Part shown: in pieces, positions 1-64,000 of the stretch
Position numbering within the stretch: position 1 is the first letter of the stretch
Layout: each line of letters starts with the position of its first letter
Assembly: GCA_002104905.1 (NCBI GenBank)
Contig: MCFE01000194.1
Coordinates: 62,001-126,000, forward strand
Length of the DNA stretch: 64,000 nt
Direction: 5' to 3'
Source of the DNA: Basidiobolus meristosporus CBS 931.73
Taxonomy: Eukaryota; Fungi; Basidiobolomycota
The notes under the pieces: generated by a model
What the model was told of the DNA's origin: nothing
Seen by the model: the letters and a program-made list of their open reading frames with translations, nothing else
Databases searched by the model: none
Made by a program: the position numbers and the translations under genes

Positions 1-1570
1 TCCATATTGAATGGTGTAGAAGGTGGCTTGTGACCATGAGAAATCCAGCAAATCTTGGTAGAGTTTTCCTGATAATAATTAGTTGCTTGTTGCACCCAAC
101 CCAAATTTGCATTACTTAACTGATTACCCATGCATTGGGTTACTTAGCTTCTTAATACCATAGGCATAGGTGTCTACATGTGCACATTTGTCCTCTATTC
201 TTCAGCTCTTTCTGGCTGTCCTCCAAGTGCCAACTCATCACATCCATGACAGACTTGAAGGTAATATTCTTGATGAGTTGGTACATGGTATTACCTGCAA
301 ATTGACTTGTCTTCCTATCTCCCCACACATCTGTTTCACAGGAAACTCCCAAGAGGTGAAGCAAGGCCCAATATTCTCCACACACTGTGCAAGATGGAGT
401 AGAGAATGGACACAGTAGCAGCAGAGATGTATGTGGTCAGCTTTATTTTTGTAATACAGTTGCTCAAATCCTGTCACAAACTCCTCACAAAACAGCTGTT
501 GATGCATGAAGCTGGCATTTGTGATCTGCATATGGATAAATATTCCTCCAATGTCCACATATGACTCCCAATGCTTCAAATGTACTCTTGGTAGGAATGG
601 CTTCAGAGCACCACTTGAATAAGTACATATCTAGTTCATCCAGTCTTTGCATTTTTATTATTGTATATGAGTATGAATATTGATTGGAGCCCATGAGAAG
701 TACACAGGGTAGTTGATACTCTGTAATATCTTGCCAATTCTTTCAAATTTCTCTGGTATCTTGAAGGGCTCATTAAGCTTGAAATGCCCCATGTACAACT
801 TGGTCTTCAGTATAGGTATATTTTTGAAAAGCAAATGCATTGCTCCCAGTGAAAAGCTTTTGTTCCAACAGACACCTGCTATCTTCAGTATCTCTGGTTT
901 CTATTCTGGCCAGTTGCTTATAGCCTGCCAGCTTTGCTGCAATTGCATGCTTATTTCTGTACATTCTCTCTGTGAAAAGATAATGTTATTAGTGCTGGTG
1001 TTTAGGTAATGACAATGTGTATGAGTTATGGAATAAATCTGCTGGATCTTATGCATTTAACAGGAACACCATCCACTGTGCCCAGATAACCTGCTATCTT
1101 GCTGATGGCTGGGGTATCTCCAATGCAGATAATAATATGCGCTTTATCATGATGGCATTTACCATTATCCCAATGTAAAGCATTCAAAATTCATCCAGCA
1201 ATGGATACAGTAGCTATCCCGGTTGGATGGTGATTTGGGCCCAGATACCAGTGAGACTATCAACAGATTATTGCTCTGATACTGTAGGATGGGTGGCAGA
1301 TTCAAATTGATGAGAATCCGTGGCCAGCAGAATATGCTGGTAGAGTATTTCTTTAATCAGAATCCATCAAGTGCTAAAGCAAAGGCATGGTCATACATAC
1401 TTTTAAAGTAGCCCTTGCTTCTTAGCTGATTGTAATGTTTGCCATCAAATATATTTGATATATTTGTGCTTGATTGATACTGAGTGTGGTACTGTATAGC
1501 TTTGCAATATTTCTTGGACTGCATCAGCTTCCTCAGACAGTCTATGACCAGAATATATCCATAGTGTGAG
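1..1570 (-). mobile_element. Decayed Tnp2/Transposase_21-type (CACTA/EnSpm-like) DNA transposon relic, copy 1
   Basis: Minus-strand fragments NIFDGKHYNQL..F...DHAFALALDGF (1357-1560) and IGDTPAISKIAGYLGHSGW (~1070-1125) fit fungal Tnp2-type transposases. Homologous DNA recurs at ~21 kb, ~35 kb and ~44-46 kb. No TIR found; fused abruptly to Gypsy protease at ~1571. Confidence 0.65.
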
Positions 1571-1572
1571 CA

Positions 1573-4500
1573 ATGTTTGCCCCCAATGGTGGTGAATTCC
1601 TGTCCAGTACTGCTCACCAAGAAAGAATTGCCTTCAACATCATCAACTCACCAGTCTATCCTAGTGTGCTTGGAAGCTCATGGCTCAGCTACCACAATCC
1701 AAGTATTGATTGGAAATCCAAGATCCTGTCATTCACCAGATCCCACCAAGTCAACTCCATGAAATCTTCAGACCCTAATAACTGTGAAAAGACTGTTCCC
1801 AACAGTTCAACAGCCCAAGATACCTTGCCAGCTGAAGGGGCCCCCTCAGCAAACATACCAGCTAAGTACCAAGAGTTTGCCCATGTCTTTGACAAGATGA
1901 AAGCAGAACTCCTCCCTGGCCATCGGCCTTATGACTGCCCTATTGACCTTAAAGATGGAAAAGTCCCTCCATTTGGCCCAATATATAACCTCTCCCAGCC
2001 GGAGTTGAAAGAACTCCATGGTTATATTGAAGATAACCTCCAGAAGGGTTTTATTCAGCACTCCAAATCACCTGCTGGAGCCCCAATCATCTTTGTCAAG
2101 AAGAAGGATGGCACCCTCAGAATGTGTGTGGACTACTGTGCTTTGAATAAGATCACAGTCAAGAATTGCTACCCCCTGCCCCTGATCAACACACTGTTGG
2201 ATCAGCTATCTGCTGCCCAAGTCTTAACCAAGATTGACTTGAGAGGAGCTTACAATCTTGTCAGAATCAAGCCTGGTGATGAATGGAAAACTGCCTTTTG
2301 CACAAGATATGGTCACTTTGAGTACAAAGTAATGCCATTTGGCCTCACCAATGCCCCTGCTGTGTTTCAACACCTCATGAATGACATATTCCGTGAATAC
2401 CTTTACCAGTTTGTGGTAATCTACCTTGATGATATTCTCATATACTCCAAGAGTGAAGATGAACATGATGAACATGTCAAGAAAGTATTGAGAAAACCAG
2501 ACTCTGCTGGTCTCTATGCCAAGCTAGAGAAGTGTGAATTTGACCAGAGAGAAGTGGAATTTCTTGGTTACCTCATCAGCCCTGAGGGAACAAGAATGAA
2601 CTGAAAGAAAGTTGACTCAGTCCAATCCAGGAAAACTCCAAGCTCAGTCAAGGAAGTACAGACCTTCCTGGGATTTGCCAACTTCTATTGCAGGTTCATA
2701 GCCAACTACTCCAAGATAGTCACCCCTCTGACAAAGCTTACCCAGAAGAACACACCTTTTGGCTGGAATGAGGAGCAATCCAGCTCATTCAACCAACTCA
2801 AGAAAACTTTCCTGAAGGCCCCCCTGCTTGCCCACCCTGACCTTGAGAAGCAATTCATAGTGGAGCCTGATGCTTCTGATTTTGCCCTTGGTGCCGTACT
2901 CTCCCAGTATGATGAGGACTATGTGTTGCACCCCATTGCATTCTACTCTCAGAAGTTTTCCCCTGCAGAGATCAACTATGATATCTATGATAAGGAGTTG
3001 CTTGCCATCATTGTAGCCTTTGAGCAATGGAGACACTACCTGGACGGTGCAAAACACAAAATCAAAGTCTTCTGTGACCATAAGAACCTCAGGTACTTTG
3101 CAACTTCCAAAGTACTAAACCTGAAACAAGCCAGATGGTCACTCTTCCTGTCCAGCTTTGACTTTACTATCACCTATAGACCTGGTGCAAAGCAAGGAAA
3201 GCCTGATGCCCTGTCCAGAAAAAAGGAATATGCCCTGGAAGAGGGAGATGATGCCTGTTGGCATATGGAACACCCATTGCTGAGCAAGAAACATTTGGAG
3301 ATTCTTGCCACCCAGTCCTCAAGTCTTGTCATCCCTTCATTCCTTGTAGGAATATCAGAATCCCAAGCCTCTGATATGACTTCCAGCACTCTCAAGAAAT
3401 ATCTGGAATCCCCAGTTGGGCCCCCTCCCAAGTTCCCAAACATCCAGAACCTGCATTTGGTAGACAACCTCATCTACCACAAGCAGCAGCTTTATGTCCC
3501 AGACCTTGCCACCCAGCTAGACATCATTAAGTCTTGGCATGATTCAATGGCTGCAAGCCACTTTGGTACTGCCAAAACCTTGAATGCTATCAAAAGAGAT
3601 TTCTGGTGGCTTAGAATGATAACTCTTATCAAAGAGTACATTCTGACTTGTGATATTTGCAACCATGCAAACCAGCCAGACACCAGCCCTATGGACTGCT
3701 TCAGCCTTTGCCTATCCCAGAACACCAATGGAGATCTATATCTATGGACTTCATTACTGACCTCCCTGAGTCATGTGGCTTCAATGCTATACTTGTAGTG
3801 GCTGACCAGCTGACCAAGATGGCTCACTTTATCCCTTGCTGTAAGAGAACTGATGCAAAAGACACTGCTGCATTAGTCCGGAAGAATATTTTCCACCTTC
3901 ATGGTATCCCCAGTGATATTGTGTCAGATAGAGGCCCACATTTTGTGTCCAAGTTTTGGAAACAGTTCATGCAATACCTTGGTGTTCAAGGCAAGCTCTC
4001 TACTGCCTTCCATCCACAGCCTGATGGCCAGACTGAAAGAATCAACCAGATTGTAGAGCAATACCTCTGGTGCTATATCAATTACCAGCAAGACAATTGG
4101 GTTGATCTACTCCCTGTTGCTGAGTTTGCCTACAACAATTCAAGCCATAGTGCAACTGGTTTTACACCATTCTATGCTAACTATGGATTCCACACTCAGT
4201 TTGATATCCAGATTCCAACAAACCCAATGAGCACACATTTGGCTGAACATGCCCAAGCAATCCAGGACATCCAGAATACCCTCAAGGAAGAACTATCCTT
4301 AGCTCAGAAAAGCTACAAGAAATTTGCCAATCTAAAACGGCCTCACAGCCCCAATCTTAATGAAGGAGATTCTGTATGGTTGCTCAGAAGAAACATCAGC
4401 ACCAACCGCCCTTGTGACAAGTTGGATTTCAAGAAATTTGGTCCCTTCAAGATCGAGAAGAAGCTTAGCCCTATAGTATATCAGCTACAGTTACCAGCAA

Positions 4501-4790
4501 GTATGAAAATCCATGATACTTTCCATGTGTCCCTCCTGGAGCCGTATTGAAGGAACACCTTGCCAAACTGGCAAGAAACAAAGCACCAAGCCATCCAGGT
4601 TGACCAACATCAAGAATTTGAAGTTAAACAGATTCTAGACTCCAAGTATATCTGGTCAAAGCTGACTACTTAGTAGACTGGATTGGTTATGGTCCAAGTG
4701 ACCAAACATGGGAACCAGCTACCCATCTCACTAATTGTCAAGAACTAGTTACCCAGTTCCACCAGCAATATCCTGCAAAACCTGCCCCAA
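1573..4790 (+). pseudogene. Chromovirus pol pseudogene
   Basis: Frameshifts near 2600, 3670 and 4665 and a stop at 4550. Arg codons are converted by CpG transitions (YCALN, FCTRYG, YLWCY). Chromodomain EFEVKQILDS...YLVDWIGYGPSDQTWEP keeps F/W/Y at the aromatic-cage positions. Confidence 0.9.
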
Positions 4791-4825
4791 AGGGAAACAG
4801 AGCTTTGCCTGGAAGAGGAGAATAG

Positions 4826-5343
4826 TGTCATGATCATATGACAACCATGAGCACCCATGCCAAGTTTCAGCTTCCTAGCTCAATTTCTAAGAGATTCCTG
4901 CTGGAACCTTCTACCACCTTCCAGAAAGTTCCTGACCATTCCAAACCATTGTTACACAATGGAACATTCCATGGAAGCTTTCCATTGTATATTTCATAGT
5001 CCAGTACCATATATGGAAATACCAGGTCACATGACTTAGTCATATGACCTAGTCACATGTTCAGGTGACCCAATCCATTTCCCCATCCTGTCTTGGTGCC
5101 TTGCCTTCTATATTATTATCCCCAGCACATTGCTGTGTCTCACCCCACAACCCCATTAGTATTAGCTAATATCTCTTGGCATCAGTACAACCAAAAAGTA
5201 TATATAGTCCTATCCCCCCTTAAGCATTCCTCAGTCTGATAAACACAGGTCTTGAATAAACAGCCTTGCCTTGGAAATCCGCCTTGCCTTGTTGATCCAC
5301 ACCTAAGTCCTTTCCTGGTCCTGCCTTGTGTCTATTCATAACA
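4826..5343 (+). repeat. 3' LTR of the chromovirus (518 bp)
   Basis: Starts TGTCATG directly after the PPT and ends CATAACA; contains a TATA-like TATATA and AATAAA. Confidence 0.85.
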
Positions 5344-8300
5344 CTAGTTGGTAAGTTGCAAGTGGACATTCTCTGATGATCTTGAATGGTCCTGTCCATT
5401 GTGGCTCAAACTTCTTCCAAGTGTTGTTTCTTAGTAATACAAAGTTCCCAACTGTCAATGCTTCTGGTGCTATAGTCTTATCAAACCTCTGCATCATCTT
5501 TTCTGCACTTTGAGATAGCTTGGTCTGTGCCTCTTGACATCTTTGTTCCAGTTGCTGGTGTCTACTTAGCTAAGTTCATCTTCTAAGGTGTCTGTAAGCT
5601 TTGGTTATGTGAGATCTCCCAGAATCCTTGGTTCACATCCATACACTAAGTCAAATGGCAATTGCTGGGTGGTGTTGTGTACTCTGACTCTGCATTCAAG
5701 GAGTGCGTGGTCTATATACTCATCCCATCTACTGACAATTACATTTGCATACTTGGTAAGCATTTTTCCAAATAATCCATTAAACCGTTCAATGACTCCA
5801 TTAGTTCTGGGGTGATATGCCAAGGTTTTCAAGTGTTTGATCTGCTGCATTTGCAGGTAAGCTTCCAATGTCTTTGCCATAAAGTTTGCACCTCTATCAG
5901 ATAGAATCTCTGCAGGGCATCCAAACTTCATAAGGATTTCATGGTAGATGAAACTTCCAACTTCTTGTTCACTGGCTATAGGTACAACTTTAGCCACTGG
6001 CCATTTTGTGGCATGGTCAATAGCTACTAAGATCCAACAGTTGCATTTCCTTGTAGTTGGCAGTCTTTCAATAAAGTCAATTCCCCATCTTTCAAATGGT
6101 CTTACAGGCTCCAAGGGAAATATTTGGGAATTTTCTGTGGTTGGCCTTGGTTGATTTGGCAATGTGGGCATGTTTTCACTAGCTTCTCAATGTCTTGTTT
6201 CATTCTGGGCCACCATGCTCTGGCTTTCACAAGACTATAGGTTCCTTCAATTCCAAGATGTCCATATTCATTGTGTAGCATATGTATTAAATCCAGGCAA
6301 GAAACATAAGGGCAATACGCAATATGGCTTCCATCAACAATTTAGTAGAGTGTTTCATGTTGTACTACAAATTTGCTGGCTTCATCCCGGATTATCTTCT
6401 TGATATCTTTATCCACCTCATTAGGAATGGCTTGGTCTTTGAAGTATTTTGGTAATAGGCTAGGCCAATCTGATTTATGCACCAAGTTGAGTTGTTGTAC
6501 TTGATCTAATCTTGATAAGGCATTAGTAACCATGTTGTTTTTTCCAGGGCTGTAGACAAACTCCAAGTCAAATTGCTGAAAGCATTCACTCCATCTTGTC
6601 ATTCTTCTGGATAGAACCTTCTGAGTGAATATATACCTCAGTGAGGCATGATCAGTCTTTACAGTGCATTTGACTCCTTCAATATAGCATCTCCATGTCT
6701 TCAGGCAGTGTATTATAGCAAGCATCTCCTTCTCATGCACAGGATAGTCTTGTTCTGCTGAGTTCAGTTTCTTGGACTCAAAGGCAACAGGGCAGTCTTT
6801 TCCCTTGTGTTCTTGGCTTAGTACTCCACCAATTGCATAATCTGAAGCATCTGTGCACAGGGTAAACTCTTTTCTGAAGTCAGGTATTCTTAAGCTTGGC
6901 AGCTTAGCAAGTTCATTCTTAAGTGTCTGAAATGCAGTCTCACAGGCTATGTCCCACTTGTAGGTCTTGTCTTTCTTGAGGATATCCGTTAAAGGGGGCT
7001 TACTCCTGGAAGACACTCTGCATCAGGGTCATGAATGTTGCAGGGGCATTGGTAAGGCCAAAACTCATGACTAAGTACTCATAATGTCCATATTGGGTCC
7101 TGAATGCTGTCTTAGGGATGTCATCTGGTTTCATGCTAATCTGATTGTATCCTGACATGAGGTCAATCTTGCTGAATATGGTGGTTCTATTAAGTTGGTC
7201 CAAAAGCTCATCAATCCAAGGTATGGGGTACTTATTCTTGATGGTAACTGAGTTCAGGGCTCTGTAGTCAATGCTAAGTTCACTTGTCCCACACATACTG
7301 GAATTGACCAAGTTGAAATCCAGCCTGGCAGGTAATAGCTCATAGGTCTTGTTGTCTTTTTGGATCTGAGTAGTGTGAGTACTCCAGTTGATTGATGGAT
7401 CACAACAAAATAGCCAGGTTTTTCCAAGTACAACATCAAACTTGCAGTTCCCAAATATATTAGCCTGTAGGTCTTTGTCATAGTCATTGATCCTCATTCT
7501 TACTGGCTGAGTAATACGGTTGATTATGTGAGAGTTCCCATCAGCTGTGGAGACTGAAGTTGATTTGGTAGGCTCCAAGTTGATTCCAGCTTTCAAAGCA
7601 AATTGTTCTGACATGTATTCATGTGATGCTCCTGAGTCAATTATAATTTTGGCAGGTACTCCATTGATTACTCCATTTAAGTACAATAACTTCCCTGAGT
7701 TTGAGGTCATTTGGGACAAGTACTCTTCTGTCATATGAAAGGTGAGTTCCAAGTCTTCTTCAAGCCCATCCTCCACATTACTGTATTCATAGGACTCAAT
7801 TTGCTTGAAGATTCTTGTTAGCTGGTGTCCATTTCTTCTCTGGGGGCAGTACTTTGAGATGCATCCTTGCTGGTGGCAATTGAAACAAAGTTCTTTTTTC
7901 CTGCATTCTTCTGAGGTGGGGCTCTTCTGCATAGCATCTATTTCCATTGGTACTGCTTCTGACTGTCTTCTTTCATAATGATTGTAGCCTTTCTGATTAG
8001 TCACTGTAGGCTTCCCAACTCCAAACATAGCTGAGTCATATTTAATGGCAATCTTGATGGCTTCTTCAATAGTCTGAGGTCTTCAATAATTCACATTGTT
8101 GCAAGTTCTTTCTTTCAACCCATCAATAAAGTATTCAACTTGATCCAGGGGGTCCATTCTTTTGATTTGTCCAAGTAGACATCTATACTCATAGATGTAT
8201 GCTTGAACCATTCCTTTCTGTCTGAATGCCTTTAACTTCCTTCTTAGTGTGTCTGCTGGTGTGGAGGTTCAAAAGCATCCTGAAGTTCCAACACATACTC

Positions 8301-9080
8301 ATCCCAGGTAGAGATAGTAGAGCATCCCATCATAGTGGCTGACCTGATCTTGTTGTGATACCACTGTAAAGCTGCATCTGCCAGGTAAGAAGCTGCATAA
8401 TGCAACTTGCTTTCTGGAGCAATTCCTTTAGCCTTAAAAGCTTCTTCAATCTGAGAGAGCCAAGTTCCCCAGTTTTCATTGACTCTGCCTTGGTACCGGT
8501 TGACCTTCACACTAAAGTTGCTCTTGACAGGGCTTTGCTGGCTCTGAGCCATGGTAGTCATTCCTTGTTGCTGTTGGCTGAGGATCTGGAGTAACTGTTG
8601 CTGTTGGGCCAGGATTTGCTGCATGGCATTCTTCCATTCTTGATTGTCCAACATCTTGAGGGTGGTTTCTTCTTTCTTCAGGAGGGAGTTTTCTGATTAT
8701 TACTGCTACCAATGTTACAAGTCTTGGTATAAGAGGTGTAGAGGAATAGGGAGTTTAGCTAGTATTGTATTCACTAAAACTTAAATTGATCTTTATTGAG
8801 GTTCCAGCAGCTCCTTATATACATTTTGCCAGATCAATTGCTGACTAATTGTATTTTGTAATGTAGGTTGTGGCTGATGACTCATTTGATTGCATCATCA
8901 TCACCCAATAAGATCCTACTTAATATATCTATTTCTGTCTGATAAGGATCTGCTGATTCAATTTCTGACAAATGCTTCTGATTTCATAGATAATACTGAT
9001 ATACTGATAACCTAAACATATGCTTATTGATTTGACTAAAACCTGATCTAACTTAAACATTCAAGCGGCAGATCATAACA
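5344..9080 (-). mobile_element. Second Ty3/Gypsy family element, internally deleted and 3'-truncated by the chromovirus insertion
   Basis: 5' LTR 8713-9080; PBS TGGTAGCAG (8711-8703); gag 8244-8654; zinc knuckle [14 protein letters not shown]; protease IIIDSGAS; partial RT; RNase H TDASDYAIGGVL; integrase 5605-6171; GPFKII at ~5380. The RT YxDD core is deleted near 7005. A ~300-bp RT N-terminal block present in the 25.3-kb copy is deleted near 7275. Confidence 0.9.
8713..9080 (-). repeat. 5' LTR of Gypsy family 2 (368 bp)
   Basis: TGTTACA...CATAACA termini, adjacent PBS, about 90% identical by eye to 17180-17547. Confidence 0.9.
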
Positions 9081-10520
9081 CAATCTTCCATTTGGTACTT
9101 CTGTAGTATATTTTACATATACTTGGACTTGATTAGTGTAGTAGTTGGTGCCTCTGTTTATGGAGAGCTTTATCCTTCAATAGTCACCTAGGTCTATCAT
9201 ATTGGACATCTTGAACTCCTTAGATAGGTTGGCTTTAGTCTCTTGCAATGGTTGAACAATATTTGTGGCTATAATAAGATCATCCACATATAGAGCTAAT
9301 AGTACTCTATTTGGTCTATCTGGCTGATAGTTTATACTGCAGCCAGCTGTACTCCTATCAAACCAAAGATTCTAAATAAAAATCTATTTTGCAGTTCCAG
9401 GCTCTTGGCAATTGGTTGAGTCCAAATATAGATTTTTTAAGCTAACAGACAAAATGGGGGTTATATTGCTCAGCAAATCTATCAGGCTGGTCCACATACC
9501 CTCCTCATCTAGCTCTCTATTCACAAAGGCAGCTTTTACATCCATTTGATGCACACAAAACCTATATTTAGCAGCAATAGCCAATATAATCTAGTGGAAT
9601 TACACTTGACTAATAGTGCAAAGGTATCAGTATAGCCAAGTTCTTTTGTTTAAGAGTGTTCTTTGGCCATAAGTCTTGTTTATATCTTACATCTGTAACA
9701 TCAACCTTGTATTTCTACTTGAATACCCATCTGCATCTAATTGATACTTAGTTGATTAGTAATTTGACTGAGTCCCAAATTTGATCCTTCATTAGGACCT
9801 GATACCCTTCAGTCATTGAATATCTCCAAGATTTTATCTGATGGCTATTCAGGACCTCTTTTACAGTCTGGGGCTCATCAATTTGAACTGAATAGGCATT
9901 GGCTAAGCTTGTGCCCTCATTTATATAGTTATTAGGGGTATTTCTGGTCTGGCTGGATCTCCTGGTTTGTGATACTGAAAAGATTGCTTCTGGGATATTG
10001 CTGGTTGCTGCTTCAGGCTAAACCATGGTTTTAGACTCTTCCAGAGTAAGAAAACTTGCTTTGCTCCGATTCAATTCTCACCATTAGTGGACTTGGGATC
10101 AGATTCTTGTCATCATCTGAAGAAATATTTTGTGAAAATCCCAAATTAGCATCAAACAACACATCCCTGGACTTGATCTGCTTAATTACCTTGCAATTGT
10201 CAAGTCTGTATATATTACTCTTGAGGCAGTAGCCCACAAATATGTATTTCACATTTTTTAGCTCAAGCGCTGATGATTTCCACGCAGTTTTGTGGCACAT
10301 GCTGTATGTTTAAATACTCTTGCTTATTATAATGAGATATGCAGCTGCAGCAACCAATTCTGCTCAAAAATCATAGGATAATCTTTTAATATGGATCATA
10401 GATCTTGCCATATGAATAACTCATCCATTATCAGGTTCTAGCACTCCATTTTGCTCTGGGGAGTATTGTACGGCAGTCTCTTCCTTTATCCCTTGTATTT
10501 TGCAGAAGTGGAAGAAGAGT
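9081..10520 (-). mobile_element. Copia family B relic (RT to integrase end)
   Basis: HQMDVKAAF and KNVKYIFVGY fragments; colinear with the full-length B element at ~40.2-41.7 kb. Confidence 0.85.
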
Positions 10521-10760
10521 TTTCCCTATGAAAAAAATTTTGTCCAGCAGGTAGATCTAATCTAGATCAGCTGTCAAGATCCCATCAGGAGACCACCATA
10601 ATACTCACAGCTTGGAATTAATATTCAGCCACACAATCTTATGATAGGATCACTATGGTGCTTTGCCAAAATTATGCCCAAGAAGAGTTGAAAAATATAA
10701 TGGTGTTTGTTTGGTGTTTTGCCAAGGGTGGCATGGCATTGTTGAGGTTCAAGTGTACTC
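10521..10760 (+). repeat. Dispersed repeat fragment, tentatively DIRS-like (tyrosine-recombinase retroelement)
   Basis: Clearly homologous to 35940-36160 and partly to 22390-22470. Degenerate frames give (P)WN..KI.. and KYNGVxxxFCQxW, loosely like the DIRS region at the recombinase N-terminus. The family call is weak; that it is repeated is certain. Confidence 0.35.
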
Positions 10761-10819
10761 TACAACTCTTTGAGTAGATCTAACCAGTTTTATTATTATT
10801 GTTATTATTATTATATTAG

Positions 10820-13800
10820 TATCATGGAATTCAACTTGGCTACTGGTGCAAAGGTTTCAGCATAGTTGGGTCCCTTTGGTTGAGAGGATCCTTTGGCCAC
10901 AAGTCTTGTGTTGTATCTTTCAGCTGAACCATCAGCCTTATATTTTTCTTGAGCACCCATCTACCTTCTACTAATATTTGGCTGAATGGTAATGTGACTA
11001 AGTTCCAAGTTTTCTTTACTATAAGGGCCTGGTGCTCCTTGATCTTTGGAGATCTCCAAAGCTTTGTCTGAGGGCTATGTAGGGCCTCTTTCACAGTCTT
11101 AGGCTCACCAATATGGACCAAATAGGCATAGGCTAAGTTGTATCCTCATTGACATGGTTACTAGGTCTATTCCTAATCCTGCTGGATCTGTTGCCTGATA
11201 ATGCTCAAATGCTAACTTCTGAAATATTTTTGGGCCCTGAGTCAGGCTAGAACACAACTGTGATGTCCTCTGAATTGAAATATTTTCATTGTTTTGTACT
11301 GAATCAAAGCTGACAATTGGCGGGCCTAAGATTGAACTTTTGTCACACAATACACAAAGTAACATGGGACCCATGTTGGTCAGCAATACTGCATTCTGAT
11401 TGGCAAAACCACAGCTGAGTCCTTCTGCTGAGGCCTTGCTTACAGAGTAAAGACTCTTTACTATTTGTGATACCTAAGGTACTGCTTTGAAGGTTAGTGT
11501 GTAACTTCCTTCATTGCTTTGGAGGTTAGCTTGATTGGATTCCTATCCACCTATCTTCAGTATACTATTGACACCTGAGTAAAACATCTTGAACCGCATT
11601 TCTTGTGAGTGGGAAAAAAGTATTTTTTGGTGTATAAAGTGCCGGAATGCTCTAGAGTAATTGCATCACATCTGAGAATACTTGTGTGGTCATACTTAGT
11701 ATAAATGGAAATAGTCTACCTTCAGTGGTTGAAGCATCTGCATATTAAAACTTTCTGTGTTGATTATCTCACTTATTGAAATACCAGTTTGATGTGTGTC
11801 CTTTCCTTTCATCACAATTGCATACAGATCTCTACGCCTTTAAGGGGTCATAAGTACCTCCTTTATTGGTTATCATTGCCTATTAGAGGATTTTCTTCTT
11901 CCTTCTTGTGATGAAATATTGAACTATTTGGTATCATCCAGCAGCTGAAAATTTACTTAACAATTCTAGACTAGTCTTGGTTGCTGTAGGACTTGTTTGC
12001 AGCCCCAACCTTGCTAGTTTCTTCATATCAATGATCCTTTAATTTGTTCCCTAGAGTGAAGATCAAATTAGCACTGTTTACCAAGCATTATGTAATAACC
12101 CTGAAACTGTTACAGAATGCTCCTGAGTGTTAAGTAGCCCCCCCCCCTTCTTAGAGTTACTGCTGTTTTACTTCTACAAAGGTATAAGTAGTGATCCACT
12201 TTATGAATAAACAACAGCTCAACTACTATTACTATATCTTGATAAGTTGCTTATGTCCAGATCACTTCCTAAAATTGCAACAGGTTATGAGCCCCTATTG
12301 CCTTAACCTGTCCAAAAGATGACTTTTACCAGTAAACAGAACAATACTAACATCTTCCCTGTAAAGGAGAAGTGTGAAGATGTTTCAAGAGAAGGAGAGA
12401 AAGACCTTGAATGCTATATGTAGCAATGTGCAAGATTCCTTCATTGGACAAATCCATGCTTCAAATACTGCCAAAGCAGCATAGGAATCCTTAGAGTAGA
12501 TCTTAGAGCAAAATCAGTATTAAGCAAGCTTTACATAAAACAAAAGTTCTTCAACATGTGGAAGAAGCTAGATGATGACATACTACAACTCATTACCTGA
12601 ATGGGGTCACTTGCAAAAGAACTTTACAGTATTAATGCTGGAGTAGATGATGAAGAAAAGATACTCTGTCTGCTTGGCAGCCTACCAGACAAGTATGAGC
12701 CACTCATACTTTCTTTTGAAAGCAGAGAAGATAAATTGACTTTAGACTATGGCAAAGGAAGACTTCTCCATGAAGAACTGAGATGTAATGATCAAGCAGA
12801 GTAAATTAAAAACAATGCTTTATTCAGCTCAGGGAGGAACACATAAAAGAAGGGAAAGCAGAAAAACCAAAGAAAACCTGGTTGCTGTAACCACTGTAAG
12901 AAGCCAGGACACTGGGCAAGAGAATGCAAGAAGAAACAAGCAGAAAAAAAACAAAAACTGGAGCAGGCAAACCATATAACTACTGATGAACAGTTATTTG
13001 TAACTGTACAAGAGAGTGCAAGTAACCAAAGCAATGAATGGTATATTGACTCTGGAGCATCACAGCATATTTGTGGTATAAAGGAGTGGTTCAACAACTT
13101 GAAGACTATTCCTATAAGAAAGGTTTATCTGGGAGACAACTCTGCACTGGAAGCTACTGTCAGTGGGTCTATACTACTAAATATGAGTGAAGTCTCAGGG
13201 GCTACAGCAGCAAAACTGACTTACATAATTTACATCTCTGGGAATAGCTAGGAACTTACTCTCAGTCAGTAAAGCAACTGCTGAGGGACTGAAATATGTA
13301 TTTACTAAGCTGAACTGCTCAGTATTGAGTGAAAATGGACAGATATTACCTTTGGGAATCAGAGGTCACAATATATACAAGTTGCAATGCAAGATCATTG
13401 TACCCAAGTATCCCAACATTGCTGAAACTAATGAAACTAACTGGGAGATATGGCATAGGAGACTAGAACACACTGGGGAACAGAATATTAGCCAATTGAT
13501 GAAGAAGGAACTTGCTTCAGGCCTAAATTACTCAATTACAATCAAATTGAGTGTCTGTAAGCAAAGTTCATATAGCAAACAAGCTAGGCAATTCTTCAGG
13601 AGCTCAGGAGTCATTGACACCACCAAAATATTGGCTATTGTATACTTAGACCTATGTGGGCCCACAGGAACAATGTCCTTTGGAGCCAAGAGATACTATA
13701 TGATGTTTATTGCTTACAAGACAAGATATACATGGGAATATTTCTTCAAAACAATGGATGAGGCTTTGGAAATATCTAAACACTTCAAGAACATGGCAGA

Positions 13801-16800
13801 AACACAAACTGGGTGCAAATTGTAGATATTTTGCAGTGACAACGGAGGGGATTACTGATCAAAGGAGGTTGCAAAAACTGCTCATCTACTGGTAAAGTTG
13901 AGCAGACCACTGTTCCACATACTGCACAGTCAAATGAAGTAGCAGAATATATAAATAGAACAATAGTAGAGATGGAAAGATCTGTGCTACATGATAAAGG
14001 AGTGAGCTATAAGTTTTGGGCTGAATCCATTGCTACCGCAGTATACATTAGGAATGGGTGCCCAACAACAGCACTAAAGGACTCTACACTCTTCAAAATA
14101 TATAGAGGCAAAAAACTAGACCTTCAGCATCTCAGGATCTTTAGCAGTGATGTCTTTTATCACATACCTGACAAGAAACACTTAAAGCTGGAACCAATGA
14201 GTAGAAAAGGGATCTCTCTTTGGTATTGTGATGATATCAAGAGGTATAAAATGTATGATAGCAAAATTCACAAGCTGATCAAGAGCAGGGACATTGTATT
14301 TGAGGAGAATTCAGATCAGAAAGCCACAAAAATCATTGGCCAGCTGGCTGATGATGCAATCAACACTAATGAAGAAGATACATACCAAATTCAGCCATAC
14401 ACAGAAGATATTTTTACCAGTTCCAGATCAGAGCAGATTATCCCAGTTAGGAGATCAAACAGAATAAGAAATGCCCCTGGATCCTGGTGGCAGATATCCA
14501 ATGATCATGAAGAAGCTTATCTTGCCTTATGTGCCAAACCTCAAAATCTGGAACAGGCAATGCAAAGTCCAGATGCTACTATGTGGCAACAAGCCATGCA
14601 GGAGGAGTACCAATTACTGATCAAAGCAAAAACATGGGAACTGGTATATTTATCAAATGAGCAAAAGCCAATAGGAAGTAGATAGGCCTACAAGATCAAG
14701 ATAACCTTGCATGATACTGTTAATTTAGTACTAGGCTAGATTGGTGGCTAAAGGCTATTAACAGATCCAGGAAATAGACTTCAAGGAAACATTTGCTCCA
14801 GTTGCAAAGTTTAACTCCATTAGGACAGTTCTAGCCCTGGCAGCTCTAAACAGTCTGGATGTACACCAAATGGACATCAAAACAGCCTTTCTAAAGGGGG
14901 ATTTGCAAGAAACTATATATATGGAGCAACCAGAAGGTTCTACCACTCCAAAAGGCCCCCATAAAGTGTGCAGACTTATGAAATTGTTGTAAGGGTTTCA
15001 GCAGGCACCTAGTGCATGGTAAACAAAATTGTCACTTATCTAGAGGAAATTGGGTTTGTTTGTAGCACTGTAGATCACAGTATATATGTGAAACAGCTCA
15101 AAAAGGGTGTGATCATCCTAGTTCTGTATGTGGACAGCCTAATAAAAGCTACAAGTGACCAGGAGGCACTTAAACAGATGAAATCAGATCTCTTCAGCAA
15201 GTTTGAGATGAAAGATCTTTGAAAATTGTGCTATTTCCTTGAAATTGAAGAGAATCATGACATACCTATGCATAAAATTGTACTGTGGCAGTTGGAATAG
15301 TCAGACAATTCATGCAGAATTATAGATCAATCAAATCACAGCATTTAAGTGGATTTTCAGCTATCTACAAAGTACCATAATATGGTTATGGAATACTCTG
15401 GAGCAGTCAATAAGGGGATATTTGATGGTTATAGTGATTCAGATTGGGGTAGATATCTGTTAGACAGATGCTCTACCACTGGGTATGTATTTCTTTACGC
15501 TGGTGCAGCTATTACTTGGAATTGCAAGAAACAACCAACTATGGCCCTAAATACAAATGAAGCTGAGTATATGGCTGCTTGCCAAGCAACTAAGGAGGTT
15601 GTATGGCTATGGAATTTATTCCAAGACTCAGGCATTGATTCAGATGAACCAGCATGTATTTACAAAGATAATCAAAGTTTTATTGCATTAGCTAGGAATC
15701 CTACTAATCATGCCAGAACTAAGCACATAGATATACAACACCACTTTGTGAGGGAAGCTGTAGAGAATAACTTAGTAGAGTTAGTTTACGGTCCAACAGA
15801 CAAAATGGTGGCAAATATATTGACAACACCACTAGCTAGATCACAATATGAGAATATCAGAGAGGAATTAGGATTAAGAAATTATTTAGTTGAGGGGCAG
15901 TGTTGAAATTTGCCCATTAGAGGATTTTCTTCTTCCTTCTTGTGATGAAATATTGAACTATTTGGTATCATCCAGCAGCTGAAAATTTACTTAACAATTC
16001 TAGACTAGTCTTGGTCACTGTAGGACTTGTTTGCAGCCCCAACCTTGCCAGTTTCCTCATATCTATGATCCTTTAATTTTTTCCCTAAAGTGAAGATCAA
16101 ATTAGCACTGTTTACCAAGCATTATGTAATAACCCTGAAACTGTTACAGAATGCTCCTGAATGTTAAGAAGCCTCCCCTTCTTAGTGTTACTGTTGTGTT
16201 ACTTCTACAAAGGTATAAGTGGTGATCCACTTTATGAATAAACAACAGTTCAGATATTACCACTATATATTGATTAGTTCCTTATATCCAGATTGCTTCT
16301 TAAATTGCAACATCTTGTTGGCACTTGATTTTCTTAATTTCTCATCCAGGTGTCTTCCATTCATGTGGTATCAGGTAAAATCTTGAGGTCATAGCTCTAG
16401 GGCAAATACAAGATCCTGAAGCATGTCTGTCAGACTATTCTTAAGGGTAACTATCACATCATCTGTGCTCCTGTTTGCCACTTCAGAGCAAATGCACCTG
16501 AAGGTACTATGTCCTCTGTTCTCAAACTTTACATCATTCTGTCTTGCACCTTTGGGTGGTTATTCCTCTTGCATATCAATATTCCAAGGGCTTTTTTCCT
16601 GTGGCATAATATCATACTTGTTTTCTTCACCTGGCATTCAGATATATAAAATATTCAGCAGATGGAATAACACTGGTAATATTGATATTACACACTGCTG
16701 AGAGTGACAGCTGGGGCTCATAGCCTGCTGTAAGAGCTTGGAGCTATTAGCAGTGATTGTAACCACAAGTATATTTTGTGGTTTTCTTTTAATGACTTAT

Positions 16801-17072
16801 TAAATCCAAAAGTTGTATTTATGGTTTTACATAGGTCTGACAAAGAACACACATGTAAAGGTTAGAGAAGGTCACAAGAACATGTAGGCAGGGTTTGGAG
16901 TTGTTTAGACAGCTTTGAAATACTCAATGCTCTGAATACGTAATGTTTTTGTCAATATATTCTATGCCAGTCCCAACAAGAATTTTGGTTGGAGTTTTCT
17001 AAGATTTGTAGGTAATGCTCTATGCAGCTAAGTAGGGTGAATATTCTAGTAAAATTTGGAATATTTGCAATA
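10820..17072 (-). mobile_element. Copia family B element split by the Copia A insertion (left part 10820-11875; right part 16313-17072)
   Basis: 347-bp B-type LTR at 16726-17072, PBS GGCTATGAGCCC (16725-16714) and gag 16313-16713. Gag resumes left of 11876 almost where it stops, followed by internally deleted PR/IN/RT pieces. Confidence 0.75.
11876..16312 (+). mobile_element. Near full-length Ty1/Copia family A element (pseudogenised)
   Basis: 5' LTR ~11876-12282 (first ~10 bp lost); PBS GGTTATGAGCCC 12283-12294; gag with CNHCKKPGHWAREC; WYIDSGASQH protease; WHRRLEH; integrase; RT; RNase H (ARTKHIDIQHHFVRE); PPT; 3' LTR 15901-16312 (TGTTG...CAACA). LTRs about 93% identical by eye. Confidence 0.95.
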
Positions 17073-17179
17073 TCCTTCCCCATGTTGGAAGATGAAGTAA
17101 AGATCACCTACAATCCATTAAGTTTTGACCTTCCCAAAAGCTATAACTCCCAAAATCTCAGACACTACAGGCATACCAA

Positions 17180-17547
17180 TGTTACAAGTCTTGGTATAAG
17201 AGTTGTACAGGAATAGGGAGTTTAGCTAGTATTGTATTCACTTGAACTTGAACTGATCTTTATTGAGGTTCCAGCGGCTCCTTATATACATTTTGTCAGA
17301 TCAATTGCTGACTAATTGTATTTCCTAATGTAGGTTGTGGCTGATGACTCATTTGATTGCATCATCATCACCCAATAAGATCCGGTTTTGTATATTTATT
17401 TCTGTCTGATAAGGATCTGCTGATACATTTGCTGACTAATGCTACTGATTTCATAGATAATACTGATATACTGACAACCTAAGCATATATTAATTGATTT
17501 GACTAAAAACTGATCTAACCTATACATTCAAGCGGCAGATCATAACA
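17180..17547 (-). repeat. Isolated LTR of Gypsy family 2 (368 bp)
   Basis: Same termini and length as 8713-9080. Flanks ACCAA and CCAGT are not a clean TSD; only TTGGTA of the PBS side is shared. Confidence 0.9.
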
Positions 17548-17559
17548 CCAGTATCCTTG

Positions 17560-17939
17560 CATGCAGGAAACTGCTGAAATATTGGACTATTTGGTATTAT
17601 TCTGCAGCTAAAATTTACTTAACAATTCAGGACTAGTCTTGGTCACTGTGGGACTAATTGACAGCTCTAACTTTGCCACTTTCTTCAGATCTATGATCTT
17701 ATGATTATTCCCCTATAGTCAGGATCAAATTAGCACTAATACTAACTATTATGTATTAACCCTGAAACTGTTACAGAATGCTGCTGAATATTGAGAAACC
17801 CTCCCTACTTAGTGTTGCAGCTGTATTACTTCTACAAAGGTATAAATACTGAGCTTCTTTAGTAATAAACAATAGTTCAGCTAGCATCACTATTTCTTGA
17901 TAAGTTCCTTGTATCCAAAACACTTCTTAAATTGCAACA
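17560..17939 (+). repeat. Diverged, 5'-truncated Copia A LTR
   Basis: Aligns to 15940-16312 and ends AATTGCAACA. Confidence 0.85.
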
Positions 17940-20899
17940 GAAACTAGCCTGACTAGTACTCCTACCATGTTCTATAGTCAGCTGCCCATTACCTACACAG
18001 TGCTAGGGCTAGCCGCTTTCTTGACCCCATGAGAAGACACTGTGATTATCCATCAAAAGGCCATCACAAAATTTAAATCCCAGAGCCAATAGGTATTGAT
18101 TGCCTGAGGATACTGTGCAAAGACTGTTAAAAAATTGCACCCCAGATTTCACAAAAAATCTGATCATAAATTTTTGTCATGACAATACATAGGTAGCTAT
18201 TGATTGGTTCTCTGCCAAATATCTCACTTTTGATTGCAGACACTTAAACACCTCCTACATTTGTGTGCTCCAATTTGCTATTGCCTCTTTTTCACACTTG
18301 TAACTTCCAGGCTCAAATACTGCACTGACTTTTCTTGAAGACATATTGGCTTATTTCTGTTCAATATTCAGTTGTAACTCAATTGCCAACTGTACTGATA
18401 AATACAAGTCCATATACCCAGCATAAACATTCAGCCCAACCACGCACTTGACTAGTAACTCCATTAAAATTGACCATTCAACAAGTATTTCTTCCATAAT
18501 ACCCTTTTCTATGACTTTAGCAGAAGCCCTGCAAGATCTACTACCTTATTTGCTAGTGTTTGCAATAAATCCTTACCAAAATCATGTGTGTTCTCTAGAG
18601 CACTGCTCTTGAGTAGTATGGCAACCTTTTGCTGTGCCTGTTGTTGTCCCAACACTTAACTGTAGGTGCTGGAGTAGTCCTCTAGTTCTTGACTTGCCTG
18701 CCTTGTCAGTTGATGGGATCCCCACACTGTCTCCAATGAAGGATGTGAAGGCTGTGGTAGGATTAATACAGCTCTCTACAAACTCATTTACCTCACTAGA
18801 GTGTAACCCAAGTATCAGCACATCCAACACTTGAGAACAAAGCTGTTGTCTTCATAATATTTCTTTTTGGCTATTAGGAGATAAAGCCTGTTCCTGGGTA
18901 ATGGAGTCAGCCGGTAAGAGCTGCAACTTCTTTCACATGCTTTCCACTCTTTGGCTTTGTTATACTTTTATCCCTTTACCCTTTCCTTCATCACTGCCAA
19001 GTCTTTCACTGATACTTAGTCTGAGTACTTCTTGTAATGATCTGCATTTTCACCTTGAAGAATTTTGCACTAGGGCATCAGTTTATGCTAGCTTGTCTTT
19101 TACAAGCATTTTTTGGGCAGCCTTTGTCTCTTGTTTTGAGCTTTGCACTAACCTTTTTGTTTATTACAGCCAGGTCCTTCATTGATACTTTGCCTGAGAG
19201 CTTCTTGTATTGAAATATGCTTTCTTCATGGTAAATGCTGCAATAGTGCAAATATTTCTGCCTTCTTATTCCATACCAACACTATACTGGCATGCCAACA
19301 TTTCTTTTCCACTTATGTTGAGCTCTCAGCTCCAATTATAACATACTCCTGAGGAAGCTGCTGGTTTGCTCACTGACAGATCCTTCACTGCTACATTGGC
19401 TGAATGGTACTTGAATAGAACTAAGCTTTTCCTGGTTAAAAGTTGCACCGAGGCATCTGTTTCTGCCTGCTTGTCCCTTGCCAGCACTCTTCCTGCCACT
19501 TGACATCTCTGTGACACTTCTTTAGAGCTTTTGGCCCTGCCTGCCACAGGCTCCAGAGGAAGCAACTAGTTCTTATCTGTGGAACACTTGTTCAACTGCC
19601 TTTGATAGTTTCTGCTATACATGAAATACTTTCTTAGCATACTAATGCATGCCTAAAGCCTATTTACTTGTTAGAATCTGGGATAGTGCTCATGGAACAT
19701 GTCAAGTACAATCTGCTTGGCCTTGAGCTCCCAATGGCCACATGGTATGCTAGATTAAGGTGATGGCAAGCTATACTTCTTACTGATTCTTGGATATTAG
19801 CCCACACTTTATCATAGCACTCATTGGCCTCACAGATCTTTAATATCTCTTAATGTGTAGCTATGGTATTAATACTACTGTCTCTCACCCCATTCTTTCA
19901 TAGGTTTTTCTGTGGGCTTTATAATTCATCACTGTTGTTGAACACTTTGCAGTGTTATTCTGCTGTTGCAATATGAGATGGCTGATTTCTCAGCTGTGAA
20001 ATTGGGCTATTTAAGTTCCTTTTTTGTAGCAAAGATACTGCATTTGTGTGTGTAGGTGCAATGTTTGAAATACAAGAATGTCTTAAACTCACATGAGTAT
20101 TCACAGAAAAGTGATATAGCAGCATTATATTGTTGAGTGTCAAGCTACATGCCACACAAAGAAGACTACTTTGATTCAATGCCATAACAGAGGAGAAAAA
20201 AGACCGCGTGGCTATTGTAGCAAGCCTCTCATCCATGAAGGATGCAAGCAGCATAGGAAGTATTGCAAGGATCACAGCCAATGTTTTGCCATACAATACA
20301 TATTTGACCATTCATCAGTCAGCACTGTACCAAAAATATCCTACTAGCCACTTAATACTCCTATAGTGGCACCTAGCTGTACATGTCACCTTGTACAAAA
20401 TGAGTCAGGTGTTTTTGTAATGCCTTTAGGCCCACCTTAGCCTTGTGAATATGGCATACAGAGTGATTGCTCTGACAAAGAAGGCTCCCTGAAGGATAGT
20501 AAGCCTATCTCCTCTAACAACAGTACCCTTTGTAAGCCCAGCAAGATCCTGATATGCAATGAGACAACACTTGTAGAATAGCATGCCATGGATACCTTGC
20601 AGAGCCAAGTGTAATCCAGTAATACATCAACTGGGGAATGATACAATGTTGTGGCTAGAGAAGTGACATGTTTCCACCAATATTAGTAATTAGGGCTTTC
20701 AGGATATACCGCCACTTATTGCCTAAATCATTCTAGGATGCAACTTACCATGTGCATGCTCCAAGTGGAGAACTGTCCTGTGGCTGGCTACATATGACCC
20801 AGTGACCATCCTGATACCAGCATGTGTTAACTGCTGCATGGTATTCACATTGGAAGATACCACCATTGCCAGATATCCAGCTTCTCAGGAATCCACCAC

Positions 20900-21950
20900 C
20901 ATAAGAGGAAAACATGCTAAACACTAAAAATATTTTCCTGTATTATTCCATCTAAAGATTCTCATGCAGTCCAACAACTGTGTAGAGGCTATAAAGTACC
21001 AAACTCAGCATTAATCAGGTTCAAACATTTCAAACATCTCAAATGCCAGGGCTACCTTTAAGGTATATATGGCCATGCTGTTGCCTTGGCACTTGATTGA
21101 TTCTCAGTAAAAAGTACTCTATCAGCAAAGCATGCTGGCCATAAATTCTGATCAACCTGAATCTGCCAACAATCTTATGTTATTGTAGCTGAAATCTAAC
21201 CCTAGTCTTACTAATATCTATGTCTAAGCAACTTTGTAACCTGGATAGCTACCTGCAACTATTGCTAGATATATTTGTATGCTTTCCAGTAGGATACTGG
21301 TTAATGGCTATCATGTCCAAGCGTAAAGCATTATTGGCATTGGATATACCTCATGCATCAGCAAGATACCTAGCTTTTCTGGGCACAATGGATGGTGCTG
21401 CTGCCAGCTGTACTCACCAAAGTACTTCTCACAAGCTCCAATCAATAGTCACAAGCATATGCAATGATGTAAGTGCAAGGACAGAATAAACTGAATAGGT
21501 ATTTATTATTCATCTGCAGACACCTCTGCCTTTGGTGCTAAAGAGTTCTGCAGACCTACTGCACAAGTCAGCTAAGTAATGCAAGGTTGAGCTGGACACA
21601 GAAAGCCACTCATATTTACTAGGACAACTTTACCAAAGTATGCCAGGTTACTTCTAGTTACAAGCTGATTTCTATGCCATTCAGTACATAATCCACACAA
21701 ACTAAAGCTGGAGCACACTAATAAGGGGACTAGAATCCAGCAGGAAGAAGGAGTGAATTGGCTAATAGCAAAAAGTTCTTTGCAGATATTTACAAGATAT
21801 TCATGGCAAAAGTAGTGACAACCAGGCACATGGTTGTAAGATGTGTATATTAAAAGCAATACAAGGTATATGGCAGCTTTTCAAGTTTCACACTGAAAAG
21901 CTGCAAAGTTGAGGTCATAAAATGTGTCAATTACATTGTAAGGGAAGCCA
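20900..21950 (+). mobile_element. Tnp2/CACTA-like relic, copy 2
   Basis: NLDSYLQLLLD and degenerate ..SK...FLGHNGWCCCQLY blocks match the minus-strand copies at ~1.1 kb and ~46 kb. Confidence 0.55.
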
Positions 21951-22540
21951 TGAGCCTTTAGAAGGCATCAAGCACTCATAACTTGGTTAAGTTTTGACCA
22001 AGTTGAGGTCTATACTGGTTGAAGTGGCTACCAGTCAATGGTCTTTTGCATTTACAACCTAAATATATCTTGCATATACTTTTACTGACTCAAGGTGTTG
22101 AGCAGGGTATTTCTATCTGTGAACCACTATATCCCTAAGCAGTAACTAAGCTTGCTCAGATTGGACATTTTGAACTCCTTAGATAGGCTGTATTTGATTG
22201 CTTCCAAGATATTTTAACTATTGGTGGCTACAACAAGATTATCCACCAACAGGGCTAATAAAACTGTACATCCTTTATTTAGCTGGTAGTAGATGCTATA
22301 GTCAGCTGAAATACTTTGGTAACACAGGAACTCCTTATCAGCATCCCTTTCATATATCCAGGCTTGTGGTGAGTCCATAAAGAGCTGTTTGGTCCTGCAG
22401 GTGGATCTAATCTAGACCAGACACCAAGATCCCAAGACAAGACTGTCATAAAGTCAGCCACTAGTGTTTCTGGAAAAAACTTGTTTATATTTTTTACAGC
22501 TTCTATGCAAGGTTGGCCTAGCCTAAAGTCAATCCTAGTG

Positions 22541-25090
22541 TGTTGCACACATACTTGAGCAGGTCAAACATACCAGCATATGTAGTATTTAGACATGTAC
22601 AAACAGATCTTAGAAATTACCTACCAAGTTTCTTGCTGAGACTTATTTCAAATATCTTGACCAAAGCATCAGGGACACAAAACATGTAAATTTGATGTGA
22701 TGTCTAAACTGCTCCAAGCTTAGCATCAATGTTCTTGGGATCTTCCTAAATTTATCCTACATGTTTGTTTAGCCACAACTTTGTAAAAGTAGAATCACTA
22801 GTTTACATTCAATAAATCATCAGATGAAAGCCATATAATCTACTTGGTCTCTCAAACACTTGCAATATCTCTGAAGCTTTAACAACAGCTTATGAGCCCC
22901 AAGCTGTCACCCTTTTTAATATTGATTATTGCAATTAATGGCAACTTTTCCTCTACTTAAAATTTGGATGGATCTAATTACCAAGTGTAGAAAATAAAGA
23001 TAAAGATGCGGCTGTAGGAAAGAGGACCTAATATTGTTATGGGACAAGAATGCTCTCTTTAAAACATTGGTGGCAAAACTTTAAGGTACCACAACAAGGA
23101 GCAAAGTCCCTTTAACAATATATTTACAAATTGCTAATTCAATGCTCAGGTACAAATATGCCAAAGAATACCTTGAGGGCATTGGCACCTACAAAATATG
23201 CTCAACTACTAAGTAGATGCATCTCAGACCAAAGTTCTTACTACAAGTATGCTTTCAACAGAAGATATGGGAATTATAACAAGCAGATTTACTCTGTTAG
23301 TTTATAAGGTGGAATCAGCTGGCACACCAACTGCTGATGAAGATGTGCTAGCTACCCTCCTGAATAGCCTGACCAACAAAGTTTAAGGTCTTGTGTGAGC
23401 CCTAGAGTCCAGAACTGAAGATATAAACTTGTATTATATATACCAAAGATGGCTGGATGTGGAACAGCAAAAATTAAGAGCAAATAAAAAGGAGGAAAGA
23501 ATGCTTTAATAGACAATGATAACCAACAAAAGAGATACTTAAGAACCTTCAAATGCAACAGTAACCTTTCTTGCAGCTATAGTAAAATGAAAAAACCCAC
23601 TTCAGTCTAGTGCTTTAAGACAAGGGATGATCAGTAGAAATGCCTAAATTTGCAAATGCTTCAACAACTGAAGATACCCAGTTAACATCTGCTCCAAATA
23701 TGACAACAAGCAAGGATTCTCAAAAATAGTATATTGACTGTAGAGAATCTCAGCACTTTATACACCAAAAAGGACTTTTGACCTAATGTGAAGAAACTTC
23801 AATCAAGATGGTCTTGATGGGTGACAATAGAGTGTTTGATATAGTTTGTCACAGATCTATTTATGTAAACTTTGGGAGCATTGAAGGAAGCCATGCATCT
23901 ACCTTCAAAGAAGTACTCTTTATACTAGAGATAGCTAAGAACCTAATGTATGTAAGCAAGGCCACAACAGAAGGGCTCAGTTTCAGCTTTGCTAATTCTG
24001 AATGCATGATCACCAATCCATTGGTGCTTACTTTGTTGTGGTACTACAGAGCAGAGTCTACACAGATTGAATTATATTGCAATATATGTAGGAGTCAACA
24101 CAAGCAATCAAATAAAGATGCACTTATGCTTTGGCACAGGTTATTCAGACACATCAAGTTCGAGAATGTATATGAAAGATACTTGAGATGAGCTAAACTT
24201 TGGAGTAAAATTTGACTGTCAGCTAATTTGAAGCATGCTGAAGCTTGCATGTGTGAGAAACAAGCCAGACAACCACTCAAGAGCTCTGTATTGATCCAAT
24301 CCAAAGAAACAGAGATCTATTTACTCAGATCTTTGTGGATCTATATAAAATGTTTCCTCATATGGAATGGAGTAGATGATCACATCTACTGATGAATGTA
24401 CATGTTACATGTTGGTCTACCTTACGGAACAAAAGGAAGGAGCATTCTTCAAGCTCAGGAAGGATAAAGCTATTGTGAATGGAGAATCTCTGAAAAAAAT
24501 TAACAGAACCTGTCCTGATAGTTGTGAAGAATATTCCTCAAAACTCTGCATCTACTTCTGCAAATTATATGGGATAAAGCCAGACATAACCATATCATAC
24601 TTGCCACAGCTAAGTAAGGTGTTAAAATGTGCAAGCATATCACCACTAGATGTGGTATGATATATGCTACACAACCCATATTTATTCAAAGATTTTTGGG
24701 TTGGATCACCTGCTACAGCTATGTAGCCCACAAATAGGAGGTAAAGTAAAGTATTTGTGAATCTGCGCTGTTTGAGGCACTGTATGGCTATAAACATATG
24801 CAGAGCACCTGAAGTTACTTAGTGGCACAGCATAAGCTAAGAAACTGCCAAGAAATAAATCAAATTTGAGCAAAGAATTGCAACATGCATATTTTGGGTT
24901 ACTGCAATGAGGACATATGAACAGACTGTACAATTTCAAAGGAAGGAAGCTAGTTATATTCGGTGATGTGTAGCTTAATAAAGATACAAGATCCCTATAA
25001 CAAAAGACATCAGGTGATGACAAATATTCAATCTTAAGTGCACCAGTGGTCAGCATTGAATCAGAGCAAAACCCAGGAATATCCCGTAAG
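22541..25090 (+). mobile_element. Heavily decayed Copia family B element (5' LTR 22541-22887, PBS, gag-PR-IN), 3' truncated
   Basis: 347-bp TGTTG...CAACA LTR; PBS GCTTATGAGCCC at 22888; LWHRLFRH pre-integrase fragment. Confidence 0.8.
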
Positions 25091-25139
25091 TGACATAGAG
25101 ATAGAGTATACAGCAGCTTGTGAAGCTACAAAAGCTGAA

Positions 25140-26050
25140 ACATGAATGCTGTCTTGAAGATATATCTGGTTTTACCTTGATTTGGTTGTGCCCTGACATA
25201 AGGTCAATCTTGCTGAATATGCTGGCATCATCAAGCTAGTCCAAAAGCTCATCAATCCAAGGTATCTTGTACTTATTCTTCATGGTCACTGGTTTTAGTG
25301 CTCAGTAGTCAATGCAAATACTGAGTGTTACATCCTTCTCCCTTGCCAAAAGTGTTGATGCTCTGCATAGTGACTTGCTGGGCATAATCTATCCATGTTC
25401 AAAGAATCGATCCATTATTCACTTCAATGCTTCCAGTTCTAATGGACTCATTCACTATGATGTCTTGCTCCCAGGAGGGCTACCCCTATGTTATTAGTAT
25501 GCTGAGCACTGCTGACTGGTGGTATCTTTACTAGATCATGTGCAAGCATGTTTTAATAGGTCTGCAAAAGAATTTCCAAATTCCAGGGATCTTGGCAGAG
25601 AATGCTCCTTTCATAGTGCTACAAGGAGCATATGTGAACCTTTTTTAAATGCCCTGGAGGACTGAGTCTGGTTGACATCTCTGGTACTAAGCTCACAGGA
25701 TCTAAGCAAGTTGTAGTCCAGTCCATTAGACTGTGACTCATAATCTTACTGTCCTTTTGAATCTGAGTGGCATAGCTGTTCAATTGAATGATGAAATAAA
25801 ACAGAATAGCCATGCTTTTCCATGCAAATGGTCAGGCTTGTGGTTACCAAATATGATGGCATTAAGGTTCTTTCCATAATCATTGGTCATCATTATGAAA
25901 GGCTGAGTGAGACAGCTGATTGTGCAGAAATTCCCATTTGCTGATAAGTCCAGAGTACATTTGGTGGGTTCTGAGTTGTATCCTGCTTTCAAGGCAGATT
26001 TGCCAAACATATACTCATATGATGCTCCTGAGTATATCATGATTTTGGCA
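25140..26050 (-). mobile_element. Gypsy family 2 relic (protease to RT N-terminus)
   Basis: Colinear with 7100-7660 (MIYSGASYEYM; [14 protein letters not shown]) and retains the block deleted there. Confidence 0.8.
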
Positions 26051-26279
26051 GATGCTCTATGGATTGCTTCATGCTAGTATTGCAGCTTTTGTGTTTTTAG
26101 GGTCATTTTGTTCAATTATTCTATGATTATGTAAATAAAGAGCAAGTTTGTTCTGTGTTAATCCCCTACTTTACTTTGCTCCAGGGCTTCAATATGGTCA
26201 GATGTTTGACTAGACCATTTTCCATTACTTGTTTGCAGGCAGTATGTTGAGCTATATCTGTCAAAATATTCAAGAGATA

Positions 26280-27050
26280 TGTTGGAAGTGAAATTGAGAA
26301 CCAGAAGATTTGCATGATATTCACTTCTTGATTTAGTGAGTTGCAGAACAGTATTTATACTTATTGCAAACTATATATATGTAGCTATTTGCTCATCATT
26401 AGGGGAGTATTAGGAGTACATATGCTAAGTTGCAGCTCATTGGGACATATTTCAGTTTTTGCTAAAAATCCGTACTTCACTATTTCCTAATGATTAGCAA
26501 ATATCTTACAAACTTATTTTCTAGTTAATATTCTGAGTTATGTCATATATGTAGGTGCTAGTTCATAATATATTAATAATTAGGTAGACTCCTGATTATT
26601 TCAACACTCCCACTCACATGATATATCCATATAGATACAAACTTGCTGTGGAGTTGTGTATTTTCTGGTTGAAATTAAACCTGCACATAACCATCTAGCC
26701 TACATAGTATAACTTACCTTCTGAGACAACTCCTTCAGCATCAGAGGCTTCTTCAATGTAGGCAAGCCAAATTCACTGTTTTGGTTAACTTAGTCATGGC
26801 ACTGGTCAATCATGACTCTATAGTTGCTCTTGTGGGGCATTACAGTCATGCATTACAGTCATCCCTTGTGGCTGCTGGCTGAGAGTCTGCAGCAACTGTT
26901 GATGTTGGATTGGATTTGCAGTATACTTTGCTCTGATACCATAAAATTGGCAGTGTATTTAGACCAATGAGAATTAGCAACTAGCAGGATTTACTGTCAG
27001 AGTACTTGTTTGATGAGAACGCATAGAGTGCCATAGCTAAAGCATTGTTT
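26280..27050 (-). mobile_element. Internally deleted Copia family C relic (TRIM-like)
   Basis: LTR 26280-26606 (TGTTGGAA...TTTCAACA); PPT GAGTGGGAG adjacent; about 320 bp of internal sequence; PBS TGGTATCAGAGC (26941-26930); degenerate second LTR from ~26944. Confidence 0.6.
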
Positions 27051-30000
27051 CTCATACTGCTATAAGTCTCATTACATCAGTTCTAGAGGAATAGGGAGCT
27101 TGGTTCTATTGTTCTCACTAAACTAGGACAAAATTATGTTAAGGTACCAGCAGGTCCTTTTTTACAGTCTATTTTATCAAGTACTGACTTATTGCATTTA
27201 CAGTTATGATCTGCTGCTTGGATGTAGATGAGCTTACTGGCAAAAGGCACTACTTCTACTGAAGCCCCCATGTCATGAACTGTAGAAATGGTGAAGATCC
27301 CACTAATAATAGAAGCAAAAAAATCAAGCCTGAGAGGTGCATTACAATACCTTAATTGAAGTTCTAGGACAATATTGTGCACACAAAGAGGCTCTGGCAA
27401 TTCTTCAACAGCTGTGCCTAGGCAAACACATGTGAGTATTGCATATATTAACAAATTGATTGCAGAATAGGTGACCAGTTGAGCAGTGCTGGCTGCTGAC
27501 CAAGATCTATGGGAGCCTGTCACCTAGGAATGGCTTAAAGCTGCAGTTCACCTGCTAAAGGAAAGGAAGTAAAGATGGTGACACTTACTGAATGGAGCAC
27601 TTTAAACAAGTTATAGGCTGAGTGCAAGCTTGGCCTCAAGGTTTTAGCTATAGGGACTCAGAAAGATCAATAAAACTTAGTATAGACCTATGTGTGAAAA
27701 TTCATTAGAAATTAATCAATCTGCAGGCATTGAAAATAAGAATGCCAATCAGGTCAGTAAGTGAAAAGTGTAAAAAGTAGGCAATATCCAATCATTGTAA
27801 ACATGCACAGGAGATATATAAGTACTCATGTTCAAATTGTGAGGGAAAAGGCAGAGAGCCAATCAAAAGCAACTTTAGAGTTATTCAGATGACATATTTT
27901 TGCAAAAATCGGGGTAATCTTGGTAGCAATTTCTTTCTGATAATATGAACATAGTTTTGTAGTGGTAAAAATAACTCATTACCTTAGGATTCAGCTCCAA
28001 TGCTGGCATTTTGACAGATTGTCTCTATCATTCTCAAAGGGATAGTGATGACCTTGGGTATTGTTTGTAAGCTGAAATTAGTCTCTTTCCACGTTTCAGG
28101 TTGAGAGTTACTATAACAAAAATGCTCAGATCTAGAGCTAAAGAGCCAGACTTGCTTGATGCAGCTTATGATGAATATTGTAGTCAGAAGTACCCCTTTG
28201 TAACCTCCAGGATTTCAACAATGAATAGATCCTGTAAATCAGGCACACAGTAACTGTATCAGACCATAGGGATATATTTAAGCCTTCAAGCATTTAGGAT
28301 CTGAGCTTAATCTGCAAACCCATTGGGCTTATGGTGATATGCATCCTGCTTGATATCCCCATTAAGATGTTCAGTTTTAACATGCATTGTATCATTAAAA
28401 GCTTATATCTGGCTGAAAAAGCCAATTTGACCAGATTTAGTTAAACTTGCTGTTAGTGCTAAGGATTCAGTGTAACTATTCATCTGAGACTTTTTGGCTT
28501 AGATATAAGCTTAAATCTATTCAGTGTGTGTTGCACCTGCTCTGGGTATTTTGGAGATGAGTGGGATAGAAGTATATTATGTATTTCTCACTTACTGACC
28601 TAAGCAATGTAATGTTCAGGTATTGGATAAACTAGGGCCATTCAGCAGCTGAGTAGTTACTTCACAATTGTTGACTAGTTTCAGTCACTAAAGAACTCAT
28701 TTGGTACCCTAGTTTTACCACTTTTCTCTAGATCTGTGACCCTACAATAATATCCCTGCTGTAAAGATGAAATCAGCACTTTTACCAAGAATCATGTATT
28801 GGCTTGGAAGCTGTGAAAATATGCTCTCAAGTAGTGAGGGAGCCCTCTATTGGAGAGTTAAGACTGTGTCACATTTTTGAAGATATGAAAGCCTGGCCTA
28901 CTCAAAAGGTCAGGAGGGGGAGAGAAAGGCCTTTAATGTTGTATATTTTTACAACAGAATTCCTTTACAGGACACATTTATGCTTTTAATACAGCCAAAT
29001 CAGCCTATGCTTTCTGGGGATGCTCTGTAGAGTATGCCAACCATTGAGCAAACCTTATTTAAAAAGAAAATTTTTCATACATATGGAAGAAGCCTGAGGG
29101 TGATATGCTACAGCTCATAACCAAAACAGGGAAACTTACAAAAGTTACCTAGGGTATTGATGTAGGTGCCAATGAAGAAAATATAATCTGACCACTTTGC
29201 AGATTACTGGATGAGTATGAATAACTCCCATTCTTATATGAGGGCCAAGAAGACAGCTTAAGCTTTGACTCTTCAAATCAAGACTTCATTATGTAGTGCT
29301 AAAGCATTATGACCAAGCAGAGCAAACTAAATATCATACTTTATTCAGACCACATTAACATACAGAAAAGAAGGGAAAGCACCAGCAACTAAGAATACCT
29401 GATTGGTGTTCCAGCAGACTGAAGCCAAGGTGCAAGGCAGCAGAGTATAACCAGAAACAAGCTCACAAAAGAAATAGAACAGGCAAACTGGGAAGAAACA
29501 AACAGATTTTTAAATGTAACTAGAACAAGCAAACCATCTTAATACAGTGGGCAGCTGTTTATAACAGTGTCAGGGAATGCAAGAAACAGTAATGAGGTAT
29601 GGTGTATTAGCTTGCAGGTTTACTGCACAGTTGTGGTACAAAGGGGAGGCTCAGCAACTGAAATAATTTTGCCAAAAGTAAGATGTATCTATATATGTAA
29701 CATTTTGCACTGCAAGTTAATGCATGTGAATCTACCCAACTATATACAAGTGACAGCTCAAGTGCCAAAAGTGAAAGACTTACAGACCTACATTGTGTAC
29801 TCCATGCTAACTGAATGCAATGTCTGTAGCAATATTTATATGGTTGGCAAGCCTGGTAACAGTTAAACAGCACAGGAGGTGTTAACAACACCAGGACTCT
29901 TACTTTTGTACAAACAGCCACTTGTGGGTACATAATAGCACTGTCCTTTGTAGCCAAGCAATGTTTTATGGCAGTCATTGCTGACAATGAATGGTAGATA

Positions 30001-30649
30001 TGGAAGAGCTTTCAAAGAGCAAAGGATCAAGCTTTGGAAGCTTTTAACACTACAATATTTAACTTGCTGTGCAAACAAAACTTCAATCTGGCCTCAAGTA
30101 TCTATAGAACTCTTGCCACAGTAAGATACACAGCCTCTCATTTGGTATTCTGCAGTTCAACTAATGTTAGTATACCTTGCTAGTTTCTTTATGTCAGAAC
30201 ACCTCTTATATATTACAATGCAAAGGTAAACATGATAAACTCAAATGTGTTGGAAGGCAAAGCACATGAACTATATTGAGAAAGGTCCCAGTAGCATTAT
30301 TGCCAAGCATATGGTTTTTGTTCAGCCTAGAGAAGCCTCATTTTCTGGGTATCTGATGCTTTGCAAAGTAATTATCTGTGAATTCCAACAAATATTTGAG
30401 CCAAATTCTCTAAGGTTTGTGGATTTGGATTTAAGTGACAATCCAGGAGAATATATAGCCATTGAATACAAGATCCGGGACACTTCCACTGTGCTGTATA
30501 TTTTACTGAGCTAATCACATACAAGCTTGTAGTTAATCAGGCTTCTCTACAGCTAATGGTCATGTGAGTTTTTTTGCAATCTTTCCATATAGAGGAGAGT
30601 GAAAAGGTGTGGCTAAGTTGTTCTAATGCTATCCAGGTGAGACTTTATC

Positions 30650-33450
30650 TAAGATATATTTACTGAGCTCAAACATGAATTGTTGTATATGTACCAAAAT
30701 ATAAGCATCTATGGTGATGTTGCAATGAGAAAGTAGTGGAGGTTTTTGACATAAGCCACAATCATTAAGAGGAACTCTTAGCAGCATTACTGTTCATGTT
30801 ACCTCCCAAGCTGCCTTATACTCTGCTTCTATGATATAAAAAGCTACAGTTGGTTCATTTCAATATCACAAAGCTGTATATTTTGCCCAACTGATAGAGC
30901 CCAAATTACAATGTCAATGAGTGTGCAGGGCTAGCTTTGATGTTTTTAGTTCAGACTGATGCAAGCCAACAGTAAAAGAGGCTTTGCAAAAGATTTAGGC
31001 CACCAGGCATCAAATTGTAGGAATTAAAGCATTATTTAGGCATGAAAGATCTTACAAAAGATGGCATCAATGGTTCCATTGCTATTTTTGTGTGAAATAC
31101 CACAGTAACATAGCCTTTGTGAGTGTAATGATGCAACAATATTGCTTTGGGGGTTCTTGTCATAACTCAGCAGCATAGAGTCATAGTCTTAGGGTTGTTT
31201 TATAATGCTCAATAGAAGCAGTAATTTGATTTTGAAAAGGAATCATTCTTTTAGCCACAGCTGTGATAACAGTGGCCAGCTTAAGGCTGCAAATGAGCTC
31301 CATGGTAGCTTAGACTTGTCTAAAGTGGTAAGTAAATTCTAGCTGCATCGCACTAAAAAATAGCACAGTATTGGAACAAACTTTAAATACATAGAAAGTA
31401 ACTGCAGCCACTTAAATGTAAGTGGCACCGCAAAGCATGCTGGATATATTTCTGCAAGAGTACTTTTGGCATAAAGCAGTAAGCAAAGAAATACAGTTAG
31501 GCTTACAGTGGGCAAAATATGCTGGTCTAATTAGATAAGGCAGAAGGCATGGCTGAGAATAGCAGAGAAGAGCTCAGGTGAGAACCATCAAGGCACAGCA
31601 GTATCTGAGGCAAGGTTACCTTTGTAGTGCATATGTTAACTTACAAGCTGAACGCAAAGGGTGTCAAGACTATATACAGTTATGTGAGTTGTTGGTACAA
31701 TAGTGTTGCATTATAGTTTACCTGTTGAGTTGTGTAACTGAGGCTTTGCAACAGAAAGACTTCCAAAATAGGGTGGTGTGCTAGTATATCAATTATGTGA
31801 CCATAGTGCTTTCCTACTTCTACACTGAAGTATTTTGTTCCTGACTTGTTGGTACTTATTTTTCAATAGCAAATAGGCAAATTCTGCTGATCTACACTCT
31901 AGATACATATCTGAGATGAATTTCTGAGCTTTACCTCTCTCCCAGTGTCTTCAGTTTCAGTTTAGTAAAGCCTACTGCAAAAATGATTTCAAGCACATGG
32001 AATCATCAGTAGTACACCTTAAAATACGTTAGATGTTAGGCACATAATCTTAATGGTTAACCTAATCATTTTATAGTTTCTTTGTGGGAGAGTTTTAGCC
32101 CAGTATGGTGATGCCCCCTTGAAATTGACCTTGAGTCACCTCATTGGTAATGGGTGAGACTTTGGCCTATAGCACTCAAGCTTTGACACTATCACTTGCT
32201 AGCAAAGATTTGGGTAGTATTTTAGGTTTGAGGTACTTTTGAAGGGCACAGCAGACTTGTCATTTTAATGTTTATCTGGATTGACTGTCTGATTCTAATC
32301 CACACCCCATATATCTAAAAGGTACATATCTGCTTGATAGTATTTTCCTTCATCAATTCTCTTGAATCTGCTATTATGATATGCCATTTGAAGGCATTGA
32401 ATAAGATTGGCTTTTAGTTGAATCATTTGATACTTATATTAGCCTATCAGTATATTGGTGTACCTATGAAATCAGCAGCATTAATCAGCATACAAATCAG
32501 TATATTCTTTTCTGGCAGAAACAGATATATCAAGTAGGATCTGATTAGGTGACAATGATGCAATCAAACAAGTCATCAACCACTACCTACACTTGTAAAT
32601 ACAATTAATCTGCACTGGCTCTGCCAAAATGTAAATAAGAAGCTGCTGGAAACTATAAAAATCAGCTCAAGATTTAGTCTATTCAATACTGGCCAAGCTC
32701 CCTATTCCTTTAACACATTTATATCAAGAGTTGTAACATATAACAGATATATATCAGCAGCCACATTCTACATCAAGTAATACAGTCAGTCAACACTTGC
32801 CAAGGCAAGATATCTTCATGGAGCTGCTTGAGTCTAAACAAAGATCAGTTATAGTTTAGAAAGAATAATAGCAGCAAATCTCTCCATTGCTCTACATCAT
32901 TTATATTAAGACTTGTAGCAGTACAATTAAATATGCTGCAGCTTTGGCACTCTACTGATTCTCCTCAAACAAGTACTCTGAAAGCATATCCTAATAGCCC
33001 CTGATACTCATAGTCTGTAGTATATGCTAATTCTATGGAATCAGAGTAAAGCATATTGCCAATCCAGACTTGTTACAGCTCTACATTGTGGTATAGTTCT
33101 TGCAAGGAAGATAATGCTATCACTGCTGCCAATCTTAAAAGTCTTGGGATCAGATTGTGGAGATATATGAAATTCTTATAGGTGGGCATGCACTAGAGCT
33201 ATGTCTGCTGTTGAAGGAGGTTTTGAGCCTGCTGATGTAAGTCCATATTGGAAAAAGAAAGATATGGACATCAAACCACTGCAATAACTTGAGCTAAATT
33301 TCAGGTCTCTCAATGCTCCTAGCTCAAAATATATAAGGACTTGAAAAACATGCAGACATATTTTCCAGGTAGAGACTGGGTGAATTAGTTAACATAGCTG
33401 CTTACTGTTTATACCAACATATGCTATAGAAGTATTATGGAAAGATGCTA
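30650..33450 (+). mobile_element. Probable hAT transposase relic
   Basis: Degenerate motifs in hAT order: BED-like GT..H (~30.78 kb), IAFVSV, CDNSGQ (TxDNxxN-like, 31262), SCIA..N (RCxAHxLN-like), WYNS, and PYWKKK...IFS..GELV (dimerisation-like, ~33.25-33.39 kb). No intact frame and no TIR. Confidence 0.4.
32372..32739 (+). repeat. Diverged Gypsy family 2 LTR, opposite orientation (368 bp)
   Basis: Reverse-complement match to 8713-9080 with the same length; ends GTTGTAACA. A further partial copy lies at ~33830-34015. Confidence 0.75.
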
Positions 33451-34099
33451 TCTGACAGCCAACAAAGCACACAACTACCAGTACACCACCAGTAGATTAT
33501 CCACTGAACCTATGGTTTAAGACTTGTAGTAGGGGTGTTGCTGGATAAAATGCTACTGCAGCATCTTTTCAATGCAATAAGCGGCTGTTGACCCAGCAAC
33601 AACCAGAATGTTGAATCCACTATGCTTCATGCAGCATATAGACTACTAGATGAACCTCATTCTAAATTACTATAAATACACTGGCACATTGTAATACTGC
33701 TCTGTTGAATAGCTTCACATCTAGCTAAGGGTTCAACACAATGGCAGAGTATATCTAATAGACTGCTATAATCTACTGCATGAATGCTTAAGCTAGAGAA
33801 GTTTTTAGCCAAATCAATTAGTCTTATGCTTATCCTATCTGTATATTGGGGTTGTCCATCAAATCAGTAGTATTAGTCAGCAGATGAATCAGCAGATCTT
33901 TATCAGACAGAAATAGATATATCAAGTAGGATCTAACTGGATGACAATGATGTACTCAAATGAATCACCAGCAACAACTTACATTAGGAAATAAAATCAA
34001 TCAGCAATTGACATGAGTTAAAATCAGCTTTGTATGTAATTAGCTGCAAAGTACAAAGCTACTAGGCAGAGTCGTTCTACCAGAGGATGTAATTACTAT

Positions 34100-34500
34100 T
34101 CAAACTGATGTGTCTGGCTGTGAGACATGGCATCAGAGGTTAGGACATCAAGGCAACAAAAATATGCTAATTGGTAAAGAATTAGCTTGTTTTGTATCTT
34201 TGTTACACAACTCCAGCCTGATTTGATGTTGGTAAGAGCTGTTTGCATGGCAAGCAAGTTAGGCAGTGCTAAAGCAGCTCAGGAGGCACCAATACCACCA
34301 AGTACTGGCTTTTAGCCCCAAGTAGCACTGTGTAATGCTTATTAAATATATGCCAATGCATAGTGATATGTACTTTGACAATGGAGGCAGTAACCTCTCT
34401 AAGGAGTTTGCCGGGTACTGCTCACCTGCAGGTACACTGCAACAAACACAGTTCCACATACACTGCAGTAAGATGTGGTGGTTCAACATTTAGTATTACA
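34100..34500 (+). mobile_element. Copia pre-integrase/integrase fragment
   Basis: WHQRLGHQG and DNGGSN.SKEFAGYC fragments. Confidence 0.65.
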
Positions 34501-35079
34501 TAGTAGAGATTGGAAGGTTTATGCAACATAATATGGGGATGGACCACAAGTAAAAAGCTGAATCCATTGTTACTGCTAAACACACTAACCATTTCTACCT
34601 TACAGCAGTGCTACATAATTTTCATCCTCTGCAGTCTATGTAGAAACAGAATCAGACCTTCAGCACCTTAACACTATTAGCATTGATGCATTTGTTGCAC
34701 CACTGGCCAAAGATCCCCAGAGCTGTAGCCACAGAATAGAAAAGGGAGTTCTCCTGAGTATTGTGAAAGAATCAAGGGGTGCAGAGTACATAGTGCAGAG
34801 AGATTCTGGTCAAATATTGGTCTTGTATATAGCTGGCTTTGGCTATAAAGGCAACAGTATTGACTTGCTCTGCAGGCTAGGCTTGGTGCTCTTGAGAGTG
34901 CCATATATGCTATGCTTGGGTAGAAAATAGTACAGAACTGTAGAATTCTTATTTTTGCTGAGACACAATCTTAATTTTGTTGCAACACTTATAAAACCAA
35001 AAGGCTCAGTAGGCTTTATTTATTCCTTTCTGATCAAGCTGAGTTAGTAAGCACCAAGATATTGACTATTTGAAATCAG

Positions 35080-35930
35080 TCTGGATGTTGAAAGTCACTA
35101 CCATGGGTATTTGACATATGGTTCAAATCAACAAACTAACATAACCTCCTGCTTACCAACCTCTAAATACACATACACCCATTACAAAAGACACACTTGC
35201 ATTGCCCCAATGTTACAGCTTTTCAGTGTAATACTTGCAAAGGTACTATTTAACTTGAATTGCTGGTACCACATTTATCTTGCAAACTTATGCTCAGTTG
35301 CCTCCATTTTTGTCATGAGTAACTTTTGACTCTCTGTAAAGAGCCTTTGGGTATTTAGCCAATGTATTCCTTCTCTCTGCAGGACTCTAGTCCCTCTTAC
35401 TGATGCACTCTGGCTCTTGTTTGTGTGAATTCCATACTAAATGGAGCAGCTACTGGCTTGTGACCAAGAGAAACCAGCATACATTGGTAAAGTTGTCCTG
35501 ATGAAGATCAGTTGTATGTTATGCCAAACACTACTGTACAAAACTTATCTGTTTACCCACACATTGGAGCTTCTTTGCTTCTTAATGCCAAGGGCATAGG
35601 TGTCTCTATGTGCCCATCTGTCCTCAGTATTTTTCAACTCTCCCTGGCTGTCCTCTAGATGCTAACTCAGTATATCTATAATAGAGCTCAAGGTAATATT
35701 CTTGGTGGGATTGCAATATGTTAGTACTTGCAACTTGACTTGTCTTTCTATCTCCTCACACATCTACTCCATAGAAAACTCCCAAAAAATGAAACAAGTT
35801 CAAATATTCTCCACACACCAAGTAAGATGGAGTAGAGAATGGATACAATAGCACCAGAGATCTATCTGTTCAGCTTTATTCTTTTTTTATAGCAGCTCAA
35901 ATCCCATCACAAACTCCTTGCATAATGCTG
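35080..35930 (-). mobile_element. Tnp2/CACTA-like relic, copy 3 (C-terminal part)
   Basis: DNA homology to 150-440 and 44330-45050. Confidence 0.6.
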
Positions 35931-36159
35931 TAATAAGTACTTTCCCTATAAAAGTTTTTTGGTCCCATAAGTGGAACCAATCAGGATCTACTGTCAAGAT
36001 CCAAGCAGGAGCCTGCAATAATACCAGCAGCCTGGAATTAATGACCATCTACACAATGATGTGACAGGATCACAACAGCATTTTGCTAATATTACAGTCA
36101 AATAGAGTTGATAAAATATAACGGTGTTTATGACATGTTTTGCCAAGAGTGGCCTGGCA

Positions 36160-37096
36160 TTGTTGCAGTCTTCAAGACAAAATACAAGGCTGATGGTACA
36201 GTTGAAAGATACAAAGCAAGACTTGTGGGCAAAGGATACTCTCAAACAAAAGGACTTGACTATACTAAGACCTTTGCACTGGTAGCTAAATTTAATTTCA
36301 TCAGATTAATTTTGGCTATTGCATCCAAATATAAGTTTTTTATTCATCAAATGGATGTAAAACTGCATTTTCAAATGAAGAGCCTGATGAGGACATGTGT
36401 ATGGACCAGCCTGATGGGTTTGTTGACCAAGATAACCCCCATTTGGTCTGCAAGCTTAAAAAGTCACTATATGGTCTCAAACAATCACCAAGAGCCTGGA
36501 ATTGAAAGATAGATTTGTGTTCGGAATCTCTGAGTTTCAACAGGAGTAATGATGACTATAGTATATACTATAAGCCAGATTGAGCAAATCCAGCTCTATT
36601 AGCTCTATATGTGGATGATCTTATTATAGCCATCAACAACCTGGCAACATTGGAAGAGACTAAATACAGCCTATCTAAGGAGTTCAAGATGTACAATCTG
36701 GGAGAACTCAGTAACTACTTAGGGATTAAGTTCTGCATAGACAGAAGTACCCAGACTATTACCCTAGGTCAATCCAAGTATATTAAAGATATACTAAGGA
36801 AGTACCAAATGGAAGACTATAAACCGGCAGCTACCCCAATGGAGACAAACCTTAACTTGGTTAAAACTCAACCAAATCAAGAGCGCTTGGTGCCATCTGA
36901 AAGCCCTGACTTTTCTTATCAATCTATGGTTGACAATCTGATGTATACCATGCTTGGAACACGTCCAGATATCTCATATTCAGTGGGAGTTGTCAGCTAG
37001 CATAATCAGAACTATGGATCTGATCATATTGCAGCAGTTAAGCGGATTTTTAGATACCTTGAAGGAGCTGCGGATATCTGCTTAAGATGCACTAAT
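36160..37096 (+). mobile_element. Copia family B RT fragment (host of later insertions)
   Basis: ERYKARLVGKGYSQ, HQMDVK, YVDDLII and GTRPDISYSVG; interrupted at 37096. Confidence 0.9.
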
Positions 37097-38271
37097 TGTT
37101 GTAAGTGTCTTGTAGATATTGGAAGTGATTGGGAGAATAAGTAGATTATGTGGTTATCCCTTAATGATTTATTGAATGTAAAAGTAGTATTTGTACTTTT
37201 ACCTGGTCTTGGTATAAAAAACACATAGAATAGGTTAAGAAAGGTCCCAAGAGCATGTGTGCAAAGTTTGGGGCTGTTTGGACAACTTTGAGAATTTTCA
37301 TGTTCTGAGTACCTGGTATTTTGGTGAAAATATTCTAAGTAAATCCCAACAAGGAACTTGGTCAATATTCTCTAGGATATGAAGGTATTGATCCAAGTGG
37401 CTAAGTTAGGTGAATATTTAGGTAGGCTATTCAGGATGGTAACTCTCACATCCTCATCAGTAGTTGGTATGCTCATAGATTCCATTTAGTCCACCAGCAG
37501 GGTGTTTCTGTTAATTAGATTTTTCATTTCTTCTCCTGGTAGCATCTTTGTAGTAAAGAGTTTACGTCTTAGATACATTTTGTGGCAGCTAAACATGACT
37601 GATTGGAGTCTTCTAATGCCTTCCAGGCATCCTTTGCCATTTTTGCTCTTGAGCATTGAATTAGCAATTTGTCCTAAACATTGAGGCAAATGCAGTTGAA
37701 GGCACTTTGTTCTTACTTCTGGTACTTTAAAGCTTCCTCTCCCATGTTGTTAGGAGGGCATTCTTCTCCCATAACAATATCCCAAAGGCCTCTTTCTTGT
37801 AGCAGCATCTCATCTTCACCTTCCAAACTTGGTAGTTAAGTCCATCCCACTTTTCAACAGAGGGAAAAATTCCAGTAATAGCAGTAGTAGATATTGCAGA
37901 GAGTGACAGCATGAGGCTCATAACTTGCAGTAAGAGTGTTGGAGATATTGGAAGTAATTGGGAGGACAAGTAGATTATGTGGTATTCACTTAAATATTGA
38001 TTGAATGTAAATGTAGTATTTATAATTTATACATGTTCTAGGTACAATAAAACAAATAATAGATTAAGGAAGGTCCCAAGAGCATGTGTGCAAATTTTGG
38101 GGCTGTTTGGACAACTTTGAGAATTTTCTTGTTTGGTGTACCTGGTATTTTGGTGAAATTCCAAGTAAATGCCAACAAGAAATTTGGTCTGTATTCTCTA
38201 GGATTTGAAGGTAATGCTCTAAGTGACTAGGTTGGATGAATATTTTGGTGGAATTACAAATCTTTATAACA
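37097..38271 (-). mobile_element. Internally deleted Copia B element (LTR 37097-~37428, gag remnant, PBS, LTR 37926-38271)
   Basis: Two B LTRs flank about 500 bp of gag only; PBS AGTTATGAGCCT; flanks ACTAAT and ACTTAT are a near-duplication. Confidence 0.85.
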
Positions 38272-38313
38272 ACTTATTCAGTGTGAGTTTGGGCATAATG
38301 ATAGTGCTGGGTA

Positions 38314-41300
38314 TGTAGTAAGAGTCTTGGTAATATTAGAAGTGATTTGGAGGACAAGTAGATTTTGTGGTTTTTACTTAATGATTTATTGAATCTTATA
38401 GTAGTATTTATACTTCTACATGGTATTGTATTACAAACACGTAGAATAGATTAAGGAAGGTTTCAAGAACATGTGTGTAAAGTGTGGGGCTGTTTGGAAA
38501 ATGTTGAGAATTCTCATGTTCTTAGTACCTGGTATTTTGGTGAAAAATTTCAAAGTAAATCCCAATAAGGAGTTTGGTTGGTATTCTCTAGGATCTGAAG
38601 GTAATGATTGAAATGACTAAGCTAGGTCAATAATTAGGTGGAATTACAAACTTCTACAACACTCCCACTAAGGTCAAAATTCGGACTAGTCAGTGTAAAT
38701 ATCTAGCTAAGATATTCAAATGTATATCTGGCTAATGGTTGGGTAAATATGTCTGCAATCACTTCATCTGTAGGACAGTAAACTTAGCTTACTAAGTTAT
38801 TCTTTATAGCTTCACGTATGAAATGATGTCTAGTATCTATGTGCTTGGTTATAGCATGAAAAGTTTGATTTCTACCTAATTGTATACATCCTTGATTATC
38901 TTGAAATAAAGTGATAGGCATTTTTTGACATTAGCTTTAATTTGTAAAGAGCTATCTTAGCCACATTGCTTTTTTTGTAACTTCACACGCTGGCATATAC
39001 TTTGCCTCTATGGTAGAAAGTGCTACAGTTGATTGCTCTCTTGAGTTCCATGAAATTGCTCCTTCACAGTAAAGAAAGGTGTATCCCATGGTGGATCTTC
39101 TGTCTTCCAAATTTTGTCCCCAATCAGCATTGGAGTATCCCACAAGCTTCTGTTCCAAATCCTTATAAGTGTATCTTAAGCAGATATCAGCAGTTCCTTC
39201 TAGGTATCTAAAAATCCACTTAACTGCTGCAATAGACTTGTTCCGTTGGATAGTGCCACATTGAGCCATGAGTGCCAAATAATGCCATAGTGTACCAGGG
39301 AGGCCAAATGAGCCTATACTTGGCCGCAGAGTGTGAAACAGAGCTCTGCATCTTCATGCAAAGCAGCCCCTGGGTTTCACCCATGATGTATGAGAAAATC
39401 CATTTTTTGATGTTTTTTTGTGGATCAATGTTGTGCAGAATGTGTAAGAGCACAGAAGAACTGAAGACATGCATCAGGTACGCAATACCCATGGCACTCT
39501 GAATCTAGCTCCTGTGGCTTGTAGCATGTCACAAAAATGCATGGCACTATCTTGGTCCACTGGTACCATCTGGCACTATAATTGCTTTGTATAGATCTTA
39601 CTTTAGGGCTAATAATTAGATACAGTGCCAGATAGTACCAGTGGGCCAAGATAGTGCCATGCATTTTTGTGACATGCTACAAGCCACAGGAGCTAGATGC
39701 AGAGTGCCATGGGTATTGCGTACCTGATGCATGTCTTCAATCCTTTTGTGCTCTTACTCATCCTGCACAACATTGACCTAAAAAAAAAGGTCAAAAAATG
39801 GATTTTCTCCAACACAATGAGTGAAACACAGGGGCAGCTTTGCATGAAGATGCAGAGCTCTGTTTCACACTCTGTGGCCAAGTATAGGCTCATTTGGCCT
39901 CCCTGGCACACTATGGCATCATTTGGCACTCATGGCTCAATATGGCACTATCCAACGGAACAAGTCTAATTTGATCAGATCCAAAGTTCTGATTATGCTG
40001 GCTGACAACTCCCACTGAATATGAGACATCTGGACATGTTCCAAGCATGATATACTCAGACTGCCAACCATAAATTGATAAGGAAAGTAAGGGCTTTCAG
40101 ATGGCATCAAGCTTTCTTGATTTGGTTCAGCTTTGACCAAGTTGAGGTTTGACTTCATTGGGGTAGCTCCTGGCTTACAGCCTTCCATTTGGTACTTCTT
40201 TAACATATCTCAAATATTCTTGGACTGGCTTAGGGTGAGAGACTGTGTACTTCAGTCTATGGAGAACTTAATCCCTAGAAAGCAACTGAATTCTCCTAGA
40301 TCAGATATCTTGAACTTGTTAGATAGGCTGGATTTGGTCTCTTCCAGTGTTTCTAGGTTATTGATGGCTATAATAGGATTATCCACATTTAGAGCTAGTA
40401 AAACTGGATTTGCTCTTGTTGGCTTATAGAATATACTCTAGTCAGCATTACTCCAGTTGAAACTCAAGAATTCCAAATCAGAATTTATCTTGCAATTCCA
40501 AGCACTTTATGATTGTTTAAGACCATATTGACACTTTTTAAGCTTGCAGACCAAATGAGGGTTGTCTTAGTCAGCAAACTCATCAGGTGGTCTATATACA
40601 CATCCTCATCAAGTTCTCCATTCAAAAATGCAGTTTTCACATCCATTTGATGTATAAAAGTCTTGTATTTGGCTGCAATAGCCAATATTAATGTGATGGA
40701 ATTAAACTTGCCTACCGGTGCAAAGGTCTCAGTATAATCAAATCCTTTTGTTTGAGAGTATCCTTTGGCCACAGCTCTTGCTTTGTTTCTTTCAACTGTA
40801 CCATCAGCCTTGTATCTTGTCTTAAGACCAATCTGCATCCAATTGATTTTTGGTTGATTGGTAATTTGACCAAGTCTCAAGTTTGGTTTGCCATTAGGGC
40901 CTGATATTCCCCAGTCATTATGGATCTCCAAAACATTGTTGGAGGGCTATTTAGGGCCTCTTTTGCAGTCTGGGGCTCATCAATATAGACTGAATTGGCA
41001 TGGGCCAAGCTTTTACCCTAATTGATATGGTAATTTGAGCTGTTTCTTGTCCAATTGGATCTCCAGGCATTTGATACTGAAAGGATAACATCTGGGATAC
41101 TCCTTGGTACTGCTTCAGGCTGAATCACTGTTTTAGAGTCCTCTAGAGTGAAAAAACTCTCATTGTTTTGCTCTGATTCAATCCTGATAAGTGGTGGACT
41201 TGAGATCAGATTTTTGTCACCATCTGATGTCATTTTTTGTGAAAATCCTGAAGTTTCATCAAAAAACACATCCTTGGACTTGATTAGCTTCTTTGCCTTG

Positions 41301-43723
41301 GTATTGAAGAGTTGGTATGCTTTACTCTCATTGTAGTAACCCAAAAATATGCATTTTACATTTTTTGACTCAAGTTTTGACTGATTTCTGGGCAGTTTCT
41401 TGGCATATGTCATACACCAAAATATTCTTAGATGTTCTGCACTTGGTTTGTACCCATACCATGCTTCAAATGGAGAATAATCTCAAAATATTCTGCTTTA
41501 ACTCATACTTTTGAGGTATGCAGCAGTGGCAACTGATTCTGCCCAAAAATCACAGGATAATTTTTAATCATGGATCTTAGATCTTGCCATATCAATTATT
41601 GATTTGTTAGCACATTCTGCTACACCATCTTGCTATGGGGAGTATAGTACCGCAGTGTCCTGCTTTATCCCATGAATTTTGCAGAAGTGGATGAAAAGTT
41701 TTGAGGTAATTTCTCCATCATTGTCAGAGCTCATTTTCTTGATTTTTCCACCAGTTTCTCTCTCCACCATGGCTTTGAACTTCATGAGCTTAGACAGAGC
41801 TTTTTTCTTTCTCTCCATGAAGTAAGCCCATGTGTATCTTGTATAATCCTCAATAAAAGTGATTGAATACTTCATCCCCATCAGGATAAATTTTGCATAG
41901 GTCCACACAGATCTGAGTGAATTACATCTAATTTTTCTTAGTTTGATTAACCCAGAGCTCTTGAACAGGTGTTTGGCTTGTTTCCCATATATGCAGGCTT
42001 CCCAGTGCTCCAAATTAGCTGGGGGATCAATTTCTACTCTGGAAATAAGCTGACCTTTGATCATTTTGTGCAAATAATCAAAATTGTTGTGTCCAAATCT
42101 CCTGTTCCAGGGCAATGGTATTTCTTCATTAAAGTTACTTATATTGGCTTCCGGATATGAAGGAATATAAGTCAACTTAAACTGATTTTGATCTCTGATA
42201 CCCAAAGCAATATGGGCACCATTTTGATCAGTGATCTTGCATCCAGAGTTGTCAAAGCAGAAACTGAGTCCTTCTGCAGTGGCCTTGCTTACAGATAGTA
42301 GGTTCTTGGCTATTTCTGGTACATAGAGTACTTCTTTGAAAGTCAGTGTATGGCTTCCTTCATGGTTCCTAAGGTTTACTTGGATAGTTCCTTCTCGCAC
42401 TGCATCAAGTGTACTATTGTCACCCATGAAAACCTTCTTAACTGGAATATCTTGATATTGGGTAAAAAGTTCTTTTTGGTATGTAAAGTGTTGAGATGCT
42501 CCAGAGTCAATATACCATGTCTGAGAATCCTTGTTTGTGATCATATTTAGTGCTAATATGAAAATTCTGTCTTCAGTTGTTGCAGCATTTCCATTTTCAG
42601 GCTTCTTTTGCTGATTATCTTTCTTTTTAAGAAACCAGTCTGATGTGTGTCCTTTGCTTTTGCAGTAGTTGCTAAACAGGTTGCTGTTGCCTTTGTAGGG
42701 TCTTGGTTACCTCCTTTGTTGATTAACATTGATTATTAGAACATGTTCTTCTTGCTTCTTATTGGCTCTTGATTTACTGAATTCTTCATCCAGGAGCCTT
42801 CCATATACAAAATTTAAGATCAAATCTTCAGTTCTGGATTCTAGGGCTAATACAAAGTCCTAAGACCTGTCTGTCAGGCTATACAGGATGGTAACTATCA
42901 CATCCCATCAGCAGTTGGTACACCCACAGATTCCATTTCATCCACCAGAAGGGTAATTCTATTGATTAAATTTTTCATTTCTTCTCCTGGCAACATCTTT
43001 GTAGTAAAGAATTTGTGTCTTAGATATATTTTCTTGGCAGCTGAACATGACTGGTAAGTGTCTTCTAATGCCTTCCAGCCATTCCTTGCCATATTTACTC
43101 TTGAGCATTGAATTAGCAACTTTTCTTTAACATTAAGGAAAATGCAGTTAAAGGCACTTTGTTCTTTCTTCTGGTACCTAAAGGCTTCCTCGCCCATGCT
43201 TTTAGGAGGGCATTCTTCTCCCATGATAATTTCCTAAAGGCCTCTCTTGTAACAGCATCTTCATCTTCACCTTCCACACATGATAGTAAGATCTATCCAA
43301 CTTTTCAGTAGAGGGAATAATTCCAGTAATAGCAGTAGTAGACATTGCAGAGAGTGACAGCTTGGGTCTCATAACCTGTTGTAAGAGTCTTGGAGACATT
43401 GGAAGTAATTGGGAGGACAAGTAGATTATGTGGTTTTCATTTAATGATTTATTGAATGTAAAAGTAGTATTTATACTTTTACATGGTCTTGGCATCACAA
43501 ACGCATAATATAGATTAAGGAAGGTTCCAAGAACATGTGTGCAAAGTTTGGGCTGTTTGCATAACTTTGAGAATTTTCATGTTCTGGGTACCTGGTATTT
43601 TGGTGAAAAATTCCAAGTAAATCCCAACAAGAGATTTGGTCAGTATTTGCAAGAAATTGAAGGTAATGATCTAAGTGACTAAGTTAGGTGAATATTTAGG
43701 TGGAATTACAAATTTTTACAACA
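38314..43723 (-). mobile_element. Full-length Copia family B element with 5-bp TSD GGGTA
   Basis: 5' LTR 43377-43723; PBS GGTTATGAGACCC (43376-43364); gag; WYIDSGASQH-integrase ORF 41633-42544; RT; RNase H; PPT AGTGGGAG; 3' LTR 38314-38661. GGGTA at 38309-38313 and 43724-43728. Confidence 0.95.
39234..39967. mobile_element. Non-autonomous foldback/MITE-like element, copy 1 (734 bp)
   Basis: Inverted arms 39234-39580 and 39621-39967 (347 bp each, about 92% identical by eye), 40-bp spacer, termini AGACTTGTTCC...GGAACAAGTCT, AAT on both sides. Removing it restores the Copia RT frame GSDQIAAVKWIFRY. Confidence 0.95.
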
Positions 43724-44329
43724 GGGTATAGGGACTTCTATAGGTCAGTGAAATTGGCAATTGCATTACTACCAAAGATTAGACAGAAATAAGTCAATTT
43801 TATGCATGAAGTGTAAGGACATTGTTTGAGTCAGGAAGTACAAAGTGGGAAAAAGAGGTAATAGCCAATCAATGTACAGAATAATAGGAGGTGATGGAGT
43901 GTCTGGGATCAGAAAGTGAGAGAACTGGCAGAGAACCAATTATAAGCCACTTATGTATTGTTGTGATAAGATATTTTGACTAAGCTTTTTGTGAAATATG
44001 AGGGCAACTTTTCTAACAGTCTTTGCACAATATCCTCAGAGCATCTTCACCTCCAAGTCATGGGACTAAAATTTTGTGACAACCTTTTAACAGTATCATC
44101 ACTATTACGTTTCACAGGGCTATAGTATCAGGCAGCAGCCTACAGCTAGTCCTGTATAATGTTTGCATGCTTGTTTACTAAATGATGCTTATTTTTCTAC
44201 CCCCTTTGTGCCATTCATAAACTCTACTATTGAATCATGACTCTGTATTTGCCATGCACTACTACCATAGGTATTCCACTTATTGCTGAAATCTAGGGAA
44301 TCTATGGCAACCTGCACACTAATATTTAC

Positions 44330-46600
44330 ACTCATGCACACCTGCTGTAATCCTACTCCTATTGCCCCAACTTTATGGCTTCAATGTGTGATACTGGTAA
44401 AGCTGAAATATACCTTGTATTGCTGGTAGGAGATACATCTTGAAAGCATATGCTTAGTTGCAACCACTTTTTCTGTACATACCACTTGACTATCTGCAAA
44501 ATACCTTTTGGTAACTTACCAAGGAGTTCCTTGCCCTGCTGGATACTAGTCCCCCTTATTGGTGAACTCTGATCCTGGTTTGAGAGAGTTTGAATATGAG
44601 AGGTGTAGAGATTGGCTTGTACCAAGGAGAAATCTGGCTTACTTTGGTACAGCTGTCCACATAGAAGTTAGTTGCTTCATGTGTCAAACTTAACCTTGCC
44701 TTACTCAACTGATTATCTACACTTTGGGGCTGGTGCACTTCTCAATGCCAAATGCATAGGTGTCTCCACATGCAAGCCTGTGCTCAGTATTTTCCAACTC
44801 TTCCTGGCTGTCCTCCATACGGCAACTCATCACATCCATAACAGACTTGAGAGTAATATTCTTGATGAGATTGTGATATGGCAGCTTTCTTGGGATAATC
44901 TATCTCCCTATCCCCTTACACATCAGCTCCATAGGAAGCTCCAAAAAGGAGAAGCAAGGGCCTGTATTCTCCACACACCAAGCAAGATGAAGTATAGTAT
45001 GGATTCAGTTACCACAGATACCTGTGCATTCAGCTTTGTGTCAATAATAGAGCGGCTAAGATCCTGTCACAAACTCCTCACCATAGGAAAAAGAATTAAA
45101 TACAGGCCAACAGAATTCTAGTATGATATTAGCTGAAATCCAACTTTCTTAAAAGTGACACCTCTCAATGTGTAAGGTTCTAGCTTCACAGTACACATGG
45201 AGACATCCCTTCCAGGGGGATACTTGGCCAACCAGTATGCCTACCAAAGTTGGTAATTAGATGCCCATTACTTCCACCAGATATGTCAACCACAAAGCTG
45301 AGGCAGAAACACTAGTGCAATGCAAGCTAAAAATGTAATAAATTCCAATTTTGAGACTTTTTGTATTGTACATAAAGACTGTAGATGCATCAAGTTGGCA
45401 TTGGTGATCTGCTTCTGGACAAATATTCATGCAATGTCAACAAATGACTCCCAATGCTTCCAATGCACCATGGGTAAAAATTGCTTCAGAAAGCCACTTG
45501 AATAAACTTAGTTCTTACAGTCCTTGCATTTGTATTGTTGCAAATCTATAGAAGCACTGATTGGACCTTGTAGGAAGTGCTTTGGGTAGTTGATACTTTG
45601 TAATATCTTGCTAATTCTTTCAAATTTTTGGTATCTCAAAGGGCACATATAGCTTGAAATGCCCACATACAATTGGTTATTGTGATTGTGATATTGTTGA
45701 AAACCAATTGCATAGCTTCCAGTCAAAAGTCTTTGCTCTAGCACAATCCACCAATCTTCAGTATCTCTGATATTTAATTAACTCCACACTATGGCTAATG
45801 GCTTACAGCTACCAGCTTTGCTTCAAATGCATGTTGGCCTCTGAGCTTTCTTGCTATGGAAGGTGCTTTACTCAGCATTGGTGTTTGGATAATAATAATG
45901 TGTGTGAGGTATAGCGCAAATCTCCTAGATCTCACACATTTGGCAGCAATACCATCCAGTGTGCCCCAAAAAGCCAGCTTTCTTGCTGATGGCTAGGGTA
46001 TCCCTATTGTAGACAATGAAATGTGATTTGACATGACAGCCATATAATAGTATCCCACTGGATGGCATACAAAATGTATCCAGCAATGAATACAGGTAGT
46101 TTTCAAGCTTGGATAACACCTTAGGCCCAAATAACAGTGCAATTCTCATCTGACTCATGCACTGATACTATATTAATATTAGCAGAACCATGTTGATTGG
46201 AATCCATGGCCAGCATTATTTGCTGGTAAAGTACTTGTTTATTGAAAATCCTCCAAGTGCCAAGTCAAAAGGCATGTTTTCCTCCAATGGTGATGGATCT
46301 GTGGCATGTTGATCACCTTGCAATACTGGCATTTTCTGATGTGAATGCTGTGCTACTATTAGCATGCACTGGTATATGGATGGTCTCTGGATCACCTGTA
46401 ACTGACTACATGGTAGTTGTGCATTTATACCATGAACATTGTAAGTTACATCCTCAAATAACTTTGCCAAGAAGTAGCAGTAAATTTTCAGAGCTTGCAT
46501 TATTGACATTGGTGGAAACACACTATTGGTGAGTCAGAAAGTGTAACTAACCTGTCTGACCCGGTTTGTATTGGGTGGCATGTGTAACTAGAAGCCACTA
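44330..46600 (-). mobile_element. Tnp2/CACTA-like relic, copy 4 (longest)
   Basis: LENYLYSLLD and RDTLAISKKAGFLGHTGWYCCQMC fragments plus an N-terminal Cys-rich remnant; colinear with 150-1400. Confidence 0.65.
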
Positions 46601-47474
46601 TTGAAGTATCAATTGACTGATTATATATTGTAGCTACTGCCAGGACCAATGGTTGCTTGAGTACAACTTGTGTAGCCAAACACTGGCCTTATTTTTGTAA
46701 TGCATCCTATGTTTTCTGTGTGCTTCATGGCTGAGATGCTTGTTTTAATTGCCGCATGGTCTTTCTTCTCTTCTTTTGTGGTGTTGACTCAAAGTAGTCT
46801 AATCTATGGGACTAACAGCTTGAGCTTCATATTCATCAATGCAATATTTATACATCACTTTCTTGTAGGTATTAATGCTGACTAGGGACAGTCCTGTATG
46901 TAAATTACTGTATCAGCATCAATGTAAGATTCATGGATGACCCACTATAGTGAGCATTGGAAATATATTTGTGGCACTACATACACACATATTTGTAAAA
47001 CTATTTCCCCTTTTGTTAGACTTACTTTGATATGTATGCCATCAAAAATAAAGCAAAGCTGTCTGGCTCCCAATCAAACCCACTGCAATAACAGCCAAAG
47101 CATGGTTGGACAACAGCCTGCTGTGACACTCAGTAAAACCAGCAGGGTTGCATCTAAAAAGGCCATGTGGATGGTGTGCCCACTGGAGGTAATAATATGG
47201 ACTCCTCAGGCTTTCAGTCAAGTAAACAATTGAGAATATCTTTAGAGTTGCAAGCTGACCATAATCATCAGATAGATGGGAATGCAGCAAATGCAGTACC
47301 ACCAGCAGAGGACCAGCCAATGGCTGTCATAACATCACCACCACCAGCATTAACAAGCATGTTGTCAGCTCATACCAAAACATTGATGAAGCAATTAGAT
47401 GCAGTGGCTAATAGGATAGATGCAATGGCCCTGAGAAATCAGGAAGCTGTCCTGACTCAGAATGAGAAGATAAT

Positions 47475-48090
47475 AGACTTGTTCCATTGGATAGTGCCAC
47501 ATTGAGCCATGAATGCCAAATGATGCTATATTGTGCTAGGGAGGCCATGTGAACCTATACCTGGCCACAGAGTGTCAAACATAGCTCTGCATCTTCAGGC
47601 AAAGCTGCCTCTGTGTTTCACCCATTGTGTTGGAGAAAATCCATTTTTTGACCTTTTTTTTAAGTCAATGTTGTACAGAATGTGTAAGAGTACAATAGAA
47701 TCGAAGATATGCATTTGGTACTCAATACCCATATGCACTCTGAATCTAGCTCCTGTGGCTTGTAACATGTGACAAAAATGCATGGCACTATCTTGGTCCA
47801 CTGGTACTATCTGGCACTATATTTAATTATTAGCCCTAAAGTAAGATCTATACAAAGCACTTATAGTGTTGTACTCTTGACACATCCTGCACAACATTGA
47901 CCAAAAAAAACGTCAAAAAATGGATTTTCTACCAGCATCATAGGTGAAACACAGGGGCTGATTTGCATGAAGATGCAGAGCTATGTTTCACACTCTATGG
48001 CCAATTATAGGTTCACTTGGTTGCTCTGGCACACTGTGGTATTGTTTGACACTAATTGCTTAATGTGGCACTATCCAACAGAACAAGTCT
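47475..48090. mobile_element. Foldback element, copy 2 (616 bp, opposite orientation, ~120-bp deletion in one arm)
   Basis: Same termini, AAT on both sides, spacer is the reverse complement of the copy 1 spacer. Confidence 0.93.
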
Positions 48091-49899
48091 AATATGTGAA
48101 GAGCAATCAATATCTCAGGTATAGGATACAATATCTTTGCCGCAAAGAAGGAGCAAAAGTAGCACAACGTCACTGCCAAGAACTCAGCTATTTCCCAATG
48201 AAACAGCAGAGGAACAACATAAAGTCTTTGTACCACAACAACAGTGCCAAAAGATAAAGCCTACAGAAAAACCCATTACAGCATGGTAGGGAAGGACTGT
48301 GGTATTTGTATTAGTGCCTAAGAGTTAACAGACATTGAAGATTTGTGTAGTTGCTGAGTGCAATGATGATAAGTGGGCTGATACTCAAGAGACTCTATGA
48401 AGTCTAGCACACCATCACCTTGAAGCTGGCATAACATGTAACCATCAGGAACTCAAGGCCAAGCACAATGCACTTGACTTGCTCCATCAGCATTATCCTG
48501 GATTCAAATAAGCAGACAGATTTTGGGCCATCATTGGTATGCTGACAAAGTATCTCTAGAATAGTAGAAACTATCAAAGGCAGATAAATAGGGGTGCCAT
48601 GGCTAAAAACCAGCAGCTTACTCAACAGCCCATTCCAAGCACGGCCAAAAGCTCCAAACAAGTGTCAAAAAAATGTCAGGAAGCTAGAAAAGTGCTGGTG
48701 AGGGACAAGTAGGCAGAAACAGATGAACCAGTGCTACATTTATCAAGAAAAAAGTGTAGTTCCACTCAAGAAGCACCAAGTGAAAGTAGCAGTGAACAAT
48801 CTGGCAGTGTTAAGGTAATGGGAGAGGGAAAAGTCTATTCAAGCCCAAGACTAATAGGCATGGGGAAAAGCTGCAGCTATTACCAATTGATTCCACCAAT
48901 ATAGAACAAACTGATCTCCATAACAGACAAAAACAAATAACCAGTACAACAACACTGGTACTTATCAGAGTTGGAAGCTCAGCTAGTTAAACAATACTCC
49001 AGGGAGGTAGATGAGTTTACACAGAAAGGCAACTTGTCTACCATAGCCTTCATGTCCACCATTATTAATTGAGTAGAGATTCCACATATAGGTAACACAA
49101 CAACATCTAGATATCAGAGGACTATTGAAATGCCAACAGTGGAATTTTGGAACAGACACAGGTACACTAAGTGGTTGCAGCACCTTTTCAATAGCAGTGT
49201 TTAAGAAAACACACTTGAGTGTTGCCAGAGTTTATTGCAAAGACTGACAAGTGAGGTGCCATTAAACCTTCCCTTACATATGGGAGCTTTCTATATAGTG
49301 GATATGTAGGGAAATAGGATGACAAGTCAGATCTTAAGTAGTACCATATCCTATGCACATCAAGGCTATTACTTTCCAGTCCATCACAGGTGTGATAAGT
49401 TGCCATACACAGGACAGCCAGGAAGTGCTGGAGAATACTGGGCACAGATATGCTGTTGTATTTAAGAAGTTAAGCAGCCCAAATGTGTGGTTAACAAGTT
49501 AAGTAAGGCCAGGTTGGGCTGTGCTCAGCAAGCAACTAGCTCCCATTGGGATAACCTTACTAGGGTATGCCAGGTATCTCCTGAGTGCATGCCATTTGCT
49601 ACACCTTTTGGCATTGAGCTCACGCAAAGAAGAAGCAGAGCACACCTCTGACAGGGACTAGAATCTGCAGGGAGAAGGAATATATTGGCCAAGCAGCAGG
49701 TGTGTGACCATGCACAGGTTAGTAAGCAGGTGGCCATAGTTTTTTTGATTAGTTTATATGTTGAATACCCATGCTAGCAGTAGGTAAGCAAATACAGGGG
49801 CAGTACTCTAAAATTGAATATATAATTGCCACAAGGGGAAGTGAAAAAATAAAATACCATTTGGTAAGTTGGTACAGTGGCTTGGCATTGGACCAGAAG

Positions 49900-50900
49900 T
49901 GGGTCACTATACCATCAAGATAAAGCCAATAATGGTCTGCATCAAGGCTGCCAAACCACCATCACATTTGCTACTATATGCATCAACCATTCATAGTTGC
50001 TGGCTAGGTCCTGTCAGCTAATTGTAGGTTGCATCAGGACCACTACCATGCCTTATAAACCCTGCTCAAAGGCCATTAAATCATCATCAAGCTTGTTACT
50101 ATGCTGGGTGGTAAAGACAGAAGTACACCATCACAAACCTGCCATGACATTAAGAAGAGGTTCAAGAATTCCAAGGCATGGGCATTTTTATGGCCTCATT
50201 GTGCAATCCTGAGAATTGATATGGATTGCCTCTACTCACAGGAGCAGGTTACTTTCATAGGGCCAAGTATCACTTTAGCAAACAAGAGTTATTGTGGTAC
50301 CTATAACATCTTGCTGGCATCTTTACATTTGCTGCATAGCACTCAGCAGAGCTTCTAAGCTTGTGAAACCAGAGTGGGGTGGTTGTATGAAGCCTTCTGG
50401 GTGACTGTGTCCTTCCATAATGGCTGTGTCCACTGATAGGACTCAAACATAAGGTGTGGGCATTGAACCAAAAGCAGCAAAAGGAGTACCCATGATGGTA
50501 GTAGACCACAGGTCAGAGAGGCTCAATTCTGGATCAGAATTTACATATGGCACAACAGAAGTTGGAAAATGTCCTACCATTTGGTACATTGGTACAGTAG
50601 CATTATACAGGTGAGGCAGCTGGCTACATACAAACATTAAAAGAACACTAGAAGTCTGCCAGAAGACTGTCAAAACACTAGTGAGCACCCAACATATACA
50701 GTTATTGGATATATTGGCTAGCCTAGTGTGTCCAAAATGCTCTGGCTGGTATAAGGCTAATGCAAAGCCATGGGAAGCCTGTTGGGTGGCTGCCAAAACA
50801 CCACCAAGTTCTTTACAACATTTAGCAGTCCAGATGGCAAAATGCCATCAAGATCCCCCCTTGAGTCCATTCTAAAGGGTTGGAATTGCAACTTTCCATT
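49900..50900 (+). mobile_element. Possible DIRS-like RT/RNase H relic
   Basis: Loose motifs KDRSTPSQ (EKSxLxPSQ-like), AGYI and QHIQLLDILA (HIPGxxNxxAD-like); very degenerate. Confidence 0.3.
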
Positions 50901-52547
50901 CCTGTGATGGTATCCTTGTGGGACTTTGATGGTTGATCTGGATTGGATTGACTTGCTGGACCAGATTATTTTCTGTTAGGAAATCATCTAGCTCTCTGCA
51001 TTTTTTCCTTTATATTTCCTTAAATCTTGCAACCTGAGCTCAGGAGATAGGGCTCCCTACCAAGGACTTACCCAATCCAACTGAGTCATTTGGCAACTTT
51101 CATAACCTCACCAATGCTGGTCATCTGCCATAATTTGTTTCACTGAAGTTGAGCAGATAGTTGTGGATGTGTCAATCAGGCCAATTGAAGCTGATGGCTT
51201 GGGGTGATATCAGTGTACACTCAACAGCTTCAGCCACATCAAGATACCTCCCAAGTGGACTTCCAGTGGGACTTCATTGGAGATAAATGCCAAGTATAGA
51301 GCAATGCATTCCAATAAAAGCAATGGGATATCAGCCTAGGGAGAAGAGTAATAAACAAGTTCCCATATGCCTCTACCGGAAGCAAGCCACATGCATGTCA
51401 CCTTGGTGAGCCATTCACAGATGTGCTCCACTAGGCAACCAAAGGGCAGTGTGGAAACCCTGGAACCAATGCGGACATGGACATTGTCAGGCAACAGCCA
51501 GTGAAGCTTGACGAAATGAAGGGGATTCACCGGATATCCGTGTTGGGGTAAACAAGCAAGATTGACCAGCCAGCCATCATGTGCAGATGGGAAATCGTGC
51601 GGAACATCCCCGGATATAGCATGAGCCGCATGTTGACAATTGTTGAACTGGTTGATGGGTGAGTTCATTCTGGCTTACAGTACGCAGTATACCCTGGGGC
51701 AACTTCGTTGCGGCATGAAGTGAACTATGGCACTCAATAACAATCAGTCACCATGTTGCCTGCAGGTGGCTTGTTATGCACGATGTTCTATACTCCACCC
51801 ACAGCAACTCTCCCGATTGCAAATGGCTAGTTGTCCTGGCCCACCAAAATCGCCCACGGTTCCCCATCGGCGATGCAAGGCATGCTGGGTGATCGGTTCG
51901 ATTTACGATGCCACCAAGAGCCCACACACATCAAGCGATCCGAATGGGCCATTTCGAATCCCGGGTGTCCAGGACCCAGGAACTGGATAGTCGGACCCGG
52001 TTACGCGGACGGACCCTCCGGTGGAATCGATGAGACCCACCCTGCCCCGGCCTGGAAACCGGTTTGGAGGATGGGGATGCTGGTCAACAGTCTCCCCTCG
52101 CCCAGCCCCTTCACCTCGTGGGTCTCACGGAGCACCGCGATCAATTTGGTGACCGATGCAGATCCTGCATCAAGCGAGGCTCAGGCAGGGATCACCTCTG
52201 ACCGATATAGACATCTAAACGCGACCCAGCCCCCGAACCCAACCTCCGGCAACACAGAGGGAACGGTCGGGATGCTCCGCGACCGAGGTGGTGGGCTGGG
52301 TCAGGTGACGCACGAGGCTGGAACGTCCGGTAACCATGATTTATTGTAGGGGTGGCGATTTTCTACGGGCAAGATGCAATGTCGCGTGGTGGGAGATGGT
52401 TCAAGAGGGGAAGGTTGAGCAGTAGGGACAGATACCACCCACGGCCGAAAAGGGGAGAGATTATGCATACGAGAAGTAAGTGGGAGAGGAGAGAGAAAAG
52501 AAAGTGGGAGTGGGAATGGGGATGGGGATGGGATGATGGAAGGGCGG

Positions 52548-53822
52548 CTACTGGTCGCCGTTTCGGAGGAATCTAGGGTAGGAGTGCTGGTACATCACGG
52601 TCATGATCTCCACCTGGGCCTTCTCGTAGATCTTGGTGAAGTAAGGGGGGCCCCTTTCCAACTCCACCTTGACCTCCCTTAGGGTGGCCCCGGTGATGTT
52701 GAGCTCGTAGCGGGCGCCGGATTGGAAGAACAGCCGGTACATCCGCTCGATCTCCTGGGTGACCGGATCGGGCTCCCCGGTCTCGAGGACGCTGCCGGAC
52801 TCCTCGTGGGAGTAGGCGATCTCGGAGAGACGCTGGTAGTGCTCGTAGAACAGGATGTTCTCCACGCTGAAATCCTTCACCGCGAAGCTCTTGAACCTCG
52901 CGAACATCTCCGGGCTCTCGAGCACCTGCAGGAAGGAGCTCTTGTTCAGCCCGAGCGTGCGACCCGCGTTCAGGTACGAGTTGACGATCGGGATGACCAC
53001 GGTGTTGAAGTGGACGAGCACCAGCGCCGCCAGGGTCCAGATGGTCTCCGGGAAGAAGAGCTGGAGGTTCTGAAGGTCCGGCATGAACAAGGCCAGCGTG
53101 CGCACGATGAACGAGATCCCCTCGATGAACATCACCACCGTGAGCTCCCTCTTGATCCAGTAGGAGTCCTCGATGCCCCACACGAGGAACGCCAACGCCG
53201 GGAGCATGATGAACACGTAGAACGCGTGGAAGCCCACCCGGGGGATCAGCTCCCAGGTGAATCCGCACCCGATGGACCCGGCGGTGGTGGCCTGTCCGGA
53301 GCCGATCTGGATGAAGAGGGTGAGCGCGACGTGGAACACCACCAGATACCCGATGTATCTCAGCAGCGTGCTGCACGACATCATCTCCCGGTTCCTCAGG
53401 TACCAGTCCTCGGTGATGCCCAGGCCTCGGAAGAAGGGCATCTTGAGGGGTCCCTTGGCCTCCTTGGTGGTCTCGAGCTCGTTGAACATGGAGTTCATCG
53501 CGCACATCAGCCGAACCTGGTTGTACCGGTAGAGAAAGGCAAGCCGCAGGAAACGCGCCCCCATGACCAGGAACCAGAGGGGGATCCCGACCGAGGTGAC
53601 CCAGAGGACCAGGAAGCAAGGGTAGATGCCGGGATCCACCTCCCGCAGGATGTACCCGCTGGTGAGGACCCCGTTCGTCGCCACGCTCAGGCACAGCAAG
53701 CTCAACCCGCGATGCTTGATGGCGGGGCTGGCGCGCTGGTGGATCAGGATGACGATGGAGGTGAGTAGGAAGAGTATCCACACGATTAAGAAGATGACCA
53801 ACCCGAGCTGGATTCCGTCCAT
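52548..53822 (-). CDS. 7TM-RGS protein (seven predicted TM helices plus C-terminal RGS domain), 424 aa, intronless
   Basis: Seven hydrophobic segments with a PAIKHR..YPC..LW..ARFLRL pattern resembling class-C-type 7TM domains; RGS core FKSFAVKDFSVENILFY...YELNI...IYEKAQ.EI...MYQHSYPRFL; strong GC3 bias. Start placed at Met 53822 because the upstream ATG (53876) overlaps a TATAAA; AATAAA on the minus strand at 52345-52340. Confidence 0.92.
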   Translation of the reverse strand: MDGIQLGLVIFLIVWILFLLTSIVILIHQRASPAIKHRGLSLLCLSVATNGVLTSGYILREVDPGIYPCFLVLWVTSVGIPLWFLVMGARFLRLAFLYRYNQVRLMCAMNSMFNELETTKEAKGPLKMPFFRGLGITEDWYLRNREMMSCSTLLRYIGYLVVFHVALTLFIQIGSGQATTAGSIGCGFTWELIPRVGFHAFYVFIMLPALAFLVWGIEDSYWIKRELTVVMFIEGISFIVRTLALFMPDLQNLQLFFPETIWTLAALVLVHFNTVVIPIVNSYLNAGRTLGLNKSSFLQVLESPEMFARFKSFAVKDFSVENILFYEHYQRLSEIAYSHEESGSVLETGEPDPVTQEIERMYRLFFQSGARYELNITGATLREVKVELERGPPYFTKIYEKAQVEIMTVMYQHSYPRFLRNGDQ

Positions 53823-53874
53823 GCTGATTGAGTGGGAGACTGGGCTAAATGAGGTTTCCTCGTCGCACGCGGCC

Positions 53875-53881
53875 ATTTATA
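53875..53881 (-). promoter_or_regulatory. Putative TATA box of the 7TM-RGS gene
   Basis: TATAAAT on the minus strand, about 55 nt upstream of Met 53822. Confidence 0.55.
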
Positions 53882-54253
53882 CCCCGTCCCGGTCAGGAGA
53901 CGCGCGAGGATCAAGCGGCCTTGAGCGCCCCCTAGTTCTGTGACTAGTGGTCTGGATGCATGGACCAGATTGGATCATCCAGGAGTGCCTGTCAAATGGC
54001 CCACGCCGTGGTGTTGCATGCGAACATCCACCAAAATTCCGCCATCGCCCCTCTATGCTTCCGCACACCGATTGGGGGTAGGAGGGTGGTCGGGTGGTCT
54101 AACCAGCCGCAGCTGCAAATCCGAATGGGTTGGAACGGATGGCTTTATTGAGCGAACATAGGGAAAATATCACAGTAGATGATGATGCTCTTTCTGATTG
54201 TCACACCGTGGATTATGCTCTTTCTAATCTACTCTGCCCGGGAGGAGGGGCCC

Positions 54254-54979
54254 TCAGGACCTGAGGTAGGCCATGATGGCGGCTGGGATCGCGGCCAGCA
54301 TGACTGAGGCCGAGAGTTGGTTGGACCCGCTGGGGGCCTTGATCGGGGTAGCGCTCTTGGTAGGGGCGGAGTTAACGGCGCTCGAGGGGATACTGGAAGC
54401 AGACGCTTTACTGGTGGCTGCGCTGGTGGAGGCCGAGCTGGAGGGGCTGGATTTAGTGGACTGGGAGGAGGAAGAGGGGGTGGATGAGGTGCTCGCGGTG
54501 GAAGTCCCACTGGAGCTGGCGGGGGTTTGAGTGGAGTTGCCGCTGGGGACCGGAGAGGCCGATGCCCCGCCGCCCCCAGCAACGTTAAAGAAGTGGCTGT
54601 ACTTTACGTCGGGTCCGTTGCCTGCCCGGACGACGTAGTTCTGGCCGTTCTCCATGTTCGCCGGAACGGTCCATTCATATTTCCCATCGGCGCTGGAGAC
54701 CCCGGATGCGATGACCGTCTTGACCTGAAGCGCCTCGGGAGGGCCAGACATCAGGGCGATGTCAATCTTGGCGGGGGTGGCGGGCGGGGAGTCGTTCACC
54801 AACCTAAATACCATCAGTGACTGCGGCGCGATGGGGATGTTTCTGACGGCTACTTACCAGGTGATGGTGATCTTGTTACCGCTCTTCCACACAGTGCCAT
54901 CCACGGGCTGGGTGATGGAGTAGTCGGCCACCACGGATGCGGCTAACACGAAGATGCTGGCGAGGGACTTGGTGAACAT
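54254..54979 (-). CDS. Kre9/Knh1-like N-terminal domain, Ser/Thr-rich, GPI-anchored cell-surface protein (223 aa)
   Basis: Exons 54979-54858 and 54803-54254; 54-bp intron GTAAGT...CTGAT...TAG. Signal peptide MFTKSLASIFVLAASVVA; ITQPVDGTVWKSGNKITITW...YEWTVP...YSHFF domain; S/T stalk; hydrophobic C-terminus; TATATAA at ~55084-55078. Confidence 0.92.
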
Positions 54980-56077
54980 GCTGAGATTAGTTGGTTCTAT
55001 GAGGGGATTATGGAGAATGCTGGTTGGCTTCTATGCAGGATTATTGGGTGGGTTGGCATTGGAGAGAGGGCCGAGGTTATATAAGGAGGCCTGACGACTT
55101 CCGAATAATGGTGCTTTGTTCTCTACCCCCCCCCCTTTATGACGGACGCATAGAGTGCATTGTTGCAATTGTTCGCTTCATTGTGTATCGCCCTCCGATA
55201 ACCTTAAATCTCCCAGCGAGTAGTTTGGCTCAGGCAAGACTATTTGGCGAATGTCGAGTCTTACCTAATCGCACAGGGATAGTCAGGATCACCGGGATTT
55301 CTCCTAGATCTCCATCTACATTGTTGATGCTGATGGTGTGTTTGAGGATTTGCATTATTTACCAGAGGCCGGCCAATGACGATGATAGGATTGCTCCCTT
55401 CCGTCACCGATGGTTACCGTCCCTTCCCTTGGCGATGGCGATGGCGACGGGCGCTGGAAGTGGATCTGGTACCCAGCAAGAAAGATTGGGGTGGTGCTAA
55501 GCTGGACGGGCAGTAGTCTCGGAAGAAACCTTCCGCTACTCAGACTTGTCGTTGCAGTGTTTCGGCGGTGAAACAAGCTGCATGTTACTGCATCCCAATA
55601 CACCCACCTACCAAATCCATCCGAATGATCAGGGAGCGGCGAAATTTCCCTATGTACATTGGCTGGAATGGCCGTTGGAGCCTCGCACCCGCCCGTCTAG
55701 CCCTATCGTTGTCCACCCATCACCCGAGGGGTTTCATGCGAGATCGGCTGTTATTACGCAATAGAAATCCCTGCTCCCAGCTCCGCTTCCCCTCCCCCAC
55801 AGCTTCCTTGACTGTCTTCTCGGTTGGGAAGTAAAGGTAGCTTTCGTGAGGTCCGGTTTCTTTTGAGAGGAAGTCTGTGAAGTCGTGGCAGGGTCACTTC
55901 CGCTTTGTGTATGAATAGGTCGGCAGCCCCCCCCCTCGAAGACCATTTCCCTGAACACTCTAACACAACAACTCTCTCCACCCACCCACCACCCGGATGA
56001 ACGTGACGCAACGTAAACCTTTCCCCTTTCAACTAGTCGTCTGGATGTTAACTTACTCAAGAAGGTCGCTTAAAGCG

Positions 56078-56917
56078 ATGCTGGCCCTCCTCCTTGCCCC
56101 CTTTACCCTGCCGATATTTAAAACCACCTTCAGTCTGCTGGAGGCCGTGCATCGTACCTGGCTCGCGTGCGCGCTGAGCCTGGCCCACCCGCTACACTTC
56201 CTGCTCCAGTGTCTTTGGCAGTCCGCCTCGGACCCCTTGAAGGACGCCTATCGGATTTGGGCGAGAAAAGGGTTCGAGGCGTTGCTACCCCTGGCCACAT
56301 ATCCGGACCAGGAACTGGATCGAATCACACCTATGCCGCGGAGGGTGACCCCACCCAGGCGGTCCACATTTAGACGAGATACCAGCCAGCTCAGGGTGCA
56401 GCTGGTGCGGAACATGGAGGCAAAATGTTGGGGGATTGACCCGGTTGGGTTGGATGATTCTCTTGCGCACCGTCACTAACCCACGCTTTCTCCGTCTAGG
56501 GAGACGCAAGACGCTGTCCCAGTGGGCGAAAGAGGCATCCCTCTTGTTGGCGCACCCACCCAGTAGGCGTCGTTCCTGATGTCGCGGCCTGCCCTATTCG
56601 GCACTGTACTAACCATTGACCCACCTCTAGTGGACAGGAATATCCCACGCCGGTCGGCCGCCCCGCCCACTAGACTCGCCAAGCGAGAGGGACTACGGGC
56701 CATGAAGGAGACCAAGCGGGAGCTTCAGTGTCCCCCGCTGACTCTCCCACCAAGACTCCACCCACCGTGGATGTACATGCGCAGCCCGGCCCCCAGCACG
56801 CCCCGACACTCCTTCAGCACCACGTTGAGAAGCGGGAGCTCACTAACCAAATATCCACTCCGCCCGCCCAACGCGCCACCCACCTTCCCCACCCTGGTCT
56901 ATTTAACACCATCCTAA
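56078..56917 (+). CDS. Spliced orphan protein (~232 aa): hydrophobic N-terminus, basic central helix, Pro-rich tail
   Basis: Exons 56078-56426, 56500-56562 and 56631-56917 (699 nt, in frame). Introns of 73 bp (GTTGGG...CTAAC...TAG) and 68 bp (GTAGGC...CTAAC...TAG). Joined reading LRVQLVRNMEAK-W-RRKTLSQWAKEASLLLAHPP-M-DRNIP. The start codon and first donor are less certain. Confidence 0.65.
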
Positions 56918-57178
56918 ACGATGTTCGTCCCCCGAAGCCTCCTCCCCACATTCTGTATATTACGTTGGCTTTAATAATTATTCGATTGTACATCTTGGCC
57001 GAGATGGAAGCATGTGCGCGTGCTGTCTATTACATATACTACGGGTAGAACAAAAAGCGGGTGCGAGAAGGGGAGTGGAGGGTTGGGCGGGTAGACAATG
57101 GGGGAGGTATGGTGTATGGGATGATTCAAAATTCGGCCGATGACGACGGTTGCATCTGCTCGGGGGTCGTCCGCCCCC

Positions 57179-58749
57179 TCACTCCTCCATGGGCTCCGCC
57201 GAGAGCTGCTCGTAAGGAGCGGGGCGGATGGAGAAGGCGGTGGCCTGGCCGCTGAGGTCCCGCTGGGCGGGGTTCCCGCCGGTGGCGCCGTTGCTCACCC
57301 CGAACACCTTCAGCTTCTCGGCCCAATTCTCCGCACGGTCGACGCTGTCCTTGAAGATCCCCGCGATGCTGTTGAGCATCAGGAGACTCTCGGTGGCAAA
57401 GACCAGCACCCGCTGCGCGGATCCAGGGAGGTTGTTGCGCGGGCCATCGGAGGCGGGGGACATCAATGGGGAGCCCATCGGCGAAGGCGATGCGCTGTGT
57501 ACTGTGGCCTGAATAAAGTCCCTCGGTTAATGAACTGCATCCTGTTGGGTTAGATCACTCGCATGGAGCCTTACCAAACGTCCGGGCAGCGTCAGGATAA
57601 ACTCCCTGACATGCTTTCGGGCCTCTCCCGGTAGACACGATCCCGCGTATCTTCCCACCACATCCACCACCTTGCGCACCGTCTCGATCAGCTCGCGCTT
57701 GATGCTCGCCAGCGTGCTGGGGTTGTGCACGGTCAGCGCGGTGGATTCCGAGGAGTTCCCGTTAAGGCCGGCGATGTATTCCTTGAGCAACGAGATTTGC
57801 TGATCGATGTTCCCGGTGGCATATTGCAGCCACTGCAGACAGTACTTCAGCGCCCTCATACTCTCCTCGCTGAACGCGGCCGCTCCCGCCCCCGCCGCCG
57901 CGGACGCCTCCACAAGGTATTGCTCCCACCGGCTCCGCTGGACGCTGGCAGTGCTCACCTGGGTTAGGCTTTGTGATTGGCTGGGTGGGTCCGATGTGAT
58001 GTCTGGTTCCAAGAGGTTACTCTTCTCGCCCACAACAATAGTTTACCCATGGCCGGTGGCTTACCTGTTTCCTTCGCCGAAGAGACGTTCCTCTGGCGCA
58101 AACCAGAGGTTTCGTGTGCCATCACCTCCTCCCCATCTTGCCTCTTCAGGGAGGGGTATCTCTTCTCCAGGGAATCCAGTTGTCGACAGGCAAACTCGTC
58201 CAGCTGGCCGAGCTGTGGCTCGAGTTTGTTCAGCACTGGCATCCCTATGGTTTTCACCGCGGACTCTACTCTTTCCGCCCCATACTGTCCAGGAGAAAGG
58301 AGCGAAGGTCAGTTTGACAGCTAGTAACAGGCGTCTGGTTAACCCCCCCCCTCCACATACCTTGACGATTTTGCTGTTTGTCTTGCTCTGTTCGTAGAAA
58401 CGAAGGGCCGAGTTGACCAAGGGGATGTTGGACACTCGGGAGATGAAGGGTTGATTCAAGGTCTCCAGCTCCCCATCTACGTTGAAAAAACCGGTGAGAA
58501 TCCTAGGTCGCGGAGCAGACTCCTCGAAGTCGACTTACCTTGGGCACCATCGCCCAACGCCCTCATGGTGCCTAAGGCCTGCACGGCCTCCATCTCTTGC
58601 GACATGCGCTCAATGTCGGAGTCTTTCATATTGGAGACATCGCATAGCTGCTCGATAGACATAGGGGAGGGCAAGTCGTATTCAGGCCCGGTCTGGGCAA
58701 GCGAGTGGATCTCGCTGATTGGGGGTAGCGTCTGAGTATCGTTAGACAT
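57179..58749 (-). CDS. OPI1: Opi1-family transcriptional repressor with N-terminal perilipin PAT-like domain (~434 aa, 5 exons)
   Basis: Exons 58749-58539, 58476-58361, 58284-58065, 58002-57575 and 57508-57179 (1305 nt); introns 62, 76, 62 and 66 bp, all GT-AG. Opi1 blocks RSRWEQYLV, SEESMRALKYCLQWLQYA, IKRELIETVRKVVDVVGRYAGSCLPGEARKHVREFILTLP and AQRVLVFATESLLML. Confidence 0.92.
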
Positions 58750-58962
58750 GGTTGTCGCTCGTGCAGCGAGGGTGGTTTCGGTAACGAGGGTGAATAAGCC
58801 ACTGCAGGAAGGCTACTCTAACTCTAGGCGCTCGATGAGAAAGCGATAGAAAAGGCCGACTATCCCTGATCAAGGGCTACGATGTAAATATAAAATGTTC
58901 GAAGAAAAACAAAATCGGGGTGTTTGTGGTGTGTAACCTATATATGAACTCTGGTGTGGGTG

Positions 58963-59009
58963 GGTCAGTAGCTGGTCAGTAGCTGGTCAGTAGCTGGTCA
59001 GTAGCTGGT
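58963..59009. repeat. Perfect 11-bp tandem repeat (GGTCAGTAGCT)x4.3 in the OPI1 upstream region
   Basis: Four exact copies plus GGT, about 20 bp upstream of a TATATA on the OPI1 strand. Confidence 0.97.
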
Positions 59010-59075
59010 GTGCAACCTCCAATTGAACCTAGAAAATCCCATCGAAATCAAAAAGGAAACCTGAACATTACTCGC

Positions 59076-59535
59076 CTTCACATGATTCCCTCCCTCGCAT
59101 GACCAATAGTGGCTGGTCCAATGTGCGGATATTCCTATTGCCAGCGTAGTGCGGAAAGTCGTGGGAGCCCTTTTTTTCGACTTTCACGTGAATATCGCCC
59201 GCCCATCAGCCAATCATCAATTGACTCTTGGGCATTTCCTGTTGCTTCTTGCCGTTGATTACTATCACATGGAAGCCACCTTAATCCTCGTGTTCTCGAT
59301 TCCTAGGTGCCAAAACCATGGCGTTTTATTGCCCGCGTTTCGACCAAATGGGAGAAATATCCATTGGCTGGAGTGGATCTAGCACCAGGACACAACGTTT
59401 GTCGCAGATATGGGAATTCAGGGTTTAGAGTTTGTTACAGTGACAAGCCCACTGGTTTGTATTCGGTGATTCAATATGGATTGGGATTTGGTGCGGATTT
59501 GGTGAGATTCGGTGCGACCATTCCTTTTTCACATG
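59076..59535. promoter_or_regulatory. Three UAS-INO/ICRE-like bHLH sites and three CCAAT boxes in the divergent promoter
   Basis: CTTCACATG 59076-59084, CTTTCACGTG 59181-59190 and TTTTCACATG 59526-59535; CCAAT at ~59103, ~59117 and ~59210. Function is inferred from motif match only. Confidence 0.5.
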
Positions 59536-60105
59536 AATCCTTCCTTCTACCTGCTCTCGCTGTGGTGGTGGGCGCTACTGTGCTACTGCCAGCTGATAGT
59601 CCCTTCCTTTTCCCCACCGTTGCCTAGCAATCATTGCCAGCTGGGCTTGGAATTGGCCGTGGAAACGCTCCTGGACTCTGACTGCCTCCCGTTACGAAAG
59701 CTCAACCCCGTGTTTACCCGCTTGGCAAAAGACCCTGAGAGTGTGAACGCCACAGTGGTCTCTGCCTTTGATCTGGTTTGCCGCTTGCCTTCTTGCTCTG
59801 CTGACTCCTTGAGACGCTTCAAGGATACCATATACACCCGATGCCATTCCGATCTCGCGAATCCATTGATCGCCTCCTATCTTTGGGTTGCGGAGAACTT
59901 TCAGCCGCTGACGGAATGGGGCTGTGCCAACGGAGAGGGATGCTTGGTCAGGCTCCTTCTCACCTGGCTACTGAACGAGCGAAGTGTGCTACTCAACGAC
60001 TCCAATCCCAAGCTTTGCAAGAGATGTCGATCCACTTGGCTCGATATGGAGAAACGGTATCCGACTTTGAAAGCCACCTTTGTCAGCGAACTTCTGCAAT
60101 GCTGA
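59533..60105 (+). CDS. Secreted cysteine-rich helical protein (190 aa), intronless
   Basis: Signal peptide MNPSFYLLSLWWWALLCYC; 10 Cys in the mature part; no C-terminal hydrophobic anchor; CpG retained. Confidence 0.82.
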   Translation: MNPSFYLLSLWWWALLCYCQLIVPSFSPPLPSNHCQLGLELAVETLLDSDCLPLRKLNPVFTRLAKDPESVNATVVSAFDLVCRLPSCSADSLRRFKDTIYTRCHSDLANPLIASYLWVAENFQPLTEWGCANGEGCLVRLLLTWLLNERSVLLNDSNPKLCKRCRSTWLDMEKRYPTLKATFVSELLQC

Positions 60106-61118
60106 GGTTGGTTGGGAATGGTACCGATGTTTGCTGGTAGTTGTATCATTGCGCATTGCATTGCATGAAACTATCATAAACCGGAGATAACCAGAATCCG
60201 CTTAATTTGCTCAAGTAATCGATTTAATTCATCATCTCGCCTATTGTGTGCTCAAAGATAAATCTACTCTTTTTGACCACCTCATTGGTAGTCAAGATGC
60301 AATTTCAATCCTCGATTATGCATAACAAATGAACCGCAATATGCCGATCTACATAGGATATCATTCCGATCTATCAGGGTGAAGCATATGAGCCAACCTG
60401 CCCTGTTTCATCATTGATTGCAAATGGTTATATGCCTGCTGCACATGCCCTCGATTATACATTCTTTAGTTCAGTAACTTTGATGCTCCGCTTTACCTCT
60501 TTGCGAGATATATCCTTCAGGGTTTTCCCCATCTGGCTGTGAGCATTGCGCATGCCTGAAGAAAATATACTCCAGGGCTGTTTAGCTACTACAAAGCCTA
60601 GGTCAAAAAAGGATAAGAGGAGCAGGAATCTGTCTAGGAACATATATATTGCTGCACAATATGAAGTGATATTTTTCAAAGCTTGTTTTGTACAAAGATG
60701 GGTGCACACATGCTCTTGGGACCTTCCTAAACATATTCTATGTGCTTATTTTGCCAAGACCATGTTGAAGTATAAATGCCACTTTTACATACAATAAATG
60801 ATAAGTGAAAACCACATAATCTATTTGTTCTCCCAATCACTTCTAATATTGCCAAAACTCTTACAGCATGTTATGAGCCCTGAGCAGTCACTCTCTAGAA
60901 TATCTACTACTGCAATTACTGCAGTCTCCCCCTCTGCTGAGCAATAGGACAGATCAAACTGCTATGGCTGGAAGGTGAAGGTGAAGATGCTACTGCAGGA
61001 AGGAAGCTTTTGGGGTCTTGATTTGGGAGAAGAATGCCATCTTAAAGGTGTAGGGGAAGAAGTGAGAAAGTATTAGAAGAATGAACAAAGTGCCTTAATG
61101 TTAAAGACAAGTTGCTAG

Positions 61119-61466
61119 TGTTGCAATATTCTGAGGAGTATTGGAAGTGATGTGGAGCACTAGAGGATTTACATGTTATTCAACTGTAGGTATATTGATC
61201 AAAAGTATGGTGTTTATACTTTTGCTAAAGTAGAGCAAACAAACATATAGAGTTTGCTAAGGAAAATCCCAAGAATATGTGTGCAAAGTCTGGGGGCTTT
61301 TGGACAACTTTGAGAAAGATCATAATCTGGGTACCTGATAATTTGGGGAAAATATTTTAAGTAAATCCCAACAAGAAATTTGGTCTGGACAGAATGCTAA
61401 TCAAAGAATAAGATCTATGTGCCTAAGTTAACATGAATATCTAGGTGACAACTTAATAATACAACA
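61119..61466 (-). repeat. Solo Copia B-type LTR inserted in B gag
   Basis: 348 bp, TGTTG...CAACA, flanked by GCTAG and GCTAA; removal restores AAGTTGCTAATTCAATGCTC. Confidence 0.85.
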
Positions 61467-61826
61467 GCTAATTCAATGCTCAGCAGCAAAAACAGCAACA
61501 AATGCCTGCAAGACACTAGAAGACACCTGCCAGCCATGCTCTGCTGCTACAAGCATGAATCTTAGACAGAAACTCTTTACAACAAATAATCACACAGGAG
61601 AAGAAATAAAAAATCTAATCAACTGAATACCCTGCTGGTTGATCAGATGCAGTGAGTGCATGCACTAACCACTGATGAGGATGTGATGGTGCCATCCTGA
61701 ATAGCCTTACAGAAAAGCTGCAAGGTCTTGTAACAGTCCTAGAGTCAAGAGCCAAAGATTTGACTCTGTGTTATGGATGTCTCCTTGATGAGGAAAGAAG
61801 AAAATCAAATGTTAATATGAAGGAAG

Positions 61827-62175
61827 TGTTGTAAGAGTCTTGAAGATATTGTAAGTGATAGGGAGAACAAGTAGATTATGTTGTTTTCAATTAATGAATT
61901 ATTGAATGTAAAAGTAGCATATATACTTTCACATGGTCTTGGCATAACAAACATGTAGAATAGGTATAGGAAAGTCCCAAGAACATGTGTGCAAAGCTTT
62001 GGGCTGTTTGGACTACCTTAAGAATTTTCATGTTCTGGGTACCTGATATTTTGGTCAAAATATTCTAAGTAAATCCCAACCAGGAAATTGGTCAGTATAC
62101 TCTAGGATTTGAAGGTAACAATCTATATGACTAAGTTAGGTGGATATTCAGGTGGAATTGTAGATTATTACAACA
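61827..62175 (-). repeat. Solo Copia B LTR inserted in B gag
   Basis: 349 bp, TGTTGTAAGAGTC...TTACAACA; no clean TSD (GGAAG and CAAAG). Confidence 0.85.
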
Positions 62176-64000
62176 CAAAGAAGTAACTACTTTAATAAGC
62201 CTTGATAACCACTAAAGGAGGCACTGAAGACCCTTTAATGGTAACAGCAACCTGACTTGCAGCTACCTAAAATAGAAACAACAGACACCTGACCATTGTA
62301 TAAAAAAGAGAGATAATCAGCAGAAAAACCTGATTATCGAAATGCTGCAACCACTGATGATGGACTATTCATATCTGCACCAACAATGGCCACAAGCAAG
62401 GATTCTCAGAAGTGGTATAACAACTGTGGAGCAGCTCAACACCTTACACACCAATAAGAGCTCTTTACCAAATATCAAGAGATTCTACTCAAGAAGGTCT
62501 CATGAGATGCATCAAAATACTTGATGCAGCTGAACAGACAAATATCCAAGTCAGTACTTGATGTAGTGAAGGAAGCCACAAACCTACCTGTAAAGCAGTA
62601 CGCTATATACCAGAAATAGCCAGGAACTTAACATTTGTAATCAAGGCCATGGCAGAAGGTCTCAGAATCAGTTTTGACAATTCTAGATGCAAAATCACTG
62701 ATCAAGTTGGCTCTCATATTACTTTGGGCAGCAGTGACCAGAATCCATATAAGATGACATGTATTCCACCATATCTGGAAGCCAATAAACATATGTAAAT
62801 GAAGAAACTCCAATGCTTTGGTACAGGAGATTTGTACACATCAAATTTGATTATTTGGGCAAAGTGATCAAAGATCAGCTAATCTCCTGTGTAAAAATGG
62901 ATCCCCCAGATAACACAAAACACTGTAAAGCCTACTCTGGGCTGATCAATACCAAGAAAAGCTTAGAACTAACCCACCGTGATCAGGGTTGAGTATTCAA
63001 TGTTTATCCACAGGCACAATCAAGTATTTGATCACATTTATGGCAATTACAAAAGATACAGGTGGGTCTACTTCATTGAAACAAAGGACAAGTCTATGTC
63101 TAAGCTTAGTCATTTCAAGGCCCTGGAAAGAGAGAAACTGGTGAGAGAATCAAGAAAAATGCTCTGACAATGATGGAGTAGATACCTCAAAACTCTTCAC
63201 CCACTTATGGAAAATTCATGGGATAAAGCAAGAGACTGCTGCATTATGCTCCCCACAGCAAAATGGAGTGTCAGAATGTGTAACAATATAGATCAAGTGC
63301 AGAGCACCCAAGAATACATGGATACATAGCAAATGCCAAGAAACTGCCTAGAAATCTGTCATAGTGCAAGCCAAAGAGTAAAGAGTACATATTCTTGGGC
63401 TACTACAATGAGAGTAAGACAGCAGACTGCACAGCACCAAAGCAAAGAAGCTGATCAAGTCCAGGGATGTGCTGTTTGATGAAAATTCAAACTCTCACAA
63501 AATTCAACCAATTTTGAACTCTGAAAACTGACTGTCTTTATTTAAAGTAAGTGTTTACTTTTTATAGTTATTAGTTTGAAACACTATCTTGTGGGTTTGC
63601 GTAGGATTGTAGTATGATTTCCAATCACTTGTATCTTGGACACTAGTTGAGCTCTGTCTTTGAAACTCTGTAACACTAAGGTTTAGTCACTTGGCTATAT
63701 ATGGCGTAAATGTCATGTTGCAGGTCCTAGTGGTTTTTTAGTAAATGAAGTGTTTGTTAATAGTTTAGTTATGTCACAAGTAGTGACAGTTTGCTTCTGA
63801 AACTTGGTACATATCTTTGAGATTGGTGATGCTGCATTGCTGCCAAGTTTCTGAACTGTACATTTATGGGTTCTTCTTCACATGGGCTGTTTCTACAGTA
63901 GTATATTTTTATCTTGTAACATACCTTCCCACCTAATGGGTTTCTTCTCCTGAAGAAGCTTGTTGGACTTCATATCCACCAGAATTGCTTGTTAGTTTGC

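What the first reader, a model, noticed from the sequence alone, without database searches (positions are those of the whole stretch)
58050..58476. Opi1 homologue carrying a perilipin PAT domain and no FFAT motif: a possible lipid-droplet-sensing repressor
Seen: exons 2-3 encode QPFISRVSNIPLVNSALRFYEQSKTNSKIVKYGAERVESAVKTIGMPVLNKLEPQLGQLDEFACRQLDSLEKRYPSL, fused to unmistakable Opi1 C-terminal blocks, with no EFFDAxE anywhere in the protein. Known (PLIN2 recalled from memory): the animal PAT domain reads QPSVVTRVVNLPLVSS...Y.STK...LKSVCEMAENGVKT...ALPIIQKLEPQIA...YACKGLDRIEERLPIL. Every block aligns in order (RVxNxPLVxS, ExxExxVKT, KLEPQ, ACxxLDxxExRxPxL) with two gaps of about 7 residues. Yeast Opi1 is held at the ER via FFAT-Scs2 and phosphatidic acid and can partition to lipid droplets. 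Inference: Opi1 may descend from, or be fused with, a perilipin, and here may be sequestered on lipid droplets rather than on VAP, coupling neutral-lipid storage to phospholipid gene repression. I cannot tell whether this homology is already described.
Basis: partly seen in the sequence, partly recalled or inferred. Interest (0 to 1): 0.85.

Follow-up and report, generated by a model that had tools for sequence, protein, structure and literature searches.

The report
Opi1 family carries a perilipin PAT domain
This Basidiobolus gene is an ordinary member of the fungal Opi1 lipid-regulator family. Its conserved N-terminal block is truly homologous to the PAT domain of animal lipid-droplet perilipins, and nearly the whole family outside budding yeasts shares this link, which I could not find described in the literature.

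Summary
A five-exon minus-strand gene (57179-58749) encodes a 434-aa protein identical to the annotated Basidiobolus meristosporus "Opi1-domain-containing protein". Residues 78-182 match Pfam Perilipin (PF03036, profile positions 5-118) at E 1.2e-13, 51.4 bits against a cut-off of 33.

- Exon 3 alone retrieved true perilipins from 1.84 billion proteins.
- BLASTP against octopus perilipin-3 gives 38% identity over 84 residues (E 4e-19).
- Profile-profile probability is 99.8%.

The segment is not special to this gene. It is the start of the Pfam Opi1 model itself. Of 129 Opi1 homologues (aphelid, chytrids, Zoopagomycota, Mucoromycota, Basidiomycota), 119 hit Perilipin. None of 161 homologues has an FFAT motif.

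Only the PAT domain is clearly shared. Homology between the C-terminal four-helix bundles is a weak lead (hhalign E 1.2e-4; structure searches non-specific).

Function is inferred. The PLIN3 diacylglycerol motif LEPQL and all three kink prolines are present, which suggests binding to lipid surfaces. In yeast the corresponding, degenerate region binds Sin3/Cyc8.

Literature searches found no description of the homology, and a 2023 paper calls the yeast Opi1 N-terminus highly divergent.

The parts
58539..58749 (-). Exon 1 (residues 1-70, plus the first base of codon 71). Includes the ATG at 58749 and a predicted N-terminal helix at residues 43-68.
   Evidence: Frame and GTAAGT donor at 58538. 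The spliced product equals P0107. AF2 helix 43-68 has pLDDT about 81-87.
58361..58476 (-). Exon 2 (residues 71-109): first part of the PAT-like domain (FISRVSNIPLVNSALRFYEQSK...).
   Evidence: Pfam Opi1 profile positions 1-29, E 1.7e-5. Acceptor AG at 58477 and donor GTATGT at 58360.
58065..58284 (-). Exon 3 (residues 110-182): second part of the PAT-like domain plus the start of the linker.
   Evidence: On its own it hits Pfam Perilipin at E 3.6e-9 (36.6 bits, cut-off 33) and Opi1 profile positions 30-84 at E 1.6e-8. It also retrieves true perilipins in a 1.84-billion-protein search.
58147..58456 (-). PAT-like domain as a whole (residues 78-155; the span includes intron 2).
   Evidence: Pfam Perilipin profile positions 5-118, E 1.2e-13. 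BLASTP to octopus perilipin-3: 38% identity over 84 aa, E 4e-19. hhalign probability 99.8%. Atlas structure TM 0.68-0.70 to perilipin clusters over residues 78-158.
58210..58224 (-). LEPQL motif (residues 130-134). [quoted passage not shown]
   Evidence: Sequence read directly. The motif and the mutagenesis are in PMC10694602. E is kept in only 36 of 129 Opi1 homologues.
57575..58002 (-). Exon 4 (residues 183-325): disordered linker, short pre-zipper helix, leucine zipper and the two UCR helices.
   Evidence: Pfam Opi1 profile positions 183-320, E 1.4e-44. AF2 helices 207-218, 228-264, 277-305 and 308-329.
57179..57508 (-). Exon 5 (residues 326-434 plus stop): the AID-like helix (348-394) and a disordered tail.
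   Evidence: Pfam Opi1 profile positions 385-420, E 4.2e-10. AF2 helix 348-394 has pLDDT above 90.
57302..57931 (-). Opi1 core: pre-zipper helix plus the four-helix bundle (residues 207-394; the span includes intron 4).
   Evidence: The C-domain model has pTM 0.66. Foldseek finds only N. crassa CCG-8 and S. cerevisiae OPI1 as significant matches.

Best explanation
Shown:
- The locus is one of at least three Opi1-family genes of Basidiobolus meristosporus.
- This PAT-plus-core architecture is the common and probably ancestral state of the family. It occurs from aphelids and chytrids to Basidiomycota. Saccharomyces keeps only a degenerate remnant.

Inferred:
- The PAT domain is an amphipathic, proline-kinked helical module. 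As in PLIN3, it probably adsorbs to diacylglycerol-rich ER or lipid-droplet surfaces.
- In this FFAT-less protein it would then provide, or add to, the membrane or droplet anchoring that keeps the regulator away from its nuclear targets until lipid status changes.
- Budding yeasts achieve the same job with FFAT-VAP binding plus a phosphatidic-acid-binding helix.
For: Gene model and identity.

PAT homology:
- Pfam Perilipin E 1.2e-13, 51.4 bits against a cut-off of 33.
- Exon 3 alone finds perilipins among 1.84e9 proteins.
- BLASTP E 4e-19 to octopus perilipin-3.
- hhalign 99.8%.
- Reciprocal hits of perilipins to the Opi1 model.
- Mammalian PLIN2/3/5 rank 2-14 in Foldseek Swiss-Prot.
- Atlas TM 0.68-0.70.

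Family-wide distribution: 119 of 129 homologues hit Perilipin. R84, P89, Y98, E116, P125, D138, C142, Q144, L145 and D146 are nearly invariant. Taxa are listed.

Lipid-binding inference:
- All three kink prolines and LEPQL are present.
- The PAT helices have a hydrophobic moment of 0.46-0.48.
- PLIN3 PAT binds diacylglycerol membranes (PMC10694602).
- The Opi1-domain protein LdrA sits on cytoplasmic and nuclear droplets in A. oryzae.
- 0 of 161 homologues have an FFAT motif.
Against: - No localisation or lipid-binding data exist for this protein or for any Opi1 PAT-like domain.
- In LdrA, droplet binding was lost by deleting a C-terminal amphipathic helix. The N-terminal domain was not examined.
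- The glutamate equivalent to PLIN3 E86 is kept in only 36 of 129 Opi1 homologues, so diacylglycerol recognition as in PLIN3 cannot be general.
- High hydrophobic moment is not specific: the bundle helices score higher.
- In S. cerevisiae the N-terminal region that holds the remnant is a Sin3/Cyc8-binding domain.
- No RNA-seq run was listed to confirm splicing.
Confidence: 0.5

Rival explanations
1. The PAT-like domain is a protein-protein docking domain for corepressors (Sin3 PAH1/2, Cyc8 TPR), as in the yeast OSID. It has no lipid-binding role in Opi1 proteins, and its perilipin ancestry is only historical.
For: Yeast Opi1 residues 1-106 (or 45-106) bind Sin3 and Cyc8, and missense variants there affect both (PMC10163088 and PMC10709064). 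The yeast stretch NILDRVSNKIISNVVTFYDEINTNKR aligns with the first PAT block. The very high conservation of polar residues (R84, E116, D138, Q144, D146) would fit a protein interface.
Against: The yeast match to the Opi1 N-terminal profile is weak (3.5 bits, single-comparison E 0.004). Yeast lacks the second half of the domain, so the equivalence is tentative. It is unknown whether non-Saccharomycotina Opi1 proteins bind Sin3. The two roles are not mutually exclusive.
Confidence: 0.3
2. The protein is mainly a lipid-droplet biogenesis or coat factor like Aspergillus oryzae LdrA, not a transcriptional repressor. The PAT domain and the C-terminal amphipathic helix both contact the droplet surface.
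For: LdrA (Opi1 domain PF08618) decorates cytoplasmic and nuclear droplets. Its loss gives many tiny droplets and its overexpression gives supersized ones. Ino2-like partners are confined to part of Saccharomycotina according to that preprint. The PAT domain is otherwise a hallmark of droplet coat proteins.
Against: Nothing here tests localisation. The conserved LZ-UCR-AID bundle is the repressor machinery in yeast. I could not show that LdrA itself has the PAT-like domain, because no Pezizomycotina sequence was fetched. The preprint did not test transcriptional activity.
Confidence: 0.15
3. The resemblance is convergence or chance between amphipathic helices, or a lineage-specific exon-shuffling fusion peculiar to this Basidiobolus gene.
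For: Helical, amphipathic sequences can give spurious profile hits. The same exon 3 query also produced two NB-ARC/TPR proteins with multiple stretches.
Against: Identity is 38% over 84 residues, with invariant P, Y, E, P, C, L, D and L columns shared across kingdoms. Pfam hits are reciprocal and above the cut-off. 119 of 129 family members from five fungal lineages share the match, which rules out a private fusion.
Confidence: 0.03

Closest known systems
Saccharomyces cerevisiae Opi1 (P21957)
   Same: Same family: PF08618 at 262 bits, the LZ-UCR-AID four-helix bundle, and a Foldseek hit for both the whole model and the core. A short N-terminal stretch inside the Sin3/Cyc8-binding OSID lines up with the first PAT block.
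   Different: Yeast has FFAT and FFAT-like motifs, a basic PA-binding helix and a poly-Q tract. Its PAT-like domain is degenerate, and the LEPQ / ACRQLD half is missing. The Basidiobolus protein has a complete PAT domain and no FFAT.
Animal perilipins PLIN2/3/5 (PF03036), for example Octopus bimaculoides perilipin-3
   Same: Homologous N-terminal PAT domain with the three kink prolines, the LEPQL motif and the ACxxLDxLE block. Predicted structures superpose over residues 78-158.
   Different: There is no match beyond Perilipin profile position 118 and no helical 11-mer-repeat region (residues 152-206 are predicted disordered). The C-terminal bundle is not specifically perilipin-like. It is therefore not a perilipin in the strict sense.
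Aspergillus oryzae LdrA and Neurospora crassa CCG-8 (Opi1-domain proteins of Pezizomycotina)
   Same: Same family. CCG-8 is the best Foldseek hit. LdrA shows that an Opi1-domain protein can reside on droplets and control their size.
   Different: LdrA's droplet binding was mapped to a C-terminal amphipathic helix. Its N-terminus was not analysed, and no perilipin relationship was noted. I could not fetch these sequences to test whether they carry the PAT-like domain.
Fungal Perilipin_2 proteins (PF17316; Cap20-type) and plant REF/SRPP droplet proteins (PF05755)
   Same: The PAT-like segment also gives weak REF hits (23.5-25.9 bits against a cut-off of 25; 37 of 129 homologues). Atlas neighbours include Perilipin_2 and REF clusters. 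This suggests one old superfamily of droplet-surface domains.
   Different: These matches are weaker than the match to PF03036. Those proteins lack the Opi1 core.

Membership tests
Opi1 family (Pfam PF08618) | Profile match above the curated cut-off | tested here: met
   262.3 bits against a cut-off of 29.7, E 1.3e-77. Exons 2 to 5 hit profile positions 1-29, 30-84, 183-320 and 385-420 in order.
Opi1 family (Pfam PF08618) | C-terminal LZ-UCR-AID array folding as an antiparallel four-helix bundle (definition in PMC10709064) | tested here: met
   AF2 helices 228-264, 277-305, 308-329 and 348-394 have pLDDT mostly above 85. Foldseek finds CCG-8 and ScOPI1.
Opi1 family (Pfam PF08618) | FFAT motif for VAP (Scs2) binding, a feature of S. 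cerevisiae Opi1 | tested here: not met
   No strict or relaxed FFAT in the protein, and none in 161 non-Saccharomycotina-type homologues. It therefore does not define the wider family.
Opi1 family (Pfam PF08618) | Basic phosphatidic-acid-binding amphipathic helix upstream of the zipper | tested here: inconclusive
   A short conserved helix (207-218, RSRW motif) sits at the right place but has only two basic residues.
Opi1 family (Pfam PF08618) | Transcriptional repression through activator and corepressor binding | not testable with these tools
   Known only for yeasts.
Perilipin family (Pfam PF03036) | N-terminal PAT domain | tested here: met
   51.4 bits against a cut-off of 33, E 1.2e-13, profile positions 5-118. 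BLASTP E 4e-19. hhalign 99.8%.
Perilipin family (Pfam PF03036) | Central 11-mer-repeat amphipathic helices | tested here: not met
   The Pfam match stops at profile position 118. Residues 152-206 have no predicted helix and pLDDT about 40.
Perilipin family (Pfam PF03036) | C-terminal four-helix bundle homologous to TIP47/PLIN3 | tested here: inconclusive
   hhalign of the C-terminal parts gives E 1.2e-4, probability 55.6%, score 37.4, against a block-shuffle maximum of 27.6. The C-domain model finds no perilipin in Foldseek Swiss-Prot. 1SZI scores Z 9.5 at rank 25, within the generic helical-bundle range.
Perilipin family (Pfam PF03036) | Localisation on lipid droplets | not testable with these tools
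   The only precedent is indirect: A. oryzae LdrA.

The most novel reading that the evidence does not exclude
The whole Opi1 family is a perilipin that was turned into a lipid-sensing gene regulator at the base of Fungi. It keeps the perilipin order of PAT domain, linker and four-helix bundle. Its PAT domain still reads the diacylglycerol or neutral-lipid state of ER and droplet surfaces to gate nuclear activity. Budding yeasts later replaced this sensor with FFAT-VAP binding and turned the remnant into a Sin3-docking site.
Probability: 0.2. Interest if true: 0.85.

Novelty: new variant of a known kind. Interest (0 to 1): 0.6.

Why it matters
Opi1 is the textbook example of a transcription regulator that senses a membrane lipid directly. 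Its family has been defined by three C-terminal domains, and the yeast N-terminus has been regarded as highly divergent (PMC10709064).

This work shows that the best-conserved N-terminal block of most Opi1 proteins is a perilipin PAT domain. In PLIN3 that domain binds diacylglycerol-rich membranes. Three things follow:

- It gives a concrete, testable reason why Opi1-domain proteins such as LdrA sit on lipid droplets.
- It suggests that sensing of storage lipid and of phospholipid precursor may be combined in one protein.
- It links a fungal regulator to the droplet coat proteins of animals, and more weakly to those of plants.

The gene itself is an ordinary, already annotated family member. 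Public domain tables already list both Pfam hits on such proteins, so the advance is recognition rather than discovery of a new sequence.

Tried and rejected
- **RNA evidence for splicing.** No run was listed. Support for the gene model rests on canonical splice sites, collinear profile hits and identity to the public annotation.
- **Whole-model Foldseek against PDB.** Only generic four-helix bundles appeared, all at E > 0.03.
- **C-domain-only searches.** Foldseek Swiss-Prot found only CCG-8 and ScOPI1, and no perilipin. In VIA-align wide, TIP47 (1SZI) reached Z 9.5 at rank 25, within the noise for helical bundles. Homology of the bundles is therefore not established, despite hhalign E 1.2e-4.
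- **Yeast OSID fragment against the Opi1 and perilipin N-terminal HMMs.** Scores were 3.5 bits (E 0.004) and no match. The OSID/PAT equivalence is only tentative.
- **Widening the perilipin set.** This yielded only 12 proteins, mostly from molluscs. No PAT-domain phylogeny was attempted, and Perilipin_2 and REF sequences were not fetched.
- **Private fusion in this gene.** Rejected.
- **FFAT loss specific to this gene.** Rejected.
- **Literature.** Searches combining Opi1 with perilipin, PAT domain, PF03036, PF08618 or ccg-8 found no paper stating the homology.
- **Not determined.** I could not check whether Pfam or InterPro place PF08618 and PF03036 in one clan.

Full report
**1. What is at the locus**

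The finding lies in a minus-strand gene of five exons: 58749-58539, 58476-58361, 58284-58065, 58002-57575 and 57508-57179. All introns have GT..AG borders and are 62, 76, 62 and 66 nt long.

The spliced product is 434 aa. It is identical at all 434 positions to a public protein named [quoted passage not shown] (P0107). So the window comes from that fungus, and my gene model equals the deposited one.

No RNA-seq run was listed for the stretch. The junctions are supported in other ways. The Pfam Opi1 profile is hit collinearly by exons 2, 3, 4 and 5, at positions 1-29, 30-84, 183-320 and 385-420. Homologues and perilipins also align straight across the exon 2/3 junction.

**2. Is the perilipin resemblance real?**

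Yes. The evidence is as follows.

- Exon 3 alone (73 aa) scores 36.6 bits, E 3.6e-9, on Pfam Perilipin PF03036, above the curated cut-off of 33.
- The full protein scores 51.4 bits, E 1.2e-13. Residues 78-182 match profile positions 5-118 of 403, which is the PAT domain.
- A phmmer search of exon 3 against 1.84 billion representative proteins returned 106 hits. Most are Opi1-family proteins. Four are bona fide perilipins at library-wide E 1.7e-4 to 6.4e-4: a 448-aa mollusc-type perilipin, PLIN2 of Amia calva, and two fragments.
- BLASTP of residues 60-200 against perilipin-3 of Octopus bimaculoides gives 38% identity over 84 residues, 68.9 bits, E 4e-19.
- A profile of 129 Opi1 N-terminal segments against 8 perilipin PAT domains gives hhalign probability 99.8%, E 7e-29. 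Both sets were picked by similarity to this query, which flatters that number.
- The relation is reciprocal. True perilipins hit positions 1-83 of the Opi1 Pfam model. The public precomputed tables list PF08618 on octopus perilipin-3.
- Foldseek of the AF2 model against Swiss-Prot ranks mammalian PLIN2/3/5 at places 2-14, some ahead of S. cerevisiae OPI1 at rank 7.
- An independent atlas search of residues 71-165 finds perilipin clusters first by sequence features, and with TM 0.68-0.70 by structure.
- The alignment shows invariant P, Y, E, P, C, L, D and L columns shared by fungal Opi1 proteins and by vertebrate and mollusc perilipins. It has two short gaps of 4 and 3-7 residues.

**3. It is a family feature, not a special fusion**

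The segment is the beginning of the Pfam Opi1 model itself.

Of 129 homologues that have both the segment and the Opi1 core, 119 hit Perilipin at E <= 0.001 (best 4e-24), and 37 also hit the plant droplet family REF.

R84, P89, Y98, E116, P125, D138, C142, Q144, L145 and D146 are invariant or nearly so. This makes the segment as conserved as the core.

Carriers include:
- an aphelid (Amoeboaphelidium);
- chytrids (Batrachochytrium, Rhizophlyctis, Cladochytrium and others);
- Zoopagomycota;
- Mucoromycota;
- Basidiomycota.

Basidiobolus itself has at least three paralogues.

None of 161 homologues with the Opi1 core has a strict or relaxed FFAT motif.

**4. How far does the homology reach?**

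Only the PAT domain is secure.

- The Pfam Perilipin match ends at profile position 118.
- Residues 152-206 are predicted to be disordered. There is no 11-mer-repeat region.
- The core is a confident four-helix bundle.
- Profile comparison of this core with the C-terminal part of mollusc perilipins gives a collinear alignment: E 1.2e-4, probability 55.6%, score 37.4. Controls gave 19.5 +/- 3.0 (maximum 27.6) for block-shuffled alignments and 19.1 for the reversed one.
- A model of the core alone finds only CCG-8 and OPI1 in Swiss-Prot, and no perilipin.
- PDB Foldseek hits are generic bundles.
- TIP47 (1SZI) reaches Z 9.5 at rank 25 of 48,161 chains, within the range the tool itself calls uninformative for helical bundles.

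Full-length descent from a perilipin therefore remains a lead, at about 20%.

**5. What it probably does**

Established knowledge:
- The PLIN3 PAT domain is predicted to be a triangular amphipathic helix with three kink prolines.
- It binds diacylglycerol-containing liposomes and artificial droplets.
- Binding depends on E86 in the motif (L/I)EPQ(L/I) (PMC10694602).

The Basidiobolus protein has all three prolines (P89, P125, P132) and the exact motif LEPQL with E131. Its PAT helices have hydrophobic moments of 0.46-0.48, though the bundle helices score higher.

A. oryzae LdrA is an Opi1-domain protein. It localises to cytoplasmic and nuclear droplets and controls their size. However, its binding was mapped to a C-terminal amphipathic helix and the N-terminus was not examined.

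My best reading, as an inference, is that the PAT domain is a lipid-surface anchor. It would help keep this FFAT-less regulator on DAG-rich ER or droplet surfaces.

Two points count against generality and certainty. The E86-equivalent glutamate is present in only 36 of 129 homologues. No experiment addresses this domain.

The main rival comes from yeast. Opi1 residues 1-106 (or 45-106) form the Sin3/Cyc8-binding OSID. The stretch NILDRVSNKIISNVVTFYDEINTNKR inside it lines up with the first PAT block, though only weakly (3.5 bits, E 0.004 for the single comparison). The two roles could coexist.

**6. Known or new?**

The protein is annotated. Public domain tables already show both Pfam hits on many such proteins.

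I found no paper that states the homology. A 2023 study defines the family by LZ, UCR and AID and calls the yeast N-terminus highly divergent. The LdrA preprint does not mention the homology.

I could not check Pfam clan membership.

I therefore rate the gene as an ordinary family member that exposes an apparently unremarked, family-wide domain relationship: a new variant of a known kind, with moderate-to-high interest.

**7. Surroundings**

Neighbouring genes are unrelated: an RGS-domain protein and a Kre9/KNH-like protein. An exact 11-bp x 4.3 tandem repeat lies upstream of the start codon. The scan's earlier notes hold nothing on this topic.

Noticed in passing
window 58963-59009: Perfect tandem repeat GGTCAGTAGCT x 4.3, about 215-260 bp upstream of the Opi1-like start codon, in the intergenic or promoter region. 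A second, imperfect 11-bp repeat lies at 59484-59516.
   Followed up: no
P0107 residues 84-181 (window 58065-58440, minus strand): The PAT-like segment also gives near-threshold hits to the plant droplet family REF/SRPP (PF05755; 23.5-25.9 bits against a cut-off of 25; 37 of 129 Opi1 homologues). Atlas neighbours include fungal Perilipin_2 (Cap20-type) clusters. This hints at one superfamily of droplet-surface domains across animals, fungi and plants.
   Followed up: partly
P0107 residues 43-68 (window 58545-58623, minus strand): A confidently predicted helix precedes the PAT domain. It carries a family-conserved motif (consensus ...ALGDMR; EAVQALGTMRALG here). By eye it resembles EVEAAEVLGVLKQ near the N-terminus of yeast Opi1 as printed in PMC10163088. 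If so, the yeast N-terminus may be less divergent than stated. Not tested statistically.
   Followed up: no
protein P0090 (not in the window): A 159-aa record named as a partial hypothetical protein of Salmonella enterica is a clear perilipin (PF03036, E 1e-50). It is probably host or sample contamination in a bacterial assembly.
   Followed up: no
proteins P0034 and P0045 (not in the window): Two NB-ARC/TPR_10 proteins were picked up by the exon 3 query through 6-7 repeated short stretches. They look like spurious helical-repeat matches, not PAT domains.
   Followed up: partly
window 59512-60105 (+): A 197-aa ORF with a hydrophobic N-terminus and many cysteines has no Pfam family. It is possibly a small secreted protein.
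   Followed up: partly
window 52551-53876 (-) and 54257-54814 (-): Neighbouring ORFs carry an RGS domain (E 8e-14) and a Kre9/KNH-like N-terminal domain (E 4e-11). They are unrelated to the finding.
   Followed up: partly
proteins P0003 and P0025, and B. ranarum P0001, P0108, P0109 (not in the window): Basidiobolus carries at least three Opi1-family paralogues. One of them (P0025, 412 aa) has the N-terminal segment but gives no Pfam Perilipin hit at E <= 1.
   Followed up: partly
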